From positions 9,796,001-9,860,000 of the forward strand of contig OZ059894.1 in NCBI GenBank assembly GCA_964057225.1: a stretch of 64,000 bases of DNA, written 5' to 3'. The notes under the pieces were generated by a model. The model saw nothing but the letters and a program-made list of their open reading frames with translations. It was not told where the DNA came from and ran no database searches. Every line of letters starts with the position of its first letter. Positions within the stretch are counted from its first letter, which is position 1. This document shows positions 1 to 64,000 of this stretch, in pieces. The stretch is from Auanema rhodensis. Taxonomy: Eukaryota > Animalia > Nematoda. Made by a program: the position numbers and the translations under genes.

Positions 1-2906
1 AAAGCTGTCTGATTGATGATATCGTTTGGCAGTCTGATGTTCAAGAGCTTCTAATGTATTTGAAAAATGTTGTCTTCTCCTTTCAAACTACACTCTTTCT
101 TTCCGGCCTATTTTAGTCGTAATTGAATGTTCATGTTATGAATGGCCTCTTCAGACTTACAAAAAATTCAGCAGTTCATCAATCTAATCAGATGCCATAC
201 ATCTCATTTCCAGCCATATACATTCCCGGCTGGCTCTTCGTCTTTCTTGTCTCTTGGTGTTCGTGAGAAGGGATAGAGAGAAAGAAGAATCCTGATGTCA
301 AAGGTTGTGATGATGATCGACGCACGATGGAGACGATGCCAGCCATGGACTTGATTAATACATCCTATACATGGTCTACTCACATTTCTCATCACGTTCT
401 CCATCTATCTCGTTGTTGTCGTGTTAATACTTTAGCAAGGCCTTATTCGGCTAAAGCTGCTGCTATCCTTTCCATTGACTTTCAGCTTTCCCTGCCATAA
501 ATTTCTTTTTTTTTTCAACTCTTTTCACTCTTACATTCACTCTTTCACAAATCTCATATTACTTTTTTGTATTAGAATCTTCTAAGTTGCCATTCGTCTG
601 AGGAGGTTGGGTCAGCTCCCTGACCCGACTTTTCTCAACTCGATGCAATGGTTTTAGGGCCCGCCCCCTATCACATCTCACAGACTTGCCACAAACGCAT
701 CATCTACATAAACTTGCAAGAGGTGGATCATCTTCCCCACTACTCTTACCCATTACTTCAATTTTTTATATATTTATTGATGATTTTTTTCCAATAACTA
801 TCTCAATTCAATTTCTTATTTCTTATTTTATTTTGAAAAACAAGTCCAACAACTAATCAGTTGCTATATCTACTACCTTACTTCTACATTTAACTTCAAA
901 AATCTGCCGCTTATCTAATTGAAAAACTCTCTTTCATGACAGTTTTCAGCATTGTGTACGTTAAGCATATCCGTACTGCTATTTTTCATGCCTAACGAAC
1001 TACTCATGTCATGTTTCATTAGCTGAAGAATAGTAATTCGACGTATGTCCCAGCGTATTATCCTCTTCCGCACTTAGATCCATTCGGTTTTACTCTACCA
1101 CAACTCACATTATACAGCCATATACCTCTATATGACGATATTATGACAATGGAGAAGCTCTTTTCAATGTCATCCTCTCTAATTGGAATTTTTAGAGAGG
1201 AAGAACAAGAAAAAGAAAGAAGAATTGTGAGTAGAACATCATTTGGTCGGAGAATTGCATGAAAACTGAGAGAGTTAGAACATACTGATATGTGTTCATA
1301 TGTGTTCGCCATGTTTTTTGGCTAACCCTCAACGTATTCTTGTATTGTCCTCCATTTTCTTCTTTTAATTAACCAAACATCCTTCACACTCAGGTTATCC
1401 CTCTCTTCTCATCCCTTTATATTCATCAACTTTTTTTCTCTTTTTCTCTCAATTCTCTTAATATCTTATCTCTCACTGATGCTATTCTGTAATTAGATAA
1501 TTGCTCAATCACATAGATTGTGTCTGTTTGTCTGTACCTGTCGTAGACAATCTCTGAGTGTATCTTGGATGCCGACGTTCATTAGGTGAAGACAGTTCTC
1601 GTGTTCATTCAGGTGTAAAACTGTCAATTTGCGTTCGTCAAGCGACGTCTTCTATCGCTGTCGACCTCTGCTGTCGCCTCCTTAATAGTGAATCAGCAAT
1701 TCTGCCTTCCTCATATCTGCATGTTCGTTTCCTCTCTTCTTTCTTCTTTTTTTTTCTTTCTTATGAATAATTTGTTTTTTATGCTTTTAGCAAGGGATTG
1801 AATCTTCAAATATCTGTTCTATCTCTTCGTTCTATCCTCCTGATTATTAGAGTTCAGCTGATCTTTTTCTAAAACATTCCATTAACTGTTCCATCGTTGT
1901 ACAGTCGATGTCATATGCTACCTGATCATCAATTTCAGCTTCAGAATTGCAGACACATATCAATGATCATAATTTTGATGCTATCCTATAACTAATATAT
2001 TATGGGCTATAATGGATTGAACAACAACTGACGCCTCAGTTACGTGAACGTTGACAATCATGATTTCGTTAGACAGCAACGACAACGCTGACGTCGTGGA
2101 CACAGACGACAACGGTGATATCAACGTCGTTGACGAGAACGACGACGACGGTGGCGTCGAATTCACCAACGTTGACTGTCGTTCTCGCCCTGTCCATCCG
2201 CCCTCTGTCTGACAATCTATCTCTACATCAAATCTGTTGCTTCCACTACGAATGACAGCCATCCATCCATCAAAGTCCTTTTCTATGTATTCACTGCTTC
2301 GCCAGCTGGAATAATGACGATATCAGACTCTATCCAGCTTTCCTCTTCATCATTCATTTCATATGTTCGAAGTTCTGTCTAAAACCATGAGCACAGATAA
2401 GCTGATCGCCTCTTGATCATCTAATACTCAATTCAGTGTGACAAGCAAGAAGCATGTCAGACAATGTCTAGCCAAATCATCCCTGTCAGGCTTTTCCTTC
2501 AGTCTCCCTTTCATCAACATCATCATCATCTTCTTCATCAACATTTCTATCAAGTCTGTTTTTCTCTTCCTAGAGGAATCATCTGAAACAATTTCCGATT
2601 TTGAGTTTAAACCTAATTCAAAACTCGGTTCTTTTCAAGAAGTATGAAATTGACCTTGATGCTCACTTCTTTGTCTCTTTTGCCGTGCAATAAAAATTAG
2701 GCGCCAGCCTTTGGATTTTATATGAATTCAATTCTAATATGCGATTCAAAAACTATTTATTTCATTTTGTAACCATATAAAGAGGTTTTTTTTTTCAAAG
2801 TAGAAGAGAAGCAGAAGTAAATTGTAATTCTAGCCACTCATTTTCTTCACCAAAGTCATCAGACAGAGTCAAGAGATTATGTATCTTGAGAAGTACCAGC
2901 TTTTTG

Positions 2907-2909
2907 CTC

Positions 2910-2942
<33 letters not shown>
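2907..2942. repeat. (CT)n microsatellite
   Basis: Direct inspection; one interruption. Confidence 0.9.
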
Positions 2943-5900
2943 TTATCTATCTAGCTTTCTATTTTTTATACTCATTGTCATACACCTCTCAATTCTCTTA
3001 CCCCTACCCTTTCTTTCCCAATCTCTCTACGCTGCTCAACTTACGCTGGCAACTTGGAATGCTATCTAGTGACTGACGGACTAGTTGACGTGTGCTGCCC
3101 ATCATCATCAGGTTCCTAACTGCGGTAAAAGCCTGGGTGACTAGGTTAAGGCCTGTCAGACTGGGTTGCATCTGAAGACAGCTAGTCAGGTTCAGTTCGG
3201 AAAAATAATGAAGACACAATGAAGAAAAAGATCAAGAAAGACAAAGATGGAGATGAAGATGTAAGAAGTATGCAAGCAGGCGTGTTGAAGTGTGGAGATG
3301 TCTTGCTCAACGCATCGCTCGCGGTTGCTCGAATTGTGTTTGACAGCAACAGATTCGCTGAACGACATCTTGACCGAAGACTTGCCAAGTGAGCTCATCG
3401 TCAAGCTACTGAAGATTGAGTCAATGCTATCTTCATCTGGCTGATTCTATATGGCAACTTCATCTTCTATCGTGTCACTCAGCTCCGATTTGTCAGCGTC
3501 GGCAAGACTTGAAGCACATCATTTGTCATCATTCACGTCTATACTCACATTCACATTCACTTTCACATACCCTACCATCACATAACCAACGCTGTCCCCT
3601 CTCTGCCCCCCAGCCGTCATCGACATCGTTATCGTGCCTGATTTGTTAGATCATCTCGTTGTCTGGGTGCCACCACATGAAGAACATTGCACGATGATGA
3701 CAAGGGTGATTGGGACAGACAGTGTGTCATATTATGGGCCTCACCGAAGACGAATGAAGTCGCTCAATGGAGCTGACACTACTCGGGCCAGCCAGACAAG
3801 CGTTAGCCCTTGTCCCAGCGTATTGAACTTCCTACTTTCTCTACTTTTATTTTTCAAAAGTTTCTTTTCTAAAAACATATCTATTTTTTCTTAAAATTAT
3901 ACATTGGTTATTTATATTCTTCTTATTATTATGAAAAATATACAGAAGCACCTTCTGCTATTTGCCAATAGCATAGCCTTTCTGCTAAATAGTACGCTTA
4001 TTGCTCATTGTTCAGATGAAAAGAGCCGATTTTGCGATTGGGCAATTGTGTTCACACCTCTTTCTACAAGCTTGCTTAGCGGACTTCCTTTTCTTTTTGG
4101 TGGTTGTTATAACTTCGGGTACTATACTGACTAACCTGCTAATAACTGTAACGACGTTCATGTTCAAACAATTATTTTTGAACACATTTTATGATTTTCC
4201 TAGAAGCATAGGCTTTTAAAAACTGCAGTTTACTTTGTTGATCAATAAGTCGTGAAAACACAAGATAAAATTGAAACGGAAGCATATCAGTCCATCATCG
4301 GAGTAACCGAATGTCATATAACTCAGACAAGTCAGAAGTATTTCAGAGCAGCATCATCATCAGTAACAATTGCAGTACTAGCAGTAGTTGCAGATCATCT
4401 TCATCACTGCTTCATCGTACGCTTATCCGTCCGTCCGTCCATCCTAACGTCCATCGTCCTCGATGACTGCCCTCGGGCACATCGAATGAGTGAGTGACAC
4501 ATCATCTGCGAAAGCACGGCGCCTGTCATTTACACGTATGTATCCAGAGATGTTTAGTCAATCAGCTGTCATGAACACGAATGATGACTTGCCAGAAAAG
4601 GTTCGACCTTTGAGGCTACAAACTCTTGGCGCACTGCTTCTGTGTCGCTTGTCCTCTATCGTTAGTTAAGTGTGTACGCTAACGATTGAATATGCAGCAC
4701 CTATTCTGGAGAAGCATGTTCATATCGGGACTTGTGAAAACGAAAACATCCTTAAGTCCAACCGGAACAGAATAATCAATCAGATAACAATAACAGTCTG
4801 AATCTGGTCAACATCTGAAAATTCTGTTTCAATAGTATTGTGGCTATTCAGTGGCACTTTCCTAGCAGGAACTATTTCGGTTTTTACGATATCTCAGTCG
4901 TACATCAGTTCTGTCTGTCCTCTCTATCCAGTTGTCACTTTCCTAACTTACTTAGTTGTCCTACTTCCTTAAATGCTGATCTCAAAGTTAATGTATGAAT
5001 CCATACACATTCAATTTCAATTTCTAACAACAAACTTCAGCTTTGTTTTCCCTTTTCTTTGATCGTATTAAATTTTCCTTTTATCAATTTTTTATTTTTT
5101 TCAATTTTTCTTTACGATTATGTTAAAGTTTCATATTTGCCTTTCACCTATCATTACATTTCTATGCTAATTCCACGTATTACACGTGAAGCCTGCACAG
5201 GCGTTCATTTTTTTTTTTCATTTTTTGCTCTACGTGAACGGTTGACTTTCTCTTTCATTATTTCAAGATACATATTTATGATTGAGCTGGTAGTACAACG
5301 ATGAAAATATGAAAACAATATGGCTCTGCATTACTTTGGCTGGCGGCCAATTTGATAAGTATTGCACCGAACTGATCGTTTGAGGCCGTCAATCATTCTG
5401 TTTTGATTTTGATAACAAATTTTTATTTTTTTGCACGGATGATGCAAAAGTGATTTCAAATAGGCATTATAGCATATGTTCAGAAAATTCAAAAACAAAA
5501 GATAATTCTTCAACTCTTTCTTTTTCCAATTTAAGTTAAAATTGAAAAAATGAGAGATATATTGTTGAAATTTACAGTTGGCATTTCATTTCAAAATGTC
5601 CGCTTGTCTGTCTATCAGTCTGACTGTCTTTCAGCCTGTCGTTTCTGTCGTTAACGGATTAAAAGATCTATTAGTTAGAAGAGAATCAGTGAAATCGGGA
5701 GCGACAGCATCCACGTCGAATATACCTGGGAGGAAGGCTCCAGAAGAAAATGACAAAAGCCCTGTCAGACGTCGAACTGACTTTTCACATTATCGCCAAA
5801 AATTTGAAAGACCTTCAGCATCATTCATAAGCCTGCTCCACCCAGCACCTGACTAACTAGTATTTGATCTGACTTCTTGATCTCTGCGACTTATTTCCAT

Positions 5901-7475
5901 TTACATTTTCCAAATTCTGAGCATGTATATGCAGTTCCGGAAATGCACACGTGGAGCTCTTCACGTCACCTGTTCCTGTGGCTCGCCAAAGGCGTCGGTC
6001 TAGAAAAAAACTCTGACAGATTTTTGCACAACCAAACAGCTGATATGAATACGATTATAACTGTCAGACAGCCTCTCATCTTCATCCGTTATCTCTTAAT
6101 AAGTACAATAATAAATTTTTTGGAAAAAAATAACAAGGCTATCAGAATAATGATGTAAATCTGTATGAGTTGTCCAGTGAACAGTCAAGCATTCTAATCG
6201 TAGCAAATTTGATACAAAAATTACAGTATAACTCTTGTGTGTCCTTCTTTTGTGAAAAAAATATATCTTTGACTGACAGTTGTTTAAAACATTCCATTTT
6301 AACCTTTCATCCTCATCAGAACAATTTATTTTTTCATTATTTTTGAAAAGAAACCATTGTCGCGCTGCTCCTGAAACATATAAAACTATAAATAAATGAG
6401 AGATAGAGTGAAGGGAAGGGTTAGAGACAATTGCAACAAACACCCAGCTCTCAACCAGCTGAGAGATTGACGTTTGATTCTAACTATATAAGGGCAGTAG
6501 AATCTGCTATAAGCCTGTACAATTCTTGTTGCCTTCACTCTAGGACTATTAGTCAACTCAGCTACCAGGCTCTCTCTCACTCAGCATCTCTCTCCACACA
6601 TATTCTCTGTATCATCTATGCAGTTTATTTTTTTAATTTGTATTCTCTTGAAGCAGACGGAGTAACTTTGATATAAGTTATGATCATTTTATTAGTTCAA
6701 ATTTTATCTATTTTTAAAATAATTTTGTTCATGATTTCATTAAAAATCATTATGTCAGTTAATTTTTATCATCGAAATTCAACACTCATATTCTGAATTT
6801 AAAATCTGAATTAGTTCAGTTATTTAAAGTTTTAATCTTCAGGTTGTCATATTAGATTTGAGTTGCTAATAGACCTAATATGCCATACTTTGACACTCTT
6901 CATCCAAACTACGAAAGTGTTAATTGCAACAACCTGTCCGTCAAATTGCCAACCTGCTCTGTGTTCATAAGATTGCTGAGCAGGTTGTTACAACTTAGGC
7001 TAATCGAATATAGCCTAAATATGTCAGACAATTCAAGAACAACAGCTTATATGTATATCCCCTGGTCATAGGTCGGCTAGTTAACACCTTGTTCACTATA
7101 GCCACTTGATTTGTCATATATAAGCAACGGCTATAAGATTCTGCTCATACATAAGTTCTTCCTCTGATCTGGATAGCCCACATTCAGTTTGTAGAGCTTG
7201 GTGTGTTTGGTCTCAAAGAGGATGAGTCATCCAACCCTATCATGAAGAGTATATTTTCATTTTTACGCCAATTGCCATGTGTTAATTCCTTCATATATAT
7301 GCATAGTCTAGCCATTTTTGATAATTTATTTTAAAAAATATTCAAATTATTGCATTCTCAATAAGGTTTTCATACATTTATATACACAATTATATTTATT
7401 TTTGTCTTTCATCTTAGTTTACACTTCTCTCTTTCTCTCTCAAGTTACTTTTCTAATTTTTTGTTTAATTCAGAA

Positions 7476-9550
7476 ATGGAGTTTGATTACTTACCCGATG
7501 AAGTTATCGTCCATGTTTTGAAGAGCTCTAGCCCTTCAACTGTTGCCAAGTTCCGTCGTATGAACCGAAGAATGAATGATCTAATTGACCGTTATCGTCT
7601 TGGAAGGCCAACCGTTGATGAATTCAGGTAATTTTAGCTTTTATTTCTTTATTTCAAACATAAGAATAAGTTCAATTCTGACCCCAGCTAAATCACCTTT
7701 TTTATATCGTTATATGTATATATGATTTGGCTTTCGTTCGTGAAAATTGTTGGAATAAACAGCATTTTCCTTTTGGCCTCAAAAATTAAACAAACTTTAG
7801 CTATTCCATCAACAATGATTTATCTAATTACAAAACAATATTAATTAGTATAAACATTAAATTTTATATTTTAGTGTGACCATCCGTACTGCCGAGAGCA
7901 GATCTGCACCTTTGGGTCGTTTGCAATTTAAGAAAAACAGCAACAAATTGACAAGAAGAGTCATGTTTACTATGAGAAGAAAAGACAAACACCATCACTT
8001 GGTCGAAGAAGAGACCATGGAAGGACCTAGTGATCGTTCTGAATCCCAGATTATTGAGAAAACTTTGAATACTGTGAGTACTTTTGAAAGTATATCGTAT
8101 ATGATATCATGCTTTCTTCAGGTGAAACTCTCTGAACGCGTCTCTTTCGATGGCATTCATGTGGACAGCAGCTTTCATAAAATGGTTACATCACGCCGGA
8201 ACGATCTCAGGTAATTGACAGCTTACAAAATTATCAGTCACGAGTTGTCTGGGAAAACATCCAAACAAGAAAAACTGATTGACAATCGAAGTTCATCATC
8301 CGGATGGTCCGCTTGTTTGGCGCCACAGCAATGATATCATCGAACAAACTGATTTTGATATGATCTTGACAAGCTTAAAACATCTGTCCAACTTGGAGCA
8401 TCAAATTGCTCATTCTCAAGACATCTCTCTAATTCTTAGTTCAAAGCTTTTAACAATATGAAGAATTAGTGAAGCTTTGAATACGTTGTAGAATATATGT
8501 AAAGAAGAGAGAAAACGATGTGAAGAGAAAGAAAGTGCGACAGGAAGAGAGAATAGAGAAAGGTTGAGAACAAGAGAGTGTACTGAGTTCGGGACAAGAC
8601 TAACTAACGATGATACTCACTCACATCGACGACTTTCACTGATTGACGGTTAACAGAACACCGATTGATAGATGACATGCATACAGTTGTCATCGTCCAA
8701 CACTGGCCGTCAACAGATAGTTGTCATGATGAACAAGGGATGAAAACGTCAGAAAGACATTCTGAAGCAATTCATTTTTATGAAAACAAAGTCTCACAAT
8801 GGTTTTCAACTAAAAGAGGGGAAGGCTTTTGAGAGAGGAAATACACGTTTTACCTAAGAAAAATATTGCAAATTTCTTATCTTTTTCGCTTTTCATTATT
8901 AATTTATTTTATTTAGCGCCATCAACAATCTCACTTTCATTCTCTGTCGTGTGGGCTTAACAGATGCTGAACTGACCAGTATGATTCAGAGAACTAGCTT
9001 AAATTCCTTAACATTGGATTTCTGTACTTTTGATAATGACATCATTACAGATAAGGTATGTACACATGATTCAGATATCTAATTAAGCTTTTTGTTTTTC
9101 AGTTGATGAGCTTGATTCCTGACTTGCAATGCTTCCGAATCCAACCAAGATCCCCATTATTCCTGACTGGCTTAACTGATATTTCGCTAAAAGCCTGGAC
9201 CCGTAATCCACCAAAAACTTTAAGTTTTTACAATTGTGTCACTTCTTTCACCATTCAAGGAATTGCTGACCTTGTTAAGGTATGTACTTCCCTCACTATA
9301 TTTTATTTCAATTTCAATAGTATTGAATACTTATTCAATGTATTTTCAGATTCTTCCAAATCTTGAAGCTGAATGGGATTTTGGACGAGTTTTACCTTCC
9401 ACTAATTCTGCTGAAGCATTACTTTCGCTAACCATGACTCCTGGAGTCACTGTTTCCATCACCGACGATTTTCGATCCCGTAGAATTCAAATTGAACGTT
9501 CAAAATCAAAAATCGCCTTCAACTTACTTACAGAGGAAATTTTCACATAA
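7476..9550 (+). CDS. F-box domain protein with C-terminal LRR/FBA-like region (6 exons: ~7476-7627, 7875-8073, 8122-8210, 8917-9055, 9103-9280, 9350-9550)
   Basis: ATG just after a TTCAG acceptor. Exon 1 reads MEFDYLPDEVIVHVLKSSSPSTVAKFRRMNRRMNDLID, a classic F-box. Exons join in frame through GT-AG introns to ...AFNLLTEEIFT*. Confidence 0.85.
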
Positions 9551-10828
9551 GTACTTTATTTACCCTTATGTAGTATCTATATTATATCTCTAGAAAAACA
9601 CTTTTTCATCTAGAACCTCTCTAGCATGCTCGAATATTTGAGAAATTTAAAGAAAACGATAAACAAAACGTCCTTTTTTAAAAAGAAAAAATCAAATGTT
9701 CTCATATTGTTGCGGTATTTTTATGTATAATTAGCAATATATTCAATATGTACGGGTCTGTATTCTTTAAAATATATTATTTGAATAAATTTGTTTCATA
9801 AATCCTTTTATAATATATTAAATAAATAAAAATATGAAAAATCAAACAGTACAGTATCGAAGAACAAGAGGCACCTCTCACACGTGATTCATTGTTTTTT
9901 ATTAAAATATTTAATATCTTGACTTATACTTTCGTTTTCGCATCAAACAACTAAAACATTTTGAGTTCCTCCTAACAGATATATTTTGTAATCACAACTT
10001 TGGATTCTCAAATCTTTAAGGCGTATTCAGCTATTTGGAACTTTTAGAAATTAAAAGACTGACTAAACTTTGATCCAAATTGAAAAGTTTTAAATACGCG
10101 AAAAAGCTTATGTTAGTATATACAACCGGTCACCGCCCATTTGAATTACAAAATGAAAATACAAACCGCAAAACATGCCAAATATCTCTTTAATGTTCTT
10201 CAATGAAAAAAAATTACAAAAATTCGATTTTAGCTCCTTCTTTTTTTAAATTGCACTCGTTTTGAAATTAATACAAACGAACGTCTGTAATATGAAACTT
10301 TGCGTTTTTTATTTACTTTTATTGTAATTTTAGAAAAAAAACTGATTCAACATTTAGTAAATTCTTTTAAAAATGTTTTTAAAAATTGTGAATAATAGTA
10401 TAATCACAGCAATAATTTATAATTTCAAAATAAAATGAAATTTTTGATTAATTGAAAATCAAATTAAATTCGAAGAGTTTATCAGTTCAAAGATAGAAAT
10501 TAGAGATATTATAAATTCGCATTATTATCTCCATTGATAAGAATTATCTATCATATCTATCAGTGTTAAGGCATTACAAAGAGTATAACGAGATAAGATC
10601 CGCCCATGCTGTTGCGCTCCATTGCAAATCCAACCTGACAATCAGGAGCTTGCGTTGCGAACGCGACGCGTGTGGCTAGTCACTGTGTTACATGTTCGTC
10701 TTGTACATGAAAATATCTTTTCTTAATTCTTTGACTTTTATAATTTTTTCTTAAATTATTATTATTATTATCTTTAAATCTCAATCAATTGTTTTTAAAT
10801 TATTTTTTACATTAATCAATATATTCAG

Positions 10829-11654
10829 ATGGCTGACCCAGTTGCTGATTTCCTTGCCCGCGAGCAAGATATTATGGCTGAGATCGAAGGGGCACCAGCT
10901 GATCCAGCTGTCGGTACGTGTCATGTGCAACTATTGCTAATAAATATTATATTGTTTAGCTGATATTGTTGAAGCCGATTTAGCTAATGAATTTGGAGAA
11001 ATGGCTGTTATTCCCGATCCAGTCAACATTCAAGGAGGAGATTCTGGCGTTGATCTTAGCGGATTGATGTCTGCTAATCGTGAGTCATGTTTTAGTATGC
11101 TTTTTGATGTTTTTTTTTGCAGCTCCTGCTGCTAACGAAGGATCTGGCTTAAGTTCGACTGGCCCATCTCCAGTTCAAGTTAGAGTTGAAGCTGAGAATA
11201 TCAGAAAATGGCGTGAGGAGCAGCAAGTTGTTCTTGCCCAGAAAGGTATTGAGTATTCTCTATATATTTGCAATGTTTTGTTTTTTTAGATGAAGCTGAG
11301 GAGAAGAAGAAGCAAGAATGGAAGACCAATGCCACTAAGGAACTTGAGGATTGGTACAAGCAGAGAGATGCTACCTTGAAGGGAACCAAGGAAGCTAACA
11401 GGTTTTTAAGCGTATCTAATTGTTAATTCATAAGATTCTTAGAACTGCTGAAGCTGAGCACCTAGCCGCTTACAGCAACCAACAAGGAGATGCTGCTCAA
11501 TGGGATGAAATAGCCAAGTTATGTGAAGCTAAAGCTCAAAAAGGAGGAAAAGACGTTAGCAGACTGAAGAGCTTACTTTTGCACCTTAAGGAGCAACACA
11601 GCAAGTGAGTAATAAAAATTTTATTTTTTATTTCATGTTTTTCTCTTCAGGTAA
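10829..11654 (+). CDS. clic-1: Clathrin light chain
   Basis: MADPVADFLAREQD start, then EAENIRKWREEQ, ELEDWYKQR, WDEIAKLCE and KDVSRLKSLLLHLKE, all clathrin light chain motifs. The stop is TGA at 11606-11608 if the last intron is unspliced, or TAA at 11652-11654 if spliced. Confidence 0.95.
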
Positions 11655-12245
11655 ATTTTTATTTCCGATAATCGGAATTAGTTGTATGTAGTAACCTATG
11701 AACAAAGTGAGTTCATTCAATCTATTCCTTCTTTCACTTTCACCAATGGTGTCTACTCATGTTTACTACAGTCTTCTCGAATTTATATTTATATGCTTCT
11801 TCTATTTATTGGTGTCCATAATCAGAGCCTATATCGGTTTTTGAGTGTGATCGTGAATTGTTGCAAATTAGCTATATTAATGGTTAAAGTGGACAGAATA
11901 TTTCGCTCAGTGGTTTTGGATTACTTACTTGTTTTGGTAAAAAGATAACTGACAAGATTTCCCATTCCACAGTGCATAATACCACTTCTATAATTTATTA
12001 AGTTAAGAAAATATATTTACTTTAACTTATAACAATTTTTTTTGGTTAATATTCAAGCAGTTCGGTTTTTAATTTCTTGGCTGTGTTTTACCCTCTCCAA
12101 ATGTGATATTTTCTAGAATAGAATAAAGATTTTTTTCCTTATAATTTTTTTATATGATGGAAATACGGTGATTCATCCATATTATACATGCTTCTGAAAT
12201 CCTGAATAAAACATTGATATTGTTATTATGATTATAGAACCCTAG

Positions 12246-13679
12246 ATGGTGGATGATCTTATGTACAAAGGTAATTGCTTGCTGATTGTAGAGTGCTTGG
12301 TGACCCCAATGTTAATTTAGTGCCAACACCTGGAGAACTAGTGCAATTGATCGAAAAGCAGGATGATGTGATGCATGTTTTGCATGATGAGCTTGAAGCC
12401 TGTAAAAAACAGCTTTTCACCATCAAAGGGGAACAAGAACAAGTGAGCATTTTAGTGTTGAGGGTTTATTTAACTAAGATTATATAGAAATACGGTGATT
12501 TGCCTGATCAGATAATTGAGGAAGCTAACTCTAGATTAGAAACAGCACTAGAAGCTTTAGAAAAACTGCAGGTTCGATCTTTTCAATTTTCCAATGCTTA
12601 TATCTATAGTTTAGAATGAGAATTATATGCTAGAAGATGAAATTAGTGTTTTGAAAAAGAAAGTGTCCGATGAGAAGCCTTTAAATTCCGTTTTGAATTT
12701 AAAAGATCAGATGAAGGAGGTAATTTTTCTTTTAATATTGTGAACAAGCTAGAACACGCTTCTTTCGCAAATTTTGGATTTCTTTTTACATTTTTGTGTC
12801 GAAGTGTGTTCTTCGACGTATTTGTACTGTACATTTTTATATTTCTATATGTTACTGTTGTTTTGCCAATTTCAGATGGGTCTTGAATTGGAAAGGAGTA
12901 AGCGTGCCGAAACTAATTTGATCCAGGAACTTGAAGAAGAACGACGGAAACGCGAAATTCTTCGAACAGAATTTGAGCAATCTACGAGAACTAAGCAAGC
13001 CACTGTTTTATCGTTGACAGAAAAAATTGAAGAACTTGAAAAAACTTGTGCTGACTCAAAACTTAAGTTCGAGAGTGGGTTTAAGCTTACAGATAATGAG
13101 AAATTAATATCATATTAGGTTATGTATCTGCCAAAGAGAGTGAATTAGCAAGCTTGAACAGTGAAAAGGATTTAATGGTTGAAAAAGCTAACCAACTGAA
13201 TTCATTATGTGAAAAATATGCAAAGGTAAGGACAAAATCTTTGCTTTTCTCAATATTTAAAGCCTCCTATTCTAGGAGTTAGCTAATTTTCGCCGAGATA
13301 CTGCTGCATCTAAAAGTCGCATTGCCATTCTCAATCAGGAGAATATGCAATTAAGAACTCAAGGACTTCGAAATTCACAAGCTGATCCTCCTATCGGTGG
13401 ATGTAGTAAAGGTTGGAAGTTTAAATTATGTTAAATTATAACTTTATATTTTAGAAATTTCTAAATTATTATCTGATCAAAGTCATCTTATTGCCGCACT
13501 GAGGGAAGAAACCAAGATAGTGACTGAACGTCTTGATGTTGAAAGGAAAGAGCATAGGTTTGGCATAATCGTTTTTATAGAAATAACGTCATGATTCTTA
13601 TAGACACAAAGTAAAAATGCTTAGAAACGAGAAGGCAGAACTTCAATCTCGTCTCGATAAAGTTCTTAGGTTAGATTGA
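12246..13679 (+). CDS. Coiled-coil protein (~320 aa, 9 exons), SDCCAG8-like by motif resemblance
   Basis: Exons ~12246-12270, 12321-12442, 12488-12571, 12615-12719, 12875-13075, 13119-13225, 13277-13411, 13455-13557 and 13603-13679 join in frame. The product MVDDLMYKVPTPGELVQLIEKQDDVMHVLHDELEACKKQL...ISKLLSDQSHLIAALREETKIVTERL...LDKVLRLD* is heptad-rich. Coding status is well supported; the family call is inference. Confidence 0.8.
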
Positions 13680-14121
13680 TTAGTCTTTCAATGAATCTCT
13701 TTCATGATCTCATTTTATAACTTTCATTCCATGTTAATTTTATATTTTCATTCTCATAATTAATATTACCCAATTGCTCACTAAAACCTAATGACAAATA
13801 TTCTTATCTCGCTGGTATCGAGAGGTTTATTTATTAATCATGTCAAGTTGTTGCACAATGTGTTCTCAATTTAATTGAGTATAAATATTTTTTTTTTTCA
13901 AATGCTATTTTTTGTTATTTTATATATTTAATGATGGTTTCTGTATCAATATTTAGAGTAAGCTTGGTCAATTACTTCAATTCTAATGAGACCTGTTTAT
14001 TGACCTATAATTTGTTGTCTATGTGAGATTCAACCCATACAACTTTATAATCATAAGCTTTTGGTATAGTTGCCCACTTCCAAAATGCTTCGTATAGAAA
14101 AATCATACTAACACATGCATG

Positions 14122-14194
14122 GCCTCGATAGCTCAGTTGGGAGAGCGTTAGACTGAAGATCTAAAGGTCACCAGTTCGATCCTGGTTCGGGGCA
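14122..14194 (+). tRNA. tRNA-Phe (GAA)
   Basis: GCCTCGATAGCTCAGTTGGGAGAGCGTTAGACTGAAGATCTAAAGGTCACCAGTTCGATCCTGGTTCGGGGCA forms a 73-nt cloverleaf with A and B boxes and a GAA anticodon. A TTTT Pol III terminator follows at ~14199. Confidence 0.98.
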
Positions 14195-14481
14195 ACTCTT
14201 TTGCATTCAAGGAATCATATCAATAACGCTGAAGTTCAATGTTTTTGTTCATCTTAGACTCTTTTTTTCCTACGAAACAAAGAACGTTACAATCCACTCT
14301 CTTCCAGATCATAAAATATAGTGATTCAGCATTGTCTCTCGACTTTTAAGTTTTACGTTCGCAAACAGTGTTATCGGCGCTGCATGCTCAGTGTAATTTT
14401 TACCAATTATAGTTTCATACGACCTGCTCTGCCACTTTTCTGCTTTTTCACATTTTCTATGAGCTTTCGCTATTATATTCA

Positions 14482-15932
14482 ATGACTGACAATAATGGTT
14501 TTGAATCTACTGAAAATCCGAGAGAAACAATTGTACCTGTAACAACAGAAGATGTTGAAATTCCATCTAATTCGAATAGAGAACGAAAGCCTTTCCAGAA
14601 AGCAACGTGAGCATTTTACCTTCGTATCAGATTTTTAAACATTCAAAAACTAATATTTAGTTCCATTCTTATGGAGACTTTGGAAACAGCTCCTGAAAGA
14701 TGTTGCTCTTGGAATCGTTTGATAGACATATTTGGAAACAGACAAGGAAATTTTATCACCGAATTAAGACCTCTTAGAACTGCTTTAACCATGGTAATTC
14801 AAAGATAATGCTGATACTTTTTTCTTGTGTCACGTTTCAAGCTGAGCTTAGATTGGTGACAGTCACTTCAAATTCATTTTTTAGTTAAGCCTTACTTAAG
14901 CCAGTTGCTGATCATAACTTTATGAAAAATCCTAGTTCCTATAACATTCAGTTTTTCAGACTCAGCAACAGTTAACGATATTCACAGCTGACTTGGAGCG
15001 AAATAATGAGAGCGAAGAATTGATCAGAGTTACAGCCGAATCAGTGCGTTCATCAGCTGTATGTTTAACGAAGATAATAAGTATGATGTTATTTGATTAA
15101 TTCAAATAATTTTGTTTATATTTCAGCATCATATACACTGAATATACCACCGGAAGAAAATGCTATGTTTAGACAATTATCATATGATTTGTGCAAGTTA
15201 TATTCGGTAATAGCATCGGTAAGCATATGCATATAAGCAGCATGAGTAATGTAATTGAATTAAGCTTCTTGGTCCTAAAGAGCGTATTCCTTCGGTAGTA
15301 ACATCTAATTCGAATCAGCTTGAAGTATGTATTGATATCATATTATAATCAATATATATCTTTATAGGAAATACATATCGATGATAGAGGGCGATTCTTT
15401 CGTGATACTGGTTCAGGTGGAAAGTCCTTCGAAGATGAGGTTAAAATGAATCGTTTCGGATATCATTCTCAGGATATTCAGAATTCTCTACGTGAAAGAG
15501 TGTCACGAAATGCTCTTAATATAGAAAAGATCATCAAATACATTGACATCAAAACAGAACGAAGATGGTGGTTACGAGATGTATTAAATTTTTCAAAAGT
15601 AATATTGAACTCGAATTTACTTTTTACTATATCTTTGAAATTTCTTTCAGTTATTCTTGAAACTGGCATTATTTGTTTCTGCCGCTATCACGGTAATAGA
15701 TCATCAAAAGGATACGGCTCCAGTAATAACTCTGTCACTCACTATCATTCAAGTATGTAACCCGAATAGCCCGCATAACTACATACATATATGCATATAT
15801 AACTTATTGAAATGATATCACTTTTAGGGTATTGTCGAAATGCTGGATCAATACTTCTTGAAACATACGAAGCCGGAAGACCTGAAGATAACGGCTGTTA
15901 GCACACTGTCAGCAATGGATAAAGTATTATAA
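14482..15932 (+). CDS. Uncharacterised protein with two C-terminal hydrophobic segments (~8 exons)
   Basis: Exons join as MTDNNGFESTENPRE...SILMETLETAPERCCSWNRL...EIHIDDRGRFFRDTGSGG...ERRWWLRD/LFLKLALFVSAAITVID...LSLTIIQ/GIVEMLDQYFLKH...MDKVL*. One junction (~15058-15127) needs a weaker donor or exon skipping to stay in frame. Confidence 0.7.
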
Positions 15933-16387
15933 GATTGATATAACACTGCACTCCTTACAGAGCTTCACAAGCCCAAATCGCACGAATTGCTTGATCGAAA
16001 GCTGTCATTTTATTTTATTTTTCATATAATAGTCAATGACATCATTATAGACTATTTGCTAATTTGAACCGTCATGCCCTGAGAAAATGGCATGTTATTG
16101 CCCAACATACACTTATGATCTAATTAGATAGGCTTAATATTCTCGACTTTGTCAAATGTCTGAGTGACCCAATGTGTTTTTGTCTCGTTTCTCTTTCCCG
16201 GGGTCGATGTGTTTTAAAATCCTTCGTCTTTCCACCATCGGTCACGTTCTCGCACATCTAGTGGCTGCTACTCTTGTCTCGTCACACTTCCTCTTAGCTT
16301 AGATCCAGTTCGTTGTTGGTTGGTACTCTTAACTGTATTAGCTGTGACCTGAATTCTTCAAGTGAGTTCCTAATGGAATTAACCGAC

Positions 16388-16395
16388 TATATAAG
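16388..16395 (+). promoter_or_regulatory. TATA box of the Pro-rich peptide gene
   Basis: TATATAAG ~35-40 nt upstream of the ATG at 16427. Confidence 0.5.
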
Positions 16396-16426
16396 CAGAG
16401 CATGAGTAATGAGAACCTTAGCAGAC

Positions 16427-16893
16427 ATGCTTGTCGCACTCCTGCTCATTGCGACATCAGTCGTTTCAGGGCAGATGATGTACGGAGGATGCGGTTGCGG
16501 GTATGTTGTCCAATCCCTTTTGTGTCTCTGACGCTATTTTCACTTGAATATACAGTGTTTCCAGTATGATGGGATGTGGCTGTGGCCAGCCCACAATCAT
16601 CATACAACAGCCGCCAGTATCTCCTATTGCTCCAATGATGTCCGCACCACCTCCACCTCAACTACCTCCTCCGCCTCCACCACCACCACAAACCATGCCC
16701 ATGTCAATGCCCATGTCGATGTCCATGCCTATGCCGGTAAGTCCGAAAAGGTTGCAACTAACATGTTGCGCTTCAGATGTACCAATCATACATGTCACCA
16801 CAACCCCCACCTATTCCACCACCTCCACCACCACAAGTCATGATGGGTCCACCACCGCCTATGCAAATGGGTGGGTATGCGTACGGGAAGTAA
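16427..16893 (+). CDS. Small secreted Pro/Met-rich protein with GCGCG motifs and C-terminal Gly-Lys (3 exons: ~16427-16500, 16565-16736, 16777-16893)
   Basis: Signal peptide MLVALLLIATSVVSG, then QMMYGGCGCG-MMGCGCGQP, polyproline tracts and MPMSMPMSMSMPMP, ending MQMGGYAYGK*. AATAAA lies at 16951. Confidence 0.8.
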
Positions 16894-17097
16894 TTATTTG
16901 ACTTTTTTTTCTAGAATAATGATATTGTTGTTATTTTAATGATTCAAATCAATAAATTCATTTCATAACAATCTCACTCTCAACAAAAAAACAAGTAACA
17001 ACAGAAGAGAACTGACTATAAAAATTGTTTGGAACATTTTGAAACAAATTTACATAGTTTGCGAGAACAAACTTAATTAAGATTTAAAAGTTCTATA

Positions 17098-19728
17098 TCA
17101 CACACGAACATCGATGCTTTCTAAAGTGGGACTCTTTTCGGAAAATTGTCTATAGGCTTTATTAATAGCTGTTTTAATTGCATGCATTGAATGAGGTTTT
17201 ACAACACATCTGAAACGTTGGAATTCGACAAAAAGCCTAAGACTAGTACTAACCTAGCTGTATTTTTTCCGTCAAATGGTTCTTCAAGGTACATCTGATA
17301 ATGATGCGTGTCTGCTGACATATTTACCCTAAAACTCAAACTTTATAAGCGAATTCTGATAAACACAAATACCTCGAGAAACGTTTACCATTTCGTATTG
17401 ATATAGCATAAGTTGCAAAGTCAAAACTATGATAATAATGAAAAAATCCTATTAGCAACTCGGAAACTTTAGCATTGTTTAAAGGGCGTTCTAAATAAAG
17501 AGAAGAAAACGATTGAGCTAAAATGAAAACTGTTTACCAGGAATCCCAATAAGTTCTTGATATAAATCAAGTTTCGATAAAGGAGGCATATCAGCAAATC
17601 TTTTGGGAAATAAATACTGAAATAGAACATATTCAGTGTCATATATAAGTTAGCTGAGAACTTGTAGATTAGGAAGAACCGCAGGTCTTACTCCACATTG
17701 TAAATAATGTAGAACAAGCAGAATAAGGGAATAACTGAAAAACATTAGAGATACAAATGAGCAAAGGAATGGCTCTTCTACCTGTTTAGGGTGCCGTTCA
17801 TTGGGTCATTAACATTATTAGTAATAGCCCAATGCTTAATTAATAAGGCAAGGGAAGGAAAACGAGTATCAAATCTTAAAATAAATAAAACACATAGAGT
17901 TAGTAGAGAATACGACTCACTTAGAATAATAATGGATCAAATGAGAATTATAGATTCCAGCAATATTGTTAACATTGATATCCAGATCAAGTTCTTCATA
18001 CGGATGGTTCATTTCTACTTTAATAATTGGAACCTAGAAAATGATGAATTTCTTATTATTCAAAATATTATCCCACCTTTGCGGGAACAAAGTCAGAACG
18101 CTTAACTATCTTTTTCAAACTATGTTTATTAGCCATTGCTCCATTAATTTTCCTAAGAACTTTAATAGCCGCACTATAAAGCGATAATAACAATTGAAAC
18201 AAATTTTATAGGAATACCTTCGATCAGCAGAAAAATCTTCAGTTGTTCCTTCTCTTGGTATACATAAGCAAAGATCCATATCCGAGTTATAACTACCACA
18301 TCCATTTACAGTTGAACCAACAGCAAACATTTGAATTTGTTTACGAGGAAAAAGCTATATATTGCAATCATGTATAGAGCAACAAAGAATATATTCAACC
18401 TGATTGAAATGATCAAGGAGTAACTCTCTGACTTGCATTTTCCAAGCGTAAACCTGTGAGGACTAAAGCTCAAATAGTTAAAAAGTAAAGTATTAAAAGC
18501 ATTCAACCTGTCCGTTTCTATAATAATGAGTCCAAATCTTTTTGTCCAACTTTTCCACGGCATCTTTATGTCTATTGATAAGAAATTTAATTATTCCAAA
18601 CACTATGTGTTCTTACTTGGCTATATATTTTCCTACTTTATCTTCAAGATCAGGGGAAGCACAAAACTCAACACCTATCAAATTTCGTTCAAAATCCAAG
18701 GGTAAACTATTATCCTTGCACCACTCGGCAAAATTTTGCTTCCCTTTAAAAAAGATTAATCAGATCTACAATAATTTAGAATACCTCCAAAAAAATCTTT
18801 GGGGTTCAATGAAGCCCAAGCTTCTAAGCATTGTTCGGGATTTTGTTCTCTTTTAGGAGAACAACTGACATTTAAAGATAAATCACCTGTGTCATCCAAG
18901 CAAATTATTTCATCGTCATCAGCCACTCTCAAAGTAGCTGAAATCAAATAAGTAAAGAAAAATAGTAGATGAACGCATTACTTCCAATATCAGTTTTTCT
19001 TTTTTTCTTGTCGTTATCATCACTGACGGAATCAGAATGCTTTCTTTTTTGACTAGTAGAAGGTTGCATGAATCCTTGATCTTTTCTTTTAAGGGCAGCT
19101 TTAACTCTAACTTTCAATGACCTAGCAAGAGATTTGACATAGGGATGACCTTCATCTTTTGCCTACAAAATAAAAATATATATTGATTGTTGATTAAACT
19201 ACTAATATATATATATAAATATATACATTTTTCAGTTCCTCATATGCAGAAACACTCAAATATTTTTCGATGAATTGAAAAACATTAACTATTTCTATTA
19301 TTTCAGCCGTTGCGTGCGACTGAAAAGATAATAATTGAAACAAAAAGATCAAAACTATCATACCCATTTAGTTCTGATAACTTTTACTGATTCCTTTGTA
19401 ATATAACCATTTTCTAGAAACGAAAGGAAATTAAAAGCTAAATTAGCATCTGCAGCTCTACAAAATATACACTATAGCTTTGAGGTAGAGGAATTAAATT
19501 TTACTCATGATTTTGCCCTTCTCCTTTAACGCCAATAACACTATAAGGTATTCCTTGGAAACCGCAAGTAACTTCGAATAAACCAGCTGTTAAGAGAATA
19601 TGAATTTAGTGATAAAGCGATAATATACCTTCTCTCCTTGTGCGTTTAAAGACTGGCATACGGCCCCATTGTTTACCTATTTCTTTTATGAACTGCATTT
19701 TAAATTCTCTAAATTCGAAAAACGCCAT
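17098..19728 (-). CDS. GLD-2/Cid1-family non-canonical nucleotidyltransferase (poly(A) polymerase-like, possibly gldr-2-related) with N-terminal dsRBD-like domain
   Basis: Catalytic motif VGSTVNGCGSYNSDMDLCL (~18260-18320), third Asp in ELDLDINVNNIAGIYNSHLI, LLIKHWA, GTLNSYSLILLVLHYLQCG and PAP-associated YLEEPFDGKNTARCV. The N-terminal exon chain was traced in frame from ATG 19728 to the catalytic core; TGA is at 17098-17100. Confidence 0.9.
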
Positions 19729-20185
19729 TATGAAAAAAATATTACACATACAATTTCTCCATGTCGCCTAGCTGTGACATTTCATGCAGCCTTGATTTTC
19801 TTCGAGCATTTTTGCCCTTTCCCATCCTATCAACAAACGTATTGGAAAAGTGTAACATAAATATTTAGATAATTGTTAAATCTAGGTTTACCACTCAAAC
19901 CACTTTACATAGAAAATATTAAGAAATACTATCCACTTTTTTAGAAAAAGATGCTTTAAACATGGAAAAAAGTTAAGATACTTAGCATTAGAGCACGAAT
20001 TCCACAAATGAAATAATTGAAGCTGGTTGATGTTTCATAACATATACATTATCGATTTCTATTGAAATAGTGATTTTAAAGTGTCATATTGTTTTGCTAA
20101 TAATTATACAATATTGCTTAATTTTATTTTACTACTAATTATTATTTATAAATAAATTATTCAACACAAATAAAACTTGAACGAA

Positions 20186-23100
20186 ATGGACATGGAAAAA
20201 CAATCATTTTCTCTTATGAAGGTTTTCTAATACTATAATATTTGAATTCATTGCCATTTTCAGAGACCAAATAAAGGTGAAATTGGTAAACCAATTAATG
20301 CTCTAGTCAACTACTTCACATTTTCTAAACATATATTAAACAGAGAAGTATGTTAGTTGACATAAATATCGTTATCATTTTACTCCAGGTATTTGAATAT
20401 GAAGTTAGAATTTTTAAAATTGATGAGAGAAGGCCAAAAGGAAAAAGTCAGCAAGGGGTTCAACCTGTGGAAAAAGATATTACTAATAAGTAAAAAAAGT
20501 TTCATTGAAACATTTACCACCAAGCTATAGGACACTTCGTTCCTCCATTTTTTGGGACTTAGTGGAGTTCGAAAAGCTAAGGTTTTATGCATTTGACGAT
20601 TGGAATACCGCGTTTTCTTCCAAAGACTATACAGATTATATTCAACTCACAAAAGTTATTGAAGCCCCACCTAATATGCGAAATGTAACGGTTAAATCAA
20701 AGAAACCTGTGATCATTCTCTGATTCAGAAATGTGAAAGTAGATTTCGGGTACAAATGAAGAAGATAAATCAATATAAAATTAATTTAATTCATCAAGAT
20801 CCAGGAATAGCACAACGTTCCGAATTAGCATTGAAATGTTTTATCACACAGGGCGTGAGATACCCATATAATAAGAATAGGTTGAATATCAGAATGAAAA
20901 ATATAATTAAAGTATTTTCAGTACCAACTTTTGCTATTACAATGGTTCTATATATCCGATTCCTCGTACAGAGGCTGACGGCTGGAAAGTATATATTTTT
21001 TTATTTAATTTTTCAAGAGAGTTTCATTCTGTTCAGGTCAAAATATTCGATAATATTGAAGCATGGTTGGGGTTGTATGCCGGTGTTCGAACTATTGAAA
21101 ACTTTGACACAGTTGTTAGCTTCAGAAGTACGGATAAGGAAAAAACTTGCGTCTAAAAAATGATTTCAGTCACTCACAAGCTGTTTGAAATGATGAACAT
21201 TGATTTAGTAACTTTTTTTGTGGAAGTATTAAATACGGTAATGACTAGAATGCTTTAACATGTTTAGATTTTCTTTTTATAGATAGATGAACGTGAGAAA
21301 GATTGGAGGTGCAAAATTCCAAACATGACTATTAAACCTTTGGAACGCAGCCGTTTTACTGAAGCTGTGAAGGGCTGTCGCGTTAAAGCTTTCAAAGAGT
21401 TTGGAGCGTTAATGTTTGATAAAGAAAGACGCCCATTCTTAGCTGAAAGGCATTTCAAAGTGGACGATATTATAGGTATGTTTTATATTTATATTTTCCA
21501 CGCAAATTTTTTCGTTCTCAGAAGAAACAGCTAATAATTTTTTTGTGCATGGTAAATGTATTGCCGAATGGTATTATATACTTTATAAAGAGTTGAAGTT
21601 GGTAATTATTATGTAAATTTAAAAATATATTCAATTAGATATCCCAATCTACAATTAGCGAAAGTAAAATATGGAAAAACGGGTGTATCTTACATTCCAT
21701 TAGAGGTTTGCTTGTCAATTCAAATTTATAGTATTTGTTAATATTGAAGGTTCTGTTTACATATGATACTCCAGAAAGATATCGCAAAAATTTTCCATAC
21801 TTCTTTAGTAAACAACAATATATCAGGGTTTCACTTTTATTGATTATTATTTTATTAAAATAAATTCAGAAAGTTAGTCATAAACCGTCGGAGTATGCCA
21901 GATTATTACATGATACAATTGACAAAATTAATGAATCATCAAAGTTTATGGAAACCGATAGTGTAAGATTTATTTTCTAAGCAATCTTCAGCTTGTTTTG
22001 AACATTTTTAGCCTCAAATAGTTCCTGAATTAATGAAAGTGACTGGACGAATCCTCCCACCTCCTAAACTTCGAGACACCGTCTGTTGTTAGCATGTATA
22101 CCATTTACATTAAGAAAATGTTTTAGAATGGGAGGATTCTTGATATTTATGCTGATGGTCGATATCGCTCTTTGGCTTTGAACGGTTCTCTAGCAGTCTT
22201 TAATTTGGAAAACAGTTAATCAGATTTCAGAGTGTCCTCAACTTCCGGTAGAGTTTTCAGTCCTGATACACTATTTTCAAAAGGGCAGTAGGAGCAATCT
22301 CGCTTCTGTATCTAATGATGATGCTAGGTTAAATTCTATCTATTTCTTCATTTTATTCTCATTCTTAGAATTTTTTTCAATAGCTTGATCGCTTGCCTGA
22401 AAGAACGTGGCTTAACGTTAAACGACGATTTGCCTCAAGTCTATAAGGTAATGAAAATCACACCGATAACTTGAAAAAACTTTTTCTATTTTAGACGTTC
22501 AAACCAAATATTCCAGCAGAAAGAGGAAAATATGGAGAATTTTGTGACATAGAAACGGTTTCACGTTAATCTTTTTATTAATTACAAAGTTTATTAAGGC
22601 CGTCGAAAATCAAATTCATAGTTGGTGTAACAGATATGGTCCAGAATTTCGCAGTAAAATTTCTCCAATATTTCTAATTTTTATCTCAAACGTAGCTGAT
22701 GAGAATATTTATGGTGAATGTATACTGCTAGAAAACTTATAATGATACATTTTTTCCAGGATTTATTAAATTACTCCTTGATAATAAATATGGAATAGTT
22801 AGCCAAGTTGTGGAAAGAACCGTGGTTTCGCAAGCTTTAAAAACCATCACTGAATCAAAGTTATAAGGATGTATTACATAATTCTAAGTTTCTGATATTT
22901 TCAGGTCAATTTTTTATAATATAGCTCTGAAAATTAATTCAAAATTGGGTGGCCTGAACATAACTGCTGACCTTCCAAAAATACAAGATCTTGAACCAGA
23001 TAAACCTAAGTAATTCTAGTGAATTTGAAAACTTTGATATGTATATTCTTTAGTGAAATAATGTATATTGGGATAGATGTTACCCATCCACCTCCAATTG

Positions 23101-24201
23101 ACAGTAATGCAACTACCGACACACAGAATATGGATATATCCTTAGCTGCAATGGTTGGAAGCATAGATTCTTCGGGAACAAGGTAAAATGTTTCAAAAAA
23201 CAGGAAAAATACGATATTAACAGATATGTATATGAACCTTATGCTCAAATGCAAATGAAAGAGCAGGTTGAGTGCTTTGATAATCAATTTCAAAGATTAA
23301 TGTTCAAATTTCACGATGTAAGTCTTGTTTTTGGTATAAATTGCTATCTTTATCTCAGGTGAATAAATGCTTCCCCAAACATATTGTTATATATCGAGAT
23401 GGAGTAAGTAATAGCCAGCTTTTGGAAACAGCTTCAACTGAGCTACATTGGATAAAGTAGGAATATAGCTGTCCGTACTGTCTTTAATTGAGTTTTCAGA
23501 AAATCTTGGAAGCAGATTCAAAGAGGATATGACGAAATTGAAATGCCTATGTTCACTTACATCGTTGTTCAAAAACGTCATCAAACAAGATACTTCATGC
23601 CATCTAAATCAAATGGGGAGCTAGTGAATATTCCTTTCGGAAGTGTTTTTGATTCCAACGTGGTTTCACCTGTATTATTCGATTTTTGGCTTTGTGCTCA
23701 TCAAGCGAAAGAAAATGTTAGATTTCTGAAAGCTGTCTCCAAAATTAATTTCTTATCCTTTAAGTCTACGGCAAGACCTATCCACTACATTGTTGCTTAT
23801 GATGACAGAAATCTCACGTCTGATGAAATATATGTGAGTAATCCTACTCAAATTAACCTTTCTATATTCTATTTAGGAGATGACCTATCGTCTCTGCTTT
23901 CTGAATGCTCGTTGTAGAGGAGCAATATCGCTACCTTCTCCCATACACTATGCGAATTTGGTATGCTTAAAGCTAAAGGACAAGTATAAAGCTTTGATGA
24001 GGTTTAACATTTTTTTTTCAAAATTTTATACTTTTTTTGGTCCTCTTGGGGGGGGGTGTACCAAACAAATCAACCAATTAAAACTAATATATCGATTTTT
24101 TCAGAAATGAAGAAGTTTTCCCAAATCTTATTGAACAAAAGGCGCTTATTGAAGATCATTTAAAGAGACACGATGAGTATCCGGGAATGTGCTTTACATG
24201 A
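20186..24201 (+). CDS. rde-1: Argonaute, RDE-1-like (N, PAZ, MID, PIWI; ~28 exons, apparently intact)
   Basis: N-terminal RPNKGEIGKPINALVNYF, PAZ KYPNLQLAKVKYGKTGVSYIPLE, MID IYGFIK..SQ..SIFYNIALKINSKLGGLN, and PIWI MYIGIDVTHP, HIVIYRDGVS, VVQKRH, TARPIHY, MTYRLCFLNARCRGAISLPSPIHYANL. The C-terminus YPGMCFT* resembles RDE-1 YPGMSFA. The Argonaute call is firm; strict rde-1 orthology is less certain. Confidence 0.9.
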
Positions 24202-26003
24202 TTTTATTGATCTTAATATACAAAAAAAATTAAATAAATATATTAATTTACTAAATAATCTGTAATTAACAATAGAAAAATATAATATATTTTATGAATG
24301 CGTACAACCGTTTATGCAAAATGTTTTGGGGAAAATGAGAGTTTGATAAGTTCACGTAATTGCATGAGGTTCATTCAATTATTATTCGAAATGTTGATGG
24401 ATTTGTTTTAATAAAAAGAAATAATGTAATTAAGATGTAAAATCTTTTTAAATATGACTAATATCTTATGTAACATTATAAATTGTAGTTTAACATCTAA
24501 TGTACTGTGTTAAACATTATAGATAATTAAACAAAAAATGAATTAAAAGTGTTTTCGTAAAAAGAAGCAATAAAAATCAGTTATATTTCCCATTTCTCAC
24601 ATATTCGTATATAATGTTTTACAGTTCAATGGCATCAATGTGCCTTATGGTCTATGTGTGTGAGTGCTGCGGCTACACCTTTCTTTTTCACCCATCTATT
24701 CAATCATCATTCACTCATTACTATCTGCTTGGATTCTTTCAGGCCAATTATTGATTTTGTGAATCCATGGTATTTGTTTATTCAAATACATTTTACCAAT
24801 TGAAATGCTTTTAAGCTTTGGTAATGATCATGTTGTTAGCATGTTCTTCTTCATTATTTTAGTCAGATGGTTATATCTCTTACTTTGAATAATTTCTGGA
24901 ACCTCATTTTCTTATAATCAAAATCAATGAGAAAACCAACTTTACTATGAGATAACCCATAGTTCAAGCTATTTACTCACTTTTCTTATTCTCTTCATAG
25001 AATGTTTTCTCAATGCTATCACAAAATCTTCATGTTTTATATAAATTGTATTTATATGACTATCGATAGGTTTCGTCATTTTCTCACAATGCAAAATTTT
25101 TTCTCCTTTTTCAAACTTTCCCATGTTTTTTATACATAGAAATTTGTCTTTATACGGTAATGTTGAACACGTCCTTCTTTCTTATTATTTCCGAAAAATA
25201 TTGTGATATATACTAAATTTCCTTCATATTTCTTTTAATATTGCCTAAATATATATTTTTTGATATTAATATAGTTAAGTATGCAGTGGTGACTTGTTAA
25301 TTGAGGTTATTACTATTAGGAAACAAAAAGGCTGCCTGAATTGTATGCTACCAGATGTTCTTCTGTTATTCTCGCGTTTTTCTATTCTTTGGGGTCGAGA
25401 GAATAAGAGAAAAGACCTCTAACACATATGAGTAATGAGGTCTGTCTCTTGAACAACTACAGAAAAGGTTTGGCAATTGATGTTCATTTAGAAGAGAGCT
25501 TGTCCCACATCCGCACCTCATCAACGGAAAGAGGAGATGAAGGGGGGTGCCAATGTGGCCAAACCTGCTTAACCGATCTGTATCTATACGATTCTATTTG
25601 CTTGTCGTCCTGCTTCTCACTTATGAAAGTTCAAATGTCGACAGACGGAGATAGTACTGATGATGAGATTAATGCAAGAGTAAATGAGGAGAAACGAGAG
25701 AAACAAAGACAGAAGGATCTGTCGCTCGACCATTCTATCTGTCTGCTCATTTTGCGTCCAGCCTCTCCTTCGCCATTCCTCAGTCAGTTTGTTGACCCTA
25801 ATGCTTATACAAATTGGTTTTATACTAGATCTGATTTGACATAGTTGATTGCTAATCGTTTTCACAGCCTATTGCATATACCATACCTGAATGAATCTGC
25901 CATTTTCATCTTGTGTTCCGCTCATTTTTCTTTCATTTCACCCCATCATTAGTTATTTTTATATTTTTTAGAAATTCTTCTCATGTCACATGACTGATAT
26001 TGC

Positions 26004-26011
26004 TATATAAA
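26004..26011 (+). promoter_or_regulatory. TATA box of the Ly6-family gene, followed by a probable non-coding first exon ending ~26075
   Basis: TATATAAA, then a C|GTAAG donor at ~26075 and a TTTTAG acceptor directly before ATG 26247. Confidence 0.45.
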
Positions 26012-26246
26012 CCAGTAGATTAAACATATATTCTTCAAAGATTGTTCTTATCTCTATCATCTTCAAGCACCTTTCGTAAGAGATATCTCAACCTTTAATT
26101 TTCTGTTGCTGCTCAACTAACTTCGGTTATTTTCACTTTTCAAACAATATCTTTGGACTGTACATCAATCTATTTACTTTAAAACTGTCAAGATGAACTT
26201 TATGATGTTTTTAACACAATTTTCACATAAATTTAATTTGTTTTAG

Positions 26247-27172
26247 ATGATCTACAAAGTTTGGCTATTTATATCTCTGATAATCCCTATAGCTTATAGT
26301 CTACAATGCTACAGCTGTGCTTCGGACTATGCTATTGAAGTATGTTTGTAAAGATCATTTCATTTTCTCCAAACGTTTAAGATCTAATGCAAGCTTCAAT
26401 GCTTTCAATGATAAAGTAAGAAGCTTAGTATTAAGTTTGTCTTGATCTTAAAGATGAATCAGATCCATTAACCTACTGAAAATCGTACACTTTTCTGCAA
26501 AATTTTCAATTAACTTATGAAAATATCTGTAAAATTGACTGAATGACAAATATCTCATAATTCATTATTTGAAGATCAAGAAATAAAATTTGAAAAATAT
26601 TAAAATGATACATTGACAACAAAGTAAATTTCAGAATTGGACTCGATTCAGGCTACCCATGTTCAGAGGACTTGAACAGCAATCAGATTCTTCATGCATG
26701 TCCTCGGATCACATATCTGCATCATTAGTTTCATGTACTGGATTATGTGTGACAGTTACATTCTCTTTACCTGCATTCAATCATACTTTAGGTATATATA
26801 GAGAAATTCTAGTTCGTTCTTTACATCAAGCTTTTCAGGAGTTGTTCGTGAATGTCATCGTCTTTCGAAGGAAGATAAAGCTCTTCGCCTTAAGGAACCT
26901 TGTTATACTGAGACAGGATATACAAGAAGTCGAAAGAAGTAAACTCTAAATCCACTTCTTCATCATAGTGAAATTATTCTTTGTTTAGAGCTGATATTGA
27001 ATATTGTTATTGTCAATCAGATGGATGTAATGGAAATTCACGTCGTGCTCCTGCTGTATATCATTCTCGTTCTGTGGGCCGTCCGCATATTCGTCCATCT
27101 GCCACGAGTTTCAACTTCACACTACAAACTTTGAATATGATGGTGCTGGGAATGCTTTTAGTTATTTGCTGA
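26247..27172 (+). CDS. Ly6/uPAR three-finger protein (ODR-2/HOT/quiver-like), probably GPI-anchored; 4 exons
   Basis: Signal peptide then LQCYSCAS, 10 cysteines ending in YCYCQSDGCN, and a hydrophobic tail TLNMMVLGMLLVIC*. Exons ~26247-26339, 26635-26791, 26839-26938, 26989-27172. Confidence 0.9.
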
Positions 27173-27579
27173 ATTGATTCAAAAAGCTCAAGTTTATGCC
27201 CGGTTCAACAGCCCAGCACGATTAGTTGTGATATTCTTCCTCTTTTCCAGCCCCCCTCCTTCTCTTCCTCTCTCCCTCTTTTCCCTCCCATCACTTTCTG
27301 TTAAGCTTTTACCTGAATAATTTAGAAGTAAAGGTTGTGAAATAATATTATTTTTTACCAAAACAGCAACAAAGCTGTTAACTTGCCATTTTTATGCATT
27401 TATCTTATATAATTGACTGTCTGTTCATATGTATATAGTATATATAGAACAACAGATTGACATACATATATAGCTGTATACGAGTATATGATTCTGTTTA
27501 TTTTTGTTTTTTTTTTTCAAAAATGAATATTATTTAATAATAATTTATGCTTATATATATAAATATATATAAATAACAC

Positions 27580-28232
27580 TTATTTAACATTATGCCCTGA
27601 TAATAGACCATTAAATGAACGATTTAAAGAATCTGAATATTGCACTTCGTCATATGATGGAAGCGGAGTTGTAATGGCCGATTCCAAATTCCAATAACCT
27701 GAAGTAAAAGCTTGAAAAGGATAAGTTTAATTGAGAAAATACACTCAAACGTCTTAAAGCATAACAATGACGGAAGTCTTATTTGCTAATTTGCATAATA
27801 ATGTTTCACGTGTGGTGTATTATTCAAATTTGTCTTTGAATATTGGGATACGTGAGGATCGGTTGTTTAAAAATAAATGAAAAACATCAAATTAAAAGAA
27901 AACTTACAGGGAGGATTATCAATCTTGGTTGAACATAAAATTTTAGGTGGTGAACAACAGCTATATACTGAAAGATGTACAAGTAATAAGAGAAAAAAGA
28001 AATTTTGAAGTTATATGTATATGTATGTACCTGGAGCATCTTCAATAGTTGCAATTGATGCTAGAGAATGAACTCGGCTCTGTCCATATGATGGGTAAAT
28101 ATATTTATATGTATATCTGCATATAAAGAAGAGAATGGTCCAAGCAACTATAGAAAAAAATACAAAAATCAAGAACGGAAGTAGAAGAACCGCTACAGAC
28201 TTCATGTGATGTTCTGCCTGAGCAATGAGCAT
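27580..28232 (-). CDS. Small single-pass membrane protein with cytoplasmic PY motifs (PPCY, LPSY); 3 exons
   Basis: Exons ~28232-28031, 27967-27908 and 27698-27580 join in frame: hydrophobic VAVLLLPFLIFVFFSIVAWTILFFIC ... DNPPCYWNLESAITTPLPSYDEVQY...NVK*. Confidence 0.65.
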
Positions 28233-29546
28233 GAATGATTCTATTATTCAGATAGTGAGCAGGGATGTGCGTATGTGTATGCGATGTATGTTCCAGTTAA
28301 ATACTTTTATCTATAGTTCTTCAAAATCTGTTCCTCTTATAACGGATCAGATCAACCGATTATTCTCCTGAAGCTACACGTCATGAGTGCTTCGTTAACC
28401 ATGTGGACACCTTTTATTCTTTGTGTCTCCTTAAATAGAATATTTTAATATTTCTCTCCACGTTACGTCATAAGCACTATCGGAGATCATCCCTGTTTTC
28501 ACAATTTATCTCATCGACGGCGAGGTAATAGGCCCTCAAGTTGGCTTAGCCTAGGCTCTTTTTCTGTCACATTGAGATTGTTTTGGTTGGTGCTTCCTGA
28601 AAAAAAAGTTTTCGCTAAAGTAATTGAAATGGGAGACAAACAAGCACATTTGGCACAAGTTTCAGAAGCATTTGAAAAATATTCATACGATCTAAGTGAA
28701 GAATAGCACTAAAAATTAGATTTCATGATTTTCCAGTTCAAAAATTGGCAATGAAAAAAGTTTTTTTCCACTAAATCAACAAGTTATTTTTGCAAACATT
28801 ACGTATTCGACATGCATGCCAAATAGTTTAAAAAACTGCGCTTAATCCATACGTCTGTCAGAAACAAAGCAAATGCAAGCATATATATCATAATCATAAT
28901 CCCATAAGGATATTGCTCGTAAGCCTTGTGTCATAGCTGATGAGACAGCAGCACTAGTTACTATTATCCTGATGTGTTTTCTTGTTTCTTCACAAATTTA
29001 CAAATATTTCTGCTTTTTTTTTCTCCCCTTTTGTTGATTTTTTTATATATTTCGTAGGCGGAAAAGGCTTACAAGAAGACCTTCAATTACTCCTTTTTTT
29101 TGTGATAAACTCTGAATTATTTTGGGCTTATTTGAAAAATGAACAGTTTTGCTTCTTGGAATTCAATAGTCTGGGAAAACACTTCATTTTTTGGCTTTGT
29201 TTCCAAATTGACTATGAATGCCACGTGAAGACTCTTTAAGATATTTTGTGGTTTTGAAATTCTTTTCTTTGAAAAATTCATTGCTCTTTAGTTGTAACAT
29301 ACCTAGAATTGTCCATTACTACAACTGATCTAGCTTATTATCTTGTTCGCCAACCTCTCTATCTCACTTTAACTCTCGTTTACTCTTTCTCTGTCACCAT
29401 ATACGTCTCATTAGCTTTACTTTTAAAAACTAATCTATTTAACAAAGTTGTCATTTTCAGGCTCAACTTCGAATACTTTCAATGAGTTAGCCGTGTCATT
29501 ACTATTTAAACGTGTTGGTTGAAGCTTCTTCGCGTACAAATTCACG

Positions 29547-32500
29547 ATGCTTTATCAGTCAGCAAGGTTAGTTTCTATGTTTGATGTGGATTTTTGATCT
29601 TTTTGGGGTCATCTCATACATCTCATTGAAATACAAATTTTACTCCTAGTATTTCCAATTCATCTAATTTCCTTAACTCATAATCTAGTCAATGAATCAA
29701 AATATCGGAATTCAAAATAATGGGAAGACGAGATGTCACTTATCTCATTTCAACCCAACCACCAACTAAGGTTTCAGCCAATTATTCAAACAAAGGTTGT
29801 AGAAAAAACTTTTTATAATAGAATTGGAAGGGCATGTTTGTTCTGTATTTACATATCTATAAAAGGGCATAATCATGAGCTTTTTGGCTTTACAGGCGAA
29901 AGTGTTGGGTGTTGAGATTTCAAATTTCCTCACATGGGCTCATATATCCGTGATATTCTGAACAATGAAAAGAAAGAAAAGGAGAAAGAATGAGAGAATG
30001 TGTGAGAACAAGAGAGCTATACGAGAGTATATGAGTAATAAGCTTGAGCTTTCATTTCAGCTTCTCCTGCTTGAAGAAGGAGATCTCAATCTCTTTCTCC
30101 CTTCTTTCTCTCTCGATGATCTGTTTGAGTATTGAAGTTCTTTATAGGCTTAATTCTCGTTCTGAAATTTGGTGAACAGCCATTTTCAAACCAAAGTTTC
30201 ATCTAATATTCGAAGCTTACTCCATACACCCATACAGATCTATAAATACATTCTATTCAAGCAGACATGTTTCGGAATTCTGTAGCTTTTGAAATGTAAG
30301 CCAATATTTCTCAATAATTACCTATAAAATAAGATTTATATGAATTATTTAAATATTCTCTTGTTTTTATACATGTACAACTTAGCAACTTGCAACTTGA
30401 ATGCCTAAAAGTGCAGTACTGAACGTACTTGGACTATCCTAACCACTATGATTTTCCTTTCGAACTTTTTTTAAAACTTTTGATTTTCGAAGTGAGTTGA
30501 GCTAAACATGTCCGAGTAGTGAGATTAGAAATGGCACTTTACAGAAGCTTTTAACCAAATTTTCGGCTCAAATTCTGCAACTTTTGTCAGGTCAAACAAA
30601 AAGGTTTTTGATAAAGTTGAAACATATTGCATCATGCTAATCTCAGATGATGTGTAAATTTGCATTTCAGAGCTGACATGTCTTTCCATCATTTTAACTC
30701 CTATGAGGCAACTGCTGGCAGCCACGATCGGGGAGGTAGGTTAAACTCTATTATTGTCATAAAGAACTTATTCTTGAACTATTATTCAAAATTGCAACAT
30801 TGTGATCTATTTAATCTTTCACTTCACTTGTTTTTGTTGGCAAAAATGAAGAAAACATATCGGAAACAGCTAGAAGTTATCAACTATTAGATTGTTTTCT
30901 TAATTATATTATGTCATAACATTAGTATATATTAATCTTCTAATCGTATAATCGTACTTTGAAACAAGCGTAAGCTTATTTTATAATTTATTTATGCTTA
31001 ACGTTTTTGATTTATAAGAAAACTAGAGCAAAAAGAACAAAAAGTTCAAAACATTTAGCAAAGAAAATAAGTTTTTTCTCCTTTTTTGGTCAACTTTTAA
31101 ACAAGTTTTTCATTTGTACATACTTGGTTCTGAGAAACTTTCTAGTTGAGTTAGTAAATCACCAAAAATTTAAAAAAAAAACTTACTAACGTACTTACAA
31201 AGTGATATCAATTAAAAATTTTAATTTAATCACTACTGCAAACTTAAAAAACAGAAATTGAAATCAAAACTGCAACCTTTTCTGTTCGTTTTTGGTTTAC
31301 AATACTATGGAACATTAGTCTCATAAAGATGTATAGTTATTGTTATCTATATGAGAAATTTATAATTTTATTTGAAAATGCTTACGAGCTTACGACCAAA
31401 GCCAGTGAGACCAGCCTCGTTATACTATGTCTATATAAGATATATGTATATACAATATATATTTATATTTATATTTATAAGATCAGAAAAGAACTTCATT
31501 CTATTTTCTCAGCTTCTTCATTACATATTTATAGATAAATTTAGTTTTTCTAAACTGTTACAAACTTTAATTTTTAAATAGTTTGGTCATGATGTACAGG
31601 TTTTTTTGGCTCGACCACATGAAATTGCTTTCATGAGTTTTCTTCTTTTTGACTTTCACGAGCCTTTTGTGAAGATATTTGATTGAGAAAAGCTAATAAA
31701 CTATGCATCAATTATAGACAATTTTACAAAAAGTATCCGATTAACGTTAATTGCATTCAAATTGAAAGCTTTTCATTCTCAGCTCTTTTTTTTCCAATTT
31801 AACATCACTCATTTGTATTCCATATTCCAAGATACAAGAACATCAACATCAAGCTTTTTAAATATTTCTGAGAATATTAATAAGTATTTCGTTTGAGAGA
31901 TAGAAAGAAAGAAGAAAAAAAGAAAAAAAAGAAAGAACGATTGAGATGAACAAGTGTGTGTGCGAGAGAGAGATAGAGAGGAAAGCCGTGATAACATCCG
32001 AAGCTTGATCTTACTTGTCGTTTCTTTCCCGATTCCTTAATATAAGAGTATTGTAGTGATCTTATTCATTCCTAGTTACGTCTTATAAAGCGAACGAATT
32101 GAATCTTTCGGAGATCTTAAAGAGGAAAAGCTTATCGTCTTTTTCTCCATAGAATTCTGAAAACGAAACGTTTAACGAATGGAATAGACTAAGTAAAACG
32201 GAAGCAGTACTTTGTCCTTGACATCGTCATCAACAAAAATTAGAAAATGCAACTTTAAAACGTACAAAACGCCTGATCAAATCTTTTTTCCCATAAAACT
32301 GCTTTTCAAATATTCATGAATTGTAGTGAAATTGGTAATAATCCCATTTTTTCCGAAGAACATATTCATACCACTTCCCGATGTTCCAGCATTTTCTCAC
32401 CATCTGCACTCGAATTATAGGTTATAAGATGAAGAATTTGAATCTTACAGCTTTGGCTCTTCTTCTTCTGTTGTCAAAAACGGAAAAACTTCTGATACTT

Positions 32501-33736
32501 TTTCAAGATTTAGCTACACGTCTTTGCTTATTTCTGATGTTAAGAACGCCTTTTTTGCCTTCAAAACACATGTGCGATTCCGCAAACATATTCCATAATC
32601 TGTGTCTGGTGTGCTAAAAAAATGCTCAAAAAGTACTTCTGATAACTTTATAAACATTTTTCTTAAAGATATATCATTTTATTATAGATTTAAGCCTCTT
32701 TAGTTCTTATTTTGAAAAATATGATTCTCGAATATTGTGAACTATAATCTTAGTTCAGTTCGATTTTGAGAAGTCCTCCGCTCATCATACATCAAACTTT
32801 TTAATGTGCCTTCAGTTCTAGTGTCATTTATCATGTTTTCTCTGCATTTTGCGGATTTGGCTTCAATTTTTTAGAAAAACTTGAACTCTGAACATAAAGT
32901 TTATGAAAATAAACCTTTTTTGAAGTATATAACTTGAGCATAATCAAACACTTTGATCATTTGGATAGGAGCCTAATTCCTTTAGAGGGATTGTTTCCTT
33001 TTTCTTCGTTCTTCATATCTCTTTATCTCTCTATTCCTCTTGGATTTTCATCTTCTCTCTCTCTCTATCTTTCAAGCTATGTATTCTCTCTCTAATAGGA
33101 GGTCAAGTAGTGAATAAGAAAAGATTGAGCAGAATTAGCTCGATGCCTGGCAGAAATCGACGACTAAGCTACTGGCCGGTGAAATTTCAAATTCCAGGTT
33201 TTTTTTATTTATTTTTTTAAAGCTGTACATCAAAAAAGGCCAGCTACTATTTGTCTATTCCAAGCTTCTAGCTTTAGTTTAGCTTGTGGGTTGTCTCTAA
33301 GCTGAATCTGAAGAAAGGCGTTTAGCCATGCTTCCATCATAGAGCTGTCCATCGCGCAAAAAAAGGACAATGTTCCACACATTTTTTTCTTTTTTTTTTC
33401 ATTTTTTTCTGCTAAAAGAATGAAAATATTTTTATAATTCAATAAGTATTTCTCTTTTATCTTCTGTCTGAGATTTTGAATTTCTCTGTTTTTTTCTGCT
33501 TCTCATAATGCCACACAAGCATAAAGTGAAAAGAAAATTTAATTTCTCTTAATCTATTCAGAAATACTGTTATCCTAAACTTAAAAAATTAGTTATTTCT
33601 CTATCTACAACTAAAGAAAGAACTTAAAAATTCAAAAATTCGAAAGAAATATATCTGCAGGTTCAACATGTTTACAGGAAAAAACGTCTTTGCCAGTATC
33701 AATTCGGATAAACATGTCAAGCGTCGTCCTAGTCAG
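29547..33736 (+). CDS. Putative distal alternative 5' coding exons (29547-29566, 33661-33736) of the NCS/KChIP-like gene
   Basis: Both exons have good acceptors and AG|GTTAGT donors. They join in frame as MLYQSAR-FNMFTGKNVFASINSDKHVKRRPSQ and end in phase 0, matching the common exon at 36962. Confidence 0.45.
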
Positions 33737-34074
33737 GTTAGTACTTTTCATCATTTTCTTAAATTGCAGTCGTTTTTTTGAATCCAAAAATTAAAAAAAT
33801 TAAGTTTGACTTCCTTATATCCTAATACATTTACTGACTGTCTCATCTTCTTATTTCAATTATGCCATGTTGATGAATTGACATCTAGTTATGTGCCTGT
33901 CGAGAATATAATTATTTTTTGAGATAATAGGCGAATGATTTAAGTATAATTAGAGATATTTAAGTTGAATATATAACGAAAGACAAACATTTTTTCGTTT
34001 TTCAATTGTAATGAATAAAAGATAAGTATATACTATCTATTCATCAATTAAAATTAAAGAATACAACACAGGCA

Positions 34075-34113
34075 GACAACGACAACGACAACGACGATGT
34101 CGACGACGACGAT
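34075..34113. repeat. (GACAAC)n/(GAC)n simple repeat
   Basis: gacaacgacaacgacaacgacgatgtcgacgacgacgat; similar GAC-rich tracts occur at ~2076-2155 and ~59735-59760. Confidence 0.75.
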
Positions 34114-36183
34114 GAACATAAGAAAACGATAGAGAGTAAAGACAATGAGGGGAGTATGAGAGTAATAGAATAGGAGACTGAAGAGAAGAAAAAGGAACTG
34201 ACAAAGGAAATGGCTATGCTCAACAACTAGCATTGAGACGTGAAGTCTATTTTTCAATAAGCTGTTTCTTAGTCTTCCCTTGATTTACTCACATTTTATT
34301 TTTTTTACGAGTCACAGGTTCATTTTCTGCTCTTTTTTTTCTGATACTCCCTCAATGATTTTCCTCTATCATACTTGCATTTGCACATGTTTCATACATT
34401 TTTACGAATCTGTCGTTATGATTTTGAGAAATAAAAAACTATTTTTTCTCATCAATATCAGTTTTTAGCATTTTATTTTCAACCAATATCTGCTGCTCAC
34501 ATATGATTCTGAGCATTTGTTTGTTTTGTTGTTCAACATAAATAATTACTTTAATCAAGACAACATAGTGATAAATGAAGTTTTTAAAACTTTTTTTTAT
34601 TTAACAAACTATGAATGAATTTTGAGATTAGAAACTTGAAAAAAAAACTTTAATTTATAATTTAAATTATACGATTTATGGATAATAGTATATACTTGTT
34701 TTCATATATCTCATTGTATATCTATAACATCCACATTGAAAACGTTGAAAACTAACAGCAAACGCTGATGTATATGCTTTAAAATGTTGAGAAATCATTG
34801 ATTGAAGAGGTCATGTCTTACAACAAAATAATAAAATATATCTATTTTAAGTTAAATTTGAACTTATCAATTGCATATCTCAAGCTTCCCTTACCATGCT
34901 TCAAAGCAATATCAGACAGAAATGTCATCTTCAATCATTTGATAGTCACATGAATTGAACTGTTCATCTGGAAGTACAAAAAGAAGGAAAAGACTCTTCT
35001 CTTTTTCTTTCTTTCTCTGGAGAATGGTGTCATGAATATTCGAATATCTCAAACATCCCTATCGCATCTTCAACTTTTCTATAAAATATTTTAAAATAAA
35101 TTCTAGCGGAAAAAGGAGATAGACTATTGATGCTATTCAATTTTAAAATATCCAATTCTTACATGTTTAATAATTCTGATGCAGCTATTGGAGCATCTTT
35201 TTTCACTTGGTATCTTATTTCATAATTCTTTCCCCCCCCCCCCCCATCCGGCATACTTTAGAAAAACTTGGGCATTCGGTAACTTCAACGTGTTCTCTAG
35301 ACTTGAATACTAAAAGCGTTTTTGTCTACTCGTATTCTTTCAATTTTTTACATTTTCATCAGATTCTATACATGAAATAAAACAAAAAAAATGAATAAAC
35401 TTACTCTATGAACAACCGATATTCACGCCAACTGAAAGGAAAATGAATCTGCTGGAAGGCAGTCTTCGGTTCACGTAACCACGTTAACTATTCATTTCTG
35501 TGATCACAAAACAATTCCATATCTTAAGAATTTAAGAAAATCAGCAGAATATCTGCTTTTTTGAGTTTTTTTTTCTTTTTTTTGCCAAAAGCTCTCGTCA
35601 TTTGGCACATGCAATTCAAGTAAATAATCTTTCTTTGACGTGTTTTTGCTGTTTCCCTCTAAATCATTCTAATCTCCTGCTGTCTCCTTACCTACCATTA
35701 CGTTCTCCTCCTCTTTCACTCTTCTTATTGTCTGTCTCTCTATATCCTTCTAAGTTTTACTCCTTCAATAATATCTTTTTCTTTACTCATAGCAATCATG
35801 TTATTGCTCATGTATCAACAATTTGCTTTTTTTTTCTTAAGTCAACTAACTTTCTGAAACAGTCAGTTGTTCATATCTCAATTGCTCATTGGTTGTCTGG
35901 CCCATCACTTAGTGATGCTGTTGATCTGAGAGTACCATAGAACGAAATAAAAAAAACAGAAAAAATTAAAAGCTAAATTATTGAGTTCCACCGCTAATTC
36001 TTCCAACAGCTACAAGCCTCGCACCACCGAGCGCTTTTCGTCATTTGCGTTCGTTTTCGGAAGCAACTATTTCGAATTCATAACTTTTCCAATTCTGCAG
36101 CTGAAATCGCAACAACATACATCATCACCTGCTTTTCATAAGCAAATTCAATTTGCAACATTTTCGCCTACCAAGCTTAAATT

Positions 36184-37989
36184 ATGGGAAATTCGGCAGA
36201 AAAATCTATGCTTCCTCCTTCCAAGAAAATCAGTGGCGCATACCTTGATTTTTGCGAGCAGACGATGGTAATCTTTCCATCTGTTTCCTTCTGTTTTCCA
36301 AGTTTATGCTTCTGGCAATGTGTTTTCTATTTTCACACCCAGTTTTTCAAGTTTTTTTTAGCTTCTTAACCGTCATAGTTCTAGTATAGTTGGTTCTATT
36401 ATAGTGTATGAAACTTAAACCTACTTTGAATATGCTAATATTTTAAAACTTAAAGCATGATGTGTAGTTAATTTGTTTTCTGATGCTTCAAAATGAAGCA
36501 ACAGGACAGACAAATGAAAAAAGAACCAATATGCTTGCTTACATATTTGCCATTGATTTTGGGTTTTTACTAGATTTTTCATAATTTCTCTAACACAACA
36601 AGCTAATTGTTTCTTTTCGCTTTACTATATGCCTCTGCAAGTACCCTACAGACGGCAATTTCCAATCCCTGCTTGCTATACATATCTCTCTTTCTCTCTC
36701 TCTTTCTCCATTTCTTTCTCTCTCTCTCTCACATTCCTCTCTCAACTCTTCCTTCCTGTTTTGCTACTTATTCGGAAAAAAAGGAAATTTTCCCCCCAAA
36801 CGTCAGGAGAGCTCATCTGAATCTTCAGTATGTTCTCGTGTTGTTATATATACATACAACCATCTAGAGCTAATCAATATCTAAAAATTTTGCTGTATTT
36901 TCATTATATTAACACAAAAATACTATTTTTACTGCGATATAATTTTTGTTTTCGATTTTAGTTCGATCGAGCGCTACATCGATTGTACGCTGAGCCTCGA
37001 CATATCTTCAGCAACCATTTAGCTGATAGACTCTTTCATCGTTGTTACTGGATTCTTCGCAGTGTACAATTCAAAATTTTCTATCGAAACGAAGGTATTT
37101 TGCATAAATAAACGTTGTAAATAATGTATTTCTCTTCAGAAATAGATGTGGATGAGGCGGTGGAAAAGTGGGAGGTGGCGGTGAAGCCGCCTTCCTTAGA
37201 CGAGTTAGCCCAAAAAACAAGCTTTGATCCTCGTTGGCTGAAGTATATGTATTCAAAATTTAAAAACGTAAGTATTGAGCTCAGTTCACTTTCTCTTTTG
37301 AAGGAATAACTTGTTTAGGAATGTCCAAATGGTAGAATGAAAGAAGCTGAATTTCGAGTACTACTCTCTTCGATAATTGCCCCCGAGAAAGCCACAGATC
37401 AGTATTTATCTCGTCTTTTCACCGCCTTTTCCAATGAAGATAGAAAAACTATAACATTCCAAGTAAGTAATACATGATTTTCCGCTATTTGACGTTTGTT
37501 TCTTCTTGTTCAGAATTTGATAGAATGCTTATCCCACTTAAATCCTCAATCAGCTGAATCTAACGCGCAGTGGACGATCCGTCTGATCACGGGAGCATCA
37601 ACTGATCAGTTTGCTTTTCCGGTAAATATCATTAAATATAATATTAAATATAATATCTTCAAAACAGGAATTCCTCTCCTTTACACAATCGGTATTTGCT
37701 TTGAATGAAGGAAAAAATGGTTTTCAAGAATGCAATAGAGAAACAATACTTCAACGAGCAGAAAAAATATTTCAAGTCAGTTAGCAATATCTGTCGCCTT
37801 TGGTAAAACATGAAGTTTTAAGGAATTGGATGAAGATAACGATGGATATGTTACAAGTGCAGATATGATCAGATTTTTTCGAGTACGTTTAGCAATCAAA
37901 TTATAACCAATTTCGCACTATTTCAGAATTATACGATGCGGCTAGGATCAACACATCCAGAACAGGTGGTCATCGGTGTATCCGATTAA
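36184..37989 (+). CDS. Neuronal calcium sensor / KChIP-like EF-hand protein (8 exons)
   Basis: MGNSAEKS first exon (36184-36267), then PPSLDELAQKTSFDPRWLKYMYSKFKNECPNGRMKEAEF (the NCS/KChIP EF1 CPxG signature), YLSRLFTAF and EF4 ELDEDNDGYVTSAD. TAA is at 37987-37989. Confidence 0.9.
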
Positions 37990-38303
37990 GGATGGCCGTG
38001 TAAAAAGAAAAACAGAAATTTTAATATTAATTATAATTATAATAAATTTATATGTACAACTATATTTGGTACAACATGATCTCGGAATCTTATTAATTAT
38101 AAAGATTTTTTCTTGAAACTGTTCTCAATATACGAAATAAGGGGAAGGACCAGCTTCAATAGCGATATGTGTATGTGTGTCAATCAAGAGGGGCGAGGGG
38201 AAAAAGGTCACAATCAAACAAAGATATGATTAACGAAAATAAAACAATGTTCATAACAATCGTAACAGAATACCTGAAAAGTATATAAACTATTTGAATT
38301 AGC

Positions 38304-40012
38304 CTAAGAAGATGGGCATGTTGGTGCTGGTGTGAAAACATTGAGAATGTTAACCAACGGGAACATGATAGCAGTTCCAACAAAGGAGCCAATCTGAAAG
38401 CATTGTTTCAATTAACAGAGTTGCAACAAAGCTTACTTGAATAAAGACACCACACCAGAAAAGCTGATTTTCGCTTTTTCTACCTTCTCTTAGAAGGGAA
38501 GCAAAAACAATTCGTAAATACGAATGAATTCCAGCCGCAATCAATGAAGATGTAATCTATAATTTTCTTTTTTACATTATGTTCTGAAACAAAACAAACC
38601 GCAAGAGCACTTCCGGCAGATACTGAATTGAAAATTAAGCTAGGGCTGAGAGCTGCTAAGTAAACGATAAAGCCAGTAACAAGAGATGATATTGCAGTTA
38701 GTACTGCCAAAATAGGAATAGATCTGCAAAAGTTCAAATTTAAAACGCAGTCAGAATTAAATATACCTGATGGTCAAGAAAAATGGAGCAAAAGAAGCAA
38801 TTGGAGATATAACATTAGCCAAAACAACACTGTAGTGATATGTAGACTGAAAGAAGAAGAAGACTAATTTGGAAAAGGTGACATCAAAGTACCTGAGAAT
38901 ATGGTAAAGTAGCGTAACTTTGAATACTAGTAATAACTCCATTCATTTGCGCATTAACCAAAGCTGTTCCAATAAGTACAAGAACAATTTGAGTAAATGA
39001 TAAGCTATTTTCCCCATTAGTAGAATCATTAGTCTGGAGAAGTACAAGTTGTAACTAAGCTAAAGAGCTATTACCAAAACCTGATTGCGTTGAGCATTAT
39101 TAGAATCAGTATTTTCCAACTCATTGATAGAACCTGCTCTGCTTAATGGAGTTCCTTCATGAACTTCATCGTTTGGTTTATTAGTAGAACTAAAAGTTTC
39201 AAAGAAAAGTGATTAAAGAGGGTGATTTGCTTCAAGTGAACTAACTCTTTATGTGCTCCCATTCGATAAAGTATGAAGAAACAGAAAGCAGCAAGTAAGG
39301 TCCAGAAGAAGATTACTAGGAAAAATATGGAAACCGAGAAATGAGGGGGGTCATATTTAGGCTGAGAGCCAATACAAGCATAATTGCCGGTTCCTGAAAA
39401 AAACTTTTGAAATTTTTAAAAGAAATGAGCATACCTTGGATTAAGGATAGCAAACTTGGAACCAAAGCACTACATCCCATACCAACAAAATAGGCATTCA
39501 GATATGCAATGTGAAATTGAGCCATAAATGGGAGAAATAGTACATTTGATATGGAATTAACAAGAGCTAATCCAAATATTAACGCATATAATGCTACTGA
39601 GTAATGTTTGTGTCCGACAACAGCAGTAGCATCCCAGAAAAAGACAAGACCTACATGATCTAATGTTAGAAAAAGCATGAAAGCCTAGCTACTAACCTAA
39701 CTGGCAAACACATGCCAATACTAAAAAAAAGGAAATAAGAGGAACTGTGGGAAGAGGTAATTTAGGGAATCCTTTATGAATAATCGAATATACTAATGGT
39801 CCTATACATCCAATCTACAAAAGGAAATATGACAAATGAGACAAAAAGTTAAATCTTACTTGAACCACACAAGCTAAGTAACTAGGTAACGTCCATTCTT
39901 CAGGAAGAGCAGCAGTCAGTAATGGGAGCTGCATCCATACTGAGTTGGTTCCTATCCATGAACTGGAACCGAAGATGACCACAAGTATGAAAACGCTGAT
40001 AGAAATAGTCAT
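38304..40012 (-). CDS. rft-2: Riboflavin transporter SLC52/RFVT family
   Basis: IFGSSSWIGTNSVWMQLPLLTAALPEEWTLPSYL, SNVLFLPFMAQF..YLNAYFVGMGCSALVPSLLSLIQG and LFWCGVFIQIGSFVGTAIMFPLVNI. The choice of rft-2 over rft-1 is tentative. Confidence 0.9.
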
Positions 40013-43000
40013 CCCAGTGCTGAACGGTGAAGGTTAGATTACTGTAAGTACGAATGACCAAGAAAGGTGAATAGCCAAAAACTGATATGCTAGAAAATAA
40101 GTTTCTTGGATTCATAGATGAGATTATAGCTTATAAGACACAGAAAAAGAAAGAAAATCTGAAGTACACGTGTAATAAAACGTGAAATAAGGATAAGATA
40201 GCACTAAAACATAAGATAATTATAATGAATATAATAGTAAAACTGATAAATGATCTATATAATTGAGAATTAGAAGATGAAAGAAGGTAAAATTCAAAAT
40301 TTTCGAGATTTACTGAATAAGGGCTTATAATAAAGTAGGAAAAACGTGACGATAGTTTGCATGCTATCATTGCTTATCATATAATCATTACCTAAATATA
40401 TGATTAATTGATGTATATTATGGTATCAACAGCACTGATCACACAGCAGCCGTTCCTTGTCATGTTTTTCATAAAAAGCATGTTTCGACAGGTTTTTGGC
40501 GTACATTTGAACTTAAAATGACATGTTAAAAGCGAGTGCATTTTCATATGAATGCTTATCCTGTAGATATTCAAAGCTTTTTTTTCGTTTATCTGATATT
40601 TGCAAATAGTGTGAGAACATTTTGAACAGGAATTAATATAAAGGACAAAGTCAACATTACAATTATTCAAAATATAACTTTTGTTGGATAAAATTGCAGA
40701 GAGAACATTTATTTGTTTCACTCTTCTTCCGATTGTTATTTTCCTCCTCATGTAGTAATATGTCGGAGATAACAAACTGAAGAAGAATTTTTTCAAAACT
40801 TGTACATGTCATTATTGACAAGTTGTTTTCAAATCTGAACAACATGTCATATAATAAATAATGTATTTTAGTACTTGATACTTTTCAATTTTCATGAGTT
40901 ATGATCATGTCATAATACTAATAACAGAAAGAAGCTTTGAAGTTTCGAAAATACATTTTGATATATTAGTACACTTTTGTTTAAAACTTTTTGTAAACTT
41001 GGATGACATGAAACTTGATTAATTACCTAAATCAAAAAAAAAGAACGACGGCTTTAAACAATTCTTTATTATTTAATTACGTTGTTCTACGTGATCAAAT
41101 ATTACTGAATTGATTGCACCAAAGCTTTTTGTTACAACGACAGGTATTAACTGAGCATCCCCGTTTAGCTGGCTATAACAATACTTGAGAAAATAGTAAA
41201 GCAAAACTGTATGAAATTAGATTCTTAATGCGTATTATTAAATTATAAAAATTCACCCCATATTGTGAATAATTAAAGTAGGGTAATGAATATACGAAGT
41301 CTGTTTATATTGTCAAATTAGCTGTCTGTTGAGATACTTAAGTGACTACTCCGTTGACACTCTTCAATCTTATCTACGAGCTCAATAGTTGTACAGGCTT
41401 CTGCCATATATGATCAAATAATACGTATCGTTTAAAGTGCTCAACTATACATACGCACATATGTATTGCTCATATAGTTTAAGAGATTGAGGTGGACATG
41501 AGTGCTTAGATGTATTGTTCCAATGCCACTCGTTGTAGAGCAATTATCAGGTTTTTAGTTGTTTATGTTCGATGTTCGTCTTCAATTTGTCACAATTGAA
41601 CGTATACATATGACTAATTTCCTATAAGCGTATTAGTTTTTGTGAGTTAGACGAATGAACTGGAAGTGTTCGGATGAACAAGTGAGAAGACAAAAAGGTT
41701 TATAGTAATGAAAACTCTTCAGAGAAAAAATATTATATTGAAAGACAAGAGTATGATGATAATGATGATGATGAACAGCCGTGAACCCACAATAACATGG
41801 TCAAAAAGTAAAAAACTGAAAACTTCAAATAGAAAAACAAGTGGGATATAATAAATGATAGATAATAGCTTCACATTACGTTTCATTTTTTTAGATTATG
41901 TCATGTTTTCAAGTGATAAGACAAACTTTGAAGAGATATCCACATGCTGGAATCTTTTTTTTATCATGTTTAACTTGTAATTCTGTAGAACTGACTGATT
42001 CTTCATTACTTTTTAATTCATCATTAATGTTCTTACATAATTCATTAGTGGCTAATGTGTTGAGAACCAAAAGTTGTTTTGCTGAGTTTAATCAGGCAAC
42101 AAACAGAAGTTTCTTGTCGGTGCGTATTCTAAATCCTTTTACAGTCTTTTCAATCCATAACTATACGTATTACATCATATTTCATCCCTCTTCTTCATTA
42201 TCTTCTCCTGTAGCTAAAAATTCTGATGATGAATACGGTCAAGTGCCGTAATGCAATCTACACATACAGGTCAGGCATATGCTCTAGTTTCTACGTGTAG
42301 CATGGGCATGTGTTACTCAATCTTTAAATTAACTAAATCATCTATATAGTGCCTTTAATATAAGTAATATGATTAACTATAAGGAATAATAAGCTAGCCA
42401 TATATAGATGAAAAATAACGAAATCATAATGACATAGCAGATGTTTCATATTTCAAAAAACACTTCACTTTTTTTTCAAATTAATGCATATCCTTAATTT
42501 AATTATATATATTAGTCTTAACAGGAAAACTATTTGAAAACATTTTGTTATATGTTCGATATTGTTTTCTAGTTAAAAATAAATATATTGAGCATATATA
42601 CGTATAATATATAATACGTTAGGTATATACTATATTGAATGCCAGTTGACCATCATTACAACTACGAACATAGTAATAAGATCTTATTTAGTGAATACTC
42701 ACAAAGATGAACTGTCAAACGGCACCTGCATAAGCTAATGAATGATTGATAATATATTGTCTTATTTATTATTAATATTAATTATTTATTCTAGCCGAAG
42801 TTGAAAAAAATATAATTCAATATCATTCTTTTTGGTTTTTTTTCGGAATATGGAATTACTAAAGATAATCCAATTTCAATCAATATTGATTATTTTTCAT
42901 TAGAAAATATCAACTATAATATCTATTATGACAGATATGCTAATTTCACACGCATCTAATTCAGTCACCTAAATGGCACAGCTGATACTATTTTTCATTT

Positions 43001-46000
43001 TTGAATGTTATATGACACTGATCGGTTGATCATGCCAGCCTATTCTATTTATCCATAACAAAAAAGAAAGACAAAGAAGACAAGGAAGTCAACATCGAAA
43101 TAGATGATGCGAGGTACGATTTTCGTCTATTTTTGGATATTTTGTAGTTTAGATTGTATTACTTTCTTGATAATCGTTCATTACTACTTACTTTAGTTTA
43201 CATTATATAATACTGCTTACTTCATTTTCTATAGAAACTTATTCCTATATCGTATGTTATCTGAAAAATTTTGTTTTTCGCTTAGTTTACAAAAATATTT
43301 TTAACAACCTTAGCTAAAGGCAGAATTTTTCCCAAATCTTTGATCAAAATAAGCAGGTAGTAGCTTAAGCAATAAGTTTCGTACACAAATCGCTCATGCT
43401 TGTTCTTATTTTTTGTGACCTTTAAGCCTAGGTTATGAAGGTAATGTAAACAAATGATATTCTTCATTTAATGTATAAACATTTCATTTATACAAACAAT
43501 TATTTCCTAAGTAATACTAAAAAAACTTGCGCATTTCTATAATTTACTCTAAATATCTAGTTAGTCCTTATTTCTTTTAACTATATGTAGTAAATCTATT
43601 TTATTATATTTTGCTTATATTCATTTGTGAGGATTATGCAATTGCACACTGAAAATGCTCAATGTTTAGATTTTAGCAAAGTGAAACAAACATACATCTC
43701 GTTTCGAAAGTTCAAATTTGCTTTAATTTCTAAATTTACATGATTTTCACATAATTTCTCTCACTTTCACTTTAACAATGTTCTCATTTCACATGTTTTA
43801 AATTCTTATTTTAACGCCCCCGTTGTTTAAATGGTTTTATTTTATTTCATTTAAACAGAGTCGTTTTTCATTTTGATTCAAGTAGTTGGAAAACTGGCTA
43901 ACTTGCTATAATTATTCTGAATAGTTTAGAAAATATATTTTCTTGACTTGTATTACTCTTTTGGTGTATTAGATTCATGTTCTTTTTTTTGTGGTGAATG
44001 GAACAGCTATTTTTCAGTTGGTCATTGTCCAATTTTTTTGATTTGATTCCACAACCGATCAGTTTGAATTAACAAAACTCCATTAGCATCATTACTTTTT
44101 ATACTTTGAAATTTACTTTTTTTTGAATATTTTTCTATATCACTTTTGAAAGCACATTGAAGCAAATATGCGTGAAAGAGGGAAAGAGAAATGCTTACAT
44201 ATGTGTTTTCTAGTAAGAAAGTTCAAGAAATGCCCTGCCATTTTGCTATTCTAATAGCTTTCCTTTCCGCGTTTTTTTCGTTCTTCTGGACTTCAAATGT
44301 GCAGAAATTGGAAAAAAAAATGGAAGTTGATCCATATTACAATGAACTTTCTGTTTAAGCAAAACTTAAATAATTTCTTCTTTTATATACAAAAGAGAGG
44401 AAAAAACGAGAAATCTCATGCTATTCGGGTAATCCGCCTTTTCTCTCATCTCTCATGCCTCTTCTTGTTCTCATTTTCTCTGAGTTTATTCACAGAGTAT
44501 CCAGTACAGTCGCCAGTAATTTTACTAAATCTGTATAATTTCCTATTTATATCTGGTCAATTACATGAACAAATAAATTCTATTTCCTAAAAAGCTTTAA
44601 TCATGTTATAAGTGCTTATAACTTTCAATTTATGCCGGATATTTAAATTAGTTTTTTTCTCGTCATGTTTATGGACTTTCATGTATTAGGATGTGTTCAG
44701 TTTTTTTTCCTCTTAATTCAGTTGTAGAAGTATACATATAAGTACTACATGCGTTCTTATACTTGCAAAAGCAAGCTTGCTTGATAATTTCTTCTCTTAT
44801 AATTTTTTTTTCTTTTGCAAAATAAGATTTCTTCGTCTTTTTTTTGTTTGAAATATTACTTTTTTCATTTTATTAACTCATAAGTTTTAAGTTGAAAAGT
44901 TGATCGTTTCAAACTTTATTATTATTGATCTTCTATGTAATATTTTGATTTTCTTTATTATTTTTTCAATTGAGGAAGTTGTTGAATTATGATTTTATTT
45001 CGTAATTTTCAATGTTTAACGTCTTAAACATTATCATTTAACAGGAAATGATCGTGTTCCTTCCGTGAAATTAGTGAGGGAACACTACCTTGACATCAAA
45101 AGAACAAAGTCAACTCTAGAATGTGATAATGCGAATAGCAAAAAGTAGCGCCGAGTTTTGGCAGTCGCTCCAAAATGAGATTAGCTATGGAAGCATTGAA
45201 TTCGTAAAACGACCAATTTCTTTGAAGACCACGATGATGTAACTAGTGAAGATAGTTTAAGGTTGGATGTAAGAATCTCTTCATCTTCTTTCGTTCATTC
45301 CGAACACGAAGATATATAAAGAATACTTAACTTAGTGAAAAAGAAGGAAAAATAGTGAATAGAAAGATGAAGAGAAGACAAGACAGAGAGTGAGTGGAAA
45401 CAGAAAAGAAGAACTACGGCAATGTTATTGGTCATCTGAAGGCATGAACAGGGTATGCTAAAGGGAGTAGTAGACAAGAAATGATGCAGACGTTACGGAT
45501 GAACAGAAAGAAAGGACTAGTCCATTTCCAATCATCGTATTCTTATTTCAATTCTGTTTTCCTTTCTTTTCAATCCGCAATCTATTACTTACACACATTC
45601 TCAAAGTTCTGTAAAATGACTATTTCAAGTTAAGTCGTGATTGAACATGTTTCAAGTACAACCTTCTGTTCACAAATAGGTTTACATGTGTTGACTATAA
45701 CGAAGAAAGTATCACTTGAATATGAAATCTGTATATGTTTTCTTCTTTTCTCCCTTTTTCGTGAATTTATTCATCTTTTGCAGAACTTTTCTTATGCTTT
45801 TTCTCTGTATTATTACTTTTTGTTTATATTTTACTTTTTCATTTTATTATTATTTTGCATTTGCATTATTCTATCAATGCCCTCTGGGGATTACCTCATT
45901 CATCTCATGTTCCTCTTCCTCATTTGCTATAAACTATACCACTCTATAGGTGCATTAACTATACGAACCTATTACCTATGCTTGTGATGACCTCATTTCT

Positions 46001-47915
46001 CTGTGACAGACAGGATGTTTTTCTTGAATGTCTTATGTTGCCTTAATTGGCAGATGCTCAAGCTCTTGCTTTTCTCTTCATAGTCTGCTCTTCAGCCTTA
46101 AGCTCAAATGTGAAGCTCTTATTCGCTCCTCCTTTTTCAGTTGAGCCTGTCTTTCGCGCATCTAATCGAGATCCGTGTATGCCTACCAGCAGCACCATAT
46201 GCTCATGACCTCATGAACGATCTGCTTAACATGATATGACATGTAACGTGATATGTCGTTATGAATACGGTTCTTTCCCTCCATCTTTAACTATCTTCTT
46301 CCCTCTCTTCATATCCCTCTCTCTGTCTCATTCTTGATGTATTCGTTGTGCTTTTAGTGATTTCTGGAGAGGCGAAGACCACATGTAGGCGGAGCTAGCG
46401 ATACAAATAGGCGATGTCACAGTTAGAAGTTGCGCGACTACCCGCCTCCTACCGACTATGCGAGCTTTACCAACATGCAATATCTCTCATAAGTCTCTCT
46501 CTATCCATATATCTTCTTTTCCCCTATATTATCTACAAATTCTAGAGAGAAAATCTTTGTAAATTCTTTTTTTTTTCTAAAATTTCAATTGCATATTCAC
46601 GTCTTTTCCGGATGACAAACCTTTTTCTGCCCAACTGCGACATCAGTTGACCGCACTCGTCTGCTGTTTGACCGGAATACATTCCTTTAGCTAGAACCTT
46701 AAGGCAGCTTCATAAAATAGTTTTTACTTTTCGCATGTTTTATATAAAACAATTGTTTTTCTTCATCGTAGTTTTGTTTTTTTTATTTCAAAAAAACAAC
46801 TATTTCCTCATATTTTGTTTGGTATATTATACATTAAAGTAGTTACCGTTTCATAGAAATGATTTATTATAATCTTTGACTAAAGACCTTGAGATATTTA
46901 CTTAAAAAGTATTATATTCATAATTAATTCTATACATATAGTTAACTATCTCAATTGACTTTGCTGATCGTCTTTTCATATACTCATTAGCATATGAGAC
47001 ATATTAGAAGAGTTCATCCAGTCATTCCTTTACATGAGGTCGATTTCTCTCTAGGTTATGGCTCACTTACACTAGTTATTCTCTAAGGCACACTTCATTC
47101 CAATAAGTTGGTTCTTGAGAACTATACACATAGTATACTGTTGAAATCTCATTTTTTCTACATTTCTCATGGCGTTCTCATGTTCGTTCGCTATCATCTA
47201 ATGATTCAACCATTTTTTTTGTCAGAATATCTCATAAAGCTATGTTAAGTTCTCAAAAGCCATAAAAATTCTCTTTTTTCTTTCATTTAGTCAACTTTTT
47301 TTCTGATAGAAAATATCACTTTTTACCGGTGTCGAAAAGATCCGAGATCGCGGCCTTGTTGATCGGGTGTCCGTCGACGGTTTTTATGGCCTAAAGGACC
47401 TTGTATTCTACTTTGAAGACAAATAACTTATCACATTCTATCCCGAGACACAGTGCCAGAATTCCATAAACGTACTTCTTATAGTTATTATATTTATAAT
47501 CTATTTATATTAATCTATTTAATTGATAATTTAAGTTAATTTATTCAACTTTTAATATTTATAAAATGTCTAAAAATCTGCTCTTTTCTATCAATATTTT
47601 CTTCACAAATGCTGTTACTTTATCGTGTCTGTCGGCGCACATTCAAGTCATATTTACGGTTAATACATTTTTTGATTCCAACCTGACGTTTAGACGGGTA
47701 ACTTGAACTTGTCGGGATCTGACAGCTGTCAGTAGCATAATCGACAAATCGGCAAGCCATTGTGTGCTACCGAATATGGCCGGCGTTGACTTCTGAAGAC
47801 ATGGAGAATAGGAAATCTAGCCATTCGTCTTCGTTACGAGAGATTTTGTATCACAATGTATTTATTTTCCGCTTCTTTTTTATATTGTTGCAGTTTTTGT
47901 CAGTATAATTTGGTA

Positions 47916-47976
47916 AGAGAGAGAGAAAGAGAGAGAGAAAGGGGAGTGAGAGAGGGGAGAGAGAGAGAGAGGGAGA
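47916..47976. repeat. (GA)n polypurine microsatellite
   Basis: Direct inspection. Confidence 0.85.
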
Positions 47977-49923
47977 TACAGAAGTTGCCTATGCATCTGA
48001 ATTAACGTTATTCTACTATTATTTATATATACTATATGTATATATTTATATGTTATATAATAGAATTAACACTATTTACTATTACATTGATTGTACTTTA
48101 TGATTAGAAGACAAGCAACTTGTTCTATTACTATTCTTCTATCTGCCTTCTTTCAGATTCAGTTAAGCCATAGCCGATAATGATTGTTGATTTTACCCGT
48201 CCTTCCCAATGTTCCATCTACTTGCCTTATAACTTTTTTCTCAACTTTTTCCTCTCTAAAAACTGTTTTTTTTTCTTTTCCGATTCATTTCTCTTATTGT
48301 TTTTATTTCAAAATTTATTCATTTCTCTTTCTCACACTCATTTTTATCGCAAAAAATGTTTGATTTTCCTAATTAGAAGAAGCTACTTTTCAGAAAAAAA
48401 AGATGATCAGAAAGATCTTTATGCTGTGAAAGTGTGTTGTGATTCTGTTTCTGCTTTGCTTTCTTATTTAAACATATATGTACATGTATCTATGTTGTAT
48501 AATAGTCTTTCTTAGTTTCTTCTTCAAGCTTATTTCTTTGACAAAGTTTCTTCTCAAGTCGTTTTCTCTATTTAGAGCCACTTCATCATTATCCTTTTTC
48601 ACTGCTCGCTCATACAAAAGACTTTGACACATCATCATCTTCATCATGCACAAGTAGTGTTTAGACGTTGTCTACCACAACTCTAAGATGCTTGAAACTA
48701 TATAGATGAACTTCGTGTGAGGTCTCTAGTGTGTCTCATATCTCAGATTTTGACTCTAAGCAGTCCATTTCTGTTAGTTGAAACCTCCTCCCTCCCCTGG
48801 TTGTCATTTATCATGCTGATGTCATTATGCCTTGTCTCTGACCTTTTCCTCAACTAGACCCTACATCTTACAGTTGTCTCATCTCTCTCCGTCTATCATC
48901 CTATTTTCATATTCGGTATATCTTTAAACATAGAAGATATATCATTATAACATATACTTTTCATTTTAATATTAATCGTGACACCTTCAACAATTCAATT
49001 TCTTCTCTTCGTTCTTTCTTCATATTCTATCGGTCCATTGAGACATATACGTACATACATGGAGATTCCAGAGAGAGTGAGAGAGAGCTTCATTGGAGGA
49101 TGTCCACTAAGCTTGTCTCGGACATTACGTTCGTTCTATAGTTTCTGAATCTATTCATTTTCATATCATATGTATCAATAGCATATATCTACAGAAATTT
49201 TTATTTTGTTTACTTTGCTTTCGAATCTCATTCAAAAGCTAATTATCCACGTCCCTTGCGTTTATCTCTTTTGTTTTTTCTTTTCAAATGCTGAAGAATA
49301 ATCAAAAAAACTTTCATTATATTCTTTTTAATTTATAATGATTTTCTAAAATTATTCAAAAACTCCTAATGCGCAAGCAGTTAAAGATGGACAATCTCCC
49401 AAATGCGAGAAGAAGAGGTGGGTCGGCTAGGGCGGGGGGAGGGGAGTAAGAGTTGTGAAAGGATTGGGATGAAGCGACCAGCTTTCTTCTGCAACACCAT
49501 TACCCCACATAGCCTTCTATTTCTGAAGAGAATAAGAAGGAGATGCTCTAAGTTGAAGTACTCCCCTATAAGACTATGAACCTTATCCTTTATTACTTTT
49601 TATTTTATTTACTTTTAGTATTTCACATTTCACACACTGACCATTCCGTCAAAAACGTTGTTCTTTCCCATTTACTTTCCTTTCACTAACACTAACCAAA
49701 TATTCCACTTGGCCTATCGTCTCCGCTTTTTTTTTCAAGATCTTCAAGCTTTTCAAGTTCTTTCATTTGCATTTTTTTCATCTACGCCTCTTTTTTCAAA
49801 TTCTTTATGCTTTACATGTTTTGTCTGAGACGTTTTTGCATTCCAAATTGAGCTAATATTCCATATATTGAAAGATTTTTCATTTTCAGAGTTCTTTCTA
49901 AGTAACGTTGCCATGAAAATACG

Positions 49924-52900
49924 ATGAAGTCCAGGATTTCAATCAGTCTATTCTTACTAACTTACCTTTTGGATTCATGTTATTCAAGTAAGTTCCATTT
50001 ACGTATTATCATTATATTTTTCATTTCTCTCAATATCTTGTCTATCATTTTATATATAACTATACGTATAATTAATAGATCTTCTAAATGATAGATGAGC
50101 CTATTAATTTGGAAATTGATTTTGATCATAAAATGCTCGTCAAATATTCTTTGCTTCCGTTTATGAGACAGTAACAGAATGATAAGATGATAATAGCTGT
50201 TTAATTATTTCTTTTGAATGATCTGTATCGGATATTCAATTTATGGTTCAGAATGGTTGAAAGGGTTAGAGACCGAAGAGAGGGCGTAGTGAAATTATCA
50301 GAAGTATTAAAGTGTGTATTGTAACGAAAGTGGGATTGGGGGGGGATGGAGATGGTGATGATGTAGATGTTAACTGATGAGATATAGATGACGTGAAGAG
50401 TTGATGTGGATACAACTAGTAACGATATTGTCATGTATAACTTATCTATTTATATTATTATTATTGAATGAAGAAGAATGTATAAGAGTAAAGCTTAAAG
50501 TTGTTTATTATGTTCGATTATGTAGTATTTCGTCTTTATATCTTTTCCGCATGGCCTCATAGCCTATTATGAACATTAACATCCTTGAGCTTAAAAGCTC
50601 TATTGTTTCGATCATGACATTCGGTCACGATCTTAGCCTTCCTTACAACATATGCTTTAAAATGCCGCATAACAGTCAAGGAATTAAAAAGCTTATTAAC
50701 TATTAATGACAATAGTTGGAGGAAACTAAAAGAATAAATGCTTCTAAGTTCAAGAAGGAGAATGAGAGCAAACGAAAAGAAATAGCAAAATGCTAAATAT
50801 TCAAGAAGTTACGAGAAAATATGGTAACATATGCTACATTTTCAATTTAAAATATCATTTTTTTTGAGAATTGAAAAGAAAATTGTTACTATGTGTTACA
50901 CAATTTTAATCCATGTTTCTTCCTTTTCTGCTTTCATTTTTTTCCGATTAATATGGACGAAAATCTTTGTGAGAATTCTGATTGCCTCAGGCTAGGAAAA
51001 TGCGCATTCTATTGCAATTCATTCAAAAGCTTTCCTGTCCTATGGGATAAACTTAAACGATTTTTTGGTTATTCTTTTGAATTCATCTTTGATAAGCAAT
51101 TCAAGAATGTTCGATATCTTCTTGATTGATTTTGGAATTTCTTTGAAATCTTTCTAAACAGGCGGGATAGTCAACACGTGGCCCTTTCATACAAGCGATC
51201 CCCATGACAATGGCCGAATTAACGGATATCTTTAAGCAATTAACATAGATTTTCAGCTCATTATGAATCAGAGACAGCTCATATGATGAGAAGAGTAGAA
51301 AAGAGAACAAGTGAGAATAGGACAACAGACAGTGATAGAATTAGATGGCTTTAAGGGATTCTGAGTGAAGATAAACCGATTGTAAAGAAGAAGTTACATT
51401 TAACTATATGTTTCGAACATAACTCAATTACATGAATCTCTATGTTATGGGTGTTCGAATAAGAGGAGACGGCTCATATCACAAATTTTCCTGTTACATT
51501 CCCATATAAGAAAATTACTTTTCTAGCTTTTCTCATTGAAAACTTCTTCAACAATCTCAAGAATCAGAATTCAAGTCTGGGTTATAGCACAAGTAATGAG
51601 TTTCTTATGTTCTTTGAATGCTTCTCAGCTTAGAAGTCATAAATGAACAAGTTTATAGTTTAAGTTCATTTGCTGTTCTGTTTGAATACTTTAATGACTG
51701 AGCTAAGTGACTCATTGATTTGGTCCATCTGCCTTTTCTTATGACCTTATCTGTCGTCCTAGCTTATTATCTTTCTCAAATTTCTTTTCTTCAATGAGCT
51801 TAGGAGCCTGCTGGAAGGCACAGAGCTGATTATGAGCGTTTAGTTCATCATAATGACAGAAACCTGTTGATGACAGCCGGAGGAAATGATTCACGGCGCA
51901 TTGAATGATGGAGAGAGCTGCGGGAGACGAAAGCGGGATAAGCATTGCAACCATCTGCTGAGCTTGTTCTAAACTTATATGGCTAGGTTAGGCGGGAAAT
52001 TCAATCATGAAACTGTCAAAATGGATTTATTCAGAATTTAATGTAGATTTGGTGTTTATTTATAAAAAAATTATATAAAGAATTAGAAAGATACAAGGGA
52101 AATTTATAGATTAATTTAAGGAATTGTTGGATTCCGCTGTGCATCTTTTGAATATTTTTTTATTATTTTTTATATATTTTGCTTTATCTATAGATCATGC
52201 TGGTCGAGAAATGCGTGCTACACGCATGTCTGTTGTCGATTTTTGGAAGAACGAAACCCGTGGTGATGGTCTGAATATACGTGTAGCTCATGGAGTCAAC
52301 AGTTGGCCAGATCTCGTGGATCAACTACATGGTTAGTATTATATTCTTTTCTTATTAAACTATATCATACATCAACTAATTTGGGAAATAATGTTAATTC
52401 CTAGCATATTGTATCTGAAGTAAAGCTAATGACATGAACATCGTTTGGAGTATCATAGAGAGAGCTATATACATATGTATCTGAAGACGAGAGGGGGGGG
52501 GGGGTTATTGCAAAGGGAAAGATCCCGACACCGGCTGTCCAATCCCATAATCAAGGACCTAATTTCCTTCGTTTTTTTTTCGCCATCGCTTACCTCATCA
52601 GCTGGCCCTGCAACGTCGTCTAGCCCCGTGTCTTAGATGATTCTGACCGAAAAATCTCTTTGATATGAGCGACAAGGCATAACTAATTGGAAATAGCAGT
52701 CTGCAGTTGATCAGAGACATCGGATTACCGTAAGACAATATATTAGGTCATTATAATATATAAATATCTCTGAAATATAAAAAACAGCCGCCAAAAGGTG
52801 TGTAGAGAAGAAATATATGAGAAGACATGAAGAGGGCAAGGGTAATGAATAGGGATAAGACATGAATTTTGTTTAGAAAAATCAGATATATAGCATGATA

Positions 52901-55900
52901 TTCATCTTATGTATTCAAATATATAAATATTATTATTATTATTTTATCTTTTCAGAACCTTTTTTGAATAAATCGATGATGATTGAAGGTGATGTTTTCT
53001 TACAATCACATCGACGTCCCCGTCATCGTGCTATTCCTGTAATGAGAGCCAATGCTCGAATGGCAGATAGAATAACATTCAAGGAATGGTTGCGTGAAGT
53101 GGCAACACTACGTAAAGGTATGTTTCAATATTCCATTAAGTAGGCAACTGAAATTCGGTGGTTGATGTTACTGGGTAGCAATAGTAATACAATCTCAGCA
53201 ATACTCTCATCTTTACAAGAATTTCCGGTACCGGAATAAATATAGAATATGGGAAATCCTTAATCCTTCATCAAATTCATACTTGCACTAGTTGAAACAG
53301 AGTGTTTCATTTCCACTAGGATTGTATTCAGATGAGATGTGATGTCTCTAGTTAATTTTGGAGATTTAGAAAGCTTTCTAAAGTTTCTATATGTTTATTA
53401 ATAAATAAAGATCCAATATAGAGAGCTACAACCATATCTATATATAGTTATCTATATAATATACAGATATAGATATTCTATGTAGAAATTCGGTAGATTC
53501 ACTGGATTCATAAAGACCTTAAGAGATCTGATGGATTGTCAGCAGATTTGCATAGGTAATCCGTCAATTTTGTCTATTTGCTTCTTTTCTGTTCATCACA
53601 TTTGCAAGTACCTGAATGGCGACGATAGCGACAGATAGTTGACGCATTCTGCGTGAAATCGGGGGGACCAGATGATGAGGGGTTACAGTGTGTCGTTATA
53701 GAGGAACAACCACCAACGACTTGACAAAACTTGTAGATTATACCTGTATTGTCATGCATATACATACATTCATCAACATCATACTTTTGTCATTTTCATT
53801 ATGCCAACCATGAATGCAACTATGAATCTGCTTTCATCTGAATACATCCGATGCGTTTGGCGTTTAGAGCGTAGGCTATAGTGAAGGGCCTAGCTGGAAA
53901 AGGATAGTTTGCTGGCTGGCTTCTTCTTAGCATACTCTGTAATTTGCAGCCAGTTACCAGTAGTTGAATTTATCTGCAGAGGCGATAAATCAGGTATCGA
54001 ATCATACGGATGACCAATTGTGGCAAACAATCATTATATAGAACATATTTTGACAGAATAACAGTTAAGCAATACAGTCTTTCTCTACTTTGAAATGTTT
54101 TTAACCGAAAAATCACTAAAGAATAGGGAAGTTAGGCATGTATGACCACATCCATACTGTTCTTTCACGGCTACTCATCTTCGGTTACATCTTACAAATG
54201 AACCTATTGCGCCTTTTTCCCAGAAAAACGTTCATTAGTCACACCTGTGATGTAGCCGACTAGCAAACTTCAAATTCACAACTTCCATTCATCATTCAGC
54301 ATTTTTAGCTGATTTGCCGAAAGCAGACATTAATAAGATTAAGCTTACCAGGCTGTAAAAAATGTTGTAAAGTTTTGGTTGTGATGTCGATGAGCAAAGA
54401 AGATGATGAATTGCGGTAGCTAACAGAATGTAAACACTATGTATCTGACCCTGTTCTCTTAATTAAGAATTATTACAAAGAGATATAACATCAATAGCAT
54501 TTTTTCTTTTATTGTCATAATATCTATATCAAATATTTTGAATAATACTAGATGTATTTGAGGGATTAGAGAAGTTAATTACTTTTCATTTCAGCCATTA
54601 AAATTAATTTTCGATCAACTGAAGTTGTTCGACCTGTATTACAATACTTGTATGCTACCCAAGCTGATCCAACATCTCCAATTCTTCAATATCCTGTCAT
54701 TCTTCATGCGAATGTGTTCCGTGCACCTCGTAGTTTAGAGGTAAACTATATGCATATAGTTATCGTAATTTTAAAAAATTTTTTATTAGATGCCAGTTGA
54801 TCCTTCTACATTCGTTGAGAAAACATCTAGCTTGTTCCCAGATGCAACATTATCTTTGGGATGGACAAAACAATTGAATTACAGTAGTTTGGAGACGAAA
54901 TTCAAAAAGTATGTTTCATGAAGAGTACAAGTTGTCATCATCCTTATACGATTGTTTTTTTTATCAGAAGTATTTCAGATTAACATGGCATCAGTTGTTT
55001 GATATTCTTGAATATATTGACAAACTTGATCAGCCTGTGATGCTTTCCGTTCGTCTATCAATGGTATTATTTTATATTTTTTTCTTCAAATAACAAACAA
55101 AGGGATCTCCTTTAATTAAATTAATGAAAATTTTAAATTAGCTGGAGTCAATTTATGGATGAGATCTTGACCTAAATCACGGAAAATATAAAATAAATCA
55201 TGCGAGAAGAGGAAACAAAACGAGAGTAACATAAGGTGCGAAAGAGAGATTGAGAGAGAAAGAGAGATTGAGAATGAGCACAACATGTTCTGTAGTTTTA
55301 CATACAGCTAATTGCTTAACGATCAATTTTTTTTATTAAAAATTAATAGAATTATAATTATAATTCAGAATAATATGTCTTAAATTCTTAATTTTACCTC
55401 ACATATATCCCATTATATTCATCTTCTTTCGTTTCTTTTGTGAGAGCTTGATGCTCATACCATGTGCTACAGCATATAATAAGAGGAAATAACATTATAA
55501 TTGAAGAGATCATAAGTTATACAGTTCTCATGGCCCTTATTTATTTTTGAGGAACAACACGTGTAATCGGATCCCAAATGGTCAGTAGTTTATCCTCTTG
55601 AATGTTCTGATCATTCTCTTCATCTCGTCATAACCATCTTCTTTTCTCCTCCATATTCAGCTTGACCTAAAGTCTCATATCTCGCTCTCTCTTTCTATCT
55701 CTCTCTCTCTCTATCAACTATTTTAGGGCTCATCTCTCTTTCTCTTTTCGTGAAATTGAAGAGCAAATATAATAAATTGCAAAACAAATGAGATGTCTAA
55801 TGGCTTTTATGGAACTAAGTTTCAGTCTCAACCATAGACAGTACATTTGAATGTTTGAGAGGGAGAGAGAAGAGGCAGATGAAGGGGAGATGGGTGGAAG

Positions 55901-57420
55901 TGAAGGAAGATGTACAACAGGAAGGGATATAGTCGATGTTTCTTTGATTTTCACTATTTGACAAGCTTTTATACTTCATATAAGCTATTAATATGCTAAT
56001 TATGCAAGTGACCTCTTGTAACCTAAAAAAAAAGCCGAAATGTTTGAGAATTAACGACAAGCCATTAGGTTAAAAATTAGAAAATAATTTAAAATTCTCG
56101 AAAGGAAATAAAGAAATGACATTACAGGCGGCAAATTCAAAAGATCAACTGCTGTGGCTTCTGGGGATAGATCAATCAGTATCTTTGCTTATATGGAGTG
56201 ATGCTGAAGATGAGGTATTCAATACGATACAAGATTATTAATCTCATATTCAATGAATTAGGTTCTTGATTGGAAAGAAATCAGTGATTTACGTCGACAA
56301 GCCACAAAGAATCGTGTGCTGTATGATCTAACACCATTACATCGAGCAATATTGGAGAATATAACTAGTGAACCAATAGAGGTATTCGTATTTCATACAT
56401 ACGCAATCCAAGACATTACCTTTTTCTTCAGACGAAAGCTTCGTTCTCTCTATCTGATTGGCATCCTGTTGCTTTTGCCAGTTCATCATCCGATATGCTC
56501 TCTACTGTTGTTCGTAGTGAGAGAGGACCGGCTTTCTTGGGACATCCATCAACTATTCTACTTTCACAACTAACTCCACCTGACTTTCCATCTCATCAAT
56601 TGGTGACCGGAAAGGTAACTGATGATGAAGCATCTGAATCTAATTTGTTCGTTTAAGGTTCATTTTCTGATGAAAAGAATTAGCCGACATACTGATGTTG
56701 AACAGAAAAGTGGATTAGTTATATACTTATTAGATAAAATTCAAGATATTGAATCTCCTGTAATCAAAAATGCCTTACAAGTAAGATTTTCTTGTCAAAG
56801 TCTTCTATTCTTTACTTTTCTACAAATTTGACATAAACACATGAATTTTTCAGGTTTTTATCGGATATGATGGACGGGTTACAATCGAGAATAGGATGAA
56901 AAATCAACCAAAATTCTATGAAACCAAATCGGTTGGTCAATTACCAAAATCCGAATGTTATGGTTTTAATGGTTAGTAGTTGATGACAAACTATCATCTA
57001 TTTTCACACACTTACAGTAATCGACCGTGGCTATACCGTAATAGCTGAAATCTGGACGGAAAAGTGCCGATCACACACCCACACAACTCGTGAACGTCGA
57101 CGACCTCATCAGGACATCACGCGAATTGAACTTGATACTCCATTCAAAAAGTAAATTTTTCAATTTTAAAATAAGAAGAAGTCATCGAAGACATAAAACG
57201 AATTAGAGGACAGCAGAAAATTAGAGAAAAAGAGCGAATAAAGATTGAATTACATACAAAATGTATTTATAGAAATCGTCCACTTCGATCAGTTGTCGTA
57301 TCAAAAACTGGAGATGGTGCTGTAGACTTCTTATTGGAAGAATTACATCATAGCTCAAGCTATCTATCACACTTATCAATAGTTTTATTCTTGTTAATTA
57401 TACTTTTACGGCTATATTAG
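49924..57420 (+). CDS. mnr-1: Menorin (FAM151 family, PLC-like/DUF2181 domain); 13 exons with signal peptide and hydrophobic/GPI-like tail
   Basis: Exon 1 (49924-49987) encodes [21 protein letters not shown]. It is followed by [58 protein letters not shown] and QPVMLSVR, ending [15 protein letters not shown]. Confidence 0.93.
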
Positions 57421-60400
57421 ATTGATTATTATGAGAATTATCCATCACTGATTGTTCTTTTTAGATTTATTTTATATTTTCTTTACTTATATCCTAGTCA
57501 ATTCAATGGTTTATTTTTCAGATTTTTTCATCAACCTCTTGACTAGGTATCATATTTTGTTTCTTAGAAAAACAAATATTTCATCTGTGATAATTTGCAA
57601 TTGAATCTTAAAATTTTGGCTTTTTAAAGCCAAATTTTCATCTTCAACTTGCTATTCAACCTTCAACCCCGTGCATTCTTGTCAAGAATTTTATTATTTT
57701 CATACATTGTTTTTCAAAAAAAAGAAAGAAAAGAAAAGAAAATCCATCACAAAATCATCTTCATCATCATCGCATTTTTTTAAAATTTTCCCTCAAGATC
57801 TGTAACATGGCAGGAACCTCATTTTCATATATTTTTTAATTTTTTTTTAAAAATCTGAATAAATGATTTAAATTATTTGAAAAAAAAGTTTTTTTTTAAA
57901 TTCAATTTATAATTTGATTTCTGAACTGTGAGATATACATATAGTATAGTATATATTAATAGTTCTTTCATGTTTATGTATTTTGGTAGTTTCTAACGGT
58001 GGTCTTGTGTCCTCATTGCGGAGCGTTGGACCGTCAAAAGTCAAGTTGAATATGACTAGTTTTTAGATGAAATATGCTATTGTTAATTCTTTTTGTATTC
58101 TATATATCTTTTGAAATTAAAATTATTTTAAAAAATAAAAAAGTTGTAGTTATTTATTGGTTGGGATATTCACTAATAATCTCAATTCTAGATGTATTTT
58201 TGGGTTTTTCCTTTTGAAATTGAGGGAGGAATGGGGGAGAGGAGAGGGGGTTTATATTGAAGTGATCAAGAGAGCAAAGTGGGTTAGAAAGATTTGATGA
58301 CATGATTATATATTTACAACTTATACATATATTAGATAAATATAACAATTTTTATTAATTTATAAATTATTTATAACATATATATTTTAATTTTTGCTAA
58401 TATTAAATATAAAAATAAGAAAAGAATCATATAATTAACACGAGAAACGAACAACCGATCTGTGATGTCGTTTAAACTCAAAATGAATTTCAAAATTGCA
58501 CGCACGTGATATTCTAATTGAAGACGTACACTGACGATTCACGTCAAAAAATTAAATTCTAACGTCAGAATTGGAAAATAGTCTTGTTGCGGTGTATGTA
58601 CCTTGCTCAACATCTGTTTGTGCTTTCACGCCACAAAAATCTTTCACCTTTGTTTTCTGATTTCTCATCTGAATCATCGGAACGACAAACTGCCAACTGA
58701 TTATTGAGAAAAATGCGTGAAGACATGCGACAAGCCGAACAGATCTTCAAAGCTGTTTGCTCATCGTTTTTAGGAACTTCGTCTGTGTTCTTATCACTTC
58801 TTACGTATGATGATCTCAGTCAATATTTCAGTTATTTGTCTCATTCAACGTGTGATCTTCAATCTCAATCTTGTTTGAATAGAAAATCAAGCTTTTTCAC
58901 CTGCTCATCTCCATTCCACTGATAGCTATTCCTCCAAACTTGCAACAACTATACTTTCCCTGTTATTCTATTTACCATTGCTCTCTCCCCCCATTTTCTT
59001 TCAACCTTTTCTACAAAACTTGCTAAGATTAAGCTTTGTTATTGATTAAACTTTCAAAAATTTGAAAAAATATTTTATAAATAGATGAGAAATGCTAATT
59101 CTATTGTTCCTATTTAAATAATTTCCCAGACTTATTTCGTCTAGATTGTCAAAGTTCAAATAGTTTTAAGCATTTGATTGGCTGGTCATTCATCAGTCAT
59201 TCCACCCTGATTAAGCATCTAAAGTCTAATGCTTCATTCTCTTTCATTTGTCTCGAACAAGGTTGTCAACAGCTTTAGAGTTTTCATATTCAAATTTAGA
59301 AAATTCATCAGCTGAACAAAGACGAATTTGAAAGCAAATTCCTTTTTTTAAGTTATCAATTCAATAAAGTGAATGGATAGAACAGAGAAATACGATAAAC
59401 GACATGAGATGAGTATGCCCGACGAGGTTAAGGAGGTTAAGTCAGCCACTCTCTGTTGACCATGAACCATGGCGGCCATATCAAGCTCCAGCTTGTTGCA
59501 ATCCTACAAATTGGATGATGACGTAAGCTGTTGAACGGCCACCAAAGAACTGCAAAGCATCAGTTTTGTAGGCTACTACGTTCATTCTTGAACATCCTAC
59601 ATCTACATATTGTCCTTTTTCTCCTATTGCTCCCTTCTTTCAACTTTCAACTATAATTTTGTTTGAATGTGTATATACACATACATACATACACTATGTA
59701 TAGCCCCCATTATTCGGTATAAATCACAGCCCACGATGATGACGACGACGGCGACGTCGCTATACAAAGCTTGTACACGTCAGCTATAACTCCAGAAACC
59801 AACGATGATCATTATAATCCTTTATTCATTCATAGACCTCATATATGTTTTCTATTTTTGAATTCAAATGAAAGCCATATAAATCAAAATATTTGTATTT
59901 AGGCTTTAATTACCATGAAATAAACATCTCCAACTTAGTTCATTTGAGCTTAAAAAGTAACTTGTTATGATTTAGCTGGGAGAAGATTCAAAGAGATTTA
60001 TTTTTATTTTGAAAACAAACAAATAAATATTATATTCTTAAGATTTAATATAATTTTTCCAATGTCTTCTCAAGTTTGATAAGAAACAGTTTAACAAAAA
60101 AAAGTTGGATATTAATACTTTTTCAGACGAATTGTTTAACGAAAAACATGCTGAAAAAGCTGAAAATTGAAATATGATTAAGTTCAGTAAAGACAAAATA
60201 TCTAATAAACTATATAGAGAGAAACAAATAATTTAAAATTATAATCTAAGTTAAGAATCCAGATGTTATTATTCAGCTGTTTAACTATATATTATTAATT
60301 CTCCCGAAGCTATTATGAATTTTCATGTATTTTTATACTTTTTTCCCCCATTAATCCGGTCCGCATAATATTGAAAAGCCACTAGTAGCCAGTATGTGTC

Positions 60401-61483
60401 TGCTTTAGAAAATTTCAATAGATTTCTTTTTTTCATCAATTCAAATGAAAAATCTTTTGCATTTAAACGATGAGCTAGTGAAAAGAATTCTTTGTCGGAA
60501 ATCCTTATTCACTTGCTCTTCTTCTTTGACGTCGCCGTGTCCACCCATCTTCACATCAGATGACATACACAGTGTATCTGTTGGCCAATAAGAACAGCAA
60601 TTACATGTATTTCAACTATTACTTGTGAACTCTTTGAAACAATCATCAATTCTTTGTGTTTCTTCACTCTGTTTTTGTATTTTTGTTTAAAAAAAAAACA
60701 AAAAAACATTAGAAGTTGAGCAATTAAGCCAATTTCAAGCTAACAGAAGTTTTTGAAGGAAAAACTTAATGAGCATTTTTTACTTTTATCTTTGAAACAT
60801 TGTTTTTCAACTTATGCTTCTATTTTTTCCAATTCACAATTCTGTCACATTAGTCTAATAGAGTTCATATTCCCTTAACTTTTTTCTCTCTTTCTCTCTC
60901 TCTTTCCTTCTCTCTCTATCATACTTGGATACCGAAGTATTTTGAAGGATGAGAACATTTACTTTAAAGCTTTACCGATTAAATTAAAAATGAAATTAGT
61001 GACTCAAAGATCTGATCAGGTTTTGAGCTTAGATGAGAGACTGCTCAGCTGAACCCGCGGCATCATTTTTCCTTTCCTGGCTAGTTGTTCGAAAGTAGAA
61101 TTTTTTTTATCCCCATTTGCCTTGAAAACGGTGGCACATTAGCATCAATTTCCCTAAATTCAGTTCCTTTTTGATATTCATGACAGAAGTCTTTCATGTT
61201 TTTAGGGATTTCAATTTCACATTGTCTTTCCTACTCCCAAACTATACTCTTCTTTCCTGACGTCAATCGGATGAACATCTTAGGCTCCACAGTCAGTCAT
61301 TTGATCAGTTTTCATGAGCATATGCGTGTGAGAGTTATCTCTGCTATGCTCTGAAGAAAACAGACCATTTCATCGTTTTATCCATTTTCTCAACTCATCA
61401 TATTCTCTTCTACTTCCGATCCTCAGGACATCCATGACGACGTCTGTTTGCAATTCAATTCATCTGTGCCTGTGTCCGTGTCT

Positions 61484-61501
61484 GTGTGTGTGTGTGTGTG
61501 T
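61484..61501. repeat. (GT)n microsatellite
   Basis: Direct inspection. Confidence 0.8.
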
Positions 61502-61849
61502 CCCTCCTGAAATTGTGTCGGTCATGCCTGTCCTTCAGCATGTTCACCGTCATCATGATGTCATGTAAAAGCTGACCGGCGATTGTGTCTCATGTCTCCG
61601 AGACTGCTGCTGCTGATGTGAATTAGCTTGAATTTCACAAAAATCCTTAAAATATAATTGTCGATTTAACATTAAATATTCATTGTGATGTGCTGAAAAC
61701 AATTAAAAGTTCAAACAATCAACTATGGAAAACATCACAAAATCTCCCAGATTAGCACAAGCCAATCTTTTTATTTTAAATTATTATTTTTCAATAGAAA
61801 ACGAAGAAATAATAATGTTTCATTTACGTATTTATTCAAGAGAATTTGC

Positions 61850-61854
<5 letters not shown>

Positions 61855-61899
<45 letters not shown>

Positions 61900-61914
61900 T
61901 CTCTCTCTCTCTCT
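61855..61914. repeat. (CT)n microsatellite
   Basis: Direct inspection; further CT tracts occur at ~62400-62440 and ~63525-63560. Confidence 0.9.
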
Positions 61915-64000
61915 TTTTCAGAGTTTCATATTCATCATTTCAATTTGACGTGACAAAGATTTTCTTCCACGTATTCCACGTATCTTAGGTACGTCACGTC
62001 ACGTGGAATTTGTAAGGAAATATCACATATGTATGTATATACATATGGATACTATGCACAAGAAATATGAGGAACGGTTGCTCATACCTTTCATTTTTCC
62101 CTTCTTTTTCAGAAAATTTCAAACAAAAAATTGAAGAAAATTTTTCAAAATTTTTAATCTTTATCTATGAAGATTAGATAAATTCATTTGTGTTTTTTCT
62201 TGCAAATCTCGTTACCTACATGCATACACCGAGTGAAAATCTAGTTTATCACTACAAGAGGTCCAGCAGAACCAGGAAAATGCTGGAAGCCTGATCATCT
62301 TTCTTACGTTTTGTGAACCAGCTCTTCTTCTTCTTCTTCTTCTGCTTCTTAATCAACACCATCTCTTCTATATACCTCGTTTCGTTTTCTCTCACCTTCA
62401 CTCTCTCTCTCCCCCCCCCATCTCTCTCTCTCTCTCTCTCTCACTTTCCCTCTTGTATATTCCTACAGTCATCATCATCATTATGTTTGTCAATGAATTA
62501 AATAAGAGACAGGATGCCAGATGGTTATGTTCTTCAGCTTTAAAATTCTTCTTACCTTTCTGTTTCTCGTCAACGTTCTCATGGCTTTCAGCTCATTTTC
62601 TTTTTCCCAATTATATTTTTCTCATTTGCCCGCACAAGATTTTTTTTGTTATCTTTGGGTAAAGAAAAAAGCTAATTCCCTGTTTTTGTGTTCCGAGAGC
62701 ATCTCAAAGACCTTCAATCATCTACAGCTCACCTACAACCAACTTTTACTCCTTCGCATGAAGCGCATCAAGCTGCTTGGCCCCATATGCTTTTCACATT
62801 CTTTTTTTCAGTTTTTGGAGCCAATTGTTCATATAATCCTCATATGCTTTGTTTAAATTATTTCTCAGTGATTAAATTACATAAAAACACAAAAAAAAGC
62901 TTTTGGCAAACATGAGGCAAACGCGAGCTGAGCCTATTCATCACTGAAATTATGGAAAGAACCTAAGCTTCTGGTCAACCTCTAACCATATCCAATCCCT
63001 TCAAACTTTGTCAATCCCACCACATCTTACTCATATATAAAGTGCTTCAACAAAAATGTATTCACATGATTTTGTTGTGTTGAAAACGAAAGAGATAGAG
63101 AGAGATAGAGAGAGAGTGATGCACCTCCATCTCCGTCTTCTCATTTTCGTTGATCGTAGTTCTCTGTTCGTCATAAGCTTATCGAAATATGTCAAATCAG
63201 ATGAGAAACAGCAACGAAAATTGAGAATATTAATACATTTTTTGTTTTTTTGTCATCTGAACTCATCTCCTCTTCTTTCACACCTCACTCTACTTCACCA
63301 TCTCAAACAATGATGAGCACTTCTTCTTTCACTTTTGTACCTCCCCGTGTGATCTTTGTTACTTTACACAATATTCAATTTTCAATAATTTTTTTTAAGA
63401 AAAAAAAGTTTTAAAAATAATAAACTTGAAAGCTAAACTTTGAAAATTTCAAGAATTAATATAAACTGATTGAAACTATTATGCTGTGTTGTTTACATTG
63501 GATTGAAACTCTTTTTTCATATTTCTCTCTCTTTCTCTCTCTCTCTCTCCCTCTCTCTCTACCTATGTATGTAGATATACTTATCTCCTGGAATAATATT
63601 TTCTTTTCAATATAATCATTATTCATCTATTTCTTATAATCTTTTTGAAGAAAAAGCTTTTATCTCCCCCTTCTAATCCATATTTGCTTCCACTTTTTTT
63701 TGTAAAAAAACAGTTGGAGGCAGCGGAAAAGCGAAAAGTAAATTTGTCTGCTCCTCTTCCTTCTTTCTCCATCCTTCGTCTGTGTATATTGAAGCAAAGT
63801 ATAACTAAGATTCTAAACGGCAAATTGTTGATTTGATGTCCTTATATCTTCATAAACTTTAACAGAACGTTTGAGAAGCCAAGTTGATATTATGCGTTGA
63901 AGGAGAGATGTTGTTTGTGTGATTCAGTTCAGATAACTTCCGCATACCATCCAGATAGACGTAGCAACAAAAAGCATCAGATGATCAGATGATCATGATT

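Follow-up and report, generated by a model that had tools for sequence, protein, structure and literature searches.

A probable RDE-1-type Argonaute gene and a second GLD2-family nucleotidyltransferase gene lie head to head in a rhabditid nematode

Two intact genes stand in divergent orientation at 17098-24201 of the window (the whole 64,000-nucleotide stretch of Auanema rhodensis DNA analyzed here), an Argonaute gene on the + strand and a nucleotidyltransferase gene on the - strand. The first-pass annotation had proposed such a pair, and this much is borne out by complete open reading frames and by spliced RNA contigs. The introns have GT..AG borders and measure 41-49 nt, apart from one of 64 nt and one of 103 nt, and 37 GT..AG joints, with introns of 41-49 nt, occur across the RNA contigs of the two genes. 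Both genes are transcribed, as spliced contigs of each are present in all four runs; these runs belong to a single study, and contig depth in them is no basis for ranking the genes.

The Argonaute coding sequence (20186..24201, + strand) comprises 28 exons that encode 924 amino acids and ends with a stop codon at 24199-24201. Its model combines the pieces and joints of RNA contigs with an exon-chain search constrained by contig coordinates, two ambiguous exon pairs being decided by homology to CAI4226101.1 of Auanema sp. JU1783. Exons 1-14 lie at 20186-20221, 20264-20347, 20389-20489, 20531-20684, 20729-20880, 20922-20988, 21037-21127, 21170-21237, 21283-21475, 21522-21597, 21639-21705, 21750-21827, 21870-21962 and 22012-22080, and exons 15-28 at 22127-22184, 22231-22327, 22369-22447, 22495-22557, 22599-22713, 22760-22859, 22905-23009, 23054-23182, 23224-23317, 23359-23456, 23500-23716, 23765-23833, 23877-24001 and 24105-24201. 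The start named earlier, ATG 20186, is retained; it is the first in-frame ATG downstream of a stop. As far as the contigs reach, the 5' UTR spans 19996..20185 on the + strand (run X2 begins at 19996, X1 and X4 at 20026) and includes two short upstream ATGs, at 20008 and 20030.

On the - strand, the coding sequence of the nucleotidyltransferase (17098..19825) is divided into 19 exons encoding 635 amino acids, with the stop codon at 17100-17098. Read from high to low positions, exons 1-10 occupy 19825-19752, 19708-19629, 19586-19505, 19457-19364, 19319-19227, 19162-18982, 18937-18785, 18743-18617, 18571-18508 and 18462-18400, and exons 11-19 occupy 18354-18218, 18173-18077, 18033-17921, 17874-17782, 17734-17662, 17616-17538, 17490-17373, 17328-17254 and 17209-17098. 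Nine RNA joints fix most introns in the 5' half, down to 18355, and RNA joints reveal an additional exon at 19319-19227; GT..AG sites, the open frame and similarity to C. elegans GLD-2 served to place introns 5 (19226-19163) and 11 and the exons lying below 18230. ATG 19728, previously taken as the start, had to be rejected, as it lies inside a 43-nt intron (19709..19751, - strand) with the joint 19708/19752 and borders CT..AC (GT..AG on the - strand) that is spliced out in all four runs. The start is instead ATG 19825, or an in-frame alternative at 19858 that would add 11 amino acids. The first coding exon (19825-19752) begins MGKGKNARRK; together with its 5' UTR, the exon spans 19752..19972 on the - strand, the contigs reaching 19951, 19927 and 19972 in three runs, and short uORFs start at the upstream ATGs 19963 and 19910.

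The joined protein models were compared with relatives by blastp, tblastn, MAFFT and IQ-TREE, and Pfam and PDB searches were run exon by exon. In the - strand gene, exon 11 (18218..18354) matches Pfam MTPAP-like_central and NTP_transf_2 and encodes both the GS motif and, within SDMDL, catalytic aspartates one and two (codons 18282-18280 and 18276-18274); exon 13 (17921..18033), which supplies aspartate three (codon 17982-17980), can be aligned over its whole length to residues 127-163 of C. elegans GLD-2 (chain 4zrl_A); and exon 17 (17373..17490) matches the PAP-associated domain (Pfam PAP_assoc PF03828, E 1.9e-9), which also appeared in the own-genome scan. For all three of the three exons tested, the top PDB match is C. 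elegans GLD-2, closer than Cid1, TUT4/7, Tailor or MTPAP. The polymerase-beta core, the PAP_assoc domain and these structural matches uphold the earlier family call, and the gene encodes a GLD-2-family nucleotidyltransferase with its catalytic aspartates intact.

The motifs of C. elegans GLD-2 recur with 89-100% identity in another locus of this family, on a different contig (G000:C7:15068502-15069054), and with 41-52% identity in the window transferase (identities counted by eye from the alignments). On these identities we assign the canonical gld-2 orthologue to the C7 locus, the window gene being the second GLD2/TENT2-family paralogue of the genome. Nematodes of clades III-V are reported to have two GLD2-family genes, GLD-2 and GLDR-2; by elimination from this two-paralogue statement, the transferase is most likely the GLDR-2 orthologue. 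C. elegans GLDR-2 (F31C3.2) has been described as a nuclear enzyme that adenylates microRNA precursors, adding single A residues.

The transferase has an N-terminal extension of ~300 aa with two basic, NLS-like stretches. The first-pass annotation had seen a dsRBD-like domain here, in a region of exons 2-4 (19364..19708, - strand; about aa 26-110) that is defined by pattern only and flanked by the basic NLS-like stretches, in exons 1 and 6. The claim gained no support: for the two exons searched, 3 and 4, neither Pfam nor PDB gave any match, and a six-frame genome scan with Pfam dsrm gave none at this locus, both tests being weak, with low power, because three short exons of 26-31 aa divide the putative domain among them.

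The + strand gene carries a Piwi domain (Pfam PF02171, E 2.8e-17, 23492-23914), also recovered in the own-genome profile scan, with weaker matches in two further exons. The one PAZ-region exon scanned had no Pfam match; the protein is colinear with its relative P0072, which has ArgoN, ArgoL1 and PAZ. With CAI4226101.1 as a proxy, the E values are 1e-41 to 1e-44 for human AGO1-4 versus 1e-25 to 1e-31 for PIWI/Siwi, and the predicted product is classed as an AGO-clade Argonaute. Cluster names from the protein atlas were generic ('Piwi domain').

The DEDH catalytic tetrad of the Argonaute is incomplete. Its first three residues are kept (codons on the + strand: D 23076-23078, E 23261-23263, D 23398-23400), and the fourth position is occupied by asparagine (AAT, 23955..23957, + strand), which comes to stand opposite H807 of human AGO2 when human AGO1-4 are aligned with the window protein (residue 27 of the query on AGO2 residue 807). 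The DEDN reading given earlier is confirmed, and the RNA contigs have no differing letters at this codon. Across the orthogroup alignment, the fourth residue is H in 10 of 12 relatives, D in Auanema sp. JU1783 and N in the window gene; the replacement of H by N here and by D in Auanema sp. JU1783 suggests that the need for slicing was relaxed in the branch that includes both. The Y-K-Q-K residues of the MID 5'-phosphate pocket, whose positions were assigned by motif, are kept in all four columns in the window protein and 15 relatives. Such an Argonaute would still load primary small RNAs, and its slicing, judged from the H-to-N change, would be poor or absent.

In a tree of Argonautes rooted on PIWI proteins, the window protein is sister to the Auanema sp. 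JU1783 protein (SH-aLRT 100), and this pair is nested in a Rhabditina clade with support of 100 whose branching tracks the species tree. The orthogroup includes single-copy proteins from Caenorhabditis, strongylids and Pristionchus, and its Auanema, C. bovis and Parelaphostrongylus members each match the window gene better than any other locus in this genome; the window gene is the sole member of this Rhabditina orthogroup in the genome. Identity is 40% over 922 aligned positions with CAI4226101.1, the closest full-length relative, and ~29-30% with the Caenorhabditis members.

By elimination, on a tree that includes no named C. elegans sequences, we infer that this Argonaute most likely corresponds to RDE-1. 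That composition of the tree also leaves room for a protein of another AGO-clade nematode subfamily (ERGO-1 or ALG-3/4-like) that binds 26G-type endogenous siRNAs, and distant nematode Argonautes are reported to shift among the RDE-1, ERGO-1 and ALG-3/4 groupings from one analysis to another. We nevertheless consider this alternative unlikely, since the orthogroup is near single-copy and branches as the species do, which fits RDE-1 better than the volatile ERGO-1. It is also opposed by the neighborhood in C. bovis, where the Argonaute adjoins GDA1_CD39 and TRAPP genes, which we take to be neighbors of rde-1 (K08H10.7) on the same C. elegans cosmid. Published mean copy numbers per Caenorhabditis species are 1.14 for RDE-1 and 2.8 for ERGO-1, and the C. 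elegans rde-1 gene is identified in the literature as K08H10.7.

Orthologous Argonaute loci were compared in Auanema sp. JU1783, C. bovis, C. angaria (two copies), Pristionchus mayeri, Parelaphostrongylus, Nippostrongylus and Acanthocheilonema. Within the DNA examined around each locus, including by tblastn, a transferase lies beside the Argonaute in none of the seven species, all of which are distant (40% Argonaute identity at most). At the Auanema sp. JU1783 locus, no transferase is present in the 10 kb upstream of the Argonaute or in the 4 kb downstream of it, and Mod_r and Nuf2, the neighbors of the Argonaute there, were sought near the window pair and not found. The first-pass annotation had named in advance the absence of the adjacency in sister species as evidence against its proposal, and the adjacency is absent in seven of the seven available relatives, none of them a close sister species. 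The pairing is missing from the orthologous loci checked and therefore looks like a lineage-specific neighborhood, a juxtaposition that would have arisen in this lineage through local rearrangement. In C. bovis and C. angaria it is a TRAPP gene that lies divergent to the Argonaute, and in Auanema sp. JU1783 a Mod_r gene; because the same Argonaute lies equally near these unrelated genes elsewhere, a tight divergent neighbor is the norm for it and is uninformative about the partner.

The spacer between the two ATGs (19826..20185) measures 360 bp with 23.6% GC, and the region has 23-28% GC in 300-bp windows. It is as AT-rich as first described and shorter than the ~457 bp given then, because the transferase starts at 19825 and not at 19728 (the distance is 327 bp if ATG 19858 is used). 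The outermost 5' ends of the contigs, which do not map true start sites, are at 19972 for the transferase (-) and 19996 for the Argonaute (+), and the stretch without contig cover between the longest contigs is 23 bp (19973-19995). Neither Rfam families nor repeats were found in the spacer and introns, and the search of ten flanking ORFs against Pfam gave a single match, far away. Many divergent nematode gene pairs have one common nucleosome-free promoter region. The positions of the contig ends make one promoter region for both genes plausible here: the mRNAs would begin at most a few tens of bases apart, inside the 360-bp AT-rich spacer, and both genes would probably use a single nucleosome-free promoter region.

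Taken together, the reading we favor, with somewhat better than even confidence, is that of two separate, functional genes of small-RNA pathways, RDE-1-type and GLDR-2-type, that lie head to head in this rhabditid lineage with a probable common promoter region. The first-pass annotation had gone further, to a bidirectional unit of Argonaute and tailing enzyme. Its common promoter region is plausible, with contig ends 23 bp apart and both genes transcribed in the same four libraries; the dedicated unit gains no support, there being no transferase near the orthologous Argonautes of seven species.

That the Argonaute and the transferase act on the same RNAs as a functional module is unproven. A true co-regulated module, in which the common promoter would couple expression and the enzyme would tail the small RNAs, precursors or targets of a slicer-impaired Argonaute, accords with the divergent arrangement, the 23 bp between mRNA ends and the expression of both genes in the same four libraries, and with the derived features of both proteins, N at the fourth catalytic position in one and a long N-terminal extension in the other. 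Both proteins also come from small-RNA pathways: GLDR-2 tails microRNA precursors and RDE-1 is reported to bind microRNAs in C. elegans, so a functional link is biologically possible. Chance adjacency, by a rough estimate from 8 Argonaute loci, ~10 such transferases and ~20,000 genes, would be ~1% if the partner were named beforehand. We still find such a module quite unlikely, as none of the seven species with a readable orthologous Argonaute locus has the pairing and the Argonaute is equally close to the unrelated TRAPP and Mod_r genes in other lineages. Distinctly improbable, in our estimate, is a more detailed version in which an RDE-1-type Argonaute with impaired slicing (DED-N) and a nuclear adenylyltransferase of the GLDR-2 type would form one transcription unit with a common promoter, the enzyme would tail the precursors, guides or targets of the Argonaute, and the N-terminal extension of the enzyme, as a degenerate dsRBD, would recognize either the Argonaute complex or RNA in hairpin or duplex form.

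That the transferase is itself canonical GLD-2, the poly(A) polymerase of the germline, is almost certainly wrong: C. elegans GLD-2 is its best solved-structure match over three exons, but the near-identity of the C7 locus to C. elegans GLD-2 in the very motifs where the window gene reaches 41-52% rules it out, unless C7 is a pseudogene.

For two separate genes, the main value of the locus is in annotation: RNA-supported models, a corrected transferase start, the derived H-to-N change and the identity of a non-canonical GLD2 paralogue. To our knowledge, a link between a GLD2-family enzyme and an RDE-1-type Argonaute is not established in C. elegans; were the pairing to prove functional, it would offer a clue, from natural genetics, that the two work together.

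Compared with C. elegans RDE-1, the window Argonaute is alike in being an AGO-clade Piwi protein of ~900-1000 aa with D-E-D and the 5'-phosphate pocket, and in belonging to a near single-copy Rhabditina orthogroup with Caenorhabditis proteins; it differs from 10 of the 12 members of that orthogroup in having N instead of H as the fourth catalytic residue. The catalytic H is likewise lost from CAI4226101.1, to D there and to N here, and the Auanema sp. JU1783 locus differs in its divergent Mod_r and downstream Nuf2 genes. In Caenorhabditis, the divergent neighbor of the Argonaute is TRAPP, whereas here it is the transferase, and the sequence names of C. elegans gldr-2 and rde-1 come from different cosmids (F31C3 and K08H10). 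Like C. elegans GLDR-2 (F31C3.2), the window enzyme comes from the second GLD2-family gene of a genome that also has a canonical gld-2; its catalytic triad is intact, and its basic, NLS-like stretches fit a nuclear enzyme. With C. elegans GLD-2 (PDB 4zrl, 5jnb) it has in common the GS, DxD and third-D motifs and the PAP-associated domain, but its core motifs are only 41-52% identical, whereas the true orthologue, elsewhere in the genome, stands at ~90-100%.

The region is eukaryotic and intron-rich, with short, interrupted open frames, and about half of the words sampled from 17000-24300 were found in four public runs of one study. Contigs of the four runs aligned to 18230-24229 differ from the genome at no letter and contain 37 joints over this stretch; each of the 15 listed joints skips 41-47 bases, with GT..AG borders (plus strand) in the right-hand gene and CT..AC borders in the left-hand gene, demonstrating that the runs are RNA and that both genes are transcribed and spliced. 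The first-pass annotation had described an Argonaute on the plus strand lying head-to-head with a GLD-2-family transferase on the minus strand; this observation largely holds, with the transferase start codon and the spacer length revised, since the ATG proposed at 19728 falls inside an intron (19709-19751) that is spliced in contigs of all four runs. The first coding exon of the transferase is 19825-19752 (minus strand) and begins MGKGKNARRK, with an alternative in-frame ATG at 19858; RNA joints add a further exon at 19319-19227, and the complete coding sequence, 19825-17098 on the minus strand, comprises 19 exons and 635 aa; below 18230, outside the contig-aligned stretch, exons were placed by splice sites, open reading frame and homology. 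Transferase contigs extend upstream to 19972, and the 5' UTR includes short uORFs (ATGs at 19963 and 19910, minus strand). The spacer between the corrected ATGs is 360 bp at 23.6% GC. The pair is flanked by two GC-rich plus-strand open frames, 16566-16901 and 25428-25844 (GC 46-49%), neither with a match in a Pfam search; one of them, rich in proline, terminates some 200 bp away from the transferase stop codon. Elsewhere in the window, 39316-39675 (minus strand) is an SLC52-type riboflavin transporter exon (Pfam E 1.3e-26).

The Argonaute exons were obtained by seeking GT..AG chains whose summed length fits the contig pieces' own coordinates, with two ambiguous exon pairs decided by homology to the closest relative; the resulting coding sequence, 20186-24201 on the plus strand, has 28 exons and encodes 924 aa. 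Its ATG at 20186 is the first in-frame start downstream of a stop. With contig starts at 19996 or 20026, the 5' UTR measures 190 nt or more, and it carries two tiny uORFs (ATGs at 20008 and 20030, plus strand, spanning 20008-20062). Intron 3 (20490-20530) is retained in the contigs of one run (X1), which introduces an in-frame TAA at 20490-20492, and is spliced to 20531 in those of two others (X2, X3); a contig piece of the fourth run (X4) beginning at 20524 suggests an alternative acceptor at 20525, two codons longer. The introns are 41-49 nt, except the last (24002-24104, 103 nt), the sole intron longer than 64 nt in either gene; it contains a run of nine G and had no match in an Rfam search.

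The family-level identities assigned from the sequence alone were right for both genes. The Argonaute carries a Piwi domain (Pfam), and a library-wide search with exons 25-26, including an in-frame 48-nt intron read through, returned 748 matches with a top identity of only 52% across that conserved stretch. Over 922 aligned positions the joined model shares 40% identity with P0001 (CAI4226101.1, the Auanema sp. JU1783 protein), for which human AGO1-4 are far better matches than PIWI proteins; its identity with the proteins of Parelaphostrongylus, Caenorhabditis angaria (two copies), C. bovis and Pristionchus mayeri is 29-33%. In a maximum-likelihood tree of 61 full-length proteins it is sister to the Auanema protein (support 100), the two falling within a Rhabditina clade (support 100) whose branching order is that of the species tree and whose sister group comprises filarial and ascarid proteins. 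The own genome has about eight Piwi loci, of which the window gene best matches the orthologues from Auanema sp. JU1783, C. bovis and Parelaphostrongylus; it is therefore this genome's one representative of an orthogroup conserved among nematodes. We think that this orthogroup is putatively RDE-1, on three indirect grounds: the C. angaria member appears to resemble the C. elegans RDE-1 sequence; the C. bovis orthologue adjoins GDA1_CD39 and TRAPP genes, which we take to be neighbors of C. elegans rde-1 (K08H10.7); and the near single-copy pattern fits RDE-1 better than ERGO-1.

The catalytic tetrad had been read as DEDN, and alignment confirms this: in exon 27 an Asn aligns with human AGO2 residue 807, the tetrad histidine, and the D, E and D and the Y-K-Q-K pocket do not vary across the orthogroup. 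At the fourth position ten members have H, the Auanema sp. JU1783 protein has D and the window protein has N. The DEDN tetrad is a derived state. With Asn at the fourth position, RNase H-like Argonaute active sites are expected to bind metal less well, and we infer that slicing by this protein should be weakened. Because P0001 likewise carries D in place of the catalytic histidine, the loss of H may be older than the split between the two lineages.

The transferase has a polymerase-beta core and PAP_assoc (Pfam), keeps the GS motif, SDMDL and the third aspartate, and for each of three exons finds C. elegans GLD-2 as its best solved-structure match. It is not the canonical gld-2: among at least six such loci in the own genome, exon 13 matches just one other, at 15068502-15069054 of contig C7, which is 89-100% identical to C. 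elegans GLD-2 segments (by eye, from printed PDB-search alignments) versus 41-52% for the window gene over the same segments, so that the C7 locus, at 2502-3814 of the extracted stretch L006, is the canonical gld-2 orthologue and the window gene a diverged paralogue. Two further adjacent polymerase-beta/PAP_assoc loci on C7 (15793711-15796619), separated by about 2.5 kb, share about 27% identity with the window enzyme and possibly represent a tandem PUP/CID-1-like pair. The window enzyme's motif EEPFDGKNTAR lacks the histidine that, in the Cid1 structure, accounts for the U-specificity of Cid1-type enzymes, which suggests A addition. Residues 26-110, approximately, show a pattern readable as helix, three strands and helix, without a basic KKxAK-like motif; Pfam and PDB searches of exons 3 and 4 and a genome-wide dsrm scan gave no match at this locus, negatives that are weak because a putative dsRBD would be split across three short exons. 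Nematodes of clades III-V are reported in the literature to have two GLD2-family genes, GLD-2 and GLDR-2 (F31C3.2), the latter nuclear and mono-adenylating microRNAs, probably as precursors. By elimination, the window transferase is most likely the GLDR-2 orthologue, and its two basic stretches are compatible with a nuclear enzyme.

The pair had been interpreted as a co-regulated Argonaute-plus-tailing unit, a reading in keeping with the divergent orientation, the 23 bp separating the ends of the two genes' longest contigs, the handling of small RNAs by both proteins and the presence of both transcripts in each of the four libraries, where contig depth is not usable as a measure of co-expression. 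A shared promoter region is plausible, but a functional unit is not supported by the cross-species comparison: around the Argonaute orthologue of seven other, distant species, no transferase-domain gene is annotated and a tblastn search with the transferase model gave no credible match (best E 0.046), and elsewhere the same Argonaute lies equally close to other divergent partners. In C. bovis and C. angaria the divergent neighbor encodes a TRAPP subunit and lies about 500 bp upstream; in Auanema sp. JU1783 it is a Mod_r gene, at about 300 bp. A tight head-to-head partner is therefore typical of this Argonaute, and its identity varies by lineage. The TRAPP-family gene (about 180 aa; 8722-9459 of the C. 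bovis locus L004 and 8419-9502 of one C. angaria copy, L010) is head-to-head with the Argonaute, a divergent pair that is conserved within Caenorhabditis. We consider the Auanema rhodensis locus an ordinary, though neatly suggestive, gene neighborhood that brings together two genes of known families, each mildly derived.
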